Source: Pirellulales bacterium
Lineage (GTDB): Bacteria > Planctomycetota > Planctomycetia > Pirellulales > PALSA-1355
Assembly: GCA_022844125.1 (NCBI GenBank)
Contig: JALHMI010000019.1
Coordinates: forward strand, 40,359 to 104,358
Reading direction: 5' to 3'
DNA length: 64,000 nt
The position numbers were made by a program, and so were the translations under genes. The notes under the pieces are model-generated. The model was given only the letters and a program-made list of their open reading frames with translations, did no database searches and was not told the DNA's origin. Shown here one piece after another: positions 1-64,000 of the stretch. Position 1 is the stretch's first letter, and the number at the start of each line of letters is the position of its first letter.

Positions 1-93
1 ATTCCCGAGGGCGCGACGGTCGTCGCCAATCGGTAGTCAATCGTAAATCACGAAACAAACATCGCCAATCGAATCCCAGGCAAGGTATTTAGG

Positions 94-3000
94 ATGAGCA
101 TGTACCGCAAGCTGACGATGGTCGTGACGTGCGGAGTCGCGCTGGCCCTGGCTGGCCAATTGGCTTCGGCCGAGCCAACCGAGAAACTGCCCGAGGGCAC
201 GCAGATCACGGCGCTCGAGGTGAATCCGCCCGAGATCAAGCTGGACGGTAAGTACGGTTACGTGCAAGCGATTGTCACCGCCACGCTGGCCGACGGCGCG
301 ACGCTCGACGTCTCGCGGATGGTCAGCGCCACGGTGGAAGGCGACATGGCGAGCGTCAGCGAATCGCTGCTGGTGCGTCCCACGGCCGATGGCGCCGGCA
401 AGCTCACGCTGTCCGTCGGCGGCAAGAGTGTCGACGTGCCGCTGGCCGTCAGTGGTCAGACCGGCGAATACGAAGCCAGCTTCGTTGGCGAAGTCATGCC
501 GGTGATGTCGAAGATGGGCTGTAACGCCGGCACCTGTCACGGTTCGCTGGCCGGCAAAGGAGGTTTCAAGCTTTCGCTCCGCGGTTACGACCCGCTCTAC
601 GATCATCGCGCTCTGACGGACGACGTCTCCAGCCGCCGCATCAACCGCGCCGCGCCCGATCAGAGCATGATGCTACTCAAGCCGGCGGGCGTGATTCCGC
701 ACGTGGGCGGCGTGCTGATGCAGCCGGGGCAGCCGTATTACGAAATCATTCGCTCGTGGATTGCCGGCGGGCTAAAGCTCGACCTCGATGCTCCGCGCGT
801 GACGTCGATCGACCTGTCTCCGAAGAACCCGATCGTGCCGCTGCCGGGCATGAAGCAGCAGATGAAGGTGCTGGCCACATACTCGGACGGCCGCGTGCGC
901 GACGTCACACTGGAAGCGTTCATCGAAAGCGGCAACACCGAAGTCGCTGAGCCGAACAAGACGGGCCTGATTTCGGTTGTTCGCCGCGGCGAAGCTCCGA
1001 TTCTCGCGCGCTTTGAAGGCGCTTACACCGCGACCACGATCACCGTGATGGGCGATCGCAGCGGCTTCGAGTGGAAGGGCATGCCGGCGAACAACAAGAT
1101 CGACGAGTTCGTGGCCAATAAGCTCCAGCGAGTGAAGACGCTGCCGAGCGAGCTCTCGAGCGATGCCGAGTTCATCCGCCGTGTCTCGCTCGACCTGGTC
1201 GGTTTGCCGCCGACGCCCGAAGAGGTCCGTGCGTTCCTCGCCGACGAGCGCGACACGAACGTGAAGCGGGCGGAACTGATCGATCGCCTGGTCGGCAGCG
1301 GCGACTATGTCGAGCTGTGGACGAACAAGTGGGCCGACTTGCTCCAGGTGAACCGCAAGTTCCTGGGCGAGGAAGGCGCGTTCGCCCTGCGCGGCTGGAT
1401 CAAGCAGGCGGTCTCCTCGAACATGCCGTACGACCAGATGGTGTACACGGTGCTGACGGCGAGCGGCTCGACGCTCGAGAATCCACCGGCGGCTTACTAC
1501 AAGGTGCTTCGCACTCCGCAAGAGCTGATGGAGAACACTACGCAGCTCTTCCTGGGCGTGCGTTTCAATTGCAACCAGTGCCACGACCATCCGTTCGAGC
1601 GCTGGACCCAAGGGCAATACTTCCACCTGGCCGCGTACTTCGCGCAGGTCGGTCGCAAGGCCGATCCCGTCGCGAGGGGCCAGGTGATCGGCGGCACGGC
1701 TGTCGAAGGCGGCACGCCGCTCGTCGAAGACATCTTCGACTCGGGCGCGGGCGAAGTCACGCACGGCGGCACAGGACAGCCGGCGGCCCCGTCGTTCCCC
1801 TATGAACACGGCGGCCAGGCCGGGGCCGACGCCTCGCGCCGCGAGCAACTTGCGCGCTGGGTCACCTCGAAAGAAAACCAGTACTTCGCCAAGAGCTATG
1901 TCAACCGTCTGTGGGGATACCTGTTCGGCCGCGGAATCATCGAGCCGATCGACGACATCCGGGCCGGCAACCCTCCGACGAATCCCGAGCTGCTGGACTA
2001 CTTGACCAAGGAGTTCATCGACAGCGGGTTCGACATGCAGCACGTGCTGAAGCTGATCTGCAATTCACGCACTTATCAGCTTTCGATCCAGACGAACCCC
2101 TACAACGAAGACGACACGATCAACTACTCGCACGCGGTTGCGCGGCGGCTGCCGGCCGAAGTGCTGTACGACACGATCCAGCAGGCGTGCGGTTCGGTGA
2201 GCAACCTGCCGGGCGTGCCGGCCGGTTATCGGGCCACGCAATTGCCGGACGTGGGCCTGACGCTGCCGAGCGGTTTCTTTGAGGTGTTCGGCCGCCCGGC
2301 TCGCGAGAGTGCGTGCGAATGCGAACGCAGCGACGGCATGATGCTCGGCCCCGTGATGACGCTGGTTAATGGTCCGACGATTGCCGACGCGATCGCCGAT
2401 CCGAATAACGCGATCACGAAGCTGGTGGCCACCGAAGCGGACGACGCCAAGCTGGTGAACGAGATTTTCTTGCGACTGCTCGCGCGTCCGGCCACGCCGG
2501 AGGAAGTCACGACCGGCATCGCCGCCCTGCATGCCAGCGCGTCCGACGTAATCGACCTGCAAAGCGAACTGCTGGAGCATCAGAAGAAAGTCGATGAAGC
2601 GCAAGCCGCTTGGGAGTCGAAACAAGCAGCTCCGGTGTGGGACACGCCGGCGCCGGCCAGCGCCGCTTCGAGCGCGGGCGCCAGCTTAGCCGTGCAGGCG
2701 GATCAGTCGATCAAGGTCGACGGCGCCAACGGCAAGGGAACCTACACCGTGACGATTCCGGTGCCGGCCGGTCCGCTCACGGCCTTGCGGTTGGAGCTGC
2801 TGGCGGATGACTCGCTGCCACAACGTGGACCGGGCCGCGCGATGAACGGCAACCTGGTGCTCTCTGAGCTCACCGCCACGATCGCGCCGCAGGTCGCTCC
2901 GGATCAGGTCAAGCCGATCGCATTCGGCAAAGCGACCTCGGACTTCAACCAGGACGGCTATCCAGTCACCTCGGCGATCGACGGAAATCCTGGTACCGGC

Positions 3001-3408
3001 TGGGCCGTGCTGCCGCAAAGTGGCAAAGACCACGTTGGGCTCTTCGAGTTCAAGGAGCCGCTCACGCTCGACGCGCCCGCAGTGCTGACCGTGACGCTCA
3101 ACCAGCAACACGACGACACGCACACCATCGGCAAGTTCCGGCTGGCGACGTCTTCGACGCCGTCGCCGGCTGCGGCGAGCAGCGTTCCGGAACCGATCGC
3201 AAAGATCCTGAGCACGAAGCCAGAGCTGCGCACGGTCGAGCAGCAGGCGGAACTGGCTGGCTATCACCGCTCGCTCGATACGAAGTGGATGCGGTTGAAC
3301 CAGGCCGTGAAGAGCGCCTCGGAGCAGCAGAAGAACGTGCGGCTCACTGGTGCGCAAGATCTGGCCTGGGCGCTGATTAACAGCCCGGCGTTTTTGTTCA
3401 ACCGCTAA
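94..3408 (+). CDS. secreted DUF1549/DUF1553 (PSCyt/PSD1-type) planctomycete protein with N-terminal Ig-like region
   Basis: 1104-aa ORF from ATG 94. Signal peptide MSMYRKLTMVVTCGVALALAGQLASA. Cys/His motifs GCNAGTCHGS and FNCNQCHDHPFERW are typical of DUF1549, followed by a long DUF1553-like remainder ending ...ALINSPAFLFNR. Family called from remembered motifs only. Confidence 0.85.
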   Translation: MSMYRKLTMVVTCGVALALAGQLASAEPTEKLPEGTQITALEVNPPEIKLDGKYGYVQAIVTATLADGATLDVSRMVSATVEGDMASVSESLLVRPTADGAGKLTLSVGGKSVDVPLAVSGQTGEYEASFVGEVMPVMSKMGCNAGTCHGSLAGKGGFKLSLRGYDPLYDHRALTDDVSSRRINRAAPDQSMMLLKPAGVIPHVGGVLMQPGQPYYEIIRSWIAGGLKLDLDAPRVTSIDLSPKNPIVPLPGMKQQMKVLATYSDGRVRDVTLEAFIESGNTEVAEPNKTGLISVVRRGEAPILARFEGAYTATTITVMGDRSGFEWKGMPANNKIDEFVANKLQRVKTLPSELSSDAEFIRRVSLDLVGLPPTPEEVRAFLADERDTNVKRAELIDRLVGSGDYVELWTNKWADLLQVNRKFLGEEGAFALRGWIKQAVSSNMPYDQMVYTVLTASGSTLENPPAAYYKVLRTPQELMENTTQLFLGVRFNCNQCHDHPFERWTQGQYFHLAAYFAQVGRKADPVARGQVIGGTAVEGGTPLVEDIFDSGAGEVTHGGTGQPAAPSFPYEHGGQAGADASRREQLARWVTSKENQYFAKSYVNRLWGYLFGRGIIEPIDDIRAGNPPTNPELLDYLTKEFIDSGFDMQHVLKLICNSRTYQLSIQTNPYNEDDTINYSHAVARRLPAEVLYDTIQQACGSVSNLPGVPAGYRATQLPDVGLTLPSGFFEVFGRPARESACECERSDGMMLGPVMTLVNGPTIADAIADPNNAITKLVATEADDAKLVNEIFLRLLARPATPEEVTTGIAALHASASDVIDLQSELLEHQKKVDEAQAAWESKQAAPVWDTPAPASAASSAGASLAVQADQSIKVDGANGKGTYTVTIPVPAGPLTALRLELLADDSLPQRGPGRAMNGNLVLSELTATIAPQVAPDQVKPIAFGKATSDFNQDGYPVTSAIDGNPGTGWAVLPQSGKDHVGLFEFKEPLTLDAPAVLTVTLNQQHDDTHTIGKFRLATSSTPSPAAASSVPEPIAKILSTKPELRTVEQQAELAGYHRSLDTKWMRLNQAVKSASEQQKNVRLTGAQDLAWALINSPAFLFNR

Positions 3409-3427
3409 GGTAAGTGAATGCATTCGA

Positions 3428-3463
3428 GGGTGCCACAGGTGGCCGCGTGGCGGCTCACCTGTG
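3428..3463. repeat. REP-like 36-bp hairpin element GGGTGCCACAGGTGGCCGCGTGGCGGCTCACCTGTG
   Basis: 100% identical to 63164-63199. Stem CACAGGTG(GCCGC)...(GCGGC)TCACCTGTG. Lies 20 nt after the stop of the DUF1549/1553 gene. Confidence 0.9.
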
Positions 3464-3514
3464 CTCGTCTCGAAATCTCAGCACAGCTTGAGAGGCGGGC
3501 TCATTTAGGCGGCG

Positions 3515-3552
3515 ACGTGCACCGGTGACCGCTCCGCAGCACCGGTGGCACC
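3515..3552. repeat. diverged copy of the same REP-like element in inverted orientation
   Basis: CGTGCACCGGTGACCGCTCCGCAGCACCGGTGGCACCC. Its reverse complement shares GGGTGCCAC-GGTG...TCACC-GTG with the 3428 copy. Confidence 0.7.
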
Positions 3553-3745
3553 CGTTGGCACCTGAGCGAGCCTGCCCGGTAGACTTCATCACACCGCCGG
3601 TCGAACATCGCGCTGCCCCGGTTTCCTTTGGCCAGGCAGCCGGTTAGGATGACGAAGCGATCGCGGTTTCCCCTCTGCCCCCAGCTTGTGGCACGCGTCG
3701 CTCTCGCTTTCTTGTTTTGCGATCACTCCGGTCGGCTCCGCACCT

Positions 3746-4636
3746 GTGTACGTCGAAACCCACTCACTCACCAAGTCGTACGGCAACTTCACCGCGCTGG
3801 ATCGCTTCAGCTTTGGCGTCGCGCGCGGCGAGGTCGTGGGCCTGCTCGGTCCGAACGGCGCGGGGAAGACCACGCTCCTCAGGACGCTGATGGGTTTTCT
3901 CAAGCCCACCAGCGGTCGCGCACTGATTGACGGACTGGATTGCTACCGGCAATCTTTTGAAGTGCACAGGCGAGTCTCGTACTTGCCGGGCGATGCGCGG
4001 TTGTTTCGCACGATGCGGGCCCGCGAGGTGATCGACTTCTTCACCACCGTGCGCCGCGACGGTAGCCTGGCGCGGGCGGAAAAGCTGGCCTACGACCGCT
4101 TCGGCCTGGATCCGCTGCGCCCGGTGACGGCCATGTCGACCGGCATGCGGCAGAAGCTCGCCCTGGCCGTGACGCTGGCGGTCGACACGCCGCTGGTGAT
4201 TCTCGACGAACCGACTTCGAATCTCGACCCGACGATGCGGGCCGACGTCGCGGCGCTCGTTGCCGAGGCGAAGAGCGCGGGCCGAACGGTGATCTTTTCC
4301 TCGCATGTGATCAGCGAAGCCGAGCAGGTTTGTGATCGAGCGATCATCCTGCGCGGCGGCACGCTGGTGCACACGCAAACCTTGTCGGAACTCAAGCGCA
4401 AGCATCGGATCCGCGCGCAGCTCACCGGTCCGCTGCCGCCGCTGCCAGAAGGTCTTGGTGGCCAGGTGAGCCTGACGCACGGCGTGGCAGGCGATCTGCT
4501 GATCGAGACACCCGGCGAGCTTTCGGGCATGCTGGGGTGGCTGGCGACGCTGCCTCTGGCCGAAGTGCGGATTGAACCCGTGGGGCTCGGCGCGCTGTAT
4601 GAGCAGTTCCATCCGTTTGAAGTTGCGCAGGATTGA
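3746..4636 (+). CDS. ABC transporter ATP-binding protein
   Basis: Walker A GPNGAGKTT, signature-like STGMRQKLALA, Walker B LVILDEPTSNLD, H-loop SSHV. The ORF opens at TTG 3686, but GTG 3746 gives the usual MYVETHSLTKSYG N-terminus, so the start is uncertain. Confidence 0.85.
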   Translation: MYVETHSLTKSYGNFTALDRFSFGVARGEVVGLLGPNGAGKTTLLRTLMGFLKPTSGRALIDGLDCYRQSFEVHRRVSYLPGDARLFRTMRAREVIDFFTTVRRDGSLARAEKLAYDRFGLDPLRPVTAMSTGMRQKLALAVTLAVDTPLVILDEPTSNLDPTMRADVAALVAEAKSAGRTVIFSSHVISEAEQVCDRAIILRGGTLVHTQTLSELKRKHRIRAQLTGPLPPLPEGLGGQVSLTHGVAGDLLIETPGELSGMLGWLATLPLAEVRIEPVGLGALYEQFHPFEVAQD

Positions 4637-4766
4637 ATGACATCTCAACCCGACGCGTAAGTGAGGCGAAGTACCGAATCGCTCGACAATCCCTCCTCGC
4701 GTCACGCGTCGGGTTATGATGCGAGCACCCGACAGTTAATCTTTCGCACGTAGCGACCTTGCAACA

Positions 4767-5624
4767 ATGAACCGAGCCCTGTGGAAAAAGACGATCCTCG
4801 AATCGCGCTGGCTGCTCGCGGGCGGCGCGGTGTTCATGTTCGCAGTGCAGTGGCTGCGGGTGTGGATTGCCAGTTTCTTCAGTGTCCAGTCGATGGAGGG
4901 CATCTTCAGCTTCATGCCGGTCGAGGTCGAAGGGCTGCTGCCGGTGAGTTACTCGCAGATGGCCACCACGGCCGGGCGAATCGCGATCGGTTACGACGAT
5001 CCGATTGTGCTGCTGCTGGTGACCGTGTGGGCGGTGGCGCGCGGCAGCGACACGATCAGCGGAGAACTGAATCGCGGCACGATGGAGATGGTGCTGGCGC
5101 AGCCCGTCACGCGGTTGGGCGTCTTGTTCTCGCAAGGCGTGTGGACGATCGTGGGCGGGGCGGTGCTGTGCGGCGCCGCCCTACTGGGCACGTTCGTGGG
5201 GCTACAGACGATCACGCTCGATCAGCCGGCCGAGTTTCGGCTGTTCGTTCCGGCGGCCCTCAACTTGTTTGCCATCACTGTGTTTCTAGCTGGACTAAGC
5301 ACGCTGGTTTCGTCGCTTACGAATTATCGCGCACGAACGATCGGAATCGTGGGCGGAATTTATGCCGTGTCGATGGTGCTGAAGATCATCGGCCGCGCGG
5401 CCAAGGGCTGGGAGTGGCTCACTTACACCTCGTTCTTTACGCCGTTCGAGCCGCAATTGCTGGTGGGGGTGCGCAATCGGGCCTGGACCTTCTGGATCGA
5501 ATCGGGCGATTCGTTCGCGCTCGGCGGGCTGGGCTATGACAGCATCCTGATCGGCCTGGGGCTCGCGTTTTACATAGTGGCCGCCGTCGTGTTCTGCCGG
5601 CGCGATCTGCCTGCGCCGCTCTGA
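4767..5624 (+). CDS. ABC-2-type transporter permease (multi-pass membrane protein)
   Basis: 285-aa ORF 130 nt downstream of the ATPase with about six hydrophobic helices (e.g. WLLAGGAVFMFAVQWLRVWIASFF, LFVPAALNLFAITVFLAGLSTLVSSL). Family assigned from context. Confidence 0.7.
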   Translation: MNRALWKKTILESRWLLAGGAVFMFAVQWLRVWIASFFSVQSMEGIFSFMPVEVEGLLPVSYSQMATTAGRIAIGYDDPIVLLLVTVWAVARGSDTISGELNRGTMEMVLAQPVTRLGVLFSQGVWTIVGGAVLCGAALLGTFVGLQTITLDQPAEFRLFVPAALNLFAITVFLAGLSTLVSSLTNYRARTIGIVGGIYAVSMVLKIIGRAAKGWEWLTYTSFFTPFEPQLLVGVRNRAWTFWIESGDSFALGGLGYDSILIGLGLAFYIVAAVVFCRRDLPAPL

Positions 5625-5800
5625 TCAGCGAATGCACATCTGGCTGCGCGGTCCCGAATTTGCAGTGTGGACCGCTACCGGGCGGCATCTATGATGCACT
5701 TTGCCCGGCCCGTAACTCGCATGGCATCGTTTGGCGGTTGGCGTCATAATGCCCCCCACTTTTCCGCGGCGTCCTTCGTGTGTTCTACAAAGGAGCAGTC

Positions 5801-7441
5801 ATGCTTCACCTCGGCATCCGCCAGCAGTCGTTTCGCGTTTTGAGTTGGGCTCTTCTCGTGTCGCTGGTATTTGGTGCGGCCCGTGCCGATGAACCGAGCA
5901 CTGCCGAGGGCGACAAGCCGGCGGCAGAAAAACCGGCGGGCGAGGCCCTGCTGCAAGAAGCCATGGACGCCAAGCTGGGAGCCGAAAGCCTTTCGGACCT
6001 GAACCGCGCGATCAAGCTCAGCCAGGACGCGATCGAAGCGGGACTGCCCGAAACCGAAGTCAAATTCGCCAATGAGCTTTTGGCCAGCACCTTGAGTCAG
6101 CGGGCCGAGCTAATCTGCCACGAGCTGTTCGAAACGCCGGTCACGCCGCACCGCGGGCAGGCGCTCCTGCGGATGGCGCTCTCGGACCTGGAAAAATCCG
6201 TGAAGCTGAACGCCGAACAGCCGCAGGCGCAGTACCTGCTGGGGCGGTTGTATGCTCACCTGGCCGAACCGGCCAAGGCGAAGGAAGCGCTTGATCAGGC
6301 GATCCGCCTTTCGGACAGCGACCCCAACATGAAGGGGAAGGCGCTGGTGATTCGTGCGGGCTTGCAGAAAGATCCGGCCGCGCGGCAAGCCGATTTTGAT
6401 GAGGCCGTAAAGCTCGCCCCCCAGGAAGCGGACGCCCTGCGATTTCGTGGGATGCACTACCTGACCGAGAACAAGCTTTCCGAAGCGATTGCCGATTTCA
6501 ACGCCGCGATCGCCATTGAACCGGATGATGCGGAAACCTACGAAGCACGCGGGATGGCCGAAGCTGCTTCCGAAAAGCTCGACGAATCCATCGCCAGTTT
6601 TACCAAGGCCATCGAACTGGAACCGAAATCTCCCGGCGCCCTGACGGCGCGGGCCCGCGTGCGAGCGATTCAGGGAGACCTGAAACTGGCCCTTGCGGAC
6701 GTGGAAGAAGCGATGAAGTTGCGGCCGAATTCGCAGGCCCTGCTGCTACATGCCAGCTTGCTGGCCGCCAGCGGAAAGTTCGAGCAAGCCCTGGGCGAGC
6801 TGAACGTGCTGCGGCAGGTGATGCCCGACAGCCCCGAGGTTCTGCTCCAGATCGCGGCAGTCTATCAAGCTTCGCAGCAGACTGAAAAAGCGATCGAAAC
6901 GTACACGCACTTGATTGTCGTCGATCCGCAGAATGTTTCGGCGTTCCGCGGCCGGGCGGATGCGCATCTGAGCCAGGGTCGGCAGGCCGAGGCGGTGGCC
7001 GACTACGAAGCAGCGCTGCGGTTCGATTCGAACAATAGCGGCGTGCTCAACAACCTGGCCTGGGTTCTGGCCACTTCGCCCCAGGACGAACTGCGCGACG
7101 GCAAACGGGCCATCGAACTGGCCGAACAGGCTTGCAAGGTGACCGACTACAAGCAAGCCCACATCTTGAGCACGCTCGCCGCCGGATATGCCGAGACGGG
7201 CGATTTCGATGCGGCCACCAAGTGGTCGCAGCAGGCCGTCGATCTTGGCGCCGACGCGATGAAGGGCCAGCTCGCCAAGGAACTCGACAGCTACCGGCAG
7301 AAGAAGCCGTGGCGTGAGGAGACTCCGCCCACGGGCGCGGAGGAAGCGCCGCCCGTCGACAGCACGGCACAACCAGCCCCGCCGCTACCGGATCCGGCGC
7401 CGGCTCAGGCCGAGAACGGTCGCAGCAAGCGGATCGAATAA
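5801..7441 (+). CDS. secreted tetratricopeptide (TPR) repeat protein
   Basis: ATG 5801 is preceded by AAGGAG. Signal peptide MLHLGIRQQSFRVLSWALLVSLVFGAARA. Many 34-aa TPR-like units (e.g. YEARGMAEAASEKLDESIASFTKAIELEPKSP, AFRGRADAHLSQGRQAEAVADYEAALRFDSNN). The ORF track starts 21 nt earlier. Confidence 0.8.
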   Translation: MLHLGIRQQSFRVLSWALLVSLVFGAARADEPSTAEGDKPAAEKPAGEALLQEAMDAKLGAESLSDLNRAIKLSQDAIEAGLPETEVKFANELLASTLSQRAELICHELFETPVTPHRGQALLRMALSDLEKSVKLNAEQPQAQYLLGRLYAHLAEPAKAKEALDQAIRLSDSDPNMKGKALVIRAGLQKDPAARQADFDEAVKLAPQEADALRFRGMHYLTENKLSEAIADFNAAIAIEPDDAETYEARGMAEAASEKLDESIASFTKAIELEPKSPGALTARARVRAIQGDLKLALADVEEAMKLRPNSQALLLHASLLAASGKFEQALGELNVLRQVMPDSPEVLLQIAAVYQASQQTEKAIETYTHLIVVDPQNVSAFRGRADAHLSQGRQAEAVADYEAALRFDSNNSGVLNNLAWVLATSPQDELRDGKRAIELAEQACKVTDYKQAHILSTLAAGYAETGDFDAATKWSQQAVDLGADAMKGQLAKELDSYRQKKPWREETPPTGAEEAPPVDSTAQPAPPLPDPAPAQAENGRSKRIE

Positions 7442-7446
7442 ACGCC

Positions 7447-8016
7447 ATGGATCGCCAGGCGGCGTGGCAACTCGTTTGTAAGTACACCCAGGGCGATAGC
7501 CTGCGCAAGCACATGCTGGCGGTCGAAACGGCGATGCGCTCGTACGCCGCCCGCTTCGGCGAAGACGTCGAGACGTTCGGCATCGTTGGCCTGCTGCACG
7601 ACTTCGACTACGAGCGCTGGTCGAACCCGCCCGATCACCCGCTCCAAGGCGCGGCGATTCTCGCCCAGCAGGGATATCCGGAGCACGTGATCTACGCGAT
7701 CAAGTCGCACGCCGACTACCTGCCGGATTGTCCGCGGGTGTCGCTCTTGGACAAGACGCTGTATGCCTGCGACGAGCTGTCGGGCTTTATCACGGCCTGT
7801 GCCAAGGTGCGGCCCGAGGGGATCATCGGGATGAAAGCTTCGAGCGTGAAGAAGAAGCTCAAGGCGAAAGGCTTTGCGGCGGCGGTGAATCGCGAGGACA
7901 TCACGCGCGGCGCAGCCGACCTGGGCATCGAGCTCGACGAGCACATTCAGTTCGTGATCGACGCGCTCGAGGCCAATGGCGCGGCGCTGGACCTGCTACC
8001 GACCTCACACGGCTAA
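7447..8016 (+). CDS. HD-domain (HDIG-like) phosphohydrolase
   Basis: 189-aa ORF with a His...HD signature (LRKHMLAVE ... GLLHDFDYERW) and a later HADY. Starts 6 nt after the TPR gene stop. Confidence 0.75.
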   Translation: MDRQAAWQLVCKYTQGDSLRKHMLAVETAMRSYAARFGEDVETFGIVGLLHDFDYERWSNPPDHPLQGAAILAQQGYPEHVIYAIKSHADYLPDCPRVSLLDKTLYACDELSGFITACAKVRPEGIIGMKASSVKKKLKAKGFAAAVNREDITRGAADLGIELDEHIQFVIDALEANGAALDLLPTSHG

Positions 8017-8039
8017 AAGCGGTCCCGGCACCATGTGTT

Positions 8040-8067
8040 GAAAACGGCGCCAGGTACCGTTTTTATT
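8040..8067. terminator. possible bidirectional terminator between convergent genes
   Basis: AAAACGG-N9-CCGTTTT hairpin flanked by an A-run and a T-run, between the HD gene stop (8016) and the stop of the minus-strand small gene (8063). Confidence 0.4.
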
Positions 8068-8377
8068 CGGCTTGCTTGTTGACCTTCTTGCCGTTGCCGA
8101 CCGTGCCCACTTGAGCATCGACGACTGTGATCTTGCCGTCGGCGGCGACCGTGATTTCCTTGCCGGCCTTCATCAGCTCGCGCAGGTGCTGGATCGTCCC
8201 TTTGGTGATCTTCATCCGGGTAGGCGCGCCAATCAGGCCACCTTCCGACTTAACGGCTTCGAACTTCAGCTCGGTGAGGCCGCCCTCGACGATGGCCTGC
8301 GTTTCCGAGATGTAGTAGGCGGCGCCAAACAGCATCACGCAACTGGCAGCCGCGGCAATCGACAGGGTACGTTTCAT
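8063..8377 (-). CDS. small secreted hypothetical protein
   Basis: Start ATG 8377 has GGAG 9 nt upstream. Signal-like N-terminus MKRTLSIAAAASCVMLFGAAYY. No recognisable domain. The longer ORF-track start (8434) is unsupported. Confidence 0.55.
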   Translation of the reverse strand: MKRTLSIAAAASCVMLFGAAYYISETQAIVEGGLTELKFEAVKSEGGLIGAPTRMKITKGTIQHLRELMKAGKEITVAADGKITVVDAQVGTVGNGKKVNKQAE

Positions 8378-8487
8378 GGTTCGCAACTCCAGCGAAAGTT
8401 TGCGGTAGGGGAATATGGCCGGGCGGTAAACCACCTTGCGGCATGATCAAGCGTAGCTTGCGGTGCTTGGATTGGGATCGCGGAAAA

Positions 8488-8512
8488 GAGCCCCCCGGCA
8501 AAGCCGAGGGCT
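8488..8512. repeat. dispersed hairpin element, slightly degenerate copy of the CCGGCAAAGCCGG family
   Basis: GAGCCCCCCGGCAAAGCCGAGGGCT in the intergenic spacer downstream of the minus-strand membrane-protein gene. Confidence 0.7.
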
Positions 8513-8545
8513 ATCGGGGACGACCACAAATATCGCCATCGCTGC

Positions 8546-8950
8546 TCACAGCCCCCGCTCACCCGCGATCCGATACACCCGGCGGATGATCAGCCAGAAA
8601 AACGGCAAGTACACGATGTCGCTGAACAGCAGGATCACGAAGAAGATCGGCGGCATCTTGCCGAGGAGCACGTAACCCGTGCCCAGAAACGTGCCGAACA
8701 GCTTGCTCAGGAAGCCCAGCATCAGCAGGTCGCGATTGCGAATCGGGTGGAAGGCCACGCGCCAGTAGCCCACGCCGAACAGCGCGACCAGAATGCCCAC
8801 GAGCTGCACGTACATGATCAGGCTGGGCTTCGGCAGGCCGAAGAACTTGAACATCTCGTGGTAGAAGATCGAGAGGTTGATGCCCACCAGCAGGTTGTAG
8901 CAACCCGCGAACATCAATAGCTTGCGCATCCAGGGCTTCAGCGGATCCAT
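8546..8950 (-). CDS. hypothetical integral membrane protein (about 4 TM)
   Basis: 134-aa ORF with AAGGAG 7 nt upstream of ATG 8950. Hydrophobic helices (LLMFAGCYNLLVGINLSIFY, IMYVQLVGILVALFGVGYW, PIFFVILLFSDIVYLPFFWLII). Lies 49 nt downstream of cysI on the same strand. Confidence 0.65.
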   Translation of the reverse strand: MDPLKPWMRKLLMFAGCYNLLVGINLSIFYHEMFKFFGLPKPSLIMYVQLVGILVALFGVGYWRVAFHPIRNRDLLMLGFLSKLFGTFLGTGYVLLGKMPPIFFVILLFSDIVYLPFFWLIIRRVYRIAGERGL

Positions 8951-8999
8951 GAGAACTCCTTTTCTCGAATCCCGTCGGTCGCAAGCGGCGGGCGCTGGC

Positions 9000-10766
9000 T
9001 TATGCGGGCTGAGTTTCCGCCTGGGTGTTCTGGGCCGTAGGGTTCTGCGCCGTGTAGGCGTCGGTCCAGGTCACCAGGTCATCGCGACCTTTGCGATGGC
9101 AGAAGTCGCCCAGAGTTTCGCCGGCGGTCCGCTCCTGCTTGAAGTACGTGAGCAATGGCACCAGCGTGGACACCACCTCGTCGGCGGGCACCATGTCGCG
9201 GAAGTTAAAGTTCAGCCGGTCGCCGAGCAAACGACCGCCGGCGAAAACCGTGTACTTGCCGACCGCTTTGCCCACGAGGCCGATGTCGCAGTTGTACGGC
9301 CGAGCGCAGCCGTTGGGGCAGCCCGTCATCCGCAGCGTGAACGTCTCGTGCGAGAGCCCCAGCTTGGCCAGCTCGACTTCGAGTTGATCGATAATACCCG
9401 GCAGGGCGCGTTCGCTTTCGGTGATCGCCAGTCCGCAGGTGGGCCAGGCGACGCAGGCCATCGACCAGCGGCGGACGCTTGAGATCTCTTCGCTGAGCTT
9501 GACGCCGTGGCTGCGGAGGATTGACTGGAGTTTGTCGCGATCGGCCGGGTCAACATCCGTGAACAGGATGCTCTGATGAGCCGTCAGGCGGATGCCCGGC
9601 TTGAGGGTGCCGCAGATCTCGCGCAGCGCACTCTTCAGCCGGAAGTCGCCGTGATCGTGAATGCGGCCGTTCTCGACATTCAGGCCATAAAACAGCCGGC
9701 CGTCTCCCTGCTCGTGCCAGCCGATGTGATCGTCGAAGCCGTGAACGTCCTCGGGATGCGGATCCGCGAGCGGCTGGCCGTAGTACTCTTCGACCTTGGC
9801 CTTGTACTTTTCCAGGCCCCAGTTGTGAATCAGGTACTTGAGCCGCGCGATCTTGCGGTCGGCGCGATTGCCGAAGTCGCGCTGGACCATGATCACGGCC
9901 TTGGCGACATCGACGGCCTGCTCGGGCTTGATGAACGCCATCCGCTTGGCCACGGCGGGAAAGGTTTTCTCGGCGCTGGGAGTGACCCCCATGCCACCGC
10001 CCACCAGCACGTTGTAGCCAATGATCTTGCCACTTTCGACGATGGCCATGAAACCCAGGTCGTTGGCGTACAGATCGACGCAGTTGTCGCTGGCCAGGCC
10101 GACGGCCACTTTGAACTTGCGCGGCAGATACGTCGGCCCATACAGCGGTTCGAGCTCGGCGCTCTCGCTGCCTCCGCCGACGAGCGTCTCTTCGCCGCTC
10201 TCGGGATCGGTGAGCCAGATCTCGTGATAGGCCCTGGTGCGCGGCGAGAGGTTCGCAACCAGGTCGTCGGTGAGTTGCTCGAGCTCCTGATGGATGGCGT
10301 GGGTGAACGGCGCGGGGCAGCACATCACGTTGCGCACCACGTCGCCGCAGGCTGCCAGCGTCGAGAGCTGGATCTCGTTGATGCGGTGAATCGTCTTCCA
10401 CAGGTCATGCTTCACAACGCCGTGCAACTGCAGGCCCTGGCGGCTGGTGATCCGCAGCGTCGTGTTGCCAACTTCCTCGCAAAGGTCGATCTCGGCCAGA
10501 AGCTGTTCGCTCGTGAGGCGGCCGCCGGGAATCCGAGTGCGGACCATAAACGAGTAGTGTTTCGCACTCTTCGCGCCGTCTTTGCGGCCCATCGCGCGGG
10601 CATCGCGGTCGTCCTGCTGGTAGGTGCCGTGATGCTTGAGGAGCTGAATGCTTCCCTTGCCGAAGAAGTCGTTCTCGTCGGCAAGTTCTTGAGCAATTTC
10701 GCCGCGCAAGTAGTTGCTTTGAATCTTGAACGTTTCGACGGGGCTGAGTTTGGGTTCGTCAGACAT
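9000..10766 (-). CDS. cysI: assimilatory sulfite reductase hemoprotein (CysI/Sir type, siroheme-4Fe4S)
   Basis: Collinear by eye with E. coli CysI: SNYLRGEIAQEL, HHGTYQQDDRD, PRTRAYHEIW, TYLPRKFKVAV, NLLVGGGMG, QRDFGNRADRK, MACVAWPTCGLAITESER, MTGCPNGCARP. ATG 10766 (MSDEPKL) is preferred over the ORF-track start at 10847. Confidence 0.9.
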   Translation of the reverse strand: MSDEPKLSPVETFKIQSNYLRGEIAQELADENDFFGKGSIQLLKHHGTYQQDDRDARAMGRKDGAKSAKHYSFMVRTRIPGGRLTSEQLLAEIDLCEEVGNTTLRITSRQGLQLHGVVKHDLWKTIHRINEIQLSTLAACGDVVRNVMCCPAPFTHAIHQELEQLTDDLVANLSPRTRAYHEIWLTDPESGEETLVGGGSESAELEPLYGPTYLPRKFKVAVGLASDNCVDLYANDLGFMAIVESGKIIGYNVLVGGGMGVTPSAEKTFPAVAKRMAFIKPEQAVDVAKAVIMVQRDFGNRADRKIARLKYLIHNWGLEKYKAKVEEYYGQPLADPHPEDVHGFDDHIGWHEQGDGRLFYGLNVENGRIHDHGDFRLKSALREICGTLKPGIRLTAHQSILFTDVDPADRDKLQSILRSHGVKLSEEISSVRRWSMACVAWPTCGLAITESERALPGIIDQLEVELAKLGLSHETFTLRMTGCPNGCARPYNCDIGLVGKAVGKYTVFAGGRLLGDRLNFNFRDMVPADEVVSTLVPLLTYFKQERTAGETLGDFCHRKGRDDLVTWTDAYTAQNPTAQNTQAETQPA

Positions 10767-10852
10767 GGCGTGGAGCGGGTGGGTAGGTGATTTGCCTCGT
10801 CCGCTGGCGGGCAAGGCTTGAGTTGGCAAGTAAGGCCAGTTATTCAATCGTC

Positions 10853-10872
10853 ACAATGATAAGCATCATTGT
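10853..10872. promoter_or_regulatory. perfect palindrome ACAATGAT-N4-ATCATTGT overlapping the cysI -10 box (candidate operator)
   Basis: 8-bp arms at 10853-10860 and 10865-10872. It overlaps the -10 hexamer and the predicted transcription start. Confidence 0.4.
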
Positions 10873-10897
10873 AATATTTTTTCGAACTGCGTGTCAA
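10868..10897 (-). promoter_or_regulatory. near-consensus sigma-70 promoter for cysI (TTGACA-N18-TACAAT)
   Basis: Plus-strand TGTCAA at 10892-10897 and ATTGTA at 10868-10873, within a locally AT-rich stretch about 95 nt upstream of ATG 10766. Confidence 0.5.
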
Positions 10898-11070
10898 AGA
10901 GTCAACAGATCATAGCCGTCCCGCAGTTTCCGCACTACGCCGGTTCGGCTTGGGAAGAGTTCCAAGCTGCCCCATTTGCCGCCGCTGGGGATTGGTTTCT
11001 CGGCTGCAATGCCGCTAGAATGCCACACTTCCTGCCCCGGACAGCGAGCTGTTTCTCGCGCACTTGAAGG

Positions 11071-11949
11071 ATGAAGGTCCCCGTGACAGCACAACTACTG
11101 GATGGCAAATCGCTGGCACGGACGATCCGGCTGGAACTGCGGGACGAGATCGTTGAGTTCATCGAGAACAACGGCGAAGTGCCCACCCTGGCGGCCGTGC
11201 TGGTGGGAAACGACCCGGCCAGCGAAGTCTATGTGCGAAACAAGGTTAAGGCCTGCGACGAGGTGGGCATCCACAGCCGGATGTTCCGCCTGCCGGCAGA
11301 CGCCTCGCAGGACGATCTGCTGGCGCTCGTGGCCAAGCTGAATCGGGCCAAGGATGAGCCGACGCACGGAATTCTGGTGCAGTTGCCGCTCCCCAAGCAG
11401 ATCGACTCGACCCGGATCCTGCATGCCATCAGTCCGCTGAAGGACGTCGACGGGTTTCATCCCGAGAACGTGGGCCGGTTGGTACAGGGAGCCCCGCGGT
11501 TCATCCCCTGCACGCCGTATGGGATCCAGCAACTGCTCGTTCGCAATGGCATCGAGACGGCCGGCCGCCACGTGGTGGTGGTGGGGCGGAGCGAAACGGT
11601 GGGCAAGCCGATGGCCTTGCTGCTGATGCAGCGCGGCGCCGGGGCGGACGCGACGGTCACGGTTTGCCATAGCAAGACCCACGATCTGGCGCGCCTCACG
11701 CGACAGGCCGATATCTTGATCGTTGCGATCGGCCAGCCGCAGTTTATCAAGGCCGAGATGGTGAAGCCGGGAGCCGTAGTGGTCGACGTGGGCATTCACC
11801 GGACAGACGCTGGCCTGGTCGGCGACGTCGATTTCCCGACCGTGAGCCAGGTTGCGAGTCGGATTACGCCCGTCCCCGGGGGCGTGGGACCGCTGACCGT
11901 GGCGATGCTGCTGGTGAATACGCTGGCAGCGGCTCGCGCGCAACAATAA
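11071..11949 (+). CDS. folD: bifunctional methylenetetrahydrofolate dehydrogenase / methenyl-THF cyclohydrolase
   Basis: 292 aa. Typical FolD blocks: LLDGKSLA, PTLAAVLVGNDPASEVYVRNKVKAC, GILVQLPLP, DVDGFHP, VVVGRSETVGKPMALLL, VTVCHSKT, PVPGGVGPLTVAMLL. Confidence 0.95.
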   Translation: MKVPVTAQLLDGKSLARTIRLELRDEIVEFIENNGEVPTLAAVLVGNDPASEVYVRNKVKACDEVGIHSRMFRLPADASQDDLLALVAKLNRAKDEPTHGILVQLPLPKQIDSTRILHAISPLKDVDGFHPENVGRLVQGAPRFIPCTPYGIQQLLVRNGIETAGRHVVVVGRSETVGKPMALLLMQRGAGADATVTVCHSKTHDLARLTRQADILIVAIGQPQFIKAEMVKPGAVVVDVGIHRTDAGLVGDVDFPTVSQVASRITPVPGGVGPLTVAMLLVNTLAAARAQQ

Positions 11950-12204
11950 CCAGCCCTGGGCATCCGGCTCGCAGGGTTAGTGCACAAAGCGCTTGGCCGG
12001 CCCGCTGATTTTGTTGCCGGCCGCTGAGGTTTTTGTGTGGACACGCGCCGGACAGGCGGCTATTCTGGCCCAAGTCTGCCGTGACGAGCAATCGCTCAGT
12101 TCCCCCAGCACGGCATACTCTCCTCTCCCGATTGTGGCGCAGTTCGATTCGCCTCGGCAGCTTTGTCGACGCGAACCTTCGTGGGAGTCCAGGAAGAATC
12201 GCTG

Positions 12205-14067
12205 ATGTCTGAAACACACCTATTGCGTCCGCTCCGCGCGCACAAGAAACTCCATCGCGCGCGCGGACGCCAATTGGGCTCGAGCCTCGAGCAACTGGAA
12301 TCACGCTGGCTGATGGCGGCCGACGATCCGACAGGGGCCGTCGTCGAAGTGCAAACCGATCCGATCGCCGAGCCCGCGATTCTGATGCCCGGCGGCAATC
12401 CGAATACCACGGCCGCGAGCCTGCTGGCCGCCGGCGGCCCGGGCGATCCTGCACTACCGGGTTTTAACAATGTGGCGCGGAGTGGCGAAAATGGCACCGT
12501 GGTCTATCTGGGTGCGGGTTGGGCGCTCACGGCCAACCACGTAGCGCTCACCTCGAACATCAGTTGGGCCGGCCAATCGTACACGGTCGATACTGCCTCG
12601 GTCACGAGACTGAAGAATTCGGATGGCTCAAACACCGACCTGAAGATGTTCAAGGTGAACGGCGATCCGCCGCTGCCGGAGCTGTTTACTTCGTTCATTG
12701 CCTCGGCGCCGGCCGGCGGTCGCGTGATCATGGTCGGCAACGGATACTCGTCCAGCGGCGAACACTTCTGGTCGGTTAACAGGAACACGGCGCCGTGGAC
12801 CTGGACCGAGATCGCAGAACCGGCCAACCCGAACTACAACAATTACGCCGGCGTCACGGTCAGCGGGCCGCGCGTGGTGCGGTGGGGCGAAAACACGGTA
12901 CACGACACCGGACTGTACATGCCGATCGGTGGCGTGAGCGTGGCCGGTTTCACGACGCGCTTCGATCGTCAACCCTATACAAATCAACCGGCGCTGGCGA
13001 ATGAGGCACAGGCTTCGAACGGCGACTCGGGCGGAGCCGTGTTTTCGCTCGAAGCGGGGCGCTGGGTGCTCTCCGGAATCATGCTCGCCGTGAGCGGCAA
13101 CACCAGCGGGCAGCCGAGCAACACCGCACTCTACGGCGGTATCACATTCATCGCCGATCTGTCCGCGTATCGTACACAAATCCTGGCGATCGCCGGCGTC
13201 GTCAACCGGCAACTCGTTTACAACAATTCCTCGTTCGATAGCAACACTCCGGCAGTTGGTCCGAACGAAGACGCGGCCCTTGCCATCGACAAGACGGCTT
13301 ACCTGCCCGGCACCGGCGGTTCCACGTTCGACAGTATCTCGAGCTACGCGCTGGGCATCAACTCCGTGGTGATCGACGTGGCCAGCGTGCACGGCACACT
13401 GACCGCGGCGGACTTCAGCTTCAAAATCGGCGCGAACAATTCGCCCGGCAGTTGGATCGATTCGCCCGCGCCGACGCTGATCTCGGTGCGGGCCAAAGCG
13501 GGCCAGGGCGGCAGCGATCGCGTGCAAATCATCTGGCCGGACGGCGCGATCTATGGCGTGTGGCTGGAAGTTACCGTGAAAGGCAACGACGCGCGGGGCG
13601 GATTCAATACCAACACCGGGCTCGCCAAGACCGACGTTTTCTACTTTGGCCATCGACCTGGCGATGCCGGCGGAAACGGTGAGTCGGCGGCGGTCACCGG
13701 CGCCTTCGATGAACTGACAACACGATTGAACCCTGGCGTCAATGAGCCGGTTACAAGCGTCTATGACTTCGACAAGAACCGCATCGTCAGCGCTTCGGAC
13801 CAACTGTTCGCACGCTTCAGCGCCGGAATCCTGGCGATGATCGACGTGCCGGCCACGGTCGCGGCGACGTCGCTCGCGGCGGAAGTGGCGTCGCCCGGCG
13901 CCAGCGGGATCATTGAACTCGCGCCGCTCCCGTTGTGGGAGCCCCCCAGCATGCAGCCGGTCCATGATGCGGTGTTCGCGGCACTTGCGCAGCTGCCACC
14001 GCCGCCGCCGGGATTCCTCAGCGGCGGACTTTTCGGCGGCGGATTCTTGCGCCGGCCAAAACGCTGA
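12205..14067 (+). CDS. secreted trypsin-like (chymotrypsin-fold) serine protease with large C-terminal domain of unknown function
   Basis: ATG 12205 with AGGAAG 8 nt upstream. N-terminal LEQLESRWLMAADDP motif is common in planctomycete secreted proteins. Catalytic-triad candidates are GWALTANHVA (His), NTDLKMFKV (Asp) and SNGDSGGAVF (Ser). About 330 aa follow with no recognised domain, ending in a Pro/Gly-rich basic tail. Confidence 0.75.
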   Translation: MSETHLLRPLRAHKKLHRARGRQLGSSLEQLESRWLMAADDPTGAVVEVQTDPIAEPAILMPGGNPNTTAASLLAAGGPGDPALPGFNNVARSGENGTVVYLGAGWALTANHVALTSNISWAGQSYTVDTASVTRLKNSDGSNTDLKMFKVNGDPPLPELFTSFIASAPAGGRVIMVGNGYSSSGEHFWSVNRNTAPWTWTEIAEPANPNYNNYAGVTVSGPRVVRWGENTVHDTGLYMPIGGVSVAGFTTRFDRQPYTNQPALANEAQASNGDSGGAVFSLEAGRWVLSGIMLAVSGNTSGQPSNTALYGGITFIADLSAYRTQILAIAGVVNRQLVYNNSSFDSNTPAVGPNEDAALAIDKTAYLPGTGGSTFDSISSYALGINSVVIDVASVHGTLTAADFSFKIGANNSPGSWIDSPAPTLISVRAKAGQGGSDRVQIIWPDGAIYGVWLEVTVKGNDARGGFNTNTGLAKTDVFYFGHRPGDAGGNGESAAVTGAFDELTTRLNPGVNEPVTSVYDFDKNRIVSASDQLFARFSAGILAMIDVPATVAATSLAAEVASPGASGIIELAPLPLWEPPSMQPVHDAVFAALAQLPPPPPGFLSGGLFGGGFLRRPKR

Positions 14068-14092
14068 TCGCCGGCCAGAACGCGGCAAGAGA

Positions 14093-14908
14093 CTAGTCCG
14101 CGCCGCATGCTCGGCGCTGCCGCAGCGATTCGTAAAACAACACCGCGGCGGCAGCCGAAATGTTCAGGCTGTCGATCGCACCGCACATTGGCAGTCGAAT
14201 CGCGGTCACCCCGTCGCCATACCAGGCTGCAGAAAGCCCGTCGGCTTCGCTCCCGAGCACGATGGCGCATCCCGCCGCCAGCGGCGCCGCGGTGTAGTCG
14301 AGTCTGCCATCCACCCGCGCGGCGAAGATCGCCAGGTGGCGATCGCGGAGCCACTCAAGTGCTGCTGCGCTCGTGGCCGTGCACACCGGCACGCGAAATA
14401 CCGCGCCCAGGCTCGCCCGAATGCAGTTCGGATTGAACAGGTCACTCACGGGTTCGGCCACGATCACGGCAGCCACGCCGGCGGCATCGGCGCTGCGTAG
14501 CACGGCTCCCACATTGCCGGGCTTCTCGATACCTTCGATCACCGCAATCGGGCCACTGCCGCGCGGCTGGAGTGCTGCGAGCGAACTGGTTGGCGTTTCG
14601 GCCACGAGCAGCACGCCCTCGTCGCGTTCGCCGAACGCAATCTTGGCGAACACCTCGGGCGTGACTTCCCAGACGTCGCAGCCACAATCGGCGAGCAGTT
14701 TCGCGGCCTGGCGACTATCCTCAGTGCGGCAGAGCGATTCGCAGACGAACGTTTCCGTCGGGCGCACGCCAGCAGCCAGGGCCTGTTTGATTTCACGCGC
14801 ACCGTCCACGAGCATCCGGCCCTGTTTCGCGCGATGCCGCCCGGTGCGAAGACGGACCGTCTCCTTCACGCGGGGGTTCGTGAGGCTGGTGATGCTGCGA
14901 GAGGTCAT
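14093..14908 (-). CDS. TrmH/SpoU-family RNA 2'-O-methyltransferase
   Basis: 271 aa. SpoU motifs EKPGNVGAVLRSADAAG, IVLGSEADGLS and IPMCGAIDSLNISAAAAVLFYE. N-terminal substrate-binding-like region TNPRVKETVRL. Confidence 0.85.
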   Translation of the reverse strand: MTSRSITSLTNPRVKETVRLRTGRHRAKQGRMLVDGAREIKQALAAGVRPTETFVCESLCRTEDSRQAAKLLADCGCDVWEVTPEVFAKIAFGERDEGVLLVAETPTSSLAALQPRGSGPIAVIEGIEKPGNVGAVLRSADAAGVAAVIVAEPVSDLFNPNCIRASLGAVFRVPVCTATSAAALEWLRDRHLAIFAARVDGRLDYTAAPLAAGCAIVLGSEADGLSAAWYGDGVTAIRLPMCGAIDSLNISAAAAVLFYESLRQRRACGAD

Positions 14909-14931
14909 CGGAATGATCTTGAGCTTGATTG

Positions 14932-15783
14932 CTAGCGACGAACCCAGCAGACCGCCGCGCCACAGTTCACCCGCGCGCCGGAGGATGCCACGATATTCAT
15001 CGGTGCGGCGGTTGCTCGCCAGCCGGGCAACGGCCCGAGCAGATTCTCGGCATAGTCGCGCAAACTCTCAGCACTGGCCAATTCGGCGGTGTGGCATGAC
15101 AGTAGTACGAACTTACTCCCAACACCGCACAATTCAAAACATAGCGGCAGAAGTCGCGGCAGGTCGAGCTCGAGTTTCCACACCTGGCCCTTGGGACCGT
15201 GGCCATAGGCGGGCGGATCGAGCAGCACGGCGTCGTACTGGTTGCCGCGCCGCAGTTCGCGCTCGACGAATCTCAGGGCGTCCTCGGCGATCCAGCGAAT
15301 CGGAGCTTCGGCCAACCCCGAGGCGGCCGCGTTGCGGCGCGCCCACGCGACAACGTTCGCCGCCGAATCGACGTGCACGACTTCCGCTCCCGCGGCGGCA
15401 GCGGCCAGCGTGCTCGCGCCAGTGTAGGCAAACAGGTTCAGCACCTTGGGGCGACCGGCGAGTTTCACTTGCTCGGCTATCCACTGCCAGTTGGCCGCTT
15501 GTTCGGGAAACGCGCCCAGTTGACCAGCATCAGTAAGCTTAAGCTCGAGCTGGAATGCGCCGCAGTCGAGTGGCCAGTTGTCGGAAAGCGGCCTGCGTGA
15601 ATGCCAGCGGCCCCCCTCCCCTGCTGTGCGCTCGTAGCGGGCCGCGGCCTCTGGCCATCGCTGTGGCGATCGCTTACTCGCCCCGTCAGCGGCCGGTGAC
15701 GGTCGATCGAGCACGTACTGGCCGAAGCGTTCCAGCTTCCGCCCGTCGCCAAAGTCGAGCAGCTCATAGTCGATCGCAGACAT
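14932..15783 (-). CDS. class I SAM-dependent methyltransferase (RlmI/RlmK-like, PF10672-type)
   Basis: Start ATG 15783 (MSAIDYELLDFGDG). SAM motif NLFAYTGASTLAAAAAGAEVVHVDSA and DPPAYG. The 410-aa ORF-track version extends upstream through low-complexity Arg/Ala-rich sequence and is rejected. Confidence 0.75.
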   Translation of the reverse strand: MSAIDYELLDFGDGRKLERFGQYVLDRPSPAADGASKRSPQRWPEAAARYERTAGEGGRWHSRRPLSDNWPLDCGAFQLELKLTDAGQLGAFPEQAANWQWIAEQVKLAGRPKVLNLFAYTGASTLAAAAAGAEVVHVDSAANVVAWARRNAAASGLAEAPIRWIAEDALRFVERELRRGNQYDAVLLDPPAYGHGPKGQVWKLELDLPRLLPLCFELCGVGSKFVLLSCHTAELASAESLRDYAENLLGPLPGWRATAAPMNIVASSGARVNCGAAVCWVRR

Positions 15784-15815
15784 CGGACGCGTCGCTGGGG
15801 CGGATGATGGGAGCA

Positions 15816-17828
15816 CTAGTCGCGCCGGCGCGGACGCTTGGCGGCCGTCTTCCGCTGCGGACGGTAGCCGGCGCCCGGCCCGCCGCGAATGTGGTCGCCG
15901 CTGGTCTGCTCGCGCAAGCGATTGTTCGCGTCGCGACGACGGCGATCGAGCGCCGCCTTCGGCGGACGTTCGGGTATCAGGCAGTCGCAGCCACTGCCGA
16001 TCAGATCCTGCCGGCCGGCCTGCTCCAGCGCCTTGCGGACTTCGAAGTAATTCTCCGGCTTGAAGAACTGCAATAGTGCTCGCTGCAGCTTGCGATCGCG
16101 CAGATGCCGGGCGATGTAGACCGGCTTCTTCGTGTGCGGATCGAGGCCCGTGTAATACATGCAAGCGGCGATGTCGAACGGGCTGGGAATGAAGTCCTGC
16201 ACCTGGTCGGGCTGGTAGTGGTTCCGCTTGAGGAACAATGCCAGGTCGATCATCGAGTCGACCGTGCTGCCCGGATGACTGGCGATGAAATACGGCACGA
16301 GGAACTGCTTTTTACCGGCCCGCTTCGAAGCCTGCTTAAACTCGCGGTCGAATTTCTCGAAGTCCTCGGGGCCCGGCTTCTTCATCAGGGCCAGCACTTC
16401 ATTGTCCGTATGTTCCGGGGCGACTTTGAGCGTGCCGCCCACATGATGCGTAGCCAGTTCGCGCATGTACTCGCGGCTCCGGCGGGCCAGGTCCATGCGA
16501 ATGCCCGAGGCGACGAAGACCTTCTTTACGCCCGGTTCTTCGCGGGCCGCTTTCATCAAGTCGATGAGCGGCCCGTGGTCGGTGCCGAGCAGCTTACAGA
16601 TCGTGGGATGCACGCAGCTCAGCCGCCGGCACTTGGCTTCGACCTCGGGCCGGCTGCAGCGCATTTCGTACATATTGGCGGTGGGACCGCCGATGTCGCT
16701 GATCACGCCCTTGAATTCCGGGTCGGCGGTCATCTGGCGGATTTCGCTGATCACGGACTCCTGGCTGCGGCTTTGAATGATCCGGCCTTCGTGGGCCGTG
16801 ATCGAGCAGAACGTGCAGCCGCCAAAGCAGCCGCGCATGATCTGCACCGAGTCCTTCACCACTTCGTAGGCCGGGATGCGGCTCTTGCCGTAACTGGGGT
16901 GCGGCTTGCGGGTGAACGGCAGGCCGTAGACGCGATCCATCTCGCCTTGTGCGAGCGGCAGCGCTGGCGGATTCACCACCACGCACTCGCGGTCGTGATA
17001 CTGCACGAGCCGGCGCGCGTTGTGCGGATTGGTTTCGTTGTGGGAGATCTTCGTCATCTCGGCAAAGGCCCACTTGTCACTGGTCACTTCCTCGAAGCTG
17101 GGAAGCGTAAGCGTGTTCTCGGTCGGCGGCGATTCCTTCGCGCCCAGGCGATAGGCCGCGCCGCGCATCTCGCGCAGGTCCTTGACCGTCTGGCCGTCGC
17201 GCAGCCGCCGGGCAACTTCAATGATGCCCCGCTCGCCCATCCCGTAAACCAACAGGTCGGCCTTGCAGTCGAGCAGGATCGAGCGGCGGACCTTATCGCT
17301 CCAGTAGTCGTAGTGGGCGATCCGGCGGAGGCTGGCTTCCACGCCGCCGGCAATGACTGGCACGCCGCGATATGCCTCGCGCGAGCGCTGACAATAGGCC
17401 AGAGTGGCCCGGTCTGGCCGGCGGCCGATCGCGCCGTCGGGACTGTAGGCGTCGTCGTTCCGCACCTTGCGGTTGGCCGTGTAGTGATTGATCATCGAGT
17501 CCATGTTGCCCGCACTGACGGCGAAGAACAGCCGCGGCTTGCCGAACGTGCGCCAGGCCTGGCAATTGTGCCAGTCGGGTTGACTGAGGATCGCCACGCG
17601 AAAGCCCTCGCTTTCGAGCAGCCGACCGAGCAGCGCCATCGCGAAGCTGGGATGATCGACGTAGGCGTCGCCCGTCACAAACACGATGTCGACCTCGTCC
17701 CAGCCGCGAGCCGCCATTTCGGCGCGGTTCATGGGAAGCGGCGGCGTGCTGCGGCGCGCAGCCGGCGGCGCCGGCACGTGATCCAGCACCGGCAGCAGCG
17801 AGGTCGAACTGAACGAGGGCGTGGTCAT
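15816..17828 (-). CDS. ygiQ: YgiQ-family (UPF0313) radical SAM protein
   Basis: Start ATG 17828 (MTTPSFSS). N-terminal YgiQ block [40 protein letters not shown]. Radical-SAM cluster motif [13 protein letters not shown] (CX3CX2C). Conserved C-terminal blocks YFIASHPG and QVQDFIPSP. Confidence 0.9.
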
Positions 17829-18088
17829 GGAATCAGAGCGGGATCGCAAGGCTTCAAAGATTACACGGCAAGAAAGATTACACGGCAAGGTAGCTCCGTA
17901 TTCTATCACCTGGGGGACGTTCGGACTTTCGGACTTTGGCTGCGGGCGGATTTTGCGGCCGGGTCCTCGCAATTTTCCGCGGGCGGCGAAGGTGGGGGGC
18001 ATTGTGCCGGGCTCTCGAAAGGCTATGGTTGTGTTAGGGAATGTGACCCGGTTATTCAACCATTTCTGCCGAAAAGCGCAGCGATTCC

Positions 18089-18313
18089 ATGACGGACGAT
18101 CGTCGGCCAAACAATCCGCAAGCCATGTCGCCGCGTACCATCTCGGCGCTGATTATCGGCGGCCTGGTGCTGTGGGGCCTATATATCGCTGCCGGGGTCA
18201 TTTGGTACGGACTCAATCCGCTGGGCGGAGTCGTCGTGCTGGTTTGCGTGGCGATCTTCGTGGGCTTCTGGATGCTGCTGCTCCGCACCCAGAAGAACGA
18301 GAACGGGCCGTAG
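18089..18313 (+). CDS. small hypothetical membrane protein (2 TM)
   Basis: 74-aa ORF from ATG 18089 with two clear hydrophobic helices ([43 protein letters not shown]). No other support. Confidence 0.45.
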
Positions 18314-18322
18314 CGCTGCTCT

Positions 18323-18359
18323 GTTCCGCCCCCGGCTCTACCGGCGGGGTTCTTATGCC
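18323..18359. repeat. dispersed hairpin element, same family as 53914-53940
   Basis: GTTCCGCCCCCGGCTCTACCGGCGGGGTTCTTATGCC compared with GTTCCGTAGCCCCCGGCTCTGCCGGCGGGGTTCTTTGCC at 53909-53947. Confidence 0.8.
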
Positions 18360-18550
18360 GGCACTTCTCTGGTGCTATCCGCTGCGCCGCAAAGAGTTAA
18401 CGCGGAAACGCAGCCCTCTGCCAGCATCGACCCCGCCGCGGTCCAACTGCGTAGAATGAGAGTGCGGATCCGAGATTGTTCCCATCGGAAGGTTGATGGA
18501 TAATCCGCGCCGCAGGTCCCCGATCAAGTTGCGCAGAACGAGGAGACGCC

Positions 18551-20242
<1,692 letters not shown>

Positions 20243-20252
20243 AAATCAGAAG

Positions 20253-21065
20253 ATGCGCGGCATGGAAGCACTGGCCGGCAAAGTGATCGTGATCAGCGGG
20301 GCCTCGAGCGGAATCGGCCGAGCCCTGGCGCTTGAGCTCGCGCAACAGAAACCGCGGCTGGTGCTGGCCGCGCGGACGCCAGAGCGACTGGAGGAAACGG
20401 CCACGCTGTGCCGCAGCCGGGGCGCCGAAGCGCTGGTCGTGCCGACGGACGTCACCTCGGCTGAAGCGTGCAGCATGCTGATCGATGCGGCGGCCAAGCA
20501 GTTCGGTGCGATCGACGTCCTCGTGAACAACGCCGGCGCCGCGATGTGGGCTCGTTTCGACGAGTTGCCAGACGCAAGGCGACTGGAAGAGTTGATGCAG
20601 CTCAACTACCTGGGAAGCGTCTATCCGACGCACGCTGCCCTGCCCCACCTGAAGCGTACGCGCGGACTGATCGTGGCGATCGCCAGCATCTCGGGGCTGA
20701 TCAGCCCGCCGCTCCTCTCGGGCTACGCCGCCAGCAAGCACGCCGTGATCGGGTTTTTTGCATCGCTGCGGATCGAACTGCAGGCCAGCGGCGTGGGCGT
20801 GACGATCGTAGCGCCGGACTTCGTGCAGTCCGAAATCCTGTCGCTGGCGACCGGCGCCGACGGAAAGTCACTCGGCAACAGTCCGCTCGATCAGTCGAAA
20901 CTGCTCTCGGCCGAGAAGTGCGCCAAGAAGATCGTGCGCGGGATCGAGCGGCGCAAGCGGCTCGTGCTCACCAGCGAGCGTTCGGCCTGGGCACGATGGG
21001 GGATGCTTTTGGCCCCGAAACTGGTGGACCGGATCGCAGCCAGGATCGTGGGTTTCCGCGGATAG
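20253..21065 (+). CDS. short-chain dehydrogenase/reductase (SDR)
   Basis: 270 aa. Cofactor motif VISGASSGIGRA, NNAG, and catalytic S...YAASKHAV (YxxxK). Starts 10 nt after the decarboxylase stop, so probably the same operon. Confidence 0.9.
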   Translation: MRGMEALAGKVIVISGASSGIGRALALELAQQKPRLVLAARTPERLEETATLCRSRGAEALVVPTDVTSAEACSMLIDAAAKQFGAIDVLVNNAGAAMWARFDELPDARRLEELMQLNYLGSVYPTHAALPHLKRTRGLIVAIASISGLISPPLLSGYAASKHAVIGFFASLRIELQASGVGVTIVAPDFVQSEILSLATGADGKSLGNSPLDQSKLLSAEKCAKKIVRGIERRKRLVLTSERSAWARWGMLLAPKLVDRIAARIVGFRG

Positions 21066-21153
21066 TGGAATCGCTATTGGGGCTCGCCGCTGGCTGCCGC
21101 TAAGATTCGCGCTTCCACCGGCCATCCCAACTGCTAGCACCCGCGAGATCCCC

Positions 21154-22206
21154 GTGAAGAAGCTGACGAGCCCCGGATCGCAACCTCGAATTCTGATCGT
21201 ACGTTTGAGCGCCATCGGCGACGTGCTGCATGGAATGCCCGTGCTGTGTGCGCTGCGCGAGGCGCTGCCGCAGGCGTTCATCGGCTGGGTGGTCGAAGGC
21301 GTTTCGGCGCAACTGCTCAAACATCATCCCGCGCTCGACGAGCTGATCCCCGTGCCGCGCAAGTGGCTGAAGTCGCCCAAGACAGTACTCGGTCTGCGAA
21401 AAAAGCTCCGCTCGCTGAACTTTGACGTCGCGATCGACATGCAGGGGCTGACCAAGAGTGCCGTCGCGGCGAGGCTGTCCGGAGCCCGCGTGCGGATCGG
21501 TTATAGCGGCGTCGACGGGCGCGAACTGAGCATGTGGCTGAACAACAAGCTGGTGGAACCGACCGGCAAGCACGTGATCGATCGCAACCTGGAACTGCTG
21601 CGGCCAATGGGGATCAACAATCCCACGGTTCAGTACCGCCTGGAAGATGCGCCCCAGGATCTGGCCACTGCCGAGCGAATGCTCGCGGAGTTGCGGCTGG
21701 CGGAGCGTTATGCGGTGATCAATCCCGGGGCTGGCTGGCCGAGCAAGGTCTGGCCCGCGGCACGCTATGGCGAAGTGGCGAAGTTCCTTGGACAGCAGCA
21801 CGGCGTCCGGTCGCTGGTCGTCTGGGCCGGCGATCAGGAAAGGGCCTGGGCCGAGCAGATCGTCGCAGGATCGGGCGGTCACGGCGTCATCGCGCCAAAG
21901 ACTTCGCTCCGCGAACTGGCGGCCCTGTCGCGCAAGGCCGTCATGTTTGTGGGATCGGACACGGGTCCGCTGCACCTGGCCGTGGCGGTCGGCACGCCCA
22001 GCGTGGGGATGTTCGGTCCAATGCCGGCCGAGCGGAACGGACCGTATGGGCCGCTGCACATCCCCGTGCAGAAAGTGTGTCTCACGGGCAGCAGCCGCGA
22101 GAAACGATCGGCCGGGCCGGAGTCGATGGAAGCGATCAGCGTGGCGGACTGCTGCGCGGCGTGCGAGAAGATTTTGGACCGGCGGGAGCTGCGGAAGACG
22201 GCGTAG
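21154..22206 (+). CDS. glycosyltransferase family 9 (heptosyltransferase-like)
   Basis: 350 aa from GTG 21154. GT9 blocks ILIVRLSAIGDVLHGMPVLCALR, INPGAGWPSKVWP, FVGSDTGPLHLAVAVGTP. Confidence 0.85.
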   Translation: MKKLTSPGSQPRILIVRLSAIGDVLHGMPVLCALREALPQAFIGWVVEGVSAQLLKHHPALDELIPVPRKWLKSPKTVLGLRKKLRSLNFDVAIDMQGLTKSAVAARLSGARVRIGYSGVDGRELSMWLNNKLVEPTGKHVIDRNLELLRPMGINNPTVQYRLEDAPQDLATAERMLAELRLAERYAVINPGAGWPSKVWPAARYGEVAKFLGQQHGVRSLVVWAGDQERAWAEQIVAGSGGHGVIAPKTSLRELAALSRKAVMFVGSDTGPLHLAVAVGTPSVGMFGPMPAERNGPYGPLHIPVQKVCLTGSSREKRSAGPESMEAISVADCCAACEKILDRRELRKTA

Positions 22207-22223
22207 AAAACAATCGCAGCGAG

Positions 22224-22260
22224 CACAGGTGAGCCGCTGGCGCGGCCACCTGCGGCACCC
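22224..22260. repeat. REP-like element, inverted orientation, between convergent GT9 and DUF4254 genes
   Basis: CACAGGTGAGCCGCTGGCGCGGCCACCTGCGGCACCC. Its reverse complement differs from the 3428 copy only at one stem position and in the loop. Confidence 0.85.
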
Positions 22261-22287
22261 AACCCACTCCTATTTCCAACAAGCACG

Positions 22288-22896
22288 CTACTGCTTCAGC
22301 TGCTTGCCGTAGAGATACGGATTCATCGACGGGTCGTTGTACATCTTGAACTGGAAGTAAACCTTCAGCCGCTTGCGGCCGGCGAAGATGTCGTCCAGCA
22401 GTTCCTCGAGCGAGTTTGACAGGTCGCGATGCTGCTCGTTCACCACGGCTAGCCGCGTGCGAGCCTTCTCGCGGTGCTCTTCGCTGGCGTCGCTCCGGTC
22501 GATCTGCTCCTGCATGTGGTACTGGCGGAGCGACAGGATCGACAGCCGGTCAATCGCACTGCCGGGAGTCTCCGTGTTCTGGCGAGCACCGCTCGGGGGC
22601 TCGATCTTTTCGGCCGCCAGCATTTGCAGGAAAAACGCGTCCAGCTTTTCAATGCCGTCGTTGCGCTGCTGGTTGTAGCGGTCGATCGCCCGTTTCACCT
22701 GGGCGATGCGGTCGTCGCCCACGTCGGGACTGCGGGCGATGTCCTCTTCGTGCCAAAGCAGGTAGTTGAACGAATGCTGCTGGCAGACCAGGTGCAGCAG
22801 GCCGTCGTAAGGATTGGCCACGTCCTCGGTGTGCCACAGGGCCACGGTGCGCGCGTGCAGGTCGGTGATCTCGGGAACGTTAATCCGGGGTGGCAT
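22288..22896 (-). CDS. DUF4254-domain protein
   Basis: Conserved block HSFNYLLWHEEDIARSP...RIAQVKRAIDRYNQQRND as I remember DUF4254. ATG 22896 (MPPRINV) is preferred over TTG 22917. Convergent with the GT9 gene. Confidence 0.6.
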   Translation of the reverse strand: MPPRINVPEITDLHARTVALWHTEDVANPYDGLLHLVCQQHSFNYLLWHEEDIARSPDVGDDRIAQVKRAIDRYNQQRNDGIEKLDAFFLQMLAAEKIEPPSGARQNTETPGSAIDRLSILSLRQYHMQEQIDRSDASEEHREKARTRLAVVNEQHRDLSNSLEELLDDIFAGRKRLKVYFQFKMYNDPSMNPYLYGKQLKQ

Positions 22897-23037
22897 CGGC
22901 GGCTCGGCAGGTTTCAAAGTTGCGAAGAATTCCAGCAGCGCGGACGATTCTATCGCACCGGAGGCAATGCCAACAACCGCGGTTCGCGGGACGTCGATGC
23001 CTCACTGATCTAGGCCCCCCGCGGTCGGCGACCTAGA

Positions 23038-24066
23038 ATGAAAAGCATGACCGCCGCCGCTCCTACCCAACACGCTGCGAAGTCGACCGGCCAGAACGCG
23101 CTCCTGGCCGCGGTCGTGATCGGCGGTGCGGTCGTGATGGGATACTTGCTGTTATTTTACGACGGCGCACCGGCGGCCCCCGCCGCGGCGATACCCAGCC
23201 GGCTGGACCTGGAAGATATTCCGTTCGACGGCCAGCGGGCGTTTGATTACCTGGAGCAGATTTGCGCGATTGGTCCGCGCGTGAGCGGTTCGCCCGGCAT
23301 GGCCCAGCAGCAGAAGCTGCTGACCGATCATTTCGAAAAGCTGGGCGCGAACGTCCGCCGGCAGGAGTTCCGCGTGCGCGATCCACTCACCGGTCAGCCC
23401 GTCTCGATGGCAAACCTGATTGTCGAGTGGCATCCGGAGCGGAAAGAACGGATCCTGCTTTGCACCCATTACGACACGCGGCCCTTCCCGGATCGCGACA
23501 AGCGTAACCCGCGCGGCACGTTCGTCGGCGCCAATGATGGCGGCAGCGGCACGGCGCTGCTCATGGAGCTGGCCCACCAGATGCGCGACCTGCCGGGCGA
23601 GCTTGGCGTCGACTTTGTGCTGTTCGACGGCGAGGAGTACGTGTTCCAGGAGGGACATCCTTACTTCATCGGCTCGGAGTGGTTCGCCTCGGAGTATGCC
23701 AGCGGCAAGCCGCCCTACCACTATCGTTGGGGAATCCTGCTCGACATGGTCGGCGACGCGAACCTGCAAATCTATCCGGACACGCACAGCATGAAGTGGC
23801 CCGACACACGGCCGCTGGTCAAGCAGGTCTGGGACACCGCCAAGCGCCTGGGCGTCAGCGAGTTTTCGATGCAACGCCGCTGGGACGTGCTGGACGATCA
23901 TATCCGGCTGCACGACATCGGCGGCATCTCGTGCATCGACATCATCGATTTCCACTATCCCTACTGGCACACCGAGCAGGACGTGCCGGAAAAATGTTCG
24001 GCCCTGTCGCTGGCTAAGGTAGGCTGGGTGGTGCAAGAATGGCTCCAGGGCGCCGTGAAGAAGTGA
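23038..24066 (+). CDS. M28-family peptidase / glutaminyl-peptide cyclotransferase-like protein
   Basis: 342 aa with an N-terminal TM/signal anchor. Metal-ligand blocks LLCTHYDTRPF, GANDGGSGTALLMELA, VLFDGEEY, LLDMVGD and a late H (WHTEQD). Confidence 0.8.
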   Translation: MKSMTAAAPTQHAAKSTGQNALLAAVVIGGAVVMGYLLLFYDGAPAAPAAAIPSRLDLEDIPFDGQRAFDYLEQICAIGPRVSGSPGMAQQQKLLTDHFEKLGANVRRQEFRVRDPLTGQPVSMANLIVEWHPERKERILLCTHYDTRPFPDRDKRNPRGTFVGANDGGSGTALLMELAHQMRDLPGELGVDFVLFDGEEYVFQEGHPYFIGSEWFASEYASGKPPYHYRWGILLDMVGDANLQIYPDTHSMKWPDTRPLVKQVWDTAKRLGVSEFSMQRRWDVLDDHIRLHDIGGISCIDIIDFHYPYWHTEQDVPEKCSALSLAKVGWVVQEWLQGAVKK

Positions 24067-24122
24067 CCGGCCGGGATGTCTGGCGCTGGTGACCGCAGCC
24101 GAAGTCGTGAGTTGAAACGAGC

Positions 24123-24773
24123 ATGGATACCTTCTCCGCCTGCATCGCCTTCGGCCCCCTGGCGATTTACCTGTTCCTGCTGGGGCTCGTGAATCTCTCA
24201 AGGCGGCCGCTCGTCATCAACGGCACGCGCGAAACGCTCTCGCTGGGCCTGGCGCTCGCGGGACTCGTAATTGTCGGGCCCATGCAACTCTTCATGCCAC
24301 AGGAAGCCGCCGTGCGGTTCGGCCAGCTTATCTGGCTGCTGCTTGTCGGATTCTATGTCCTCTCGGTGACGCTGCTCATCCTGCTGAGCCGGCCGAGACT
24401 GATCGTCTACAACATCTCGCCCGATGAGTTGCGGATGGCCCTGGATGCGGCCGCACGTCGGGTCGATCCGGACGCCGCCTGGACGAGCACCGCGCTGAGC
24501 CTGCCGACCTCGCGCGTGCACTTGCACATTGAACCGTTTCCGCCGCTGGGGAATATCGCCTTGCTGGCAACCGGCGATGACCAGAGCATTGGCGGTTGGC
24601 GGCGGCTGGAGTATGCCCTGCGCGATACGCTCCGCGAGACAACCGTCACGCCCGGAGCCTACGGCCTGTGGATGTTGCTCATCGGCGCGATGATGCTTGC
24701 GGGGCTCACATTCTGGGTCGTCGACGATCCGCAAACGATCGCCCAGGGGCTGGAGCGGATGCTCAGTCCTTAG
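24123..24773 (+). CDS. hypothetical integral membrane protein
   Basis: 216-aa ORF with four hydrophobic helices (two at the N-terminus, one central, one at the C-terminus). No recognised domain. Confidence 0.6.
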   Translation: MDTFSACIAFGPLAIYLFLLGLVNLSRRPLVINGTRETLSLGLALAGLVIVGPMQLFMPQEAAVRFGQLIWLLLVGFYVLSVTLLILLSRPRLIVYNISPDELRMALDAAARRVDPDAAWTSTALSLPTSRVHLHIEPFPPLGNIALLATGDDQSIGGWRRLEYALRDTLRETTVTPGAYGLWMLLIGAMMLAGLTFWVVDDPQTIAQGLERMLSP

Positions 24774-25134
24774 TGGCTTCGCGCGCGCGGCGTTTCTTCT
24801 CTTGCCGCTCGGCGCGAGCTCGCTGCTGTTCGTCGGGCGACATTAGCTCGAAGCGAATGCGGTAAGCCTGATGCCCGGCGGCAAGCTGTTCGGCATAAAG
24901 CGAGTTGAGCTCCGCCCGAAGTTTCTCGGCCGATTCGAAGCCGTCGGGCACGGCATCTGCGTCGCTCAGCTCATCGACTTCGATCGGCTCGATCGAGAGC
25001 ACGCGAATGTAGCCCGCGCCGGGGATGTAGCTCCGCTGGCCAGTGCGCATCCGGCAGTGATTCCAGAGCCGGATGGTCTGAGTCTTTTCGCCCGAGCGGA
25101 TGGCGTCCATGAACTTCTTTTTGAAGAGCAGCAT
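24763..25134 (-). CDS. ASCH-domain protein
   Basis: Start ATG 25134. MLLFKKKFMDAIRSGEKTQTIRLW... fits the ASCH/PUA-like N-terminal pattern, followed by a Lys/Arg/Glu-rich tail. The ORF-track start at 25299 is rejected. Confidence 0.65.
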   Translation of the reverse strand: MLLFKKKFMDAIRSGEKTQTIRLWNHCRMRTGQRSYIPGAGYIRVLSIEPIEVDELSDADAVPDGFESAEKLRAELNSLYAEQLAAGHQAYRIRFELMSPDEQQRARAERQEKKRRAREATKD

Positions 25135-25162
25135 GGCGGATTCGGTGCGGAAAGGCGGTGGG

Positions 25163-27139
25163 CTACGGCTTGGGTTTCTCGGCAGCGGGCGTTCGGTCGA
25201 TCCAGGCGGCGAGCGCCACGGCAAGTTGCGGCACCGCGGCCGGATGTTCCGCCAGCATCGGGCTCGCTGAACGCAGACAACCTTGGGCCCGTTCGGCATA
25301 CTCAGGCTTGTTAAGTGCCTCGGCCAGATACAGCAAATTGGCGGCGGCGACCGAACTGCCGGCCGGCGTCACACCATCGAGCTGCATCTTGCTGCGGGCG
25401 AAAAGTTCTTCGTGACGGCTGGAAGTGTAGAAGAATCCGCCGGTCTGCTCGTCCGCAAAGAGTGTGACCTGCTGGTCCATGAGTTTGGCGGCAGCAGCGA
25501 GCCACTTCTGGTCGCCCGTCGCACGATGCAGCGCGATCAGCCCGTCGACGAGGAATGCGTAGTCGTCCAGGTAGCCGGGAATTTTGGCTTCGCCGCCGGC
25601 GTAGGTTCGCAAGAGCTGGCCATCGCCGTCTTGGAGCTTGGCGAGCACGAAGTCGGCGGCCTTGGCAGCGGCCTCGGTGTACTCGGGCCGCTTCAGCACG
25701 CGTCCGGCTTCGGCCAGTCCGGCGATCATCAAGCCATTCCAGCCGGTGAGAATCTTGGTGTCGGTCAACGGTCGCTCGCGCTTGTTCCGCATCTCGAGCA
25801 GTTTCTGGCGGATCGGCTTGAGCTTCGCGTTGAGGTCTTCTTCGGTGAGGTTTCGCGATTTGGCGATCTCAGCCAGGGGCGCCTTGAGCAGCGGAATGTA
25901 GCGGCCTTCGAAGTTCGGCTCGCCCTCAAGGCCGTAAACGCTGGCGAAGAGTTGGAACTCCTGAGGCGTTAGCGCTTGTTCGACTTCCTTGCGATCCCAG
26001 ACGTAAAAGTGCCCCTCCTTACCGTCGGTTTCGGCGTCGAGCGCCGAGTAGTACGCCCCGCCTTCGTCGCGCATTTCGCGATTTGCGAATTCGATGATCT
26101 CCTCCGCCGCGAACCGATACTCGTCGCGCGGGTCGAGTTCGTAGGCCAGCGCATAGACGCGCAGGAGCTGGCCATTGTCGTAGAGCATCTTCTCGAAATG
26201 CGGCACGCGCCAAAAGCGGTCGGTGCTGTAGCGATGGAACCCACCGCCAACGTGATCGCGAATGCCACCCTGAGCGACCTTGCTCAGCGTAAGTGACAGC
26301 ATCCGGGCCGAGGCATCGGCGCGCGGCTTGTCGACCTTGCCGTCGCGACCGCGGCGAATCGTTTCCAGCAGCAGCCGCAGATTCGGCGGCTCAGGAAACT
26401 TCGCCTGTCGGGGATTCTCCGGATTGAAACCGAATCCGCCATACTCGCTGTCGAACTGCGCGGCCAGCGCGTCGGTCGCGCCGCCGAACAACCGCTCATC
26501 GAGCTTCACGACGCGCAGGATCGGCTGCTGCCGGAGGCTTTCGTTCACATAGCCGGCCAGCGCGTCGCCCGTCTTCTGCCATTTGGCCGGATCGGCGTTC
26601 CAGGCTTCGAGCACCCGGTCAAGCACGGTGGAGAACCCAAGCATGCCGTCTTTGTCTTGCGGCGGAAAGTAAGTGCCGCCCATCAGGGGTTTGGCGTCGG
26701 GCGTGAGAAACATTGACAGGGGCCAACCGCCCCCCTGCTTCGAGCCAACGAGTTGCAGGTACGCGTGCAGGGCCTGCATATAGATTTCGTCGATGTCGGG
26801 CCGTTCCTCGCGATCGACCTTGATGCAGACGAAGTTTTCATTGAGTTTCTTCGCGATGTCGTCGTTCATGAACGACTCGCGCTCCATCACGTGGCACCAG
26901 TAGCAACTCGAATAGCCAATCGAGAGGAAGATCGGTTTCTTCTCGCGCTTGGCACGCTCGAGTGCTTCGGGTCCCCAGGGATACCAGTCGACCGGATTGT
27001 GCGCGTGCAACAGCAGATAGGGGCTGGTCTCTTTGGCCAGTCGATTCGTGTACGCCGGTTTGTCTTCAGCGGCGCCGTGCGAGATCAAACCAAAGATCGC
27101 GACCAGGAGAACGACTGCGAGGCGAATGGATCGAGTCAC
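25163..27139 (-). CDS. thioredoxin-domain protein of the DUF255/YyaL (SSP411-like) family
   Basis: 658 aa from GTG 27139 with a signal peptide. Hallmark N-terminal block [52 protein letters not shown], then a six-hairpin-glycosidase-like C-terminal part. Confidence 0.9.
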
Positions 27140-27168
27140 CGGTGCATCCCTTCGAGAGGTGAATGAAA

Positions 27169-27633
27169 CTAGTCGCGCGGCCCGGGCTGAACGCGTGAAC
27201 TGGGGCGCGGCGTGTGGCCGGCGTCGAAGCGGAGCGACTCACCCTTCGAGTCCCCGCTTGAGTCGTGGCCCGCCGATTCTATCGTCGGACCGGCGGGGGA
27301 CCAATCGCCGGCGGCACTCTCGCTGCTCGCCGCGGCCGGCGGCTGGTAATCGGCCAGCAGCGTGATGCAGCCCACCGTGAGCCGCTCGCCCGGTTCGAGC
27401 AGCACGGCCTCTTCAGCCAGGCGCAACTCGCCCACGAACGTGCCGTTCAGCGAACCGAGATCGCGGACCATCAGCCGGCCTTCGGCCTCGAAGATTTCGC
27501 AGTGCTGCCGGCTGACCAGCGGATGGAAGAGCGTAATGTCGGTGGTGCGGCTGCGGCCGACGATGGCAGGCAGATGCAGTTCGATCTGCCGCGTCTGCTC
27601 TTCGCCGCCGATGACTCTGAGTTTCGCTTGCAC
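27169..27633 (-). CDS. FHA-domain protein
   Basis: GTG 27633 with GGAG 6 nt upstream gives [12 protein letters not shown].... FHA signature [24 protein letters not shown]...[11 protein letters not shown]. Low-complexity Ser/Pro tail. The start is uncertain (GTG 27645 is also in frame). Confidence 0.75.
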
Positions 27634-27912
27634 GTGACGCTCCACTGACCGCGAGCGCTCGTGCGCTCGCCCAAACGGCAGTTGGCCCCGCGCGGCTCCC
27701 GCTCCCCTCACCTTGATCGCGCCCCGATTATAAGTTCGCGGCGGGTGAATCGCCAACGTGGAACGGACATGCGACTTGGGGGCTGAAACGAGCAGTATTC
27801 TCAGGTTCTGCGAGCCGGCCCGCGGCCGACTCGCCTGTTCGAGCCGCGGCAGGAGCCCTACAATGGCGCGCAGCGATGCCCGTTTCTCGATCGATTTCCC
27901 GCGGAATATCCC

Positions 27913-27957
27913 CTGTCTTCGGATAATTAACACACTCTGTCTTCGGATAATTAACAC
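27913..27957. repeat. two perfect 21-bp direct repeats (CTGTCTTCGGATAATTAACAC) with 24-bp period, abutting the hpt start
   Basis: Copies at 27913-27933 and 27937-27957, separated by ACT. AT-rich relative to the surroundings. End 1 nt before GTG 27959. Confidence 0.9.
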
Positions 27958-27958
27958 T

Positions 27959-28525
27959 GTGAAGCAGCTCTTGAGTGAAGCGCAACTGCGGGCCGGCGTG
28001 GCCCGGTTGGCTGCGGAGATTCGCCGCGACTATGCCGGCGGCTCGCTGACGATTCTGGGCGTGCTGACCGGCAGCCTGGTGGTCGTGGCCGATCTGATCC
28101 GCGAGCTCGACATGCCCATGCGGCTGGGCGTCATCCAGACGCGCAGTTACCGGGGCGCCGATACGCGGCCGGGTCAGCTCGAAATCAACTGCGCGATGTT
28201 GCCCGAGATTCGTGGGCGCGACGTGCTGCTGGTCGACGACATCTTCGACACCGGGCGGACGCTGTCCGCGCTGCTGGTTGAGATGCAAAAGCATGACCCG
28301 AACTCGATTCGTTCGGCGGTGCTGTTGCGCAAGGAGGGACGCCAGGAAGTCGAGATGCGGCCGGACTACATCGGCTTCACCATTCCGGATGCGTTCGTGG
28401 TGGGCTACGGACTCGACTATCAGGATGCTCACCGCAACCTGCCCTACCTCGCCGAGCTCGAAGATGAAGACTTGCAGGCCGCGGCCGAGCTGGCAGCCAC
28501 GGCACGCAGCGGGGCGGCGAAATGA
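27959..28525 (+). CDS. hpt: hypoxanthine(-guanine) phosphoribosyltransferase
   Basis: Collinear with E. coli Hpt from LLSEAQLRAGVARLAAEIRRDY. PRPP motif DVLLVDDIFDTGRTL and FVVGYGLDYQDAHRNLPY. GTG 27959 is the first start matching the family N-terminus. An upstream ATG at 27863 with AGGAG would add 32 aa running through the AT-rich repeats. Confidence 0.85.
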   Translation: MKQLLSEAQLRAGVARLAAEIRRDYAGGSLTILGVLTGSLVVVADLIRELDMPMRLGVIQTRSYRGADTRPGQLEINCAMLPEIRGRDVLLVDDIFDTGRTLSALLVEMQKHDPNSIRSAVLLRKEGRQEVEMRPDYIGFTIPDAFVVGYGLDYQDAHRNLPYLAELEDEDLQAAAELAATARSGAAK

Positions 28526-29622
28526 CGCGGCGCGTGTTGCACGTGATCTCCACGCTCACGCGCGGCGGAGCCGAGAAACAGCTTGCGCTGTTGGCCGCAC
28601 GCTTGCCCCGCGATGAGTTCGACGTGCACGTGTGCGCGATCTCGCGCGGCGGGCCGCTGGAAGAAGAGCTGCGCGCTGCGGGAATTCCCACCACGGTGAT
28701 CGGCAAGCAGTGGAAGTACGATCCCCTGGCGTGGTGGCAGCTCCGCCGGCACATTGCGCGGCTCAAGCCCGACCTGGTGCAAACCTGGATGTTTACGGCC
28801 AACGCTTATGGCCGCACCGCGGCGCGCTGGGCCGGGGTGAAGCATATCGTGGCCAGCGAGCGCTGCGTCGACTCCTGGAAAGGCGGGCTGCAACTGGCGA
28901 TCGATCGCAGACTCGCGCGGAAGACCGAGGCGATCATCGCCAACAGCCGCGGCGTGAAGGAGTTCTATGTCGCCAGTGGAGTCCCGGCCGAGAAGCTGGT
29001 CGTCATCGAAAACGGAATCCTGCCCGCTGCGCCGAGCGACATCACGCACGACCAGCTATGCGACGAGTTGGGCATCCCGCGCGGTGTACACCTGGTCGGC
29101 GCGGTCGGACGGTTGTGGCATCAGAAGCGGATCAAAGATTTGATCTGGGCGGCGGATCTCCTCAAAGTGATTCGCGCCGACGTGCACCTGCTGATCATTG
29201 GCGAGGGCCCGCTGCGGGAGAGTCTGGAAGAGTTTCGCGACGCCTGCCAGATTCAGGACAAGGTGCACTTTCTGGGAGTGCGGAACGATGTGATGCGGCT
29301 GATGCCGCATTTCGCCCTGCTCTGGCTGGCCAGCGACTACGAGGGGCTGCCAAACGTCGTGATGGAGGCAATGTCGGCCGGCGTGCCCGTCGTGGCCACC
29401 GACATTCCCGGCACGCGCGACCTGGTGATCCACGGCGAAACCGGGTTTCTCACTTCCGTTGGAGATCGGGCCAACCTGGCCCGATTTGCCCACAAGCTGC
29501 TGGAGGATCCGGCGATGCGAACCAGGTTCGGCGCGGCGGGGCGCGAGCGGGTGGAGATCGAGTTCAGCGTCCAGCGGATGGTCGCGGCTCACGCCGAGCT
29601 ATACCGACGGCTGCTGGGCTGA
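28522..29622 (+). CDS. glycosyltransferase family 4 (GT-B, RfaG-like)
   Basis: 366 aa. N-terminal VLHVISTLTRGGAEKQ. EX7E region SDYEGLPNVVMEAMSAGVPVVATD. ATG overlaps the hpt stop (ATGA). Confidence 0.85.
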   Translation: MTRRVLHVISTLTRGGAEKQLALLAARLPRDEFDVHVCAISRGGPLEEELRAAGIPTTVIGKQWKYDPLAWWQLRRHIARLKPDLVQTWMFTANAYGRTAARWAGVKHIVASERCVDSWKGGLQLAIDRRLARKTEAIIANSRGVKEFYVASGVPAEKLVVIENGILPAAPSDITHDQLCDELGIPRGVHLVGAVGRLWHQKRIKDLIWAADLLKVIRADVHLLIIGEGPLRESLEEFRDACQIQDKVHFLGVRNDVMRLMPHFALLWLASDYEGLPNVVMEAMSAGVPVVATDIPGTRDLVIHGETGFLTSVGDRANLARFAHKLLEDPAMRTRFGAAGRERVEIEFSVQRMVAAHAELYRRLLG

Positions 29623-29693
29623 GATAATTGGTGGCGTACACTTCAGAGAGTCTCGAAGTGCCTATCCGCCCCCTCGTCATTTCAAGAGCAGCC

Positions 29694-31652
29694 ATGTGCG
29701 GCATTGCCGGCGCCATCTGGACCAACCCCGCGGTGGAAGTCTCCGCCGACGTGCTGGCGCGGATGACCGAGGTGCTCACGCATCGCGGCCCGGATGATTT
29801 CGGCGCATACACCAGCGCGCTGAAGACGCAAGCCGTGGCGGGAACGTCGCCCGGCGTCGCGCTCGGGCATCGGCGGTTGTCGATCATCGACGTCGCCGGC
29901 GGGCATCAGCCCATGTCGAACGAAGACGGTTCGGTATGGATCGTCTTCAATGGCGAGATCTACAACCACCGCGACTTGCGCCGCCGGCTGGAAGGCGCGG
30001 GACATCAGTTCCGCACGCATTCGGATACCGAAGCGATCGTCCATTTGTACGAGGACGAGGGGCTCGACTTTCTCCAACACCTGGACGGGATGTTCGCCCT
30101 GGCAATCTGGGACGCGCGCCGCCGCAGGCTGGTGATCGCCCGCGACCGGCTGGGAAAGAAGCCGCTGTACTACCGGGCGGAGTCCGACCGCCTGCTGCTG
30201 GCCAGCGAACTCAAGAGCCTGCTCGAAGTGCCGGGAATCCAGCGCAGCATGGATCCCCGCGCGCTAGATGAGTACTTCACGCTGCAATATGTGCCCCATC
30301 CGCGCACGATCCTGCGGGGGTTCAACAAGCTGGCGCCCGCTCACTACGGCGTGTTTCAGGACGGAACGTTTCGCACGGAGCGGTACTGGCAGCCGGACTT
30401 CAACCTGGAGGTGGAACGCCCTCTGGCCGATGCGGCAGCCGAACTGCGCGAGCTTCTGACCAGGTCTGTCCAGGCTCGGCTCGAAGCCGACGTACCACTG
30501 GGCGCGTTTCTATCCGGCGGCGTCGACTCGTCGCTGATCGTCGGGCTGATGCAGCAATTGAGTCGCGAACGGGTGAAGACCTTTTCGATCGGCTTTCCGA
30601 TCGCCTCGTACGATGAGTCGCAATACGCGCGCCAGGTGGCCGAGCGACTAGGAACCGATCACCACGAGTTTCGTGTCCAGCCGCGCGCAGTCGAGGTGCT
30701 GGAAAAGCTGGTCTGGCACTACGACGAGCCGTTTGCCGACAGCTCGGCGATTCCGACCTACTACGTTTCCAAATTGACGCGCGAGTTCGTCACGGTGGCA
30801 CTCACGGGCGATGGCGGCGACGAACTGTTCGCGGGCTACGACCGCTATCAGGCCGTGCGGCTGGCGTCGTACCTGGATCATCTGCCGAGGGCGGTGAAGT
30901 CGCTACTTGCGCGACCGGGAAACGCCGGCTGGGGGCAAGATCGCCCGCAGCGGTCGCTGCTCAGGCGTTTGGGTCGCTTCAGCGAGGCCTTGAACTTCGG
31001 CCCCCAGCGACGATACCTGGAATGGGTCTCGATGTTCAACGAAGCCCGCCGGGCCGAACTCTACAGCGATGAGCTCATCGAGCAGCTTCCAGATCACGAT
31101 CCGTTTGAGTTTCTCTCGGATGCCTTCGGCGAGGTGAATCGCCGCGATCCGGTCACAGCGGCCAGCCTGGTGGACCTGGTCACTTACTTGCCGTGCGATC
31201 TGATGACGAAAGTGGACATCGCGTCGATGGCCAATAGCCTGGAGTGCCGGGCCCCGATGCTCGATCACCGGCTGGTGGAGTTCGCGGCCGCGCTGCCGCT
31301 GCGCTATAAGCTGCATCGTGGGCGCGGAAAGCGGATTCTGAAGCTGGCATTTCCGGAGCTATTGCCGGATAGCGTGACGCGCCGTCCGAAAATGGGTTTC
31401 GGCGTGCCGCTTGCACAGTGGTTTCGCGGCGAACTGCGCCAGTACGCTCACGATGTGCTGCTCGACGAGCGAGCTCGCGCGCGCGGGTATTTTCGCCAGG
31501 GCGCAGTCGAGCGCCTGCTGACCGAGCACAACACGGGCGCTTTCGACCACGGCTATCGCCTGTGGGGCCTCTTGGTCTTCGAGCTGTGGCATCGCTGTTG
31601 GCTCGACGGGCATAATCGTGCCAAGCTGGCCGAAACCATCAGCGCCGGATAA
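29694..31652 (+). CDS. asnB: asparagine synthase (glutamine-hydrolysing) family amidotransferase
   Basis: Ntn start MCGIAG (Cys2 nucleophile) fixes the start at 29694. HRGPD and HRRLSIID. PP-loop FLSGGVDSS. C-terminal ...PKMGFGVP. Confidence 0.9.
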   Translation: MCGIAGAIWTNPAVEVSADVLARMTEVLTHRGPDDFGAYTSALKTQAVAGTSPGVALGHRRLSIIDVAGGHQPMSNEDGSVWIVFNGEIYNHRDLRRRLEGAGHQFRTHSDTEAIVHLYEDEGLDFLQHLDGMFALAIWDARRRRLVIARDRLGKKPLYYRAESDRLLLASELKSLLEVPGIQRSMDPRALDEYFTLQYVPHPRTILRGFNKLAPAHYGVFQDGTFRTERYWQPDFNLEVERPLADAAAELRELLTRSVQARLEADVPLGAFLSGGVDSSLIVGLMQQLSRERVKTFSIGFPIASYDESQYARQVAERLGTDHHEFRVQPRAVEVLEKLVWHYDEPFADSSAIPTYYVSKLTREFVTVALTGDGGDELFAGYDRYQAVRLASYLDHLPRAVKSLLARPGNAGWGQDRPQRSLLRRLGRFSEALNFGPQRRYLEWVSMFNEARRAELYSDELIEQLPDHDPFEFLSDAFGEVNRRDPVTAASLVDLVTYLPCDLMTKVDIASMANSLECRAPMLDHRLVEFAAALPLRYKLHRGRGKRILKLAFPELLPDSVTRRPKMGFGVPLAQWFRGELRQYAHDVLLDERARARGYFRQGAVERLLTEHNTGAFDHGYRLWGLLVFELWHRCWLDGHNRAKLAETISAG

Positions 31653-31848
31653 TCCGCACGGCGTGCTTCCCCCCGCCGCAGTGCTACAAGCCGAACTGGT
31701 CAAGCGGCACTCCAGACGCGCGACATTGCAGGCGCTGAATAATCCCATCGGGCACTACAGGCCTTTAGCCAACCTTGCCGAATGGATAAGATGCAACGAC
31801 CGGCATTTGCAGGCCTTTAAACGGCAGCACCCCTGCGGAGAGAGCGGC

Positions 31849-33108
31849 ATGAAGAGCAACGTCCTGGCGGTGGTCCTGGCGGGAGGCAAAGGAGAACGAC
31901 TCGAACCCCTCACGCGCGATCGGGCCAAGCCGGCGGTGCCGTTTGGCGGAGGCTACCGGATCATCGACTTCACGCTGTCGAACTGCATCAACAGCGGGAT
32001 TCGCAAGATCCTGGTGCTCACGCAGTACAAAGCGATGAGCCTCGACAGGCATATCAATCTCGGCTGGCAGCGACTCTTGTGCCGCGAGCTGGGCGAATGG
32101 ATCGACGTCGTGCCACCGCAGCAGCGCATCGACGAGCACTGGTACCAGGGCACCGCGGACGCCGTTTATCAGAACATCTATGCGCTGGAAAAAGAGCGGC
32201 CCGAGTACGTCCTGATTCTGGCCGGCGACCATATCTACAAGATGGATTACGGCCGGCTAGTCGACTATCACATTGAGAATAACGCCGATCTGACAGTGGG
32301 CGCGCTGCGGGCTCCGGCCAGCGAATCGCGGCATTTCGGCACACTCCAGATCGACGAGAACGAGCGGATCATCGGCTTTCAGGAGAAACCGCTCGAACCG
32401 GCCACGATTCCCGGCGACCCGGACCATATCTTCGCCTCGATGGGCATTTACGTCTTCACGGCACGGTTCCTGTTCGAGCAGTTGTGCCTGGACGCGACCA
32501 AGCCCGGCAGCCGGCATGACTTCGGACACAACATCATTCCGGCCGTGATCGACACGCACCGCGTGTTTGCCTTCCCGTTCCGCGACGAGAATCGTAAGCA
32601 GGACTCGTATTGGCGAGACGTCGGCACGCTGGACGCGTACTTCGAAGCAAACATGGACCTGGTGTCCGTCGACCCGCAACTGAACATGTACGACGAGCAC
32701 TGGCCCATCCGCACCTACCTGCCGAACTACCCGCCGCCGAAGTCGGTGTTCGCGGAGGAGGGCCCGAACGCCCGCCGCGGCCAGGCGCTCGACAGCATCG
32801 TCTGCCAGGGCTCGATCATCTCCGGCGGCACGGTCGAGCGGTCGATCCTGGGAACCAATACCCGGATCAATAGTTTCGCGCACGTGCAGGATTCAATCCT
32901 GTTGGACCACGTGGACATCGGCCGGCATGCGCGTGTGCGGCGGGCGATCATCGACAAGCACGTGCGGATCCCGCCTGGCACCGAGATCGGTTTCGATCAC
33001 GAGCAGGATCGAGCGCGGGGGTTCATGGTGAGCGAAGGGGGCGTGGTCGTGATTGCCAAGGCGGACGGCGTGGACCACTTCAGCGAACCGGCCCTGCTTT
33101 ATCGCTGA
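31849..33108 (+). CDS. glgC: glucose-1-phosphate adenylyltransferase
   Basis: Start ATG 31849. VVLAGGKGERLEPLTRDRAKPAVPFGGGYRIIDFTLSNCINSGI, WYQGTADAV, ILAGDHIYKMDY and YWRDVGTLDAYFEANMDL are all classic GlgC blocks. Confidence 0.92.
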   Translation: MKSNVLAVVLAGGKGERLEPLTRDRAKPAVPFGGGYRIIDFTLSNCINSGIRKILVLTQYKAMSLDRHINLGWQRLLCRELGEWIDVVPPQQRIDEHWYQGTADAVYQNIYALEKERPEYVLILAGDHIYKMDYGRLVDYHIENNADLTVGALRAPASESRHFGTLQIDENERIIGFQEKPLEPATIPGDPDHIFASMGIYVFTARFLFEQLCLDATKPGSRHDFGHNIIPAVIDTHRVFAFPFRDENRKQDSYWRDVGTLDAYFEANMDLVSVDPQLNMYDEHWPIRTYLPNYPPPKSVFAEEGPNARRGQALDSIVCQGSIISGGTVERSILGTNTRINSFAHVQDSILLDHVDIGRHARVRRAIIDKHVRIPPGTEIGFDHEQDRARGFMVSEGGVVVIAKADGVDHFSEPALLYR

Positions 33109-33213
33109 TCGCCGGCTCTCGGATGGATTGATCGGCGGGAAACCGAAATGGTCGCTTCGCGTCCACGGTGCTGATCGTATCGGTGCCCGCACTCGCGGGG
33201 CCCCTTGCCCGAG

Positions 33214-33222
33214 TGCTAGAAT
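33214..33222 (+). promoter_or_regulatory. possible extended -10 promoter (TGcTAGAAT) of the ethylene-binding-domain kinase gene
   Basis: TG at 33214-33215 and TAGAAT at 33217-33222. No convincing -35. About 95 nt upstream of ATG 33317. Confidence 0.25.
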
Positions 33223-33316
33223 CGGCCCATCCCGGGTGGTCGCTCGCAGACCATAAGCAGCGTCACAACCTGGGGAAGTGCCGAGTCAATCTTTCCCGGT
33301 TTGGAGCGCCCCCGCT

Positions 33317-36154
33317 ATGTTCCGCGAAATCGGCGGATTCTTTACGCACTTGTTCGATGTCGAGGGTTTTCCGCCGCGCTGGTATTGCGGCAACTGGAGC
33401 GAAGGCCACGGCTGGCTGCACATTATCTCGGACCTCGGCGTCTGGACCGCTTACCTGGCGATTCCACTGGTGCTGTGGTACTTCGTGCTGCGCCGCCGCA
33501 CGCTGCCATTCCGGTTCATGTTCGTGCTGTTCGGAGCGTTCATCATTTTCTGCGGCACGACGCATCTGATGGAAGCGATCATCTTCTGGTGGCCGGCCTA
33601 TCGGCTGGCCGGCCTGATAAAGCTGGCCACCGCCGTCATTAGTTGGGCGACCGTGATCGCGCTGGTGCCGCTCTCCCCGAAGGTCCTCGGCATGCGCACG
33701 CCCGAGGAACTGGAGGCGATCGTTGAGGAGCGAACCGCTCAGCTCAACCGCGAAATCGAGGAACGCAAGCGGACCGAACGCGAACTGGCCCGGCAGCGTG
33801 AACTGCTGGAAGTCACGCTTTCCAGTATCGGCGATGCCGTGATCGCCACCGATACCGAGAAGCAGATCACGTTCATGAACCCGATCGCCGAGAAGCTGAC
33901 GGGCATGACCAACGCCGAGGCTAAGGGGCAGCCGCTCGACGGGGTGTTCCGGATCGTCAATGAGAACACACGGCAGCCAGTGGAGACTCCCTGCGACGCG
34001 GTGCTGCGCGAAGGGGTGATCGTGGGGCTGGCGAACCACACGGTGCTGATTGCGACGGATGGCCGCGAAACGCCGATCGACGATAGCGCGGCGCCAATTC
34101 GAGACAGCGAGGGAAGCGTGTTCGGCGTGGTGCTCGTGTTTCGCGACGCCACCGAGCAGCGCCGATACGTCGAAGCCCAGGAGCGGTTGGCCGCAATCGT
34201 CGAGAACTCGCAGGACGCGATCATCAGTCAGGACCTGGAGGGGAAAATCCTGAGCTGGAACCAGGGAGCTCAGAGGCTGTTCGGTTTCACCCCGGAGGAG
34301 GCGGTGGGGCGGTCAATCGAGATCGTCGTTCCGCCGGACATGCGCAGCGGGTACCAGCAGTCGATGCAGGCCCTGCGGCGCGGCGAGCCGGTGCAGTACA
34401 TCGACACCTTCCGAATACACAAGGACGGCACGCGGCTGGAAGTGTCCAGCCGGATCTCGCCGATCCGCGGGGGCGAGGGCCAGGTGATCGGCGCTTCAAA
34501 GATCTCGCACGACATCTCGGCCCAGAAACGCAACGAACGCGTCCTCAGGCTCTTCTCCGACGCGGGCACCGTGCTGTCCGTCCTCTCGGAAGAAGGCAGC
34601 ATGCTCGAGCGCCTGGCGCGGTTGACCGTGCCGCTGTTTGCCGACTGGTGCGTGGTCAGTATGATCGATCCCCACGGAAAGGTTAAAACCGTGGGCCGGG
34701 CGCACGGCGACGCGTCCAAGCAAGGCGTGCTGGACGAGTACCTCGCCAAGTACCCTCTGGATTGGAATGTTTCGTCGATCACCATGAATGTCCTGCGCTC
34801 GGGGCAGCCGGAGTTGATCAGCGACATGCCCGCGGCGGTGCTCGACGCATTGGCGACGGACGAGCAACACCGTGAGCTGTTGGGCAAGCTCTCGCCACGG
34901 TCGGTGTTGGTGGTGCCGATCGCGATTCGCGGCAAGACGGTGGGAGCGATCTCGTTTGCCTTGAACCATTCGTTCCGCCGCTACTCGGTGGATGACGTAT
35001 CCGTGGCAACCGAACTTGCGCGCCGGGCGGCCACGGCAATCGAAAACGCCCGGCTGTATCAAGAGCTACAGGAAGCGCAGCGGCAAAAAGATGACTTCCT
35101 GGCGATGCTGGCGCACGAGCTGCGCAATCCACTGGCGGCGATTCAGTACGCCAACCAGATCGCACAGCTTTCGCAGGCGCCCAGCGAAGAAGCCCACGAG
35201 ACGATTGATCGGCAAGTCAAGAGCCTCGCCCATCTGATCGACGATCTGCTGGACGTCTCGCGGATCACGCGAGACAAAATCCACCTCAAGAAAGAACACA
35301 TCGATGGCGCGATGCTCGCGCGGCGGGCGGCCGCGAGCATTCATCCCGTGATTGAGGGTCGCAAGCACGAACTCGAGGTGGATATTCCTCCGCAGCCACT
35401 GCCACTCCTGGTCGATCCGACCCGGCTCGAGCAGATTCTCGTGAACCTGCTGAGCAATGCAGCCAAGTACACACCCGAAGGAGGCAAGATCGCGCTGCGA
35501 TGTTTTGCCGAGGGGAATCAGGCGGTGTTTCAGGTCGAGGACAACGGCATCGGTATGCCCACCGAAGCGCTGCCGCGCGTGTTCGAACTGTTCACGCAGG
35601 TCGACCGCTCGCTCGACCGTTCGCAAGGCGGCCTGGGCATTGGCCTGACGGTCGTGCGCAAGCTGGCAGAAATGCACGGCGGGAGCGTGTCCGCCGACAG
35701 CCGGGGCTTGGGGCAAGGCAGCGTGTTCACCGTGCGATTGCCGCTCAGTGACGCGCCGCTCGACGCCGGCGCGCCGCAAGCCAAGCCACCACTAATGACC
35801 CAGCCTCGCCGCATTCTCGTGGTGGACGACAACGTCGATACGGCGAACAGCGTCGCCACGCTGCTTAAGCTGGCGGGACATGAAGTCTCGCTGGCACACG
35901 ACGGCCTGGCGGCGATCGACGCGGCCAAGCATTCGCACCCGGAGATCGTGCTGCTCGACATCGGTCTGCCAGGACTCGATGGCTATGCGGTCGCGCGCAC
36001 CTTGCGCGATCATCCCGAGTTGGCAAACGCGAAGCTGATTGCGGTGTCAGGTTACGGTCAGCCGGAAGATCGCCGCCGCGCACACGAGGCCGGCTTTGAC
36101 GAGCACCTGGTGAAGCCAGTGGCCTTCGACAAGCTGCTGTCGCTGATCAATTGA
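33317..36154 (+). CDS. hybrid sensor histidine kinase/response regulator with N-terminal ethylene-binding-domain-like membrane module, 2 PAS, GAF, HisKA, HATPase, REC
   Basis: Start ATG 33317 (MFREIGG). The N-terminal three helices match the ETR1 ethylene-binding domain (see findings). PAS blocks SIGDAVIATDTEKQITFMNP and SQDAIISQDLEGKILSWNQGA. H-box LAMLAHELRNPL. G-boxes DNGIGMP and GGLGIGLTVV. Receiver ILVVDDN...LLDIGLPGLDG...KLIAVSGYG...KP. Confidence 0.9.
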   Translation: MFREIGGFFTHLFDVEGFPPRWYCGNWSEGHGWLHIISDLGVWTAYLAIPLVLWYFVLRRRTLPFRFMFVLFGAFIIFCGTTHLMEAIIFWWPAYRLAGLIKLATAVISWATVIALVPLSPKVLGMRTPEELEAIVEERTAQLNREIEERKRTERELARQRELLEVTLSSIGDAVIATDTEKQITFMNPIAEKLTGMTNAEAKGQPLDGVFRIVNENTRQPVETPCDAVLREGVIVGLANHTVLIATDGRETPIDDSAAPIRDSEGSVFGVVLVFRDATEQRRYVEAQERLAAIVENSQDAIISQDLEGKILSWNQGAQRLFGFTPEEAVGRSIEIVVPPDMRSGYQQSMQALRRGEPVQYIDTFRIHKDGTRLEVSSRISPIRGGEGQVIGASKISHDISAQKRNERVLRLFSDAGTVLSVLSEEGSMLERLARLTVPLFADWCVVSMIDPHGKVKTVGRAHGDASKQGVLDEYLAKYPLDWNVSSITMNVLRSGQPELISDMPAAVLDALATDEQHRELLGKLSPRSVLVVPIAIRGKTVGAISFALNHSFRRYSVDDVSVATELARRAATAIENARLYQELQEAQRQKDDFLAMLAHELRNPLAAIQYANQIAQLSQAPSEEAHETIDRQVKSLAHLIDDLLDVSRITRDKIHLKKEHIDGAMLARRAAASIHPVIEGRKHELEVDIPPQPLPLLVDPTRLEQILVNLLSNAAKYTPEGGKIALRCFAEGNQAVFQVEDNGIGMPTEALPRVFELFTQVDRSLDRSQGGLGIGLTVVRKLAEMHGGSVSADSRGLGQGSVFTVRLPLSDAPLDAGAPQAKPPLMTQPRRILVVDDNVDTANSVATLLKLAGHEVSLAHDGLAAIDAAKHSHPEIVLLDIGLPGLDGYAVARTLRDHPELANAKLIAVSGYGQPEDRRRAHEAGFDEHLVKPVAFDKLLSLIN

Positions 36155-36173
36155 GCTCGTGAGGACGCAGCGC

Positions 36174-36236
36174 AAAAAAAGGCCCCCGGAAAGGCTGTGT
36201 CCCAGGGGGGCAGAGGACACAAACCTTTTCCGGGAG
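36174..36236 (-). terminator. intrinsic terminator (minus-strand polarity; may also stop the + strand kinase transcript)
   Basis: Outer stem CCCGGAAAGG / CCTTTTCCGGG and inner stem GTGTCC / GGACAC. The A7 run at 36174-36180 on the plus strand is a U7 tail on the minus strand. Lies 20 nt past the kinase stop. Confidence 0.6.
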
Positions 36237-36481
36237 CGATTGGACGCTCAGCAAGCCGCTGTTTCAGAAAACAGCTACTTGCGACGCACGCAGTTGTACG
36301 CGAAGCGTACTGCCCGCATCCTTGCTGGCAGATTCCGCTTCGTGGTCCGCAGCAACGCCGCGTTTTGGACACGCTTCGCTGCCGGTGCAGACCCATCCAA
36401 TTGGCCTGGAGTGTCTTGCTCGCAATCGGCGGCAATGTGTGGCGGATCGCTGGTCCGCTCGACTGATTGCCCCCGACGTGA
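36174..36481 (-). ncRNA. candidate novel ~300-nt non-coding RNA (orphan promoter-to-terminator unit)
   Basis: Minus-strand TTGACC-N17-TATTCT promoter (36516-36488), no credible ORF, internal hairpins (e.g. 36258-36275 GCTGTTT-CAGA-AAACAGC), and a compound terminator hairpin 36181-36236 followed on the minus strand by 7 U (36174-36180). Not matched by eye to any RNA family I know. Confidence 0.3.
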
Positions 36482-36487
36482 GGCGGG

Positions 36488-36516
36488 AGAATAGGAGAAT
36501 CGCCACCAGGGGTCAA
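36488..36516 (-). promoter_or_regulatory. sigma-70-like promoter TTGACC-N17-TATTCT, preceded by phased A-tract decamers
   Basis: Plus-strand GGTCAA at 36511-36516 and AGAATA at 36488-36493, with a 17-nt spacer. Upstream on the minus strand are GGAAATTGGCC GGAAAACCGC GGAAAACCGC (36517-36550) at about one helical turn spacing. Confidence 0.45.
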
Positions 36517-36570
36517 GGGCGGTTTTCCGCGGTTTTCCGGCCAATTTCCGCACTCTTCGCACAGCTCGCG

Positions 36571-36611
36571 AAATAAAAAAAGCGGCCCGAGAAAACTTTC
36601 TCTCGGGCCGC
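36571..36611 (-). terminator. intrinsic terminator of the MORN-repeat gene
   Basis: GCGGCCCGAGAAA / TTTCTCGGGCCGC stem (36582-36611), followed on the minus strand by TTTTTTTATTT (36571-36581). Lies 36 nt past the stop at 36647. Confidence 0.75.
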
Positions 36612-36646
36612 TTGAATGGATTCTCGAACCGCATGCGCCCGCTAAT

Positions 36647-38038
36647 TTAGCGAACCGCGGGACGCTGCGATTGGTTGCCACGCGGGGCCGGAGCCGGGCG
36701 ACGGGCGGTGTTGGCCGGCGTCTTGCTCGGAGCGGGCGCGGCCGGAACCGCCAGCGGCTCAAGCTGACGCGGCGTTTCGATCACCACGCCTTCGGAGTGC
36801 GAGAGATCCGCGGACTGCACCACGCGACCATCTTCGTGCCACCAGGTCCAGCGGCCGGTCGGATTGCCATGGGCATATTCGCCTTCGATTGACTTCTGAC
36901 CATTGGCGTGCCACCAGGTCCAATCGCCATCCTGCTTGCCGCGATCAAAGGTGCCTTCAAGGGCCCGCTGACCGTTCGAGTGCCACCAGGTGAATTTGCC
37001 CACCTGCAGGTCGTGTTCGTAGGCGCCTTGCAGTTGCATCTGACCGCTGGGGAACCAACTCGTCCAGGGACCGTGCTTTTCATCCTTACCACTCTTCACC
37101 GTGGTCAGGAGCTTGCAGGTCCACCAATCGTCGGGCGTGTGCTCGACGTCCTTGGCGAACAGATACACGCCTTCGGACTTCTTGGCTTTGCCGTCCTTGT
37201 AGTACGCGGTCTTGGAGGCGATCTTACGGCCTTCTTCGTACTGTTCCTTCACTCGGACCGTGCCGTCCGGAGCCCATTCAAAGTAGTCACCCTGCATGTC
37301 GCCGTGGACGAAAGTCGCTTCGCGCATCTTCTTGTCGTTGGTGAACCACCAGGTCGAAGTGCCGTTGCGCTTGCCCTTTTCGAAAGACCACTGGCTGATC
37401 TTGCGGGTCTTGCCGTCGTAGATCGTCCACAGGCCGTCGAGCAGATCGTTCTTGAACTCGGCCTGCGAGATGAACGGTCCGGGGAACAGCGAGTAGGGCG
37501 CCTTCGAGAGAATGTTGGCTTCCTGCACGCTGCGATACCAGCGAATCCAGACGCCCGTGCGATTGCCGTACTCGTACTGACCCTGGACTTGCAAGTTGCC
37601 TCGCTCGTCCCACATCTTCCACGATCCATGGTTGACGTAGTTGCCGGCGGCGTCCTGGGTGGTTTCGCGTTCGATGCGAATCGAACCGTTCGGGAATCGC
37701 TCCTTGATCAACTCGACGCCGTCTTCGGCCGGAGCGTCGTCCTCGCTCGACAGCGCTTCGTCCGCATCTTTCGTCTCGTCCATCGCGACGGGTTTATCCT
37801 CAGCCGGCTGATCCAGCGGCTGGGCAACTTCGTCGCCCGCGGTGTACGGATAAGAATCGGCGGTCGACTCTTCTTCGTCGGCAGGTAGCTCGACAACGTA
37901 ATCGGCGGCCTGGGGCTCGTGGGCTGCCTGCACGACCGGCTGGCTGGGCTTGCGGCCGTCAGCGGCTTGCGTGGGCATTGCCGAGACCAGCGCCATTCCC
38001 AGCGTCAGCGGCGTGATCCAGTTCGTGGCGCGTAACAT
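36647..38038 (-). CDS. secreted MORN-repeat (YwqK-like) protein
   Basis: ATG 38038 with AAGGAG 6 nt upstream. Signal peptide MLRATNWITPLTLGMALVSAMPTQA. Acidic linker, then repeated G-x-W-x-x-W-x-x-NGQ...G-x-Y units (e.g. DGDWTWWHANGQKSIEGEYAHGNPTGRWTWWHEDG). Confidence 0.8.
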   Translation of the reverse strand: MLRATNWITPLTLGMALVSAMPTQAADGRKPSQPVVQAAHEPQAADYVVELPADEEESTADSYPYTAGDEVAQPLDQPAEDKPVAMDETKDADEALSSEDDAPAEDGVELIKERFPNGSIRIERETTQDAAGNYVNHGSWKMWDERGNLQVQGQYEYGNRTGVWIRWYRSVQEANILSKAPYSLFPGPFISQAEFKNDLLDGLWTIYDGKTRKISQWSFEKGKRNGTSTWWFTNDKKMREATFVHGDMQGDYFEWAPDGTVRVKEQYEEGRKIASKTAYYKDGKAKKSEGVYLFAKDVEHTPDDWWTCKLLTTVKSGKDEKHGPWTSWFPSGQMQLQGAYEHDLQVGKFTWWHSNGQRALEGTFDRGKQDGDWTWWHANGQKSIEGEYAHGNPTGRWTWWHEDGRVVQSADLSHSEGVVIETPRQLEPLAVPAAPAPSKTPANTARRPAPAPRGNQSQRPAVR

Positions 38039-38225
38039 TCCGCACTCCTTTGCTAGCATGAATATCTAGCACCGTCCCTGTCTTGGTGCTAAACGGTCCT
38101 TGCCGGAAGTATCGGCAAAACCGCCCCGGCCGCTTGTGGGGATTTCGCGGAGAGAGCGCAATAATTGGTCGTCTGACAACCAGCGTTCCAACCAGCAACC
38201 GAAATCGGGGCGCGACGGACACACG

Positions 38226-40808
38226 CTAGTCGTTCGCGCGCTGGACATCTTTCGGCTTGGCCGCCACGCGGCTCGAGACCCGCCGCGGACCGTAGGCCAG
38301 GCCGATCCAGCCGTCTTCGACCGTGAACTGCGAGATTTGCAAGTCCTTCAAACGCTCGTCGCCCGTGATCGACTCGGGCAGCAGCCGCAGATCGCGATTC
38401 TTGGAAAGTACCTTGGAAAAGATCGCTCGCAGTTTGAACTCGATTTTGCCGCGCATCGACTCGCCGTCCAATCGCAGCGAGTACTGCGGATTGGAATCCC
38501 GTTCGAACAACGGGGTGAGCGACTCGAGCTTGGGGACATAATATGCCCGAACCTGAAAGTCGTGCCAGCGGCTTCCCTCTTGGCGGAGTTCCTTGATCGC
38601 GAACGTGACCTCCAACCGCCCGTCCACGGTATCGAGCCGCACGGCGTCCCGATCGGCGAATGTGATCCGCACCTTCTCCGGCAGGTCTTCCTGCTTGGCC
38701 AGTTCCGGGTTGCCAAGCTTATCGCCCACCCAGGTGAACAGTTCGGCCAATTCGAACCGCCGGCCTTCGAGGTCGAGCGACTCGAGCATGTTATTGATGG
38801 CCGATTGATGTACTTGCACACTGAACCAACTGTCCGAGGGTGCCCGCGGTCGGGGCGTAAACGCGCCCATCTGCTCGTCACTCCCCAGCCGCAATCGCGC
38901 GGCGATGCGCTCTTCGGTCGTGGCCAGCGAGATCGGCACGAGCTCCAGTCCCAAGCGATCGAGCGCGGCCCCCTGCCCGTCTCGCATCTTGCGTTCGGTT
39001 TCCGCCAGGCGAGTTTGCACTTCGCTGTCGAGCTGCTGCAAGGCGCGGGAGGCAATCTTGAATTCCGTCTGGCGGCGGGCCTGGCCCCGGGCCTCGTCGT
39101 GCTGATTGCGAGCGATATTGCGGACGACCGAACCCACGATCGGCACGCCGTCGTAGTCGGTCTCGAGCGCGACCAGGTTGTTCCAGTTGTTCTCCGCTTC
39201 GGCGACCGCTGGCCAGACAAACAGCCCCTGCGGGCCGAAGACCAACAGCTTGCGGGCCAGGAACGTCGACTGACCCTGGTTGCGCAAGCGAACTGGCCCG
39301 GCATCCGAGACCGTGTTGGCCGCCACCGTGCCGTGCGCTTCCAGCCCGATGCGAATCCGCTGCGGGTCGGGCACGAACAGCACCGAGAGTTTGGTGAACG
39401 TGCTGCTGTGGCCGCGGACCGGAACATTCACGACCGTGTCGCGCACCGGCGCATCGATGCGACCGGGCTGCGGAACCAGGCGATTGGCCAGCTCGCTGCT
39501 GACCGCCACGCGCAGGTTGGCGTTGCGATAGTGCGTGTCCAGATGCGCGGCCAGCTCGCGAGCCGACTCGCCCTGGAGCGCGAGCAGGTTGCGGTAGCTG
39601 GCGGCCACAACCGCGGCATCGCTGGAGCGGCCGCTGTACTCGAGCTCTTCGAGATGCGTCAACAGCCTGTCGCCGTCGAAGTCGGTCGCGAGCCACGCCT
39701 GGAGTTCAACATTCAATTTCGCGAGCGGTCCGTCGGCAATGAATTTGCGCTGCTCCCGCGAGAGCTTTGGTGAATTCAGCCGGCTGATCGTGCGGCGGGC
39801 AACCTCGCGGCGGAGGTCAAGCGAAGCGTCATCCGACGCGGCCGACTTAAGCTGCGCGAGTTCGAGATACTCTCGCCAGGCCGCTTCCGCGGGATTGCCG
39901 GCGGAAAGCGCTTCGAAAGCGGTGAGCTGATGGCGAACGCGTGCGGCTGCCTGCTCGGATGACGGGATACGCGGCGGTTGCTCGTTCAATTGGGCGATGG
40001 CTTCCCAAATGTCGACCCACCGCATGACACCGTAGCGTGTCCGCGATGCCTGCGCTTCCAGCGAAGTGTCCGCGCCCGGCTGCAAGGCGTCACGCGTGAC
40101 GATTTGCTGTAAGTCGGCCAGTAGCTCGCGCTGCGCGGCGGGATCGGTCGCAAAGCACAGCTCGTTGATTAGTTGATTCGCACGCGGAACCCAGACGAGG
40201 TGGGCGTCTTCGTGCGCAAGCTCGGTAAGTTGCGCGAGCAGCTTTCGCGGCAGTGGCCACCTCGGTTCGGGCTCCGCGGGAGTCTCCTCGACGGGCGATT
40301 CAACGACCGGTGCTTCCTCCACCGTCGGCGGCTCGGCCGAGAGCGGTGATTCGGGCGGCGTTTCAGCCTGCGGGAATTCTGGTTCGGCGACCGGCGCTGG
40401 TTCGACGGGGGCTGCCAGCCGCGGCAGAGCCGCCAGTTGGTCAGGCGCGGTATCGAGGACAACGCCATCGAGCGGCGAATCGTCGTCGAGGCGAAAATCC
40501 TCGGCGAAGTATGGCGCGGGAGGCACGAGCAGCGCGGGCAGGACCTCGGGTGCGCCCGGGCCTGCAAATGGCTGGGCAAACTCCAGCTCCGCCTCGCGCG
40601 GCGCAAGCTCCGAGGTGTCGGTCGTTTCCAGGTCGATCGGCGCGGGTGGGTCTGTTTTCGCGGTGCGCACCAGCGCCTGCGGCTTGGGCGACAGACTGCG
40701 TTGCGCGCGGCGCTCCCAGGCGCGGGGCGCCGTCAGGCTGAGCAGGAACAGGCAACCCAGGATGCCCAGGTACGGCCAGATCGGACTCGACTTCGACTTC
40801 TTCTTCAT
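38226..40808 (-). CDS. large hypothetical membrane-anchored protein (860 aa), no recognised domain
   Basis: ATG 40808 (MKKKSKSSPIWPYLGILGCLFLLSL gives one N-terminal TM). Pro/Glu-rich spacer, then about 650 aa with coding-like composition and no motif I recognise. The opposite-strand ORF 38100-39773 looks like a shadow ORF. Confidence 0.7.
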   Translation of the reverse strand: MKKKSKSSPIWPYLGILGCLFLLSLTAPRAWERRAQRSLSPKPQALVRTAKTDPPAPIDLETTDTSELAPREAELEFAQPFAGPGAPEVLPALLVPPAPYFAEDFRLDDDSPLDGVVLDTAPDQLAALPRLAAPVEPAPVAEPEFPQAETPPESPLSAEPPTVEEAPVVESPVEETPAEPEPRWPLPRKLLAQLTELAHEDAHLVWVPRANQLINELCFATDPAAQRELLADLQQIVTRDALQPGADTSLEAQASRTRYGVMRWVDIWEAIAQLNEQPPRIPSSEQAAARVRHQLTAFEALSAGNPAEAAWREYLELAQLKSAASDDASLDLRREVARRTISRLNSPKLSREQRKFIADGPLAKLNVELQAWLATDFDGDRLLTHLEELEYSGRSSDAAVVAASYRNLLALQGESARELAAHLDTHYRNANLRVAVSSELANRLVPQPGRIDAPVRDTVVNVPVRGHSSTFTKLSVLFVPDPQRIRIGLEAHGTVAANTVSDAGPVRLRNQGQSTFLARKLLVFGPQGLFVWPAVAEAENNWNNLVALETDYDGVPIVGSVVRNIARNQHDEARGQARRQTEFKIASRALQQLDSEVQTRLAETERKMRDGQGAALDRLGLELVPISLATTEERIAARLRLGSDEQMGAFTPRPRAPSDSWFSVQVHQSAINNMLESLDLEGRRFELAELFTWVGDKLGNPELAKQEDLPEKVRITFADRDAVRLDTVDGRLEVTFAIKELRQEGSRWHDFQVRAYYVPKLESLTPLFERDSNPQYSLRLDGESMRGKIEFKLRAIFSKVLSKNRDLRLLPESITGDERLKDLQISQFTVEDGWIGLAYGPRRVSSRVAAKPKDVQRAND

Positions 40809-41146
40809 GCACGCCACTCCTTGAAGGCGGGGTCGTCCGGACACCCCCGCGCAACTATCCGCGAGCCAAGCCATCGGACCGCCTGCCGGCATGCCGGAAA
40901 CGGCGGGCGAGGCTGAGCGGCCACAGGCACGAGCGCACCTGGACCGTACGATCGTCCACGTTCATAGAATCGGTAGACTCCAGAGCCGGAGTCGATTGTT
41001 TGTTCGGCAGCTTTTGACAGTCGAGCGGCGCGACCCGAGAGATTGCGCAAACTTTGCGGTCAGCGGACCGGCAGTTTGAACTGGGCGGGGGGCAGCCCTA
41101 AGATGGGCGCTGCCGTCCTTCTTTCTCCTGCGAGCTGCAAGCGACC

Positions 41147-42553
41147 ATGCGCTGGCCCCTGCGATACCAGATTCTCGTTCCTTTCGCCGGCACGATGCTG
41201 GCAGTGGTGGCGGTCGTCAGCTCGCTGGACGCGGTCCTTTCGGCTCGCCGCAGCCAGCAGCAGATTGAAGGGCAGCTTGGTGAGGTCGCCCGCACGCTCG
41301 AGGCGGCGAACTTTCCGCTGACGGACGCCGTGCTCAAACAGACGCGCGGACTGGCTGGAGCGGACTTTGTGCTGACAGACCGACAAGGCCAACTACTGGC
41401 GGCCAGCCGGAGAGACCTCTCGGCCCAGACGTTGGCAAAGTTTCCGGCAGCAGGCGAGGTAAAACTCGATCGACCGCTCGTCCTCGCCGACGGCACGTAC
41501 CTGCACGCTGCGGTCAGTCTCGCGCCGCATGGACTAGCCAGCGATCCGCGCGCCCTGCACATTCTTTATCCGCAGGACGATCTGCGACTGGCTCGCTGGC
41601 AGGCGGCGTATCCTTCGCTGGTCGTGGGCAGCCTGGCGCTCGTGGTCGTGGCGGTGCTGGCTACGGCCATTGCCGGGCGGATGAGCCGGCCGATCCTGGA
41701 ACTGCGCCAGCAGCTCGGCCGCCTGGTCCGCGGCGAGTTCCAGCCGCTTGCGGTGCCCGCGAGAAACGACGAACTCAGCGACCTGGTTCGCTCGGCCAAC
41801 TCGCTGGGGGAACAGCTCGAGGAAATGCAGCGCGTCATCAAGCGTTCCGAGCGGCTCTCGCTGCTCGGCCAGTTGAGCGGTGGCCTGGCACATCAACTCC
41901 GCAACAGCGTCACGGGCGCAAGGATCGCCGTGCAACTTCACCAGCGGCACTGCGCGGGACGCGATGCCGAGAGCCTGGAGGTCGCGCTGCGGCAACTCAA
42001 GATCACCGAGTCGCACCTGCAGCGATTTCTGTCCGTGGGACGCCCCACTGCGCCACAACAGACAGAGTGCGACGTGCCACAGTTGATCGAGGAAGTCGTG
42101 GCGCTCGTGGCGCCGGCCTGCAAGCACCAGCGGGTAGCACTCAAATTTTCCTCCGCGGATGGCTGCGAGACTTCGCTTCCCGCCGATGCGGAACAGTTGC
42201 GGCAAATGCTGATGAACCTCGTGCTCAATGGCATCGAGGCGGCCGCACCGAACGGCTGGGTGCGCATCGAACTGGAAGAAGAGCCCTCGCTCGTGCGGCT
42301 GCGCGTGCTCGACAGCGGTGCGGGGCCAGACGCCGAAGTGGCCGATCGACTGTTCGAGCCGTTCGTGACCGGGAAACCGGAAGGCATCGGCCTGGGACTG
42401 CCCGTGGTGCGGCAGATCGTCGCGGCCCACGACGGCACGGTGCGATTGCTGCCCGGAACACCCACGTGCTTTGAAGTCACACTGCCGCGCGGCCCCATGG
42501 CGGAAGGACCGGCGCCCGTTCCGGCCCAAGCAGCCGGCGCTACCAACACCTAA
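41147..42553 (+). CDS. sensor histidine kinase (periplasmic sensor, HAMP, HisKA, HATPase; NtrB/AtoS-like)
   Basis: 468 aa with two TM segments flanking a roughly 140-aa extracytoplasmic region. HAMP-like SRPILELRQQLGRLVRGEF. H-box GGLAHQLRNSV. N/G boxes NLVLNGIEA, DSGAGP, GIGLGLPVV. Confidence 0.85.
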   Translation: MRWPLRYQILVPFAGTMLAVVAVVSSLDAVLSARRSQQQIEGQLGEVARTLEAANFPLTDAVLKQTRGLAGADFVLTDRQGQLLAASRRDLSAQTLAKFPAAGEVKLDRPLVLADGTYLHAAVSLAPHGLASDPRALHILYPQDDLRLARWQAAYPSLVVGSLALVVVAVLATAIAGRMSRPILELRQQLGRLVRGEFQPLAVPARNDELSDLVRSANSLGEQLEEMQRVIKRSERLSLLGQLSGGLAHQLRNSVTGARIAVQLHQRHCAGRDAESLEVALRQLKITESHLQRFLSVGRPTAPQQTECDVPQLIEEVVALVAPACKHQRVALKFSSADGCETSLPADAEQLRQMLMNLVLNGIEAAAPNGWVRIELEEEPSLVRLRVLDSGAGPDAEVADRLFEPFVTGKPEGIGLGLPVVRQIVAAHDGTVRLLPGTPTCFEVTLPRGPMAEGPAPVPAQAAGATNT

Positions 42554-42568
42554 CTCTGGAAACGAGCG

Positions 42569-43951
42569 ATGAGCCACGTCCTGATCATCGACGACGAAGA
42601 GAGCATCTGCTGGGGACTGAAACGCCTGCTGCAAGAGTCGGGGCATTCGGTTGCCACGGCCTCGAGCGCCGAAGAAGGTCTCCAGCACGCCCGCCGCAAA
42701 TCGCCCGACCTGGTCGTGCTCGACGTGCGTCTGCCCGGAATGGACGGGCTCTCGGCCATGCAACCGCTCCGGCAGTGCGCCGGCGAGGTGCCGATCGTCG
42801 TGATCACGGCCTTCGGCAGCCTGGACGTTGCGGTCAGCGCAATGCGCAACGGAGCATTCGACTATCTGACCAAGCCGTTCGATCTGGAACAGGCCGCCAG
42901 CGTCATCGATCGCGCGCTTGCGCATCGGCCCATTCCGAAGGACTCGGACGCTGCCCGGGACGATGCGATGCACGCCGAACTGCTGGGGTCCAGTCCCGCG
43001 ATGCAGGAAGTCTTCAAGCGGATCGCGCTCGTGGCGCCGTCGGACGCCTCGGTGCTGATCACGGGCGAAAGCGGCACCGGCAAGGAACTGGTGGCCCGGG
43101 CGATTCACCGACATTCGCGTCGCGCGTCCGATCCGTTCGTTCCGATCCACCTGGCTTCGCTCAGCCCCACGCTGGTCGAAAGCGAGTTGTTCGGTCATGA
43201 ACGGGGCGCCTTCACGGGAGCCGAGTCGGCTCGCACGGGGCTTTTGGAGCTGGCCCACGGGGCCACCGTGTTTTTCGATGAAGCTGGCGACATTCCGCCC
43301 AGCGTGCAAGTGAAACTGCTGCGTGTGCTGGAACAATACGAGGTCACGCCGGTGGGCAGCGCGCAGCCGCGGGCGACAACCTTCCGCGTGATTGCCGCAA
43401 CGAACCGGCCGCTCGATTCACAGCCGGAAGCCTTGCGGCAGGAACTCTACTTCCGGCTGGCGGCGTTCGAGATTCATCTGCCGCCGCTGCGCGAGCGATT
43501 GCAAGACATCCCGCTGCTGGCCGAAGCTTTTCTGCGACGAGCACGCAGCGAAACGACCACCGCGACGAGCTTCTCGCTCGAGGCCATCGAAGAACTGTGC
43601 CGCCGCCACTGGCCGGGGAATGTCCGCCAACTGCGGCATGCCGTCGAGCATGGCCTGCTGCTCGCGCGCGGCCGGCAGATCGAGCTTGAACATCTGCCTC
43701 CGGCCGAACCCGAGTCGCAAGTGACCGTGGGAGACGACCTGCAAACAGCCGTGCGGAATTGGGCTCAGCGACAACTCGCCAGCCGGGCGGCCGAGGGGAA
43801 CATCTACCAGGAGTTTCTGGCCCGGGTGGAACCGTCGCTGTTCGACGTGGTGCTGGAGCAGACGACCGGCAATCGCGCCGCGGCGGCCGATCTGCTGGGG
43901 ATTCATCGGGCGACGCTGCGCAAGAAACTGGCCAGCAGCGACGAGTCGTAG
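42569..43951 (+). CDS. sigma-54-dependent response regulator (NtrC family)
   Basis: REC (VLIIDDE...VLDVRLPGMDG...KPF). AAA+ with Walker A GESGTGKE, the GAFTGA loop (ERGAFTGA) and ...RVIAATN. C-terminal Fis-type HTH NRAAAADLLGIHRATLRKKL. Confidence 0.92.
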   Translation: MSHVLIIDDEESICWGLKRLLQESGHSVATASSAEEGLQHARRKSPDLVVLDVRLPGMDGLSAMQPLRQCAGEVPIVVITAFGSLDVAVSAMRNGAFDYLTKPFDLEQAASVIDRALAHRPIPKDSDAARDDAMHAELLGSSPAMQEVFKRIALVAPSDASVLITGESGTGKELVARAIHRHSRRASDPFVPIHLASLSPTLVESELFGHERGAFTGAESARTGLLELAHGATVFFDEAGDIPPSVQVKLLRVLEQYEVTPVGSAQPRATTFRVIAATNRPLDSQPEALRQELYFRLAAFEIHLPPLRERLQDIPLLAEAFLRRARSETTTATSFSLEAIEELCRRHWPGNVRQLRHAVEHGLLLARGRQIELEHLPPAEPESQVTVGDDLQTAVRNWAQRQLASRAAEGNIYQEFLARVEPSLFDVVLEQTTGNRAAAADLLGIHRATLRKKLASSDES

Positions 43952-43989
43952 GCGAACGAGCTTAACTCCCGACTTGGGACACTCGGCGC

Positions 43990-44355
43990 TCACGACTCGA
44001 CAAGCACCGTGTCTTCGTGCTCATAGGCCGGGGCGCAACAGCACAGGAACACCAGCGTCTCGCTGCCGGTATTCGTGATTTCGTGTTCCACGCCGGGCGG
44101 AATCGCGATCGCGTCGCCTGGCCCAACGTTCTGAACATCGCTGGCGATTCGCATCCGTCCCTGGCCGCTGAGGATGTAGTAGATCTCCTCGGTGTTGGGA
44201 TGATAGTGCGGCGTGGTGCTGGCCCCGACCGGCAGCCGTGCTTCGGCGAGGCTTTGCTTCGCAATGCACGAGTTGCGATGCGCAAGCAGCTCGCGAATCT
44301 CGGAACCGTCTTTGGTCGTGAAGCTGGGGACGCGGTCGCGGTTGCGAATGTCCAT
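43990..44355 (-). CDS. cupin-domain protein
   Basis: 121 aa. Cupin motifs TTPHYHPNTEEIYYILSGQG and GDAIAIPPGVEHEITN. Confidence 0.8.
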   Translation of the reverse strand: MDIRNRDRVPSFTTKDGSEIRELLAHRNSCIAKQSLAEARLPVGASTTPHYHPNTEEIYYILSGQGRMRIASDVQNVGPGDAIAIPPGVEHEITNTGSETLVFLCCCAPAYEHEDTVLVES

Positions 44356-44382
44356 GATTGCGGGACCTCTGAAGAGCGAAAT

Positions 44383-45012
44383 TTACGGCTTGCGGCCGAT
44401 CGCAATCACGGCCGGCAAGTATTGGCGAACATCCCAGGAGAGCGACTCGGGAAGCAGCTCGCTGTTGAACCGGGCGTCGAATTCCACCACAAACACACTG
44501 CCCGGCGGCGAGCGGTCGATGAGCGACTGAATGAGCGTGAGCATGTCCTGCTGCCGCTCGAGATAGAACGCATACGGCGGCGAGCAGAATACCAGCCAGG
44601 GCTGATCTCCCTCGAACTTCGCGTGCGGAACCCACAGGAAGACGTTTCCCGACTCGACCAGGGTCCGCTCCGTAACGCCCAGCAGTGCGGCGTTCTGGCG
44701 AATCACCCTGGCCGTGGGAAAGTGCTGTTCGTAGAAGGTGGCTCGGGTCGCCCCGCGACTGAGGGCTTCGAGCCCCAGGGCGCCGGTTCCGGCGAACAAA
44801 TCGATGGCTTGCCGGCCGGCGGCGTCAGTGCCAATCAGGTTGAAGACGGCTTCGCGGACGCGATCTTTCATCGGCCGCGTGCGTAGATCACCTGTGTAGA
44901 TGAGTTTTCGCCCGCGGAACTCACCGCCGATAATACGAACCGATTCGGCCGCGGCGCCGACGCCCGAAAGTCGGTCGTGCGTGTCCGCGGGATTCTTTCG
45001 AGCACGCGCCAA
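44383..45012 (-). CDS. rsmD: 16S rRNA (guanine966-N2)-methyltransferase RsmD
   Basis: RIIGGEFRGRKL..RPMKDRVREAVFNLIG, DLFAGTGALGLEALSRGA and FCSPPY are RsmD hallmarks. The Val before RIIGG is GTT, so the start must lie upstream. TTG 45012 (AGGA 7 nt upstream) is my best guess. ATG near 45175 is an alternative. Confidence 0.8.
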   Translation of the reverse strand: MARARKNPADTHDRLSGVGAAAESVRIIGGEFRGRKLIYTGDLRTRPMKDRVREAVFNLIGTDAAGRQAIDLFAGTGALGLEALSRGATRATFYEQHFPTARVIRQNAALLGVTERTLVESGNVFLWVPHAKFEGDQPWLVFCSPPYAFYLERQQDMLTLIQSLIDRSPPGSVFVVEFDARFNSELLPESLSWDVRQYLPAVIAIGRKP

Positions 45013-45174
45013 GGCAGATCCTGTTGAACACGTTATAAATGGCGGTCGACCGGCACAAAGTCCGTACGAGCCGGGGGCTACGTTTGTAGCGGGACCGTCT
45101 GATATGCTAACTATACCTGATCCCTGCCGATGGCGCTCACCCCCATCCAACGATCCTTCCCACCAGGAAAACAT

Positions 45175-46293
45175 ATGAAAACCCGCTTGATGATGTGTGG
45201 TTTGGCCCTGATCGCGGCCCTGTTTGCGCACGTTGAACCGGCGCCCGCCCAGGCCGGCGCCGAACCGGCCGCGGCCACGGCGGCCGACTTTCCGAAGCTC
45301 TACGCGGAGTGGAAGCAGTATTTGACGCGTTTCGCCCAATTGCGGCAGCTCTTTCAGACGGATCCCAACGCCGACAAGCAAAAACTACAGGCCGAGGCAC
45401 AGAACATCGGCGAGCAGGTGCAGGCGCTGATGCCTCGGCTGGTCGAGTCTGCCAAGCTGGCCTATGCCGCGGCGCCGAATCAGAACAAGGATCTCAACGA
45501 GTTTTTGGTGGCCGCCCTCGCGGATGCCGTAAACAGCGACGACTACGAGCGCGGCTCAGAACTCGCCAAGCTGCTCATCGCTAACAAGCTCGAGAATCCG
45601 AACCTCGATATTCTGGCTGGTATTGCCCTGTTCAACACCAATGAGTTCGAAGCCGCCGCTGGGCATCTGCAAGCGGCCAAGGACAAGAAGGCCATCAATC
45701 AGGACGGCCTTCGACTGTTGGACTCGGTCGAAGATTACAAAACCAAATGGGCCCGCGAGCAGAAGTTCCGCGCCGCCGACGCCCAGGCCAACAATCCGCG
45801 CGTGAAGCTGGAAACCTCGAAGGGGGACGTCGTCATCGAACTCTTCGAAGACCAGGCCCCCAACACTGTGGCCAACTTCATCAGCCTGGTGGAAAAAAAG
45901 TTCTACGACGGGCTGTCATTCCACCGCGTGATTCCCGGCTTCATGGCCCAGGGTGGCGATCCCAATGGCGACGGCTCTGGCGGGCCCAAGTACACAATTC
46001 CCGACGAAGTCGCGAATCCCGATCATCGCGAACACTTCCGCGGGACCTTGAGCATGGCCAAGACCCAGGCTCCCGACTCGGGCGGTTCCCAGTTCTTCCT
46101 GTGCTTTGTGCCGACCCCGCACCTCGATGGGCTGCACACGGTATTCGGCCGGGTGGTGGAAGGGATGGACGTTCTGGCCAAGCTCACCAAGACCGAAGGC
46201 GTGCCCGGCAAACCAACTCCGGACAAAATCGTCAAAGCAACCGTGATCTCGAAGCGGGACCACGCGTACGAGCCGAAAACGAAGCCCGAATAA
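45175..46293 (+). CDS. secreted peptidyl-prolyl cis-trans isomerase (cyclophilin type) with N-terminal helical/TPR-like domain
   Basis: ATG 45175 (signal peptide MKTRLMMCGLALIAALFAHVEPAPAQA). C-terminal cyclophilin blocks VANFISLVEKKFYDGLSFHRVIPGFMAQGGDP and SMAKTQAPDSGGSQFFLCF...LDGLHTVFGRV. Confidence 0.9.
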   Translation: MKTRLMMCGLALIAALFAHVEPAPAQAGAEPAAATAADFPKLYAEWKQYLTRFAQLRQLFQTDPNADKQKLQAEAQNIGEQVQALMPRLVESAKLAYAAAPNQNKDLNEFLVAALADAVNSDDYERGSELAKLLIANKLENPNLDILAGIALFNTNEFEAAAGHLQAAKDKKAINQDGLRLLDSVEDYKTKWAREQKFRAADAQANNPRVKLETSKGDVVIELFEDQAPNTVANFISLVEKKFYDGLSFHRVIPGFMAQGGDPNGDGSGGPKYTIPDEVANPDHREHFRGTLSMAKTQAPDSGGSQFFLCFVPTPHLDGLHTVFGRVVEGMDVLAKLTKTEGVPGKPTPDKIVKATVISKRDHAYEPKTKPE

Positions 46294-46344
46294 GGCTCAT
46301 AAACGGCAATCCGGGCGCGACGCTCGGTTACCTAAGTCCCCAAA

Positions 46345-46384
46345 CGGCTCGGGCTTCTGAATAAGAAGCTCGGGCCGCTTTTTT
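46345..46384 (+). terminator. intrinsic terminator of the cyclophilin gene
   Basis: Stem CGGCTCGGGCTTCT / AGAAGCTCGGGCCG (two G-U pairs), loop GAATA, then T6 (46379-46384). Lies 50 nt after the stop. Confidence 0.7.
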
Positions 46385-46596
46385 GCGCGTCGCGTGAACG
46401 ATTACGCCCGCTTCTGCACTGCGCGTGCTGGCTTCTCGCTTCAGCGGCGTGTCAGTAGAAGTAATACTGATGCTGAAGCAAGTCCGAAAGGAATACCACA
46501 AGTCATTATGAATTATTGATTTGCGCTCTCACGAAGGGGTCTCGAATGACCCGCGAACCTGGATGACGGCAGCTCGCTCTGATCTTAGAAAACTGC

Positions 46597-46625
46597 TTGA
46601 CGAAAGCAGCTAAGGCGTCTACCTT
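46597..46625 (+). promoter_or_regulatory. possible promoter of the LysR-gltBD unit (TTGACG-N17-TACCTT)
   Basis: Hexamers at 46597-46602 and 46620-46625. The -35 sits inside the small inverted repeat CTGCTT-N5-AAGCAG. About 65 nt upstream of ATG 46690. Confidence 0.3.
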
Positions 46626-46689
46626 AGCATGTTCGCCTTGAATCCTGCGTTCGCTCTCTATTTGAAAATATTATCGGGCCTCCTCCGCC

Positions 46690-47745
46690 ATGCACCTCAA
46701 ATCCCTGAAGGTCTTTTGCGATGTCGTGGGCTGGCGGAGCTTTTCCCGGGCCGCCGACGAAAACGGCATTTCCCAGAGCGGGGCGAGCCAGGTCGTCAAT
46801 CAGCTTGAGCGCCGCCTGGGCGTGAAGCTGATCGACCGCTCAAAACGGCCGTTTGTTCTGACCCCCGAGGGAGAAACCTACTACGAAGGCTGCCGCAAGC
46901 TGGTCCAGCGGTACGACGCCCTGGAAGACCAGGTCCGCACACTGCACGAGGAGGTTTCAGGCCGCGTGCGCGTGGTGTCGATCTACTCCGTCGGCCTGCA
47001 TCACATGAGCCGGTACCTGCAACAGTTCTTGGCGCAGTATCCGAAAGCCAACGTGCGGCTCGAGTACCAGCATCCACACCGGGTGTTCGACGCGGTCGAG
47101 AAGGACCACGCCGACCTGGGCCTGATCAGTTATCCCCGCGCTTCGCGGACGATCGAAGCGATCCCCTGGCGCGAAGAACCGATGGTGCTGGTCTGTGCTC
47201 CGACGCATCGGCTCGCCGAACGCGAGCGGATCAGCTTCGCCGACCTTTCTGGGGAAAAGATGATCGGCTTTGACAGCGATCTGACGATCCGTCGCGAGAT
47301 CGATCGCGTGCTGCAGATCAACGACGTCGAAGTCCGCGTGGCCATGGAATTCGACAACATCGAGACCATCAAGCGAGCCGTCGAGATCGATGCCGGCGTG
47401 GCCTTGCTCCCCGAGCCGACCGTGCTGCGCGAGGTCGAGGCGAAGACACTGGCGATGGTGCCCCTGGACAGTGATGAACTGGTCCGCCCGCTGGGTATCA
47501 TCCATCGCCGCGGCAAGGAACTGGGGAGCACGACCCGGCGGTTTATTGAACTGTTGCAAGCCGCGGGGCAGCAGGCCTGCCAGACCTGCCCGACGGAAGA
47601 GCAGGTTGAGCACACGTGGAACGGCAACGGCGCTCATCACCCTGAACCGGCCCAGGCCAACGGTACGGCCGAGACGACTGAACAAGAAACTGAAGATGGC
47701 GTGCATGCGCGACCGCGTCGCGTGGCACGCATCAAGGCGAAGTAA
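46690..47745 (+). CDS. LysR-family transcriptional regulator (immediately upstream of gltBD)
   Basis: N-terminal wHTH LKVFCDVVGWRSFSRAADENGISQSGASQVVNQLERRLGVKLIDRS, a LysR substrate-binding region, and an unusual roughly 55-aa acidic/basic C-terminal tail. Confidence 0.88.
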   Translation: MHLKSLKVFCDVVGWRSFSRAADENGISQSGASQVVNQLERRLGVKLIDRSKRPFVLTPEGETYYEGCRKLVQRYDALEDQVRTLHEEVSGRVRVVSIYSVGLHHMSRYLQQFLAQYPKANVRLEYQHPHRVFDAVEKDHADLGLISYPRASRTIEAIPWREEPMVLVCAPTHRLAERERISFADLSGEKMIGFDSDLTIRREIDRVLQINDVEVRVAMEFDNIETIKRAVEIDAGVALLPEPTVLREVEAKTLAMVPLDSDELVRPLGIIHRRGKELGSTTRRFIELLQAAGQQACQTCPTEEQVEHTWNGNGAHHPEPAQANGTAETTEQETEDGVHARPRRVARIKAK

Positions 47746-47766
47746 CGAAGCGTAAGGGAATCCGCC

Positions 47767-52330
<4,564 letters not shown>

Positions 52331-52338
<8 letters not shown>

Positions 52339-53818
52339 AGTTAACGGGTTCATGAAGTACGAGCGGGTGTACGTTCCCAAGGAACCGGTGCCCGATCGCT
52401 TGAAGCACTACAACGAGTTTCTGAAGGTCATCTCGCCGGAAGAAATGCGCACCCAGGGTGCGCGCTGCATGGACTGCGGCATTCCGTTCTGCCACACCGG
52501 CTGCCCGCTGGGGAACATCATTCCCGACTGGAACGACCTGGTGTACCGCGACCAGTGGCACGAAGCGATCGAGCGGCTGCACGCGACAAACAACTTCCCG
52601 GAGTTCACCGGCCGGGTGTGCCCTGCCCCCTGCGAAGCGGCCTGCGTGCTGGGGATCAACGAAGACCCTGTCGCGATCAAGCAGATTGAAGTTTCGATCG
52701 CCGACCGCGCGTTCGACGAAGGTTGGATTCTGCCCGAACCGCCGGAGTCGCGCAGCGGCAAGCGGGTAGCCGTCATCGGTAGCGGCCCCGCGGGATTGGC
52801 CGCCGCCCAGCAGCTCAATCGGGCCGGGCATTCGGTGACCGTGTTCGAACGGGCCGATCGTCCGGGCGGGCTCCTGATGTATGGCATTCCCGACTTCAAG
52901 CTCGAGAAGTCGCGCGTCTGGCGACGCATCGATCAGATGAAGGCCGAAGGCGTTGAGTTCCGCACCGGCGCAAACGTGGGCGTGAACATTCCGGTCAAGG
53001 AACTGCGCGAGAAGTACGACGCGATCCTGCTGACCGGCGGCGCCACGCACCCGCGCGATCTGGCCATCCCGGGCCGCGAGCTCAAGGGCGTGCACTTCGC
53101 CATGGAATTCCTGCCGCAGCAGAACAAAGTAAACCAGGGCGACAACCTCAAAGAGCAGATCCTGGCGACCGGCAAAGATGTGATCGTGATCGGCGGCGGC
53201 GATACCGGCAGCGACTGCACCGGCACTTCGAACCGTCAGGGCTGCCAGAGCCTCACACAGTTCGAGTTGTTCCCCGCGCCGCCTGACGTGGGTCAGTATC
53301 CGCGTGCCATGGAGCGGCCCAAGAACACGCCCTGGCCCTATTGGCCCGTGATCTTCCGCACCAGCACTTCGCACGAGGAAGGCTGCCAGCGCGAGTTCAG
53401 CATCGAGACGAAGGAATTCATCGGCGACGACGACGCCAAGCTCACCGGCCTGCGCACGGTGCACGTCGAGTGGGTGAAGGACGACGCCGGTCGGCTCAGC
53501 CCGCGCGAAGTGCCCGGCAGCGAAAAGATCTGGCCCACCCAGCTCGTGCTGCTGGCGATGGGCTTCCTCGGACCCGAGAAGCGCGGCGCGATCGACGAGC
53601 TCGGCCTCGAGCTCGATCCGCGCGGCAACGTGAAATGCAACGCCGAGTACATGTCGAGCGTCGACGGAGTCTTCGCTGCGGGCGACATCCGCCGCGGACA
53701 ATCGCTCGTCGTCTGGGCGATCCACGAAGGCCGCGAAGCTGCTCGCGCCGTCGACAAGTACCTGATGGGCGTGACGCACTTGCCGAGCGTGAACGCCGGC
53801 GATTTTGCGTGGAAGTAA
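52331..53818 (+). CDS. gltD: glutamate synthase small subunit (NADPH)
   Basis: 495 aa, overlapping the gltB stop by 8 nt. Fe-S motifs [11 protein letters not shown] and [11 protein letters not shown]. Dinucleotide folds [14 protein letters not shown] and [13 protein letters not shown]. Confidence 0.96.
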
Positions 53819-53864
53819 TCTTCTGATCGACGCGTTATCCGCGCGCGGTCCCACGATTTCTGCA

Positions 53865-53940
53865 GAACCCCCCGGCAAAGCCGGGGGCTGTGACTGTGAT
53901 CGCGCATGTTCCGTAGCCCCCGGCTCTGCCGGCGGGGTTC
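53865..53940. repeat. inverted pair of 'CCGGCAAAGCCGG-family' hairpin elements between gltD and the BlaR1-like gene
   Basis: GAACCCCCCGGCAAAGCCGGGGGCT (53865-53889) and TAGCCCCCGGCTCTGCCGGCGGGGTTC (53914-53940) are near reverse complements of each other. Confidence 0.85.
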
Positions 53941-53969
53941 TTTGCCGCCCGGACTACGCGCCCAACTTC

Positions 53970-56105
53970 TCACCGCTCAAACAGCGTGAGCACATCTTCG
54001 GTGGGCACTTCGGCGGCGCGAAGTTTCAGCGGACCGCGTCGATCCCAAACCGCCGTGTTCGCCGGCACGGACATGCGGAACTCGCTGTCGGGAATGTCGA
54101 CATTGAACTCAGCGTGCTCGATGATGCTGATGGTCAGGCTTTGCAGCGGCCCGCTAACTTCCTCCTTGCCGCTTCGCAGAGTCGGATAGTACGTCCGCAC
54201 GCGGGCTCGCGGCAGGTGCACGCCGCCAGGATACTCGCGGAAGTCAATCTCCCGCAGCACCGTGCTAAATCCATACAGTTCCGTCGCATGCAGTAGCGTG
54301 CCATCGGGACCGAGCAGCCAACTCACCTCGATTCCGCTGGAACTGCGCGGACCTTGCTTGAAGATCACCCGAGTCGTTCCCTCGGCGGTGCGCTCGATCG
54401 ACGGCGCAGTGCGGTTGGCCGGCAAATCACCAAGGATCGTGCTGCGCAGCGGCACAGTAAGAAGCTGTCTCGCCCAATCGGCTGGCGAAGCGGCAAAGAA
54501 CCAGCGGCCATCCGTGATGCTGGCGTTCCGTTCGGACGGATCGTATTCAAAGTTGCAAGCCTCTTTGATGACCGTCGTCTCGCCGTTTCCCCAAGTCGCT
54601 CGCCGGCCCCTCTCGTTCCAAACTAACGCAAGCGACCGATACGACGGGTGGTCGAGGATCAGATTCCCCGCGAGCAGGCCATCTCGAATTCGGCGAAAGC
54701 AACTCGCATCCGTCAGGTCGAGGCCATCGAGCAGGGCCTCAACTTCGGTTTTTGAGCGATCGGCCAGTTCGTGTCCCTGCTGAACCGGATCCTTTTGCAG
54801 CGAGGAAAGCTGCAGCACCTTGAGTCGTACGCGTCCCGACTTCATCGGCGCGTTCTGCTGCTCCCTTATCCGCCGTACGTGTGCTTCGGTTGCTGCATCG
54901 CCGGTCAGCGGTGCCGCGGCAGCGTTCAGTGGTTCGACGCGACTTTCTGCACGGTCCGGTTGCGCCGCTGCCGTGGTGGGTTGCGTGTGAAATGACACGA
55001 ACCCGAACACGAGCACGCAGCCCAGCGCGGAAACCGTTGCGAGCACCTTATAAGCAACCTTTTGCGGCTGGGCGTCAAGCAGGCGGACCATGCGTTTCTT
55101 TGCCAGCCGACCGCGCGAGAGGAACTCCATGGCCAGCCGCGGTCCGTTTGACACGCCGGCCAGCAGCGTCAGAAACGCTTCGCCGCACTCACCCCGGCTG
55201 CACGAAGCATGCCCGAGCGCCAGTTCATCGCACGCGCACTCGCGGTAGTGCTCGGCCCAGCGGCTGGCCAGCCAGACCGCCGGATTGAACCAGGCCACAC
55301 ATGCTACGAGCCGCTCGAGTACAAGGCAGTACAGATCGCCACGCCGCACGTGAGCCATCTCGTGCAGCAGCACCCACTCGAGTTGACCCTCCGAAAGCCG
55401 CGCCGTAAGGCTGCGCGGCACAATCAGCGTCGGACGCCAGCAACCTGCGATCGCCGGTGAAATGCCATCGGGCCCCATCACGACCTTGATTCCTCTCCGG
55501 ATGCCGAGCCGTGTCGCGAGCACTTGCACGGTCGACTGGAGCGCTGCATCTGCGGAGCTGGCCGCACAGTCAGCCGCTTGCCGCAACCGTAGCTGCCCAA
55601 GGACTGACCTGACAGCGATCGCAGCGCTCACAGAAACCCACAGGAGCATGGCGTGCGCCTGCCACGACAGCTCGGTGGTCTCCGCGGAGTTCACCGCGCT
55701 CTGCTCGCCCCTGGCAGCAACAGTTTCGCGCGGGCGCGCGCCAGACGTCTGTGACTCAGACTGTACAACGGCCGCAGAACTCAACGCGGGCGCCGCCGGC
55801 GCCGAGGGGACGGCCGTAGCAGACATCGCTCGCGTGTCGTCCTTCAGTTCCGCCCGCTCGGTTGTGCGAGCAAACCACTCAGGCAGCTCAGGTCGCGGCA
55901 CAGGAATGCCGATCGGAAGCACCGCTTTGACGAGCACGACGAGCAGGGCCAGGTGAGCCGCGGCGGCTGGCAGTCGCTTTCCGGCCGCCAGCAAAACAAC
56001 GGCCACGATGCCCAGCAGGAGCGTGGCCTCGACCACTCCCGCCACGGCCCAAGTGCTCCAACCCGACGCCACGCGATTCAGCAACTCGGCCCAGCGCATG
56101 TCCAT
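53970..56105 (-). CDS. BlaR1/MecR1-family M56 membrane metalloprotease-type signal transducer with about 400-aa C-terminal domain of unknown function
   Basis: N-terminal TM helices, zinc motif LLHEMAHVRRGDLY (HExxH) and a later TM (VLATVSALGCVLVFGFVSF). The extracytoplasmic C-terminal part has no penicillin-binding motifs that I can see. Confidence 0.85.
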   Translation of the reverse strand: MDMRWAELLNRVASGWSTWAVAGVVEATLLLGIVAVVLLAAGKRLPAAAAHLALLVVLVKAVLPIGIPVPRPELPEWFARTTERAELKDDTRAMSATAVPSAPAAPALSSAAVVQSESQTSGARPRETVAARGEQSAVNSAETTELSWQAHAMLLWVSVSAAIAVRSVLGQLRLRQAADCAASSADAALQSTVQVLATRLGIRRGIKVVMGPDGISPAIAGCWRPTLIVPRSLTARLSEGQLEWVLLHEMAHVRRGDLYCLVLERLVACVAWFNPAVWLASRWAEHYRECACDELALGHASCSRGECGEAFLTLLAGVSNGPRLAMEFLSRGRLAKKRMVRLLDAQPQKVAYKVLATVSALGCVLVFGFVSFHTQPTTAAAQPDRAESRVEPLNAAAAPLTGDAATEAHVRRIREQQNAPMKSGRVRLKVLQLSSLQKDPVQQGHELADRSKTEVEALLDGLDLTDASCFRRIRDGLLAGNLILDHPSYRSLALVWNERGRRATWGNGETTVIKEACNFEYDPSERNASITDGRWFFAASPADWARQLLTVPLRSTILGDLPANRTAPSIERTAEGTTRVIFKQGPRSSSGIEVSWLLGPDGTLLHATELYGFSTVLREIDFREYPGGVHLPRARVRTYYPTLRSGKEEVSGPLQSLTISIIEHAEFNVDIPDSEFRMSVPANTAVWDRRGPLKLRAAEVPTEDVLTLFER

Positions 56106-56155
56106 TCTCCTTGGGTCGCCTTACTTCGCTCACAACGCTCACTCACAGGAAAAAC

Positions 56156-56536
56156 TCACTTGTTTTGACTGTCCAGAATCGCTCGCAACTCAGCCAGCTC
56201 CTTGTCGCTGAGCTTATGCTTCTTCACCAGGTGGGCCACCAGCGGCCCGACCGTTCCCTCGACGGCATGACTCAGCAGCCGATCGGCGGCGGCGGTGAGC
56301 GTCTTGATCGCCGGCTGCGTGGGGCGGTAGAGATTGCTGTTGCCCACCTGCCGGGCATGCAGATAGCCCTTCTCAACCAGCCGGGCGAGCAGCGTTTTGG
56401 TGGTCGTCGGCGCCCAGCCATAGTCGGCCGCCGCCTGCTCGTAAACATCGCGAGCACCGCAGCTCTTCCGCTGCCAGATGAGCCGCATCACTTTCCACTC
56501 GGCGGCAGAGAGTGCGTCGTCGTGCTTGCTGGTCAT
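56156..56536 (-). CDS. BlaI/MecI/CopY-family transcriptional repressor
   Basis: ATG 56536 with AGGGAG 5 nt upstream (ATG 56554 is also in frame). Winged helix LSAAEWKVMRLIWQRKSCGARDVYEQ...WAPTTTKTLLARLVEKGYL. Lies 50 nt upstream of the BlaR1-like gene. Confidence 0.88.
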   Translation of the reverse strand: MTSKHDDALSAAEWKVMRLIWQRKSCGARDVYEQAAADYGWAPTTTKTLLARLVEKGYLHARQVGNSNLYRPTQPAIKTLTAAADRLLSHAVEGTVGPLVAHLVKKHKLSDKELAELRAILDSQNK

Positions 56537-56557
56537 GCGAGCTCCCTTGGTCATTTC

Positions 56558-56593
56558 GACTATGTTTGTAGTCGTTTGACTATTGTGAGTCAA
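56558..56593 (-). promoter_or_regulatory. blaI promoter (TTGACT-N17-TACAAA) with two overlapping palindromes (candidate BlaI operators)
   Basis: Minus-strand -35 at 56588-56593 and -10 at 56565-56570. Inverted repeat TTGACT-N6-AGTCAA (56576-56593) covers the -35. Inverted repeat GACTA-N6-TAGTC (56558-56573) covers the -10. Both share the core GACTAT...AGTC. Confidence 0.45.
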
Positions 56594-56609
56594 GCGCAGT
56601 GCAAACGAA

Positions 56610-56705
56610 GACCCTGCCGGCAAAGCCGGGCGTGACCCTGCCGGCAAAGCCGGGCGTGACCCTGCCGGCAAAGCCGGGCGTGACCCTGCCGGCAAAGCCG
56701 GGCGT
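56610..56705. repeat. perfect 4 x 24-bp tandem array of hairpin units GACCCTGCCGGCAAAGCCGGGCGT
   Basis: Units at 56610, 56634, 56658 and 56682, each containing the palindrome CCGGC-AAA-GCCGG. A fifth, dispersed-type copy (GGAACCCCGCCGGCAAAGCCGGGGGCT) is at 56719-56745. Confidence 0.95.
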
Positions 56706-57048
56706 TGTGATGCGCGCTGGAACCCCGCCGGCAAAGCCGGGGGCTACCGGAACACGCCGTGCAGAGCCGGCGCGCACCTTTTCGTCCTTGTTGCGTAGAA
56801 AAACCGACACGCCCCGGCAAGCGCATGCCGGGCACAATCGTTACTACCGGAGACACGTGGCAACAAATCGGCGGGACATGCCGATTCTTTCGAGCAGGGA
56901 ATATCGCCAAACAGCGAAAGCTATGACGCGCCCGTGAAGAAAATCGACCGCGGGTGCCGAATATAGCTGGTGAAGGGCAGTTTGCCGGCCAGGCAAGCCT
57001 GACAAGAAAGTCGGGTAAATCCTGACGGGTAGACGGTCGCGAACTTTG

Positions 57049-57064
57049 TGGCAGGCGGCCAGCA
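57049..57064 (+). promoter_or_regulatory. weak sigma-54-like -24/-12 element (TGGCAG-N5-CAGCA)
   Basis: The GG and GC dinucleotides have the correct spacing relative to TGGCAC-N5-TTGCA. Lies 33 nt upstream of the receiver gene ATG 57097. The TT of the -12 box is not conserved. Confidence 0.2.
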
Positions 57065-57096
57065 CTGGCGCGAACCGAAACAGAAGAGGCATTCCC

Positions 57097-57528
57097 ATGC
57101 ACGAAGGACACGCAAGCCAGGTCCGAGTCCTGGCGATCGACGATCATCCGGAAGTTCTCAGCGAAGTTGCCCGCATCCTGCATCGGCTGGGCTACGAATG
57201 CCTCAGGGCGAGCGGGCTCTCGGAAGCCGCGACTCAGCTCGATCACCACGCTCCGGACCTGGTGATTGCCGACGTAAGCCTGGCGCGGCACGGCATCCAG
57301 GCTTTCTGCGACGAACTTCGCCGTTCCTGCGAACTAGAAACCGATGTGCCCGTAATGTTCTTGTCGTCGATGCAGTCGCCCGACATCATTCGCCGGGCGG
57401 ACGCCGGCGGCGGCACCTACTACCTGCGAAAGCCGTTCGATGCTCCGGTCTTCGTCGAGCTGGTCGAACGGACGCGTCGCACGCCGCGGCCGCACCACCT
57501 GGTCGCGGTCGAGACGGCCACGGTCTGA
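57097..57528 (+). CDS. stand-alone response-regulator receiver protein
   Basis: ATG 57097. VRVLAIDDHPE, PDLVIADVSL (phospho-acceptor Asp), MFLSS, YYLRKPF. No output domain. The ORF-track start at 57046 is rejected. Confidence 0.8.
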   Translation: MHEGHASQVRVLAIDDHPEVLSEVARILHRLGYECLRASGLSEAATQLDHHAPDLVIADVSLARHGIQAFCDELRRSCELETDVPVMFLSSMQSPDIIRRADAGGGTYYLRKPFDAPVFVELVERTRRTPRPHHLVAVETATV

Positions 57529-57580
57529 CACAATCGAATCATCCATCCGTAATCTCCAACCGACGGAACGAGCGAGAGGC

Positions 57581-57614
57581 CCCCAGGGAATGGACTTCCC
57601 TGGGGTTTCTTTTT
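57581..57614 (+). terminator. intrinsic terminator of the orphan receiver gene
   Basis: Perfect 10-bp stem CCCCAGGGAA / TTCCCTGGGG, loop TGGAC, then TTTCTTTTT. Confidence 0.75.
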
Positions 57615-57640
57615 GCGCCAAGCTGCGGCGCAACGGCGTC

Positions 57641-57706
57641 GCACGGCTCTTCATCACCCGAAGCGTCAGCGAGGCACGGCTCTGTATCACCCGACGCGTG
57701 GGCGAG
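57641..57706. repeat. imperfect 2 x 33-bp tandem repeat
   Basis: GCACGGCTCTTCATCACCCGAAGCGTCAGCGAG followed by GCACGGCTCTGTATCACCCGACGCGTGGGCGAG (28 of 33 identical), in the spacer between the receiver-gene terminator and the pterin dehydratase gene. Confidence 0.85.
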
Positions 57707-57857
57707 GCGACGTGCCAAGACATCCTCGCTCACGCGCCGGGTTGTGAACCCATACGCACAGTCCGCGAGCGGCACGTTTGACGAAGATTGCCGTGGCGGG
57801 ATAATACGAAGCAAGGGGCGATCACCTGCTTCTCCCCTGCCCCGGAGGTTATCCGCC

Positions 57858-58220
57858 ATGCAATCTCAATCGCCCGAACAACTGACGAAGAAGAAGTGCG
57901 TTCCCTGCGAAGGGGGCGTGCCGAAGTATTCGCTCGCACAGTCGCAGGCTCAGCTCGAAAGGCTTTCCGGCTGGCGGCTCACGCACGATGGTGAGCGGAT
58001 CCGCAAGGACTGGGTCGTGAAGCACTTCCTGGCCGGTATGGAGTTCTTCAATTCCGTGGCCGAGCTGGCCGAGGACGAGGGGCACCATCCCGACTTGCAT
58101 CTGGAGGGCTATCGCAACGTCTGGATCGAGATTTATACGCACGCGATCGGCGGCCTTTCAGAGAACGATTTCATTCTGGCGGCCAAGATCGACGAGCTGC
58201 CAATCCGGCTCAAGCAATAG
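57858..58220 (+). CDS. 4a-hydroxytetrahydrobiopterin (pterin-4-alpha-carbinolamine) dehydratase
   Basis: ATG 57858 with GGAGG 10 nt upstream. 120 aa with PCD hallmarks C-x-x-C..., GW......I.K.W...F and AEDEGHHPDL...Y..V.I...TH. It is embedded at the 3' end of a spurious 390-aa ORF. Confidence 0.88.
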   Translation: MQSQSPEQLTKKKCVPCEGGVPKYSLAQSQAQLERLSGWRLTHDGERIRKDWVVKHFLAGMEFFNSVAELAEDEGHHPDLHLEGYRNVWIEIYTHAIGGLSENDFILAAKIDELPIRLKQ

Positions 58221-58234
58221 GCAGCTAGCACGAC

Positions 58235-58909
58235 GTGCCTCAATCACCGCTGGATGTTCCCGTGTCGCTCGCGCGACGCTTCGAGGTCGCCGAGTGCGAG
58301 GTGGCCGTTGGCGCGCGCACGTACCGGTTGCTCAAACCGCGAAATGTCGACGACCTGATCAGCGAGGAAGACTTCGCCGTCGATGAGCGAATTCCCTATT
58401 GGGCCGACGTCTGGCCGAGTGCGCGGATCCTGGCCGAGCGGCTGTCGAAGCACCACGGCGCGGGAAAACGCCTGCTGGAACTGGGCTGCGGCATCGGCCT
58501 GCCTGCGATCGCAGCCGCCGCGGCCGGTTACGAGGCCTTGGCGACGGACTACTATGCCGAGGCCCTCGAGTTCACCGAGGCCAACGCCCAGCGAAACGGC
58601 GTCGAAGGGGTCGACTCGCGGCTGGTCGACTGGCGCAGGTTGCCGGACGACTTGGGCCTGTTCGACCTGGTCGTGGCGGCGGACGTGCTGTACGAGAAGC
58701 CGCAGGCGGCCCTGGTCGTGGCGGTCATCGAGCAATGCCTGGCCGCGGATGGGCTGGCCATCGTCACCGATCCGGGCCGGCGGACGGCGGACGCCTTGCT
58801 CGAGATTTGCCGGGAGCGCGGGCTGACTGCCGAACTGGTGGAAAAGGTCCCTGCCACCGACGCGGGGGCCACGCTGCATGTCTCGGTGTTCGAAATCCGC
58901 CGGGACTAA
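58235..58909 (+). CDS. class I SAM-dependent methyltransferase (Methyltransf_16/lysine-MTase-like)
   Basis: 224 aa from GTG 58235. WPSARILAERL, SAM motif RLLELGCGIGLPAIAAAAAG, DLVVAADVLYE. Confidence 0.75.
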   Translation: MPQSPLDVPVSLARRFEVAECEVAVGARTYRLLKPRNVDDLISEEDFAVDERIPYWADVWPSARILAERLSKHHGAGKRLLELGCGIGLPAIAAAAAGYEALATDYYAEALEFTEANAQRNGVEGVDSRLVDWRRLPDDLGLFDLVVAADVLYEKPQAALVVAVIEQCLAADGLAIVTDPGRRTADALLEICRERGLTAELVEKVPATDAGATLHVSVFEIRRD

Positions 58910-59058
58910 CCGGACTAACTGTCCATTCGGCCGCGAAACGGGCCTGTTTTCGCGGCGGAATCGCACGACGCAAACAATTGACGGCGCACCACCGGCGGAG
59001 GAAAATAGGGGGTCATTCCATCCCATCCGCTTCCTCCCTTCGTGTGAGTTTTGCCGTT

Positions 59059-60204
59059 ATGCAATGCGCAGCCTGTCACCATTCGTTCGACGCGAGTGAC
59101 GACGCGAACGTTCCTGCCGTCTGCCCCGAGTGCGGATCAGAAGCTGGCCGCTCGGTAGTCGCCGTCGCGACGGCAGAACCCATGGCCGTCGAGCCGATCG
59201 CGTTTGAACAGGCCGAGCCCATCACCGCTGAATCCGCAAACAAGGCGCCCAAGGCAAAACGCGGATCGAGTCGAGCGCTCACCGACATGCTGCTGTCGCT
59301 GCTATTCGTGGGGGCGATCGTCGTGGCCGTCGCTTCGACGCTGGTGGCCATGCGAGCCATGAAGCAACGTGACGAGTTCAAAGCTCAAGCCGAACAGAGC
59401 GATGTGGCGCTTGGGCAGATGATCGATGCGGCGGCAAACTCGAGCCGGCTCAAGGGACCGGCAAATGCCAAAGCCCGCGAAGAAATCTTTGGCCCCGCGA
59501 TTAGCCACTACCAACAAAGTGCCTGGGAACTGCGCAAGAATCCTGAAAACCTCGATCGGGCTGTGGCCGCCTATCAGCGAGCCGCCGGTTTGCAGGCCAA
59601 GTCCGGCAAGGGCGGTCTGGTCGGTGACCTCAAGAGCATCGCCGAACTGCTCGACGCAATGTCCGCTGCAGAGTATGACGCATCGCGATACCCGAGCATG
59701 AACCAGAACGCCCTGAAGTCGACGGCTCCCATGGAATGGGCGATGGTCAAAGATACGCCGATGAATATGCATGTGCTTGGGCTACTGCAGTCGTTTCAGA
59801 TGAACATGTCCTCGCTCGAGAACCTGGCCAGAAAGCATCCGGAAAACCCCGTCTTCCGCGACGACCTGGCCGCCATGCTCAAGATTTCCGGCACCCTGCA
59901 AACTTTGCAGGCTGACCGCCACTCCTTCGCCATGAGCGCTTGGGAACAAGCCCGCGATACTTTGGAAACTCTGGCTCGTGAACAGCCGGCCAACAAGGAC
60001 TACCAGGTTCGCCTGGTCGAGTCGCTGACGGCCCTGGCGAATCTGCAAAAGCAGAACGACAAGAAGGATGAGGCCATCGCCAACCTGAAGCGAGCCGTGG
60101 AAGTTCGTGAGCAAATGTCGCAGGCCAACCCGGACGATAAAGCTCTGGCCGATGAACTGGCCAAGGCCAAGGGCGATCTGGCCAAGCTCCAACCGGCGGG
60201 TTAG
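59059..60204 (+). CDS. hypothetical zinc-ribbon / single-TM / helical-repeat (TPR-like) protein
   Basis: ATG 59059. MQCAACHHSF...VCPECG forms a CxxC...CxxC ribbon. TM segment MLLSLLFVGAIVVAVASTLVAM, then about 280 aa of helical repeats. The upstream 220 codons of the 601-aa track ORF overlap the methyltransferase out of frame and are rejected. Confidence 0.7.
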   Translation: MQCAACHHSFDASDDANVPAVCPECGSEAGRSVVAVATAEPMAVEPIAFEQAEPITAESANKAPKAKRGSSRALTDMLLSLLFVGAIVVAVASTLVAMRAMKQRDEFKAQAEQSDVALGQMIDAAANSSRLKGPANAKAREEIFGPAISHYQQSAWELRKNPENLDRAVAAYQRAAGLQAKSGKGGLVGDLKSIAELLDAMSAAEYDASRYPSMNQNALKSTAPMEWAMVKDTPMNMHVLGLLQSFQMNMSSLENLARKHPENPVFRDDLAAMLKISGTLQTLQADRHSFAMSAWEQARDTLETLAREQPANKDYQVRLVESLTALANLQKQNDKKDEAIANLKRAVEVREQMSQANPDDKALADELAKAKGDLAKLQPAG

Positions 60205-60244
60205 TCGTGGTCACTTCCCCCTGCCGAGAGCGAAGTCAACTTGC

Positions 60245-60568
60245 ATGACCGAGATCATTCAGGTCGTGACGACCGCGGGCAGCCGCGAGGACGCGGAGCG
60301 GATCGGCCGCGAGTTGGTCGAGCAGCGCCTGGCCGCGTGCGTGCAGATTGATGGGCCCATCGCCAGCATCTACCAGTGGCAGGGAGCGATCGAGTCGGCC
60401 GAGGAATGGCGGCTTTCGATCAAGAGCTTGCGAGCCTTGTTCAGTGACCTCGAAGCGGCAATTCGACGGCTTCACCCCTATGAAACGCCCGAGATTCTGG
60501 GGACGGAAATCACTGACGTTTCCGAAGCCTATGGGGAGTGGCTAAGGACGGAACTCGAAGGATCGTAG
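60245..60568 (+). CDS. cutA: divalent-cation tolerance protein CutA
   Basis: 107 aa. VVTTAGSREDAERIGRELVEQRLAACVQI...IASIYQWQGAIE..EW.L.IKS...HPYETPEI matches the CutA1 pattern. Confidence 0.88.
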   Translation: MTEIIQVVTTAGSREDAERIGRELVEQRLAACVQIDGPIASIYQWQGAIESAEEWRLSIKSLRALFSDLEAAIRRLHPYETPEILGTEITDVSEAYGEWLRTELEGS

Positions 60569-60637
60569 TCGCTTGCGGATGCACCTGGCGGGTTTCCAGC
60601 GGCGAGTCTCGCACGGGCGCAATCTCTGCGAGCCCGT

Positions 60638-60665
60638 TTGACAGGAAGGGCGGACAGATTACAAT
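60638..60665 (+). promoter_or_regulatory. near-consensus sigma-70 promoter TTGACA-N16-TACAAT
   Basis: TTGACA at 60638-60643 and TACAAT at 60660-60665. Lies 70 nt after the cutA stop and about 260 nt upstream of the PEP-CTERM gene start. Confidence 0.45.
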
Positions 60666-60933
60666 CACCCCTGTTGAGACTACGTCTCAACAAGAACCGG
60701 CCCCTCGCCACGTCGCTCGCTGACCGGTTCTTCGCGCGGCACCTTTGCCTAGCTGGGTGCCGCCCTCGCTTGATCAGCCCGCCCGCCGTTCGCGCTCTGA
60801 GCTCCCTGCTGACGCGACCATCGCCCGCTCGCCACCTCGGTAATTACGCCGCCATTTCTTGCGGCCGGCTTCGTGTTTCCAGCGTTGGAGGCGCGTCCGT
60901 CATCGATTGACATTTCGCTTGAGGAGTATTGTT

Positions 60934-61679
60934 GTGCAAGTAGCAGCTCAGAGTTTGGCATCTCGATTTTCTGTCCTGGCGATTGCCGTCGCCGGTTTCC
61001 TTGCCATCAGCGCACCGGCAAGTGCGCTGCCGGTCAATTTCGGCGAACCGACCGCCTGGAACGTCGGCGATGTCGGTTCGACGTATCAGCAGTGGTTGGC
61101 TGTCAGTTCTGCCGTGCCGATCACTACGAACTTGGACCATGAGGCCAGCCCCGGCACGGGCACGCCGACTCTGACCCCGACTGGCGCGTTCGTGGCCAGC
61201 AGCGGCGGCTATTACGCCTTTAGCGCCAACTACTCGGTCACCGCGGCAATTCCCAGTGCCGGAGTTGCCGGCCCCGGCACGCACATCATCGTGCAGACCG
61301 GCGCCACGTTGAACCCGGACTACGATCCGGAAGGTAACGGCAGCGGCGGCAGCGTCCTGCGCGACACGATGCAGATTCTCGACTCGGGCAACAACGTGCT
61401 GGCCACGAGTCTGGCAGGCGATGTCACTCGCACTCATTATGACCCGGCGATGATGTCGTCGTTCGGTGAAGTGCAGTACGAGGAGCTCGTCTGGGAGATC
61501 TACCTGCCGGGCTTCACCGGTGACTTCAAGGTGGGCTTTAGCGAAATGGTCCACTCCAGCCTGCAAGTGCTGCGGGTCGATTCGTCGGTAGCCGTGCCGG
61601 AGCCCGGCTCCATTGCCATGCTTGGCGCGGGTTTGGTCGGCTTGGTGAGCGTCGTGCTCGTCGCCGCGCCAGCAAGTAA
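60934..61679 (+). CDS. PEP-CTERM-anchored secreted protein, apparently frameshifted near 61648-61650
   Basis: GTG 60934 with GAGGAG 7 nt upstream. Signal peptide ...VLAIAVAGFLAISAPASA. C-terminal VPEPGSIAMLGAGLVGLV is a PEP-CTERM motif plus TM. The expected Arg-rich tail and stop (RRARRRASK*, stop 61677-61679) exist only in the adjacent frame. The frame as sequenced has no stop until 62673. Confidence 0.6.
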
Positions 61680-61773
61680 CCTCGCGCGGGTTACACCCTC
61701 CGGGTACGGGGCGGGTCGGCTTCCGCTGAGCGGCCTGCTCCGTGCTCGGTTTTTTCTCTCTCGCCCACGCCCC

Positions 61774-62673
61774 ATGAACGACACCTCTTCAGCCTGCAAG
61801 TCACGCGGTTTCACGCTCGTGGAACTGCTGGTAGTAATTGCCATCATCGGGTTGTTCCTGGCGCTCTTGCTGCCCGCGGTGCAGGCAGCGCGCGAATCTG
61901 CCCGGCGCGCTTCGTGCGCGAGCAACCTCAAGCAGATCGGACTGGCCATGCTCCAGTTCGACGATCGCCACAAACAGTTGCCCAGCGCCGAGATGCTCAA
62001 GCCGGGCACGAACAAGGGGAACGGCGGCAGCGCGTTCATTCCACTGCTCCCCTATCTCGAAGAACAGACGCTGTTCGAGCAGTTCGATCCGGCGCAGAGC
62101 GTCACCACCGCCGCCAACAAGCGGGTGATCGAGACGCCGATCGCCATGTTTCGCTGCCCCTCGATGGTCCATTACTACGGCGATCCGCCCGCGGGCTGGG
62201 CCAGCTATGCCGTCTGCACCGGCAGTGGATATTCGCACTTCGCAGCGATGACGAGCCCCAATTATCACAACGGCGCGATTGTCGATCCGACCCGAGCGAA
62301 GGTCAAAGTGGTCAGCATCGCGAAGCTCTCGGCGGTGGACGGAACGTCGCGCACCTTCGTGGCGGGCGACATGGATTGGGGCCTTTCGAACATTACGGCT
62401 ATGGAAGGCACCTCGCTGCCGGAAACCGGCGGCAGTACGTTCTGGGGACAGGGATATCCCATCCAATCGCAAGGCTGCACGATGGGGGTCTTCAACGCCG
62501 ACCGGATCTACACCCGGTTTCACGAACTGGTGACCTTTCGCAGCGACCATCCCGGCGGCGTGAACATGGTGATGGTTGACGGGTCGGTGCATTTCATTGA
62601 CGAAGCGGCCGATCCGGACGTGCTCAACTACCTGGCGAATCGCGCCGATGGAAGACAGATTGAGAAGTTCTAG
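61774..62673 (+). CDS. DUF1559 'H-X9-DG' protein with prepilin-type N-terminal cleavage/methylation domain
   Basis: ATG 61774. KSRGFTLVELLVVIAIIGLFLALLLPAVQAARESARRASCASNLKQIGLA is the canonical DUF1559 N-terminus. C-terminal HPGGVNMVMVDGSVHFI gives H-X9-DG. Confidence 0.88.
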   Translation: MNDTSSACKSRGFTLVELLVVIAIIGLFLALLLPAVQAARESARRASCASNLKQIGLAMLQFDDRHKQLPSAEMLKPGTNKGNGGSAFIPLLPYLEEQTLFEQFDPAQSVTTAANKRVIETPIAMFRCPSMVHYYGDPPAGWASYAVCTGSGYSHFAAMTSPNYHNGAIVDPTRAKVKVVSIAKLSAVDGTSRTFVAGDMDWGLSNITAMEGTSLPETGGSTFWGQGYPIQSQGCTMGVFNADRIYTRFHELVTFRSDHPGGVNMVMVDGSVHFIDEAADPDVLNYLANRADGRQIEKF

Positions 62674-63055
62674 GCAGGGATCGGTCGTCGCGGCTGCCTG
62701 GGCGATTCTCATCGCCGGCATCTGCGGTTGCGGAGGGTCGCCGCAAGCCATCTCGGGGCGTGTGACGCTGGACGGCCAGCCGCTGTCCGAAACCGCGATT
62801 CAGTTCATTCCCAAGAAGCCCGGCGTGCGGAAGACGAGCTGCGAGGTCCAGAATGGCGCGTATCAATTGCCCCAGGAGAATGGCCTGCTGCCCGGCGAGT
62901 ATCGCGTGGACCTCGTCGATTTGCCGCCGCTCTCGCACTCGACGACACCGCGCCGGCCATTCCCTGCACGGTACACGGATACTTCGCCGCTATCGATCAC
63001 GGTAGAGCCGCAGGGGCCAAGGACGTTCGACTTCGCGCTCACGAGCGAACCATGA
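62648..63055 (+). CDS. small lipoprotein, carboxypeptidase-regulatory-like fold (usual DUF1559 neighbour)
   Basis: ATG 62648 (or TTG 62660) overlaps the DUF1559 stop. Lipobox-like AWAILIAGICGCGG. GRVTLDGQPL...YRVDL resembles a CarboxypepD_reg-type beta-sandwich. Confidence 0.7.
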   Translation: MEDRLRSSRQGSVVAAAWAILIAGICGCGGSPQAISGRVTLDGQPLSETAIQFIPKKPGVRKTSCEVQNGAYQLPQENGLLPGEYRVDLVDLPPLSHSTTPRRPFPARYTDTSPLSITVEPQGPRTFDFALTSEP

Positions 63056-63107
63056 GGACCGGATAAGCTGCCTCCGGTTTCGTCCGCAGGACGCATCGGC
63101 TAGACTC

Positions 63108-63297
63108 GGTGGCACCCAACGCCGTTAACCCTTTGCATGCTGAGATTCGGCGTGTGATTGGTCGGGTGCCACAGGTGGCCGCGTGGCGGCTCACCTGTGA
63201 CGCGCCGGCGAACGCCAGTACGGTTTGCGAGGCGAGCTCTTTTAAGTCGCCAAGTGCACCCAAGTCCGCACGATGGTTAACGGCGTAGGGTGGCACC
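63108..63297. repeat. MITE-like 190-bp unit: 23-bp terminal inverted repeats enclosing the 36-bp REP-like hairpin (63164-63199)
   Basis: Left arm GGTGGCACCCAACGCCGTTAACC (63108-63130). Right arm GGTTAACGGCGTAGGGTGGCACC (63275-63297). 21 of 23 positions are complementary. No ORF of its own. Confidence 0.7.
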
Positions 63298-63323
63298 TTC
63301 GACTCTCCGACCAACTGCCAACC

Positions 63324-63758
63324 ATGCTGCAATTCAACATCACAATTCATGCCTGCCCGCCTGACATTGTGGCCGGCCCGCAAGTTCCGCTGGCCGGGGG
63401 CTCGTATCGAACGCTCGCCGTTGCGCCGGCCGCGCTGGCGGCAACGACGTTCGATTGCACGTTCGAGGAAGCATCAGAAAGGCTCGAAGCCCTGCCGCGA
63501 ATGTTCCTCGAGCCGGATGGTTCGTTCGTGTGGACGTCCTCGCAGAGCGACCGCGTGTGGCAGGTGGATGGCAATCTTTATGACCGCGCCGAGCGGCTGG
63601 CCTTCGTCGACCTGAACGGCTGCTGCCCGGCGGAGGAATTCGACCGGCTGCTGGCCGCGTTCGGCTGGCCCCACACGAAGCTCGTCTTTCAGCTCACGCG
63701 CGAAGCGGTGGTGCTGGATGAAGCCGAGTTTCGCCGCTATGCCGCTTCGGCAAAGTAG
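63324..63758 (+). CDS. hypothetical protein
   Basis: 144-aa ORF from ATG 63324 (ATG 63273 is also in frame but sits inside an inverted-repeat arm). Composition is coding-like. No recognised motif. Confidence 0.5.
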   Translation: MLQFNITIHACPPDIVAGPQVPLAGGSYRTLAVAPAALAATTFDCTFEEASERLEALPRMFLEPDGSFVWTSSQSDRVWQVDGNLYDRAERLAFVDLNGCCPAEEFDRLLAAFGWPHTKLVFQLTREAVVLDEAEFRRYAASAK

Positions 63759-63782
63759 CTCTTGAGCGGACGACTCGACAAA

Positions 63783-64000
63783 CTACTCTACCGGTGCGCG
63801 GCCGATCGAGAAGTAGGTGAACTTGGCGGCCTTCATCTGCCGCGGCGTATAGAGATTCCGCCCGTCGAAAATCACCGCCGACTTCATCAGCGAGTGCATC
63901 TGGGCGAAGTCGGGCTGCAGGAATTCCTTCCACTCGGTCATGATCGCCAGTACGTCGGCCCCTTCCAGAGCGCCGTACGGCTGATCCGAGTACGACAGCT
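63783..64000 (-). CDS. UDP-glucose/GDP-mannose 6-dehydrogenase family protein, C-terminal fragment (gene continues beyond window)
   Basis: My own translation of the minus strand gives ...SYSDQPYGALEGADVLAIMTEWKEFLQPDFAQMHSLMKSAVIFDGRNLYTPRQMKAAKFTYFSIGRAPVE*, which is the typical UDPGDH C-terminal pattern. Stop at 63783-63785. Absent from the ORF track because the start lies outside the window. Confidence 0.75.
   Translation of the reverse strand, partial: LSYSDQPYGALEGADVLAIMTEWKEFLQPDFAQMHSLMKSAVIFDGRNLYTPRQMKAAKFTYFSIGRAPVE

Follow-up and report, generated by a model that had tools for sequence, protein, structure and literature searches.

The question raised by this locus is whether a planctomycete hybrid histidine kinase, whose amino terminus resembles that of the plant ethylene receptor ETR1, could itself perceive ethylene. 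Its gene lies in a 64,000-nucleotide stretch of a Pirellulales genome, hereafter the window. The hybrid histidine kinase ORF that an earlier note had described at 33317-36154 is present and its translation carries the peptide blocks quoted there, each in its place. Pfam assigns to the 945-amino-acid product the order ethylene-binding domain, PAS, PAS, GAF, HisKA, HATPase_c and receiver, in agreement with the arrangement read earlier downstream of the hydrophobic helices (Table 1). Comparison with orthologues and other relatives identifies ATG 33317, rather than the upstream GTG 33278, as start codon, because the orthologues in the close relatives L001 and L002 begin at the same methionine and are also 945 amino acids long. 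The ethylene-binding domain starts at residue 3-4 in nearly all of 150 listed relatives.

Table 1. Position of the kinase gene, its domains and its key codons in the window.
Feature	Position	Strand	Evidence
Hybrid histidine kinase gene, complete, 945 aa	33317..36154	+	ORF and translation, Pfam domains, same-length orthologues
N-terminal segment, aa 1-35, predicted periplasmic	33317..33421	+	Conservation, AlphaFold, charge
Ethylene-binding domain (Pfam ETR1_N), aa 31-124	33407..33688	+	PF25487, AlphaFold, hydropathy, dN/dS
D39 codon, equivalent to ETR1 Asp25	33431..33433	+	Alignment
C79-G-T-T-H83 on TM2, equivalent to ETR1 Cu(I) ligands Cys65 and His69	33551..33565	+	Alignment
K102 codon on TM3, equivalent to ETR1 Lys91	33620..33622	+	Invariant alignment column
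Charged helical linker, aa 125-167, TM3 to PAS1	33689..33817	+	Sequence; AlphaFold helix
PAS domain 1, aa ~168-283	33818..34165	+	PAS_4, E = 3e-14 on isolated fragment
PAS domain 2, aa 289-405	34181..34531	+	PAS and PAS_4, E ~ 1e-30
GAF domain, generic type, aa 430-576	34604..35044	+	PF01590, E = 1e-14
HisKA dimerisation/phosphoacceptor domain, aa 590-651	35084..35269	+	PF00512, E = 1e-15
HATPase_c catalytic domain, aa 700-811	35414..35749	+	PF02518, E = 8e-29
Fused receiver domain, aa 833-944	35813..36148	+	PF00072, E = 1e-21

The guess of a planctomycete origin was correct, the best genome match being a Pirellulales MAG with 96% identity. The G+C content, flat at ~0.61-0.67 across the window, gives no hint of a recent transfer. 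Neither the Rfam nor the tRNA scan of the window returned a match, and a scan for promoters and terminators found nothing convincing 5' of the kinase gene.

The Pfam model ETR1_N (PF25487) matches aa 31-124 with E = 2.1e-35 and 121 bits, covering model positions 2-95 of 97; this exceeds the gathering score of 27 bits four- to fivefold. The seven residues required for ethylene binding by ETR1 (listed in PMC11819568) are all kept, as D39, Y46, I49, P50, I76, C79 (nt 33551-33553) and H83 (nt 33563-33565), and direct counting confirms the positions given to them in the earlier note. In the alignment with named plant ethylene-receptor fragments Y46, I49, P50, I76, C79, G80, H83 and K102 occupy invariant columns, and D39 falls on ETR1 Asp25. 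The profile alignment likewise places C79 and H83 on the ETR1 ligand positions and D39, Y46 and P50 on essential ones. Asp25 of ETR1 has a role in copper and ethylene affinity, and Lys91, whose equivalent in the alignment is K102, is its proposed relay partner; the functions of Cys65 and His69 are described in the same work (PMC10266040).

Two details of the first alignment with ETR1 need amendment. The gap written in helix 3 ('K-LATAV...') is unneeded, as KLATAVISWATVIALV aligns ungapped with KVLTAVVSCATALMLV; the real difference in length is a TM2-TM3 loop shorter by 3 residues than that of ETR1. The spacer of 14 residues, held to be identical in both proteins, is so in length but not in sequence.

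Transmembrane segments can yield spurious low-complexity similarity, and the resemblance to ETR1 might then reflect only chance or composition in hydrophobic helices. The probability of such an effect is negligible given the Pfam score against its cutoff, the compositionally adjusted BLASTP values of E = 9e-20 for the oil-palm receptor ERS1 and E = 4e-28 for the bacterial receptor AzoEtr1, and the polar, functional nature of the conserved positions. Pfam, BLASTP and residue alignments together refute it. On these alignments, the input module is truly homologous to the ETR1-type ethylene-binding domain, and it is intact.

AlphaFold yields a confident model (pLDDT 94.5) with three transmembrane helices at aa 29-59, 66-88 and 95-124, and hydropathy peaks are found at aa 45-49, 70-81 and 105-116. 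The first loop carries four arginines while the N-terminal segment is net negative, which, by the positive-inside rule, fits an N-out/C-in orientation. The kinase would sit as a dimer in the cytoplasmic membrane, its amino terminus outside and its carboxyl terminus inside. A PDB sequence search with aa 1-148 gave only a chance match to a designed helical protein (E = 0.16), and Foldseek found no match to the AlphaFold model in the PDB at E <= 0.001; there is no solved structure of an ethylene-binding domain for comparison.

The segment ahead of TM1 lies mostly outside the Pfam model and starts with an amphipathic helix (aa 2-12) in the AlphaFold model. It features the conserved motif F18-P19-x-R21-W22-x-C24-G-x-W27...H35; among 143 representatives and 44 genome loci, C24 and W27 never vary and R21, W22 and H35 hardly do. 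C24 is the single invariant cysteine of the predicted periplasmic amino terminus, where ETR1-type receptors form a disulfide-linked dimer through N-terminal cysteines, and it might have a similar part here. The five motif residues R21, W22, C24, W27 and H35, together with P93, Y95 and R96 in the outer loop, are invariant features of the clade that are absent from plant receptors.

Within the membrane, C79, H83 and I49 are kept in all 143 representatives, and C79 and H83 also in each of the 44 genome loci as well as in the plant sequences and AzoEtr1. D39, Y46, I49, P50, I76, C79, H83 and K102 are each found in at least 138 of the 143 representatives and at least 43 of the 44 loci (lysine at the K102 position: 138 of 143). 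The dN/dS ratio of the ethylene-binding domain is 0.04-0.06; apart from the DHp domain, no other part of the kinase is under such strong constraint.

These figures bear on the possibility that the three helices are a mere membrane anchor and dimerisation device, sensing being left to the cytoplasmic PAS and GAF domains. Planctomycete hybrid kinases such as P0353 have a PAS-PAS-GAF-HisKA-HATPase_c-receiver part 58% identical to that of the window kinase over aa 143-944, while their N-terminal sensor is CHASE3 instead of the ethylene-binding domain. The cytoplasmic part is therefore able to work with other N-terminal modules, as such a reading would have it. However, in a plain anchor charged and metal-binding residues (D39, C79, H83 and K102) would not stay invariant in the membrane across 143 representatives, nor would an anchor rank among the most constrained parts of the kinase. 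A degenerate paralogue of Zavarzinella, in which Cys is replaced by Ile at the ligand position, illustrates what relaxed constraint looks like. A pure anchoring role is thus very improbable; because the same cytoplasmic part is also found behind CHASE3, the ethylene-binding domain is an exchangeable input module.

In the AlphaFold model the TM3 helix runs on to aa 124 and is followed by another helix. The linker at aa 125-167 presumably acts as a signalling helix between the membrane and the first PAS domain. HisKA, HATPase_c and Response_reg all score above the Pfam cutoffs, and the catalytic motifs of kinase and receiver are complete. The phosphoacceptor H600 (nt 35114-35116) lies within HELRNPL, and the HATPase_c domain has its N box at aa 710, G1 (DNGIGM) at 742, F at 756 and G2 (GGLGIGL) at 771. 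The receiver displays D837/D838, the phosphoacceptor D881 (nt 35957-35959), S911 and K933.

Light sensing by the cyanobacterial receptor SynEtr1 goes through a bilin-binding GAF domain. The GAF domain of the window kinase has only one cysteine, C445, near its start, lacks a Cys-His dipeptide and matches only generic GAF models; nothing therefore suggests light sensing, and a dual ethylene/light receptor of the SynEtr1 type was rejected as a description of this protein. SynEtr1 (slr1212) of Synechocystis sp. PCC 6803, which is both an ethylene-binding and a light receptor, shares with the window kinase an ethylene-binding domain followed by PAS, GAF and histidine kinase (PMC11819568). Cyanobacterial plasmid-borne domains are ~45% identical to the window domain.

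The closest comparison with a tested receptor is provided by AzoEtr1 of Azospirillum brasilense Sp7, whose first 130 amino acids, produced as a GST fusion in Pichia pastoris, show saturable 14C-ethylene binding (PMC11819568, PLoS Genet 2025). AzoEtr1, recovered in the survey as L081:3007-4584, is 37% identical to the window domain. Both proteins have the domain at their extreme amino terminus with PAS and a canonical histidine kinase after it, both keep all seven binding residues and the lysine, and they share the cysteine, tryptophan and histidine ahead of TM1 (C24, W27 and H35 here). AzoEtr1 differs in lacking R21, W22, P64 and R96 of the planctomycete clade and in its simpler build: it is a 525-amino-acid protein with one PAS domain and neither GAF domain nor fused receiver, whereas the window kinase is a 945-amino-acid hybrid. 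The response regulator gene of AzoEtr1 follows directly downstream (L081:4502-4984), while the window kinase has no adjacent partner.

Arabidopsis ETR1 and the plant ERS1-type receptors have the same three-helix domain, and equivalents of Asp25, Tyr32, Ile35, Pro36, Ile62, Cys65, His69 and Lys91 are all present here. GAF, histidine kinase and receiver lie downstream in the plant receptors as in the window kinase, which in contrast has two PAS domains ahead of GAF, a fully canonical kinase and a single N-terminal cysteine where ETR1 has Cys4 and Cys6. An ETR1 subfamily-1 orthologue was considered and rejected on account of these two PAS domains and of the identity to plant receptor domains of only 32-35%. 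Judged by its sequence, the kinase shares a homologous domain with the plant receptor without being its orthologue. To our knowledge, no bacterial counterpart of the downstream plant ethylene pathway is to be expected.

The absence of an adjacent regulator, already pointed out in the earlier note, holds: the nearest response-regulator gene is of the NtrC type (42569-43948) and has its own HAMP kinase (41147-42550). Genes for copper delivery, for an Hpt protein or for a partner regulator are not linked to the kinase. The order of asnB, glgC, a MORN-repeat gene and a gene coding for 888 amino acids is kept only in L001 and L002, and these neighbours yield no functional lead.

The best explanation of the locus, and a probable one in our judgement, is a membrane hybrid kinase with an ETR1-type input that would sense ethylene in a Cu(I)-dependent manner and pass the signal into a phosphorelay. 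Each monomer would hold one Cu(I) with the TM2 residues C79 and H83, helped by D39 of TM1, and ethylene would bind to this copper. The resulting change may be relayed through a D39-K102 link to TM3 and from there, along the continuous helix, to the PAS-PAS-GAF stack, altering how H600 is autophosphorylated and how it hands the phosphoryl group to D881. From D881 the group would move on to a response regulator or Hpt protein whose gene is unlinked. If the plant receptors are a guide, ethylene probably lowers kinase output, the direction of the effect being the weakest step of the model. It is likely that the PAS and GAF domains add further inputs. Both SynEtr1 and AzoEtr1 signal by histidine-kinase phosphotransfer (PMC11819568).

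The ligand itself deserves separate consideration. Cu(I) binds several small unsaturated ligands, and a homologous Cu(I)-binding transmembrane module might respond in planctomycetes to another alkene, to carbon monoxide or another Cu(I) ligand, or to copper or redox status. The experimentally tested receptors are only 32-37% identical to the window domain, these bacteria have no evident link to plants, and the clade-invariant R21, W22, C24, W27, H35, P93, Y95 and R96, missing from plant receptors, could alter ligand specificity. None of the residues known to be required for ethylene binding is missing, however, and AzoEtr1, an ethylene binder (PMC11819568), also has C24, W27 and H35. All bacterial domains of the ETR1 type tested so far bind ethylene (PMC11819568, PMC6682694). 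A ligand other than ethylene is thus unlikely, though more plausible than a simple anchor, and the window kinase would probably bind ethylene.

The distribution of the domain shows that the earlier note made it out to be rarer than it is. Few bacterial ethylene-binding domains are indeed characterised, but they are not rare: the family has a curated Pfam model and predicted members in thousands of bacterial protein clusters, an exhaustive search placing a related domain in 7,836 clusters at 50% identity. Putative ethylene receptors have already been stated for several bacterial phyla (PMC11819568). In one genome scan the domain was found at 44 of 80 loci, nearly all of them in Planctomycetota, and it is predicted in dozens of planctomycete species, where annotation pipelines label such proteins merely "PAS domain S-box protein". 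All proteins retrieved by the initial homologue search were 110-250 amino acids long, as if the family were made of stand-alone domains. This interpretation was rejected because plant receptors gave the same length bias, which is thus mainly a property of the search tool, and full-length relatives were found later. No paper in the open-access literature searched connects ethylene receptors with Planctomycetes in substance.

The window domain is already catalogued and very common in planctomycetes, and does not represent a new kind of system; the outcome is a sound improvement of annotation, not a discovery. The window gene is a sequence-perfect candidate ethylene receptor from Planctomycetota, where such candidates are abundant under an uninformative name. 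Ethylene perception has been demonstrated in plants, a few cyanobacteria, one plant-associated alphaproteobacterium and a mycorrhizal fungus (PMC11819568). We propose tentatively that Planctomycetota have functional ethylene receptors in a large clade of their own, recognisable by the motifs FPxRWxCGxW...HGWLH and FWWPAYRLAG, in which hybrid kinases use the domain as an input module open to exchange. Planctomycetes in culture could serve to test ethylene sensing, among them Zavarzinella formosa DSM 19928, which has a close homologue (L042:10001-12391, 52% identity in the best segment). If the proposal is true, free-living heterotrophs of water and soil would widely use ethylene as a cue from their environment, and not just plants and their associates; if ethylene is bound, bacteria in general would be capable of Cu(I) gas sensing, and its ecological role would go past plant-microbe signalling.

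The forward-strand open reading frame ends at position 36154 and codes 945 amino acids when translated from the ATG at 33317. This ATG is the start because the orthologues in two close relatives, the Pirellulales MAG locus L001 (96% identity) and locus L002 (79%), start at the same methionine and have 945 amino acids each, and because the ethylene-binding domain begins at protein residue 3-4 (query residue 7-8) in almost all of the 150 relatives listed. The upstream GTG at 33278 is ruled out by the same orthologue starts and domain position. All peptide blocks quoted in the earlier note are found in the translation, and direct counting bears out its numbering of D39, Y46, I49, P50, I76, C79 (nt 33551) and H83 (nt 33563).

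Profile, plant alignment, comparison with AzoEtr1 and structure model with topology all agree that the amino terminus is an ETR1-type ethylene-binding domain, as had been proposed. Pfam ETR1_N (PF25487) matches aa 31-124 (model positions 2-95 of 97; 121 bits, cutoff 27; E = 2e-35). The ETR1 amino terminus, used as bait for retrieval of real sequences only, yielded plant proteins labelled "ethylene receptor" or "ERS1" at source (83-91% identity). When these fragments were aligned with the window domain by MAFFT, the columns of Y46, I49, P50, I76, C79, G80, H83 and K102 were invariant and D39 fell on ETR1 Asp25. Oil-palm ERS1 matches the window domain in BLASTP with 32% identity (E = 9e-20). The AlphaFold model (85-sequence alignment, pLDDT 94.5) has helices at aa 2-12, 29-59, 66-88 and 95-124, and hydropathy has three peaks. 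Four arginines in the first loop and an acidic amino terminus fit an ETR1-like N-out, C-in topology. No solved structure of this fold was found by PDB sequence search or by Foldseek search of the PDB with the model.

AzoEtr1, an experimentally validated bacterial ethylene receptor (PMC11819568), was recovered from replicon p1 of Azospirillum brasilense Sp7 (L081:3007-4584, 525 aa). The protein starts with MFGGVEAF, which matches published primers, and its response regulator gene is directly downstream (PMC11819568). AzoEtr1 and the window domain share 37% identity (E = 4e-28). AzoEtr1 has the same residues at D39, Y46, I49, P50, I76, C79, H83 and K102, and shares C24, W27, H35, P93 and Y95 with the planctomycete clade. 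A likeness to ETR1 arisen by chance, to which practically no probability was given, is already refuted.

Of the eight positions from D39 to K102, C79, H83 and I49 are retained by all 143 representatives and each of the others by at least 138; among the 44 genome loci, every one of the eight is retained in at least 43. R21, W22, C24, W27, H35, P93, Y95 and R96 are also invariant or nearly so, and are absent from plants or lie beyond the Pfam model. The dN/dS of the ethylene-binding domain (0.04 and 0.06 against L001 and L002) is, together with that of the DHp domain, the lowest within the protein. Beside such constraint, a role of the three helices as a mere membrane anchor is very improbable.

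The motif F-P-x-R-W-x-C-G-x-W...H-G-W-L-H precedes TM1 and lies mostly beyond the Pfam model. All 143 representatives have C24 and W27, and nearly all have R21, W22 and H35; disulfide dimerisation or copper entry are possible roles. Zavarzinella formosa DSM 19928 has a second ETR1_N protein (L042:2-2332, minus strand, cut by the locus end; ETR1_N score 76 bits) ~8 kb from its intact ETR1_N gene. It carries Ile for the copper-ligand Cys, Cys for Tyr46 and Val for C24, followed by DUF4118 and PAS domains. This domain looks degenerate and is probably unable to bind copper; the window copy is not of this degenerate kind.

Features of the kinase and its surroundings (nt, window positions; aa, kinase residues)
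Feature	Position	Strand	Remarks
GT4 glycosyltransferase, asparagine synthase, GlgC		+	upstream of kinase gene
GlgC mechanical ORF	31618-33108	+	GTG start at 31618, overlaps asnB end
Pre-TM1 motif	aa 18-35 (33368-33421)	+	
Charged helical linker			between ethylene-binding domain and PAS 1
PAS 1	aa ~168-283		
PAS 2	aa 289-405		
GAF	aa 430-576		generic type
HisKA	aa 590-651		H600 within HELRNPL
HATPase_c	aa 700-811		N, G1, F, G2 boxes
Receiver	aa 833-944		D837/D838, D881, S911, K933
Hairpin	36580-36613		perfect 15-bp stem, 9 G-C pairs, then T run on minus strand
MORN-repeat gene	36647-38059	-	downstream, convergent with kinase gene
888-aa protein	38226-40892	-	downstream; no Pfam match at E <= 0.001
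HAMP-HisKA-HATPase_c kinase	41147-42550		pairs with NtrC-type regulator
NtrC-type sigma-54 activator	42569-43948		receiver, AAA+, HTH_8

The earlier reading of an ETR1-type domain on a hybrid kinase is upheld; its sole correction concerns rarity, since the domain is anything but rare among bacterial genomes and a curated Pfam model exists. Exhaustive phmmer with aa 1-130 against 1.84 billion representatives gave 7,836 clusters at E <= 1e-3, of which 5,541 remain at E <= 1e-10 and 826 at E <= 1e-30. A scan that took a single genome for each species gave 80 loci, 44 of which have the domain by a custom HMM. Nearly all are from Planctomycetota (Pirellulales, Gemmataceae, Schlesneria, Mariniblastus and the cultured Zavarzinella formosa); Bradymonadales and one bin labelled Actinomycetes are also represented. 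ETR1_N is present in all 71 sampled representatives, PAS in 53, HATPase_c in 50, the receiver in 31 and GAF in 9, and database names of relatives are merely "PAS domain S-box(-containing) protein". Putative ethylene receptors were already reported from several bacterial phyla (PMC11819568) and a published alignment covers 1,221 prokaryotic and eukaryotic ethylene-binding domains (PMC10266040); no paper dedicated to planctomycete receptors was found in the open-access literature. By its profile match the window domain belongs to an already catalogued family with a curated model. Proteins P0010, P0012, P0015 and P0023 (144-233 aa) hold hardly more than this domain; their contigs of 200-720 kb show that they are not shortened by contig ends. 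Either stand-alone domain proteins or split genes may be behind them, and the length bias of the search tool inflates the apparent frequency of such proteins.

The gene order around the kinase is retained only in L001 and L002, and the nearest response regulator, of NtrC type, is partnered with its own kinase. The hybrid kinase is therefore an orphan, and its context points to no downstream partner, in line with the earlier remark that no cognate regulator is adjacent. No second ethylene-binding domain occurs elsewhere in the 64-kb window, whose G+C content is flat throughout. L001 and L002 also have the gene of the 888-aa protein beside that of the MORN-repeat protein, the 888-aa protein being 96% identical in L001 and 74% in L002. 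The hairpin, just past the MORN-repeat gene stop in the gap where this gene and the kinase gene converge, is likely an intrinsic terminator. GlgC is strongly conserved against L001 and L002 only from ORF residue 76 onward, so that its true start is probably ATG 31846 (MKSNVLAVVLAGGKG).

The analysis establishes that the domain is a homologue of the ETR1 domain, that its binding residues are intact and that it has three transmembrane helices, and the kinase and receiver look catalytically competent. By reference to ETR1, SynEtr1 and AzoEtr1 (PMC10266040, PMC11819568), C79 and H83, with D39, would hold one Cu(I) ion per monomer, at which ethylene would bind. The signal would run from D39-K102 through TM3 to the linker helix and modulate H600 autophosphorylation and phosphotransfer to D881, from which an unlinked Hpt protein or response regulator would take over the phosphoryl group. 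Ethylene would probably lower the output by analogy to plants, the weakest step of the scheme. That the sensed signal is some other ligand of Cu(I), or copper itself, instead of ethylene is rather unlikely. The GAF domain has a single Cys and no Cys-His dipeptide, and thus gives no hint of a SynEtr1-type bilin photoreceptor.

Protein P0353 and the similar planctomycete hybrid kinases P0354, P0356 and P0360-P0362 are 58% identical to aa 143-944 of the window kinase (33743-36148) and have CHASE3 in place of the ethylene-binding domain. Sensor heads were swapped on one kinase backbone, and the ethylene-binding domain is thus one among several heads of this planctomycete kinase.

Follow-up and report, generated by a model that had tools for sequence, protein, structure and literature searches.

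Within the window, the 64,000-nt stretch of DNA that was analysed, a spacer of 492 bp separates two convergent genes: an ethylene-domain kinase ORF on the plus strand, which stops at 36154, and a Pfam-confirmed MORN_2 gene on the minus strand, which stops at 36647. An earlier note on this DNA had described about 490 bp lacking a credible ORF, with five elements ordered along the minus strand, and all five are found where it placed them. The first is the intrinsic terminator of the MORN_2 gene (36570–36613, minus strand; stem 36613–36580), with a 4-nt loop and the T-rich tail TTTTTATTT. The terminator itself was called correctly, but its stem has 15 pairs in our scan and not the 13 bp given before. 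It lies outside the RNA described here and sets the upstream boundary of the unit.

Downstream of this terminator, three phased A-tracts (GGAAAT, GGAAAA and GGAAAA; 36519–36549, minus strand) precede the –35 hexamer as a curved, UP-element-like region. They correspond to the three phased decamers of the earlier note, which read GGAAATTGGCC/GGAAAACCGC/GGAAAACCGC at ~36549–36519. In 56 homologues, A content has maxima at –8, –19/–20, –30/–31 and –42 from the –35 hexamer, which gives a period of ~11 bp. The –35 hexamer TTGACC (36511–36516, minus strand) hardly varies among homologues from either order. The –10 hexamer TATTCT (36488–36493, minus strand) lies 17 bp from it; Pirellulales retain this sequence, and Planctomycetaceae have TATGTT or TATnnT in its place. 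It is followed, ahead of the predicted start, by the G+C-rich discriminator CCCGCC (36482–36487, minus strand), which is conserved in both orders. The scan recovers the TTGACC-N17-TATTCT promoter at 36516–36488, as previously proposed, and it is the sole promoter-like site in 1.8 kb (0.2 expected).

The geometry of promoter and terminator predicts a transcript of ~305 nt (36174–36481, minus strand), which would start at ~36481–36479 and end within the U-run. Consensus scans by themselves are not significant, with three terminator-like sites seen against 1.9 expected. The arrangement is nevertheless more than chance, because the promoter, the core and the terminator are kept in dozens of genomes and the MFE z-score is –6.3. 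The two hexamers, 17 bp apart, are conserved together with the RNA, and an intrinsic terminator is present, as in a sigma-70 unit. The promoter and terminator accompany the RNA even where its neighbours are different genes, and synteny is lost outside the family. As judged from these sequence features, the minus strand carries at 36174–36481 a stand-alone gene equipped with its own sigma-70-type promoter and intrinsic terminator. The proposal of an independent noncoding transcript of ~300 nt thus gains support from conservation, from compensatory changes and from a promoter and terminator that travel with the RNA.

Fold and conserved elements of the RNA

The predicted transcript folds with an MFE of –148.7 kcal/mol (z = –6.27), and both the MFE and the consensus folds give a row of independent hairpins: a 5´ hairpin, H1, P2, P3/P3b, variable hairpins and the terminator. 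All elements are on the minus strand. The 5´ domain (36407–36477) comprises a long irregular hairpin, which starts a few nucleotides past the predicted start and is kept despite its variable sequence, followed by an A/C-rich linker. H1 (36395–36406) is a small conserved element, (A/G)UCCA-NN-UGGAU, that forms a weak local hairpin with two supported pairs only. Its UGGAU could alternatively pair with GUCCA at 36241–36245, and sequence variants support conflicting sides of the choice between this long-range pairing and the local hairpin.

The core is built from P2 and P3. P2 (36344–36393) consists of an invariant helix, GGUCUGCA/UGCGGACC, a 3-nt bulge and a hairpin whose sequence is lineage-specific while its pairing is constant; helix 3, which belongs to P2, shows compensatory changes at 5 of 6 pairs. 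P3 (36301–36342; CGAAGCG/CGCUUCG) closes around the hairpin P3b (36310–36331), and helices 4 and 5 of P3/P3b carry compensatory changes at 7 of 12 pairs. P2 and P3 fold alike in every homologue though sequences differ; in the P2 outer helix and P3, the sequence itself is invariant, beyond what pairing requires. In the core as a whole, 13 of 28 pairs are compensatory, a result matched by none of 500 shuffles, and 94.6% of the core cells are paired compared with at most 46% in slid controls.

The region that follows (36251–36300) forms variable hairpins whose length (26–140 nt in homologues) and sequence are not conserved. It contains the hairpin AGCUGUUU-UCUG-AAACAGC (36258–36276), the local hairpin of the earlier note, which we find as AGCUGUUUUCUGAAACAGC at 36276–36258. 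Directly 5´ of the terminator lies the invariant segment GUCCAAUCG (36237–36245), which is predicted to be single-stranded; CCAAUCGC is nearly invariant across 54 sequences. The long terminator hairpin of ~20 bp (36183–36236) and the U7 tail at the predicted 3´ end (36174–36180) coincide with the second compound hairpin and U7 reported before (36236–36183 and 36180–36174). The terminator stem covaries, with compensatory changes at 10 of 20 pairs and a covariation score reached by none of 500 shuffles, and the T-run is kept in homologues. The apical loop of this hairpin is C-rich and 12 nt long (UCUGCCCCCCUG; 36203–36214), and it is kept without change as GCCCCCCU in all 54 aligned sequences, which come from two orders. 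A conserved, unpaired C-rich motif, as in C-rich-loop sRNAs, is flanked here by a covarying stem.

Distribution and absence from known RNA families

The RNA gene is present in a single copy in its genome, and homologues of the spacer are found in 38 of 41 relatives; sequence and fold are both conserved, the latter backed by compensatory base changes. The phylum-scale distribution was determined by DNA searches with the 3´ module. Of the 401 genomes from the class Planctomycetia, 117 contain it: ~85 of ~100 Pirellulales (about 85% of those sampled), plus ~30 Planctomycetaceae. It is found in none of ~280 genomes from other classes of the phylum. The named carriers include Bythopirellula, Lacipirellulaceae, Thermoguttaceae, Pirellulaceae, Planctomicrobium, Fuerstiella and Schlesneria, and the family occurs in a cultured strain, Bythopirellula polymerisocia Pla144. 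The RNA is ~300–400 nt long in Pirellulales, with shorter forms of 110–270 nt in some Planctomycetaceae. In the Planctomycetaceae versions, the core is lost or cannot be recognised, so that the 3´ hairpin is all that defines the family. A phylum-wide covariance search with the core, in which scoring was limited to 12 of the thousands of initial candidates in each genome, matched the RNA's own genome alone and is given no weight here.

At the gathering threshold, Rfam 15 gives no match in the 64-kb window, and the E-value mode returns sub-threshold chance matches only (13–20 bits). Across 20 homologous loci, drawn from the two orders, the single Rfam match is an unrelated tRNA. RNase P RNA, SRP RNA and tmRNA are excluded as identities because those genes lie elsewhere in the genome, and the exclusion of these RNAs and of 6S, made by eye in the earlier note, holds, since the genes themselves or the versions in relatives are at other loci. 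No description of the RNA was found in the literature on planctomycete sRNAs, 6S RNA and structured-RNA surveys, and no matching regulatory RNA family is described for planctomycetes in Rfam or the accessible literature. The structured RNA family founded on this locus has no entry in Rfam and no mention in the searchable literature, and the locus is very probably a real ncRNA gene. Its RNA is the first to be described of a family that is conserved in the class Planctomycetia and near-universal in Pirellulales, where it is as well conserved as housekeeping RNAs. Gene regulation in planctomycetes is poorly understood, and this RNA probably regulates gene expression after transcription.

A possible link to CsrA and competing explanations

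The P3b loop CAAGGAUG (36317–36324, minus strand) fits the CsrA/RsmE consensus C-ANGGAN-G, in which an A(N)GGA element is presented as a hexaloop at the tip of a hairpin. The GGA of this loop is invariant in 30 of 30 sequences. Of 57 homologues, 50 have the motif CANGGANG, on stems that covary, and the other seven lack the strict motif; in 12 homologues, second copies occur at non-homologous positions. The short Planctomycetaceae forms show GGA-loop hairpins, and some are without any. In total, 62 motifs are found in 17.4 kb of homologues compared with ~5.5 predicted from the background of 0.095 per 300 nt. The CsrA-type motif is not enriched across the genome (3068 observed, 4068 expected), and the seven GGA triplets in 308 nt are near the base-composition estimate of ~5.

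The genome encodes 13 csrA paralogues that are detected by tblastn and retain the MLVLSR...HR.E motifs. CsrA is prevalent in Planctomycetota, with up to 15 paralogues in some surveyed genomes (PMC13443453). The csrA leaders were used as the yardstick for the local CsrA motif, as no flagellin gene was detectable in the genome. In four of the 13 csrA genes, CANGGAGG overlies the gene's own ribosome-binding site, compared with 2.2% of the other Shine-Dalgarno-bearing ORFs, which suggests that the canonical motif is read in this organism. Since no flagellin was detected, there is no gene through which a FliW-flagellin circuit could work. Likewise, Hfq was not detectable in the genome, and an Hfq route is therefore not evident. 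Linkage of csrA to the locus is about that expected by chance (two matches in ~1 Mb of context).

In several respects, the RNA resembles CsrB/CsrC and RsmX/Y/Z, the RNAs that sequester CsrA/RsmA in Gammaproteobacteria. It, too, is a stand-alone unit that runs from a promoter of its own to a Rho-independent terminator, it presents the optimal C-ANGGAN-G in a hairpin loop, the number of its GGA hairpins varies by lineage (1–3), and its host has many CsrA paralogues. In contrast to these RNAs, which lack both features, it contains a large core that is conserved as well as the invariant C-rich loop, it belongs to a different phylum, and it shares neither sequence nor covariance-model similarity with them. 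It bears one or two strict sites per molecule, where known CsrA sponges bear many more, and CsrA binding is here predicted from sequence. A further point against a CsrA reading is that conservation is highest in the C-rich loop, which is no CsrA motif.

This loop is the focus of an unlikely alternative, in which the RNA acts by base pairing, like RNAIII or RsaE/RoxS of Staphylococcus aureus, and the loop, perhaps with the upstream CGCUCCC, serves as a seed on G-rich ribosome-binding sites. RNAIII (in its 3´ domain) and RsaE/RoxS are similarly long, structured RNAs with conserved C-rich loops, including that of the terminator, which could pair with Shine-Dalgarno regions in the manner of the C-rich-loop RNAs that act without Hfq in Gram-positive bacteria. 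The planctomycete RNA is not homologous to them and encodes no peptide, and its loop is longer and invariant across the class. The invariance of the loop, its anti-Shine-Dalgarno-like CCUCU or CCUCC, the failure to detect Hfq and the retention of the loop in short Planctomycetaceae forms even without the GGA hairpin all favour pairing. However, no target mRNA emerged from inspection of the glgC leaders: the RNA's CGCUCCC is complementary to the glgC ribosome-binding site GGGAGCG as it is to any Shine-Dalgarno sequence, and this complementarity is generic. Pairing also leaves unexplained the conserved P2/P3 core and the GGA loop on covarying stems across Pirellulales; the GGA hairpin would be structural, or an internal partner of the loop's UCCU. 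In another reading, which we regard as quite unlikely, the RNA is the component or scaffold of a novel ribonucleoprotein or has a biochemical function of its own. Its conserved helices and loops would then be protein or tertiary contacts and not regulatory seeds. The length in Pirellulales, the sequence-invariant P2 outer helix and P3, and conservation across a whole class would fit such a role. So would the promoter, as phased A-tracts with a G+C-rich discriminator are typical of highly expressed stable RNA genes such as those for rRNA and tRNA in E. coli, which it resembles. The raiA motif/ModT, OLE and ROOL RNAs, large ncRNAs that are widespread in bacteria and whose functions are not settled, are comparable in being structured, covariation-backed, conserved over large clades and, as predicted here, independently transcribed, with functions that cannot be read from their neighbours; they differ in sequence, fold and clade, and their Rfam models give no match. 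Against this explanation, the core is lost or unrecognisable in Planctomycetaceae, which leaves the 3´ hairpin alone to define the family, and no protein gene is steadily linked, with neighbours that vary apart from glgC (17% of loci).

The recurrence of glgC bears on a further, very improbable explanation, that the element acts in cis, either as a long 3´ UTR or a terminator region belonging to the MORN gene or as an antisense or convergent device on the gene that runs into it. The gene running into the RNA is glgC in many relatives and the ethylene-domain kinase here. In 28 of 163 loci (17%), a convergent glgC ends shortly past the terminator of the RNA, and at least one of these loci carries a Planctomycetaceae-type 3´ module. 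The convergent gene stops 20–220 nt beyond the RNA terminator, and the other strand of the hairpin has no U-run, so that read-through from glgC or the kinase into RNA antisense is possible. However, the MORN gene ends in a strong terminator of its own before the RNA promoter is reached, and that promoter is itself conserved as such; glgC is not nearby in 83% of loci and the neighbours differ between families. The recurring convergent glgC hints at a link to carbon storage, or it could be retained ancestral synteny. A very divergent 6S RNA, or a functional replacement that binds RNA polymerase like the actinobacterial Ms1, was considered because Pirellulales are reported to lack 6S RNA. This is improbable in the extreme. 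Ms1 is similar to the RNA in size, and the RNA shares with 6S RNA (RF00013) and Ms1 a conserved stand-alone gene of stable-RNA type with a promoter that looks growth-regulated. RF00013 has no match in the genome even at E ≤ 1, and BLAST and nhmmer searches with the 6S-like RNAs of relatives found no 6S there. PMC5673643, citing Wehner et al. 2014, likewise reports no 6S RNA for Pirellula staleyi, Rhodopirellula baltica and Thermogutta terrifontis. Against this, 6S-like matches are present in 20 of 38 Pirellulales, four of them above the Rfam cut-off, at loci other than that of the RNA, and these non-overlapping loci include five genomes of the same family; canonical 6S and the RNA coexist in Planctomycetaceae genomes. 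The fold is a string of hairpins and not a rod in which a closing stem and a terminal stem flank a large central bubble. Identity with 6S is largely refuted by the separate 6S-like loci in relatives. The probability of a small protein gene, or of a dual-function RNA with a translated small ORF, is close to nil. Mechanical ORFs of 80–119 aa do traverse the spacer on both strands, but none has a Pfam match, they pass through the terminator hairpins, and the substitutions in stems are compensatory. The spacing of the conserved blocks takes all three values modulo 3, even among close relatives, and no reading frame is shared among homologues. The out-of-frame spacing and the lack of Pfam matches identify the RNA as noncoding.

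Our best guess, tentatively held, is that the RNA is a trans-acting regulator linked to CsrA; that its mechanism in fact runs through CsrA is somewhat short of an even chance, as predicted from the motifs. The RNA would work in trans, post-transcriptionally and independently of Hfq, with its conserved exposed elements as the working parts. Among the 13 CsrA paralogues, at least one would most likely be bound by the P3b C-[ANGGAN]-G hexaloop, and the RNA would either titrate such proteins or be under their control. The anti-Shine-Dalgarno-like C-rich loop of the terminator hairpin, CCUCUGCCCCCCUG, would contact a G-rich partner, most likely the ribosome-binding region of an mRNA. A fuller version, which we consider doubtful, is that this is the first Csr/Rsm-type CsrA partner RNA outside Proteobacteria, an antagonist or hub for the expanded paralogues that is coupled to glycogen through glgC and bears a base-pairing loop in addition. 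If true, an elaborate RNA would serve the CsrA set of non-flagellated, Hfq-less planctomycetes across the class, and the anti-Shine-Dalgarno-like loop would provide a second mode of action within one molecule. The RNA is a concrete candidate for controlling the CsrA paralogues, of which such genomes have up to ~15, and the genome studied here has neither flagellin nor Hfq that could be detected.

Architecture and coding potential of the spacer

A spacer of 492 bp separates a hybrid histidine kinase with an ethylene-binding domain (33278–36154, plus strand) from a convergent MORN_2-repeat gene assigned by Pfam (36647–38059, minus strand). Read on the minus strand, it contains the terminator of the MORN gene (stem 36613–36580, then a T-rich tail), three A-tracts spaced by ~10–11 bp (~36549–36519), the promoter TTGACC-N17-TATTCT (36516–36488), a hairpin-rich stretch of ~250 nt with local hairpins, and a long compound hairpin (36236–36183) followed by U7 at 36180–36174. 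All the elements that an earlier note had named, from which it proposed an ncRNA of ~300 nt, are present in that order. The MORN terminator is the textbook hairpin described there, although the terminator scan gives a stem of 15 pairs rather than 13. In the promoter scan, TTGACC-N17-TATTCT is the sole promoter-like site in 1.8 kb, where 0.2 are expected.

ORFs of 80–119 aa span the spacer, as expected of G+C-rich DNA, and a Pfam search of these ORFs returned zero matches. The distances between conserved blocks in the homologues vary by non-multiples of three, even in close relatives, and therefore no reading frame is conserved, in agreement with the absence of a credible ORF noted earlier. The predicted 308-nt transcript has a minimum free energy of -148.7 kcal/mol (z = -6.27 versus dinucleotide shuffles), and the homologues, compared module by module, form the same hairpins despite differing sequences. 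In the core, the central P2/P3 part of the RNA, RNAalifold predicts 28 pairs from 30 sequences, 13 of which show compensatory double changes; 94.6% of the core cells are paired, compared with at most 46% when the partners are slid by 1–3 columns, and none of 500 shuffles attains the observed covariation. The terminator hairpin carries compensatory changes in 10 of its 20 pairs (54 sequences, two orders). Judged from these comparisons, the predicted product of the spacer is a structured RNA rather than a protein, and we are highly confident that the ncRNA gene is genuine.

Conservation, distribution and known RNA families

The RNA gene is single-copy in its own genome. A DNA search recovers the spacer in 38 of 41 related genomes, which bears out its expected conservation in relatives. 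The conserved parts are the promoter region, the central core and the last 80 nt, the last of which are the most conserved (81–96% identity between families). An alignment of 35 homologues reveals near-invariant blocks in the promoter (CGCCC-TTGACC-N17-TATTCT-CCCGCC), the core (AUCCAyGUGGAUGGGUCUGCA ... CUGCGGACCACGAAGCG ... GCAnGGAUGC ... CGCUUCG) and the 3´ end (GUCCAAUCGCUCCCGG ... GUCCUyUGCCCCCCUGGGAC ... CCGGGGGCC-U7-8). Across 56 homologues, the A content 5´ of the -35 hexamer has maxima at -8, -19/-20, -30/-31 and -42, and the phased A-tracts are therefore a conserved promoter feature. Outside the window's family the neighbouring genes differ, yet the RNA keeps its own promoter and terminator.

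Among 401 genomes of the class, 117 carry the 85-nt 3´ module, which includes the terminator hairpin: ~85 of ~100 Pirellulales, which span at least 15 families, and ~30 genomes of one further family, identified as Planctomycetaceae by a pattern scan of named genomes. The genomes matching the pattern include Lacipirellulaceae, Bythopirellula polymerisocia Pla144, Thermoguttaceae, Pirellulaceae, Planctomicrobium, Fuerstiella, Schlesneria and others. In Planctomycetaceae the RNA is shorter, measuring 110–270 nt, and retains the promoter (TTGACs-N17-TATGTT-CCCGCC) together with the 3´ hairpin, but not the Pirellulales core. None of ~280 genomes from the other classes of the phylum has the module, the lone match being spurious (21 nt). 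Two contigs labelled as Candidatus Kuenenia (anammox) MAGs (L116 and L155) carry a Planctomycetia-type 3´ module, one of them with an adjoining glgC; because the sampled genomes of other classes lack the module, these contigs may be mis-binned.

Rfam 15 at gathering score yields no family in the window or, for the RNA, in 20 homologous loci, and the E-value mode returns only noise. RNase P, SRP and tmRNA, to none of which the earlier note could match the spacer by eye, sit at other loci of the genome. 6S RNA (RF00013) has no match in this genome and is present in 250 of 401 genomes of the class, including Planctomycetaceae that also bear the RNA; weaker 6S-like matches occur in 20 of 38 Pirellulales, at loci other than that of the RNA. 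It follows that the RNA is not 6S and does not stand in for it. The literature reports 6S RNA to be absent from P. staleyi, R. baltica and T. terrifontis (PMC5673643). The 6S-like RNAs of the Pirellulales, an order reported in the literature to be without 6S, are divergent (~200–220 nt, 27–48 bits on RF00013), for example G004:C1:901111-901319, G011:C1:4467460-4467669, G040:C22:8174-8390 and G373:C41:6026-6234 (L094–L097); the window's own genus yielded none.

Predicted exposed loops, CsrA and glgC

The predicted fold leaves two conserved elements exposed. One is the 12-nt loop that caps the terminator hairpin, UCUGCCCCCCUG, in which GCCCCCCU is invariant in 54 of 54 aligned sequences; directly 5´ of its G stands CCUCU or CCUCC, which resembles an anti-Shine-Dalgarno sequence. 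The second is the loop (36317–36324) of P3b, a hairpin inside P3 (36310–36331), which reads C-A-N-G-G-A-N-G; its stem covaries (GGCA/UGCC versus GACA/UGUC) and GGA is invariant. The optimum for CsrA/RsmE, known from CsrA SELEX and the RsmE-hcnA structure, is (A/U)CANGGANG(U/A), an ANGGAN hexaloop with a closing C-G pair. The predicted P3b loop matches this optimum and is a candidate CsrA site. The CsrA-type motif is found in 50 of 57 homologues, 12 homologues have a second one at non-homologous positions, and it is also seen in loops of short Planctomycetaceae forms; altogether 62 motifs occur in 17.4 kb of homologues, compared with ~5.5 from the background rate.

The genome encodes 13 csrA paralogues (C3:342837, C3:199056, C7:12673, C7:27300, C9:97342, C18:102914, C12:164659, C17:131887, C10:262398, C6:192349, C15:192578, C16:132384 and C4:55442). 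CANGGAGG overlies the ribosome-binding site of 4 of the 13, compared with 2.2% of the remaining ORFs whose start bears a Shine-Dalgarno sequence, which suggests csrA autoregulation through the canonical motif. By tblastn, neither flagellin nor Hfq is detectable in this genome; a FliW-flagellin partner-switch would thus have no detectable flagellin gene to work on, and there is no sign of Hfq-dependent sRNAs. According to a survey from 2026, CsrA is prevalent in Planctomycetota, with up to 15 paralogues in some surveyed genomes (PMC13443453).

In 28 of 163 loci glgC converges on the RNA and ends shortly past its terminator; at least one of these has a Planctomycetaceae-type 3´ module. glgC is a classic CsrA target in E. 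coli. In the window, the glgC start was found by tblastn within 27001–37000, and the kinase separates glgC from the RNA. Because most same-family genomes have glgC in direct convergence with the RNA gene (comparison of L004–L015), the kinase in the window's genus was apparently inserted later, into a pre-existing glgC/RNA pair. Many Pirellulales, including the window (within 27001–37000) and L006, L008, L011, L012, L015, L048, L104, L108 and L166, also have a conserved promoter-like motif, CTTTAGC-N17-(G/C)TAAGATGCA, which precedes the glgC start by ~50–60 nt; the ribosome-binding site GGGAGCGGC often comes after it.

Possible functions of the RNA

Several points speak against a classical CsrA sponge: strict sites number only one or two, GGA triplets as a whole are no more than ordinary in number, the motif is missing from seven homologues and shows no genome-wide enrichment, csrA and the RNA locus are unlinked, and the C-rich loop rather than the GGA hairpin defines the family. 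These points therefore lead to a combined reading, which we favour tentatively: the RNA would act in trans and independently of Hfq as a regulator, both binding CsrA and making use of its C-rich loop. A purely base-pairing RNA, for which the anti-Shine-Dalgarno-like loop would be the natural candidate and which would leave the P3b motif aside, is unlikely, and a part in a novel RNP, or a scaffold RNA, is slightly more doubtful still. Cis or antisense action on the convergent gene would suit the glgC loci, set beside the differing neighbours elsewhere, and is improbable. A 6S/Ms1-like RNA is very improbable given the separate 6S loci, and a coding gene, despite the spanning ORFs, is scarcely credible.

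No description of the RNA was found in Rfam 15 or in the papers searched. It is a new family of stand-alone structured bacterial ncRNA with unusually deep conservation, and the predicted combination of a CsrA-type hairpin and an invariant anti-Shine-Dalgarno-like loop in one RNA would be an unusual pairing.
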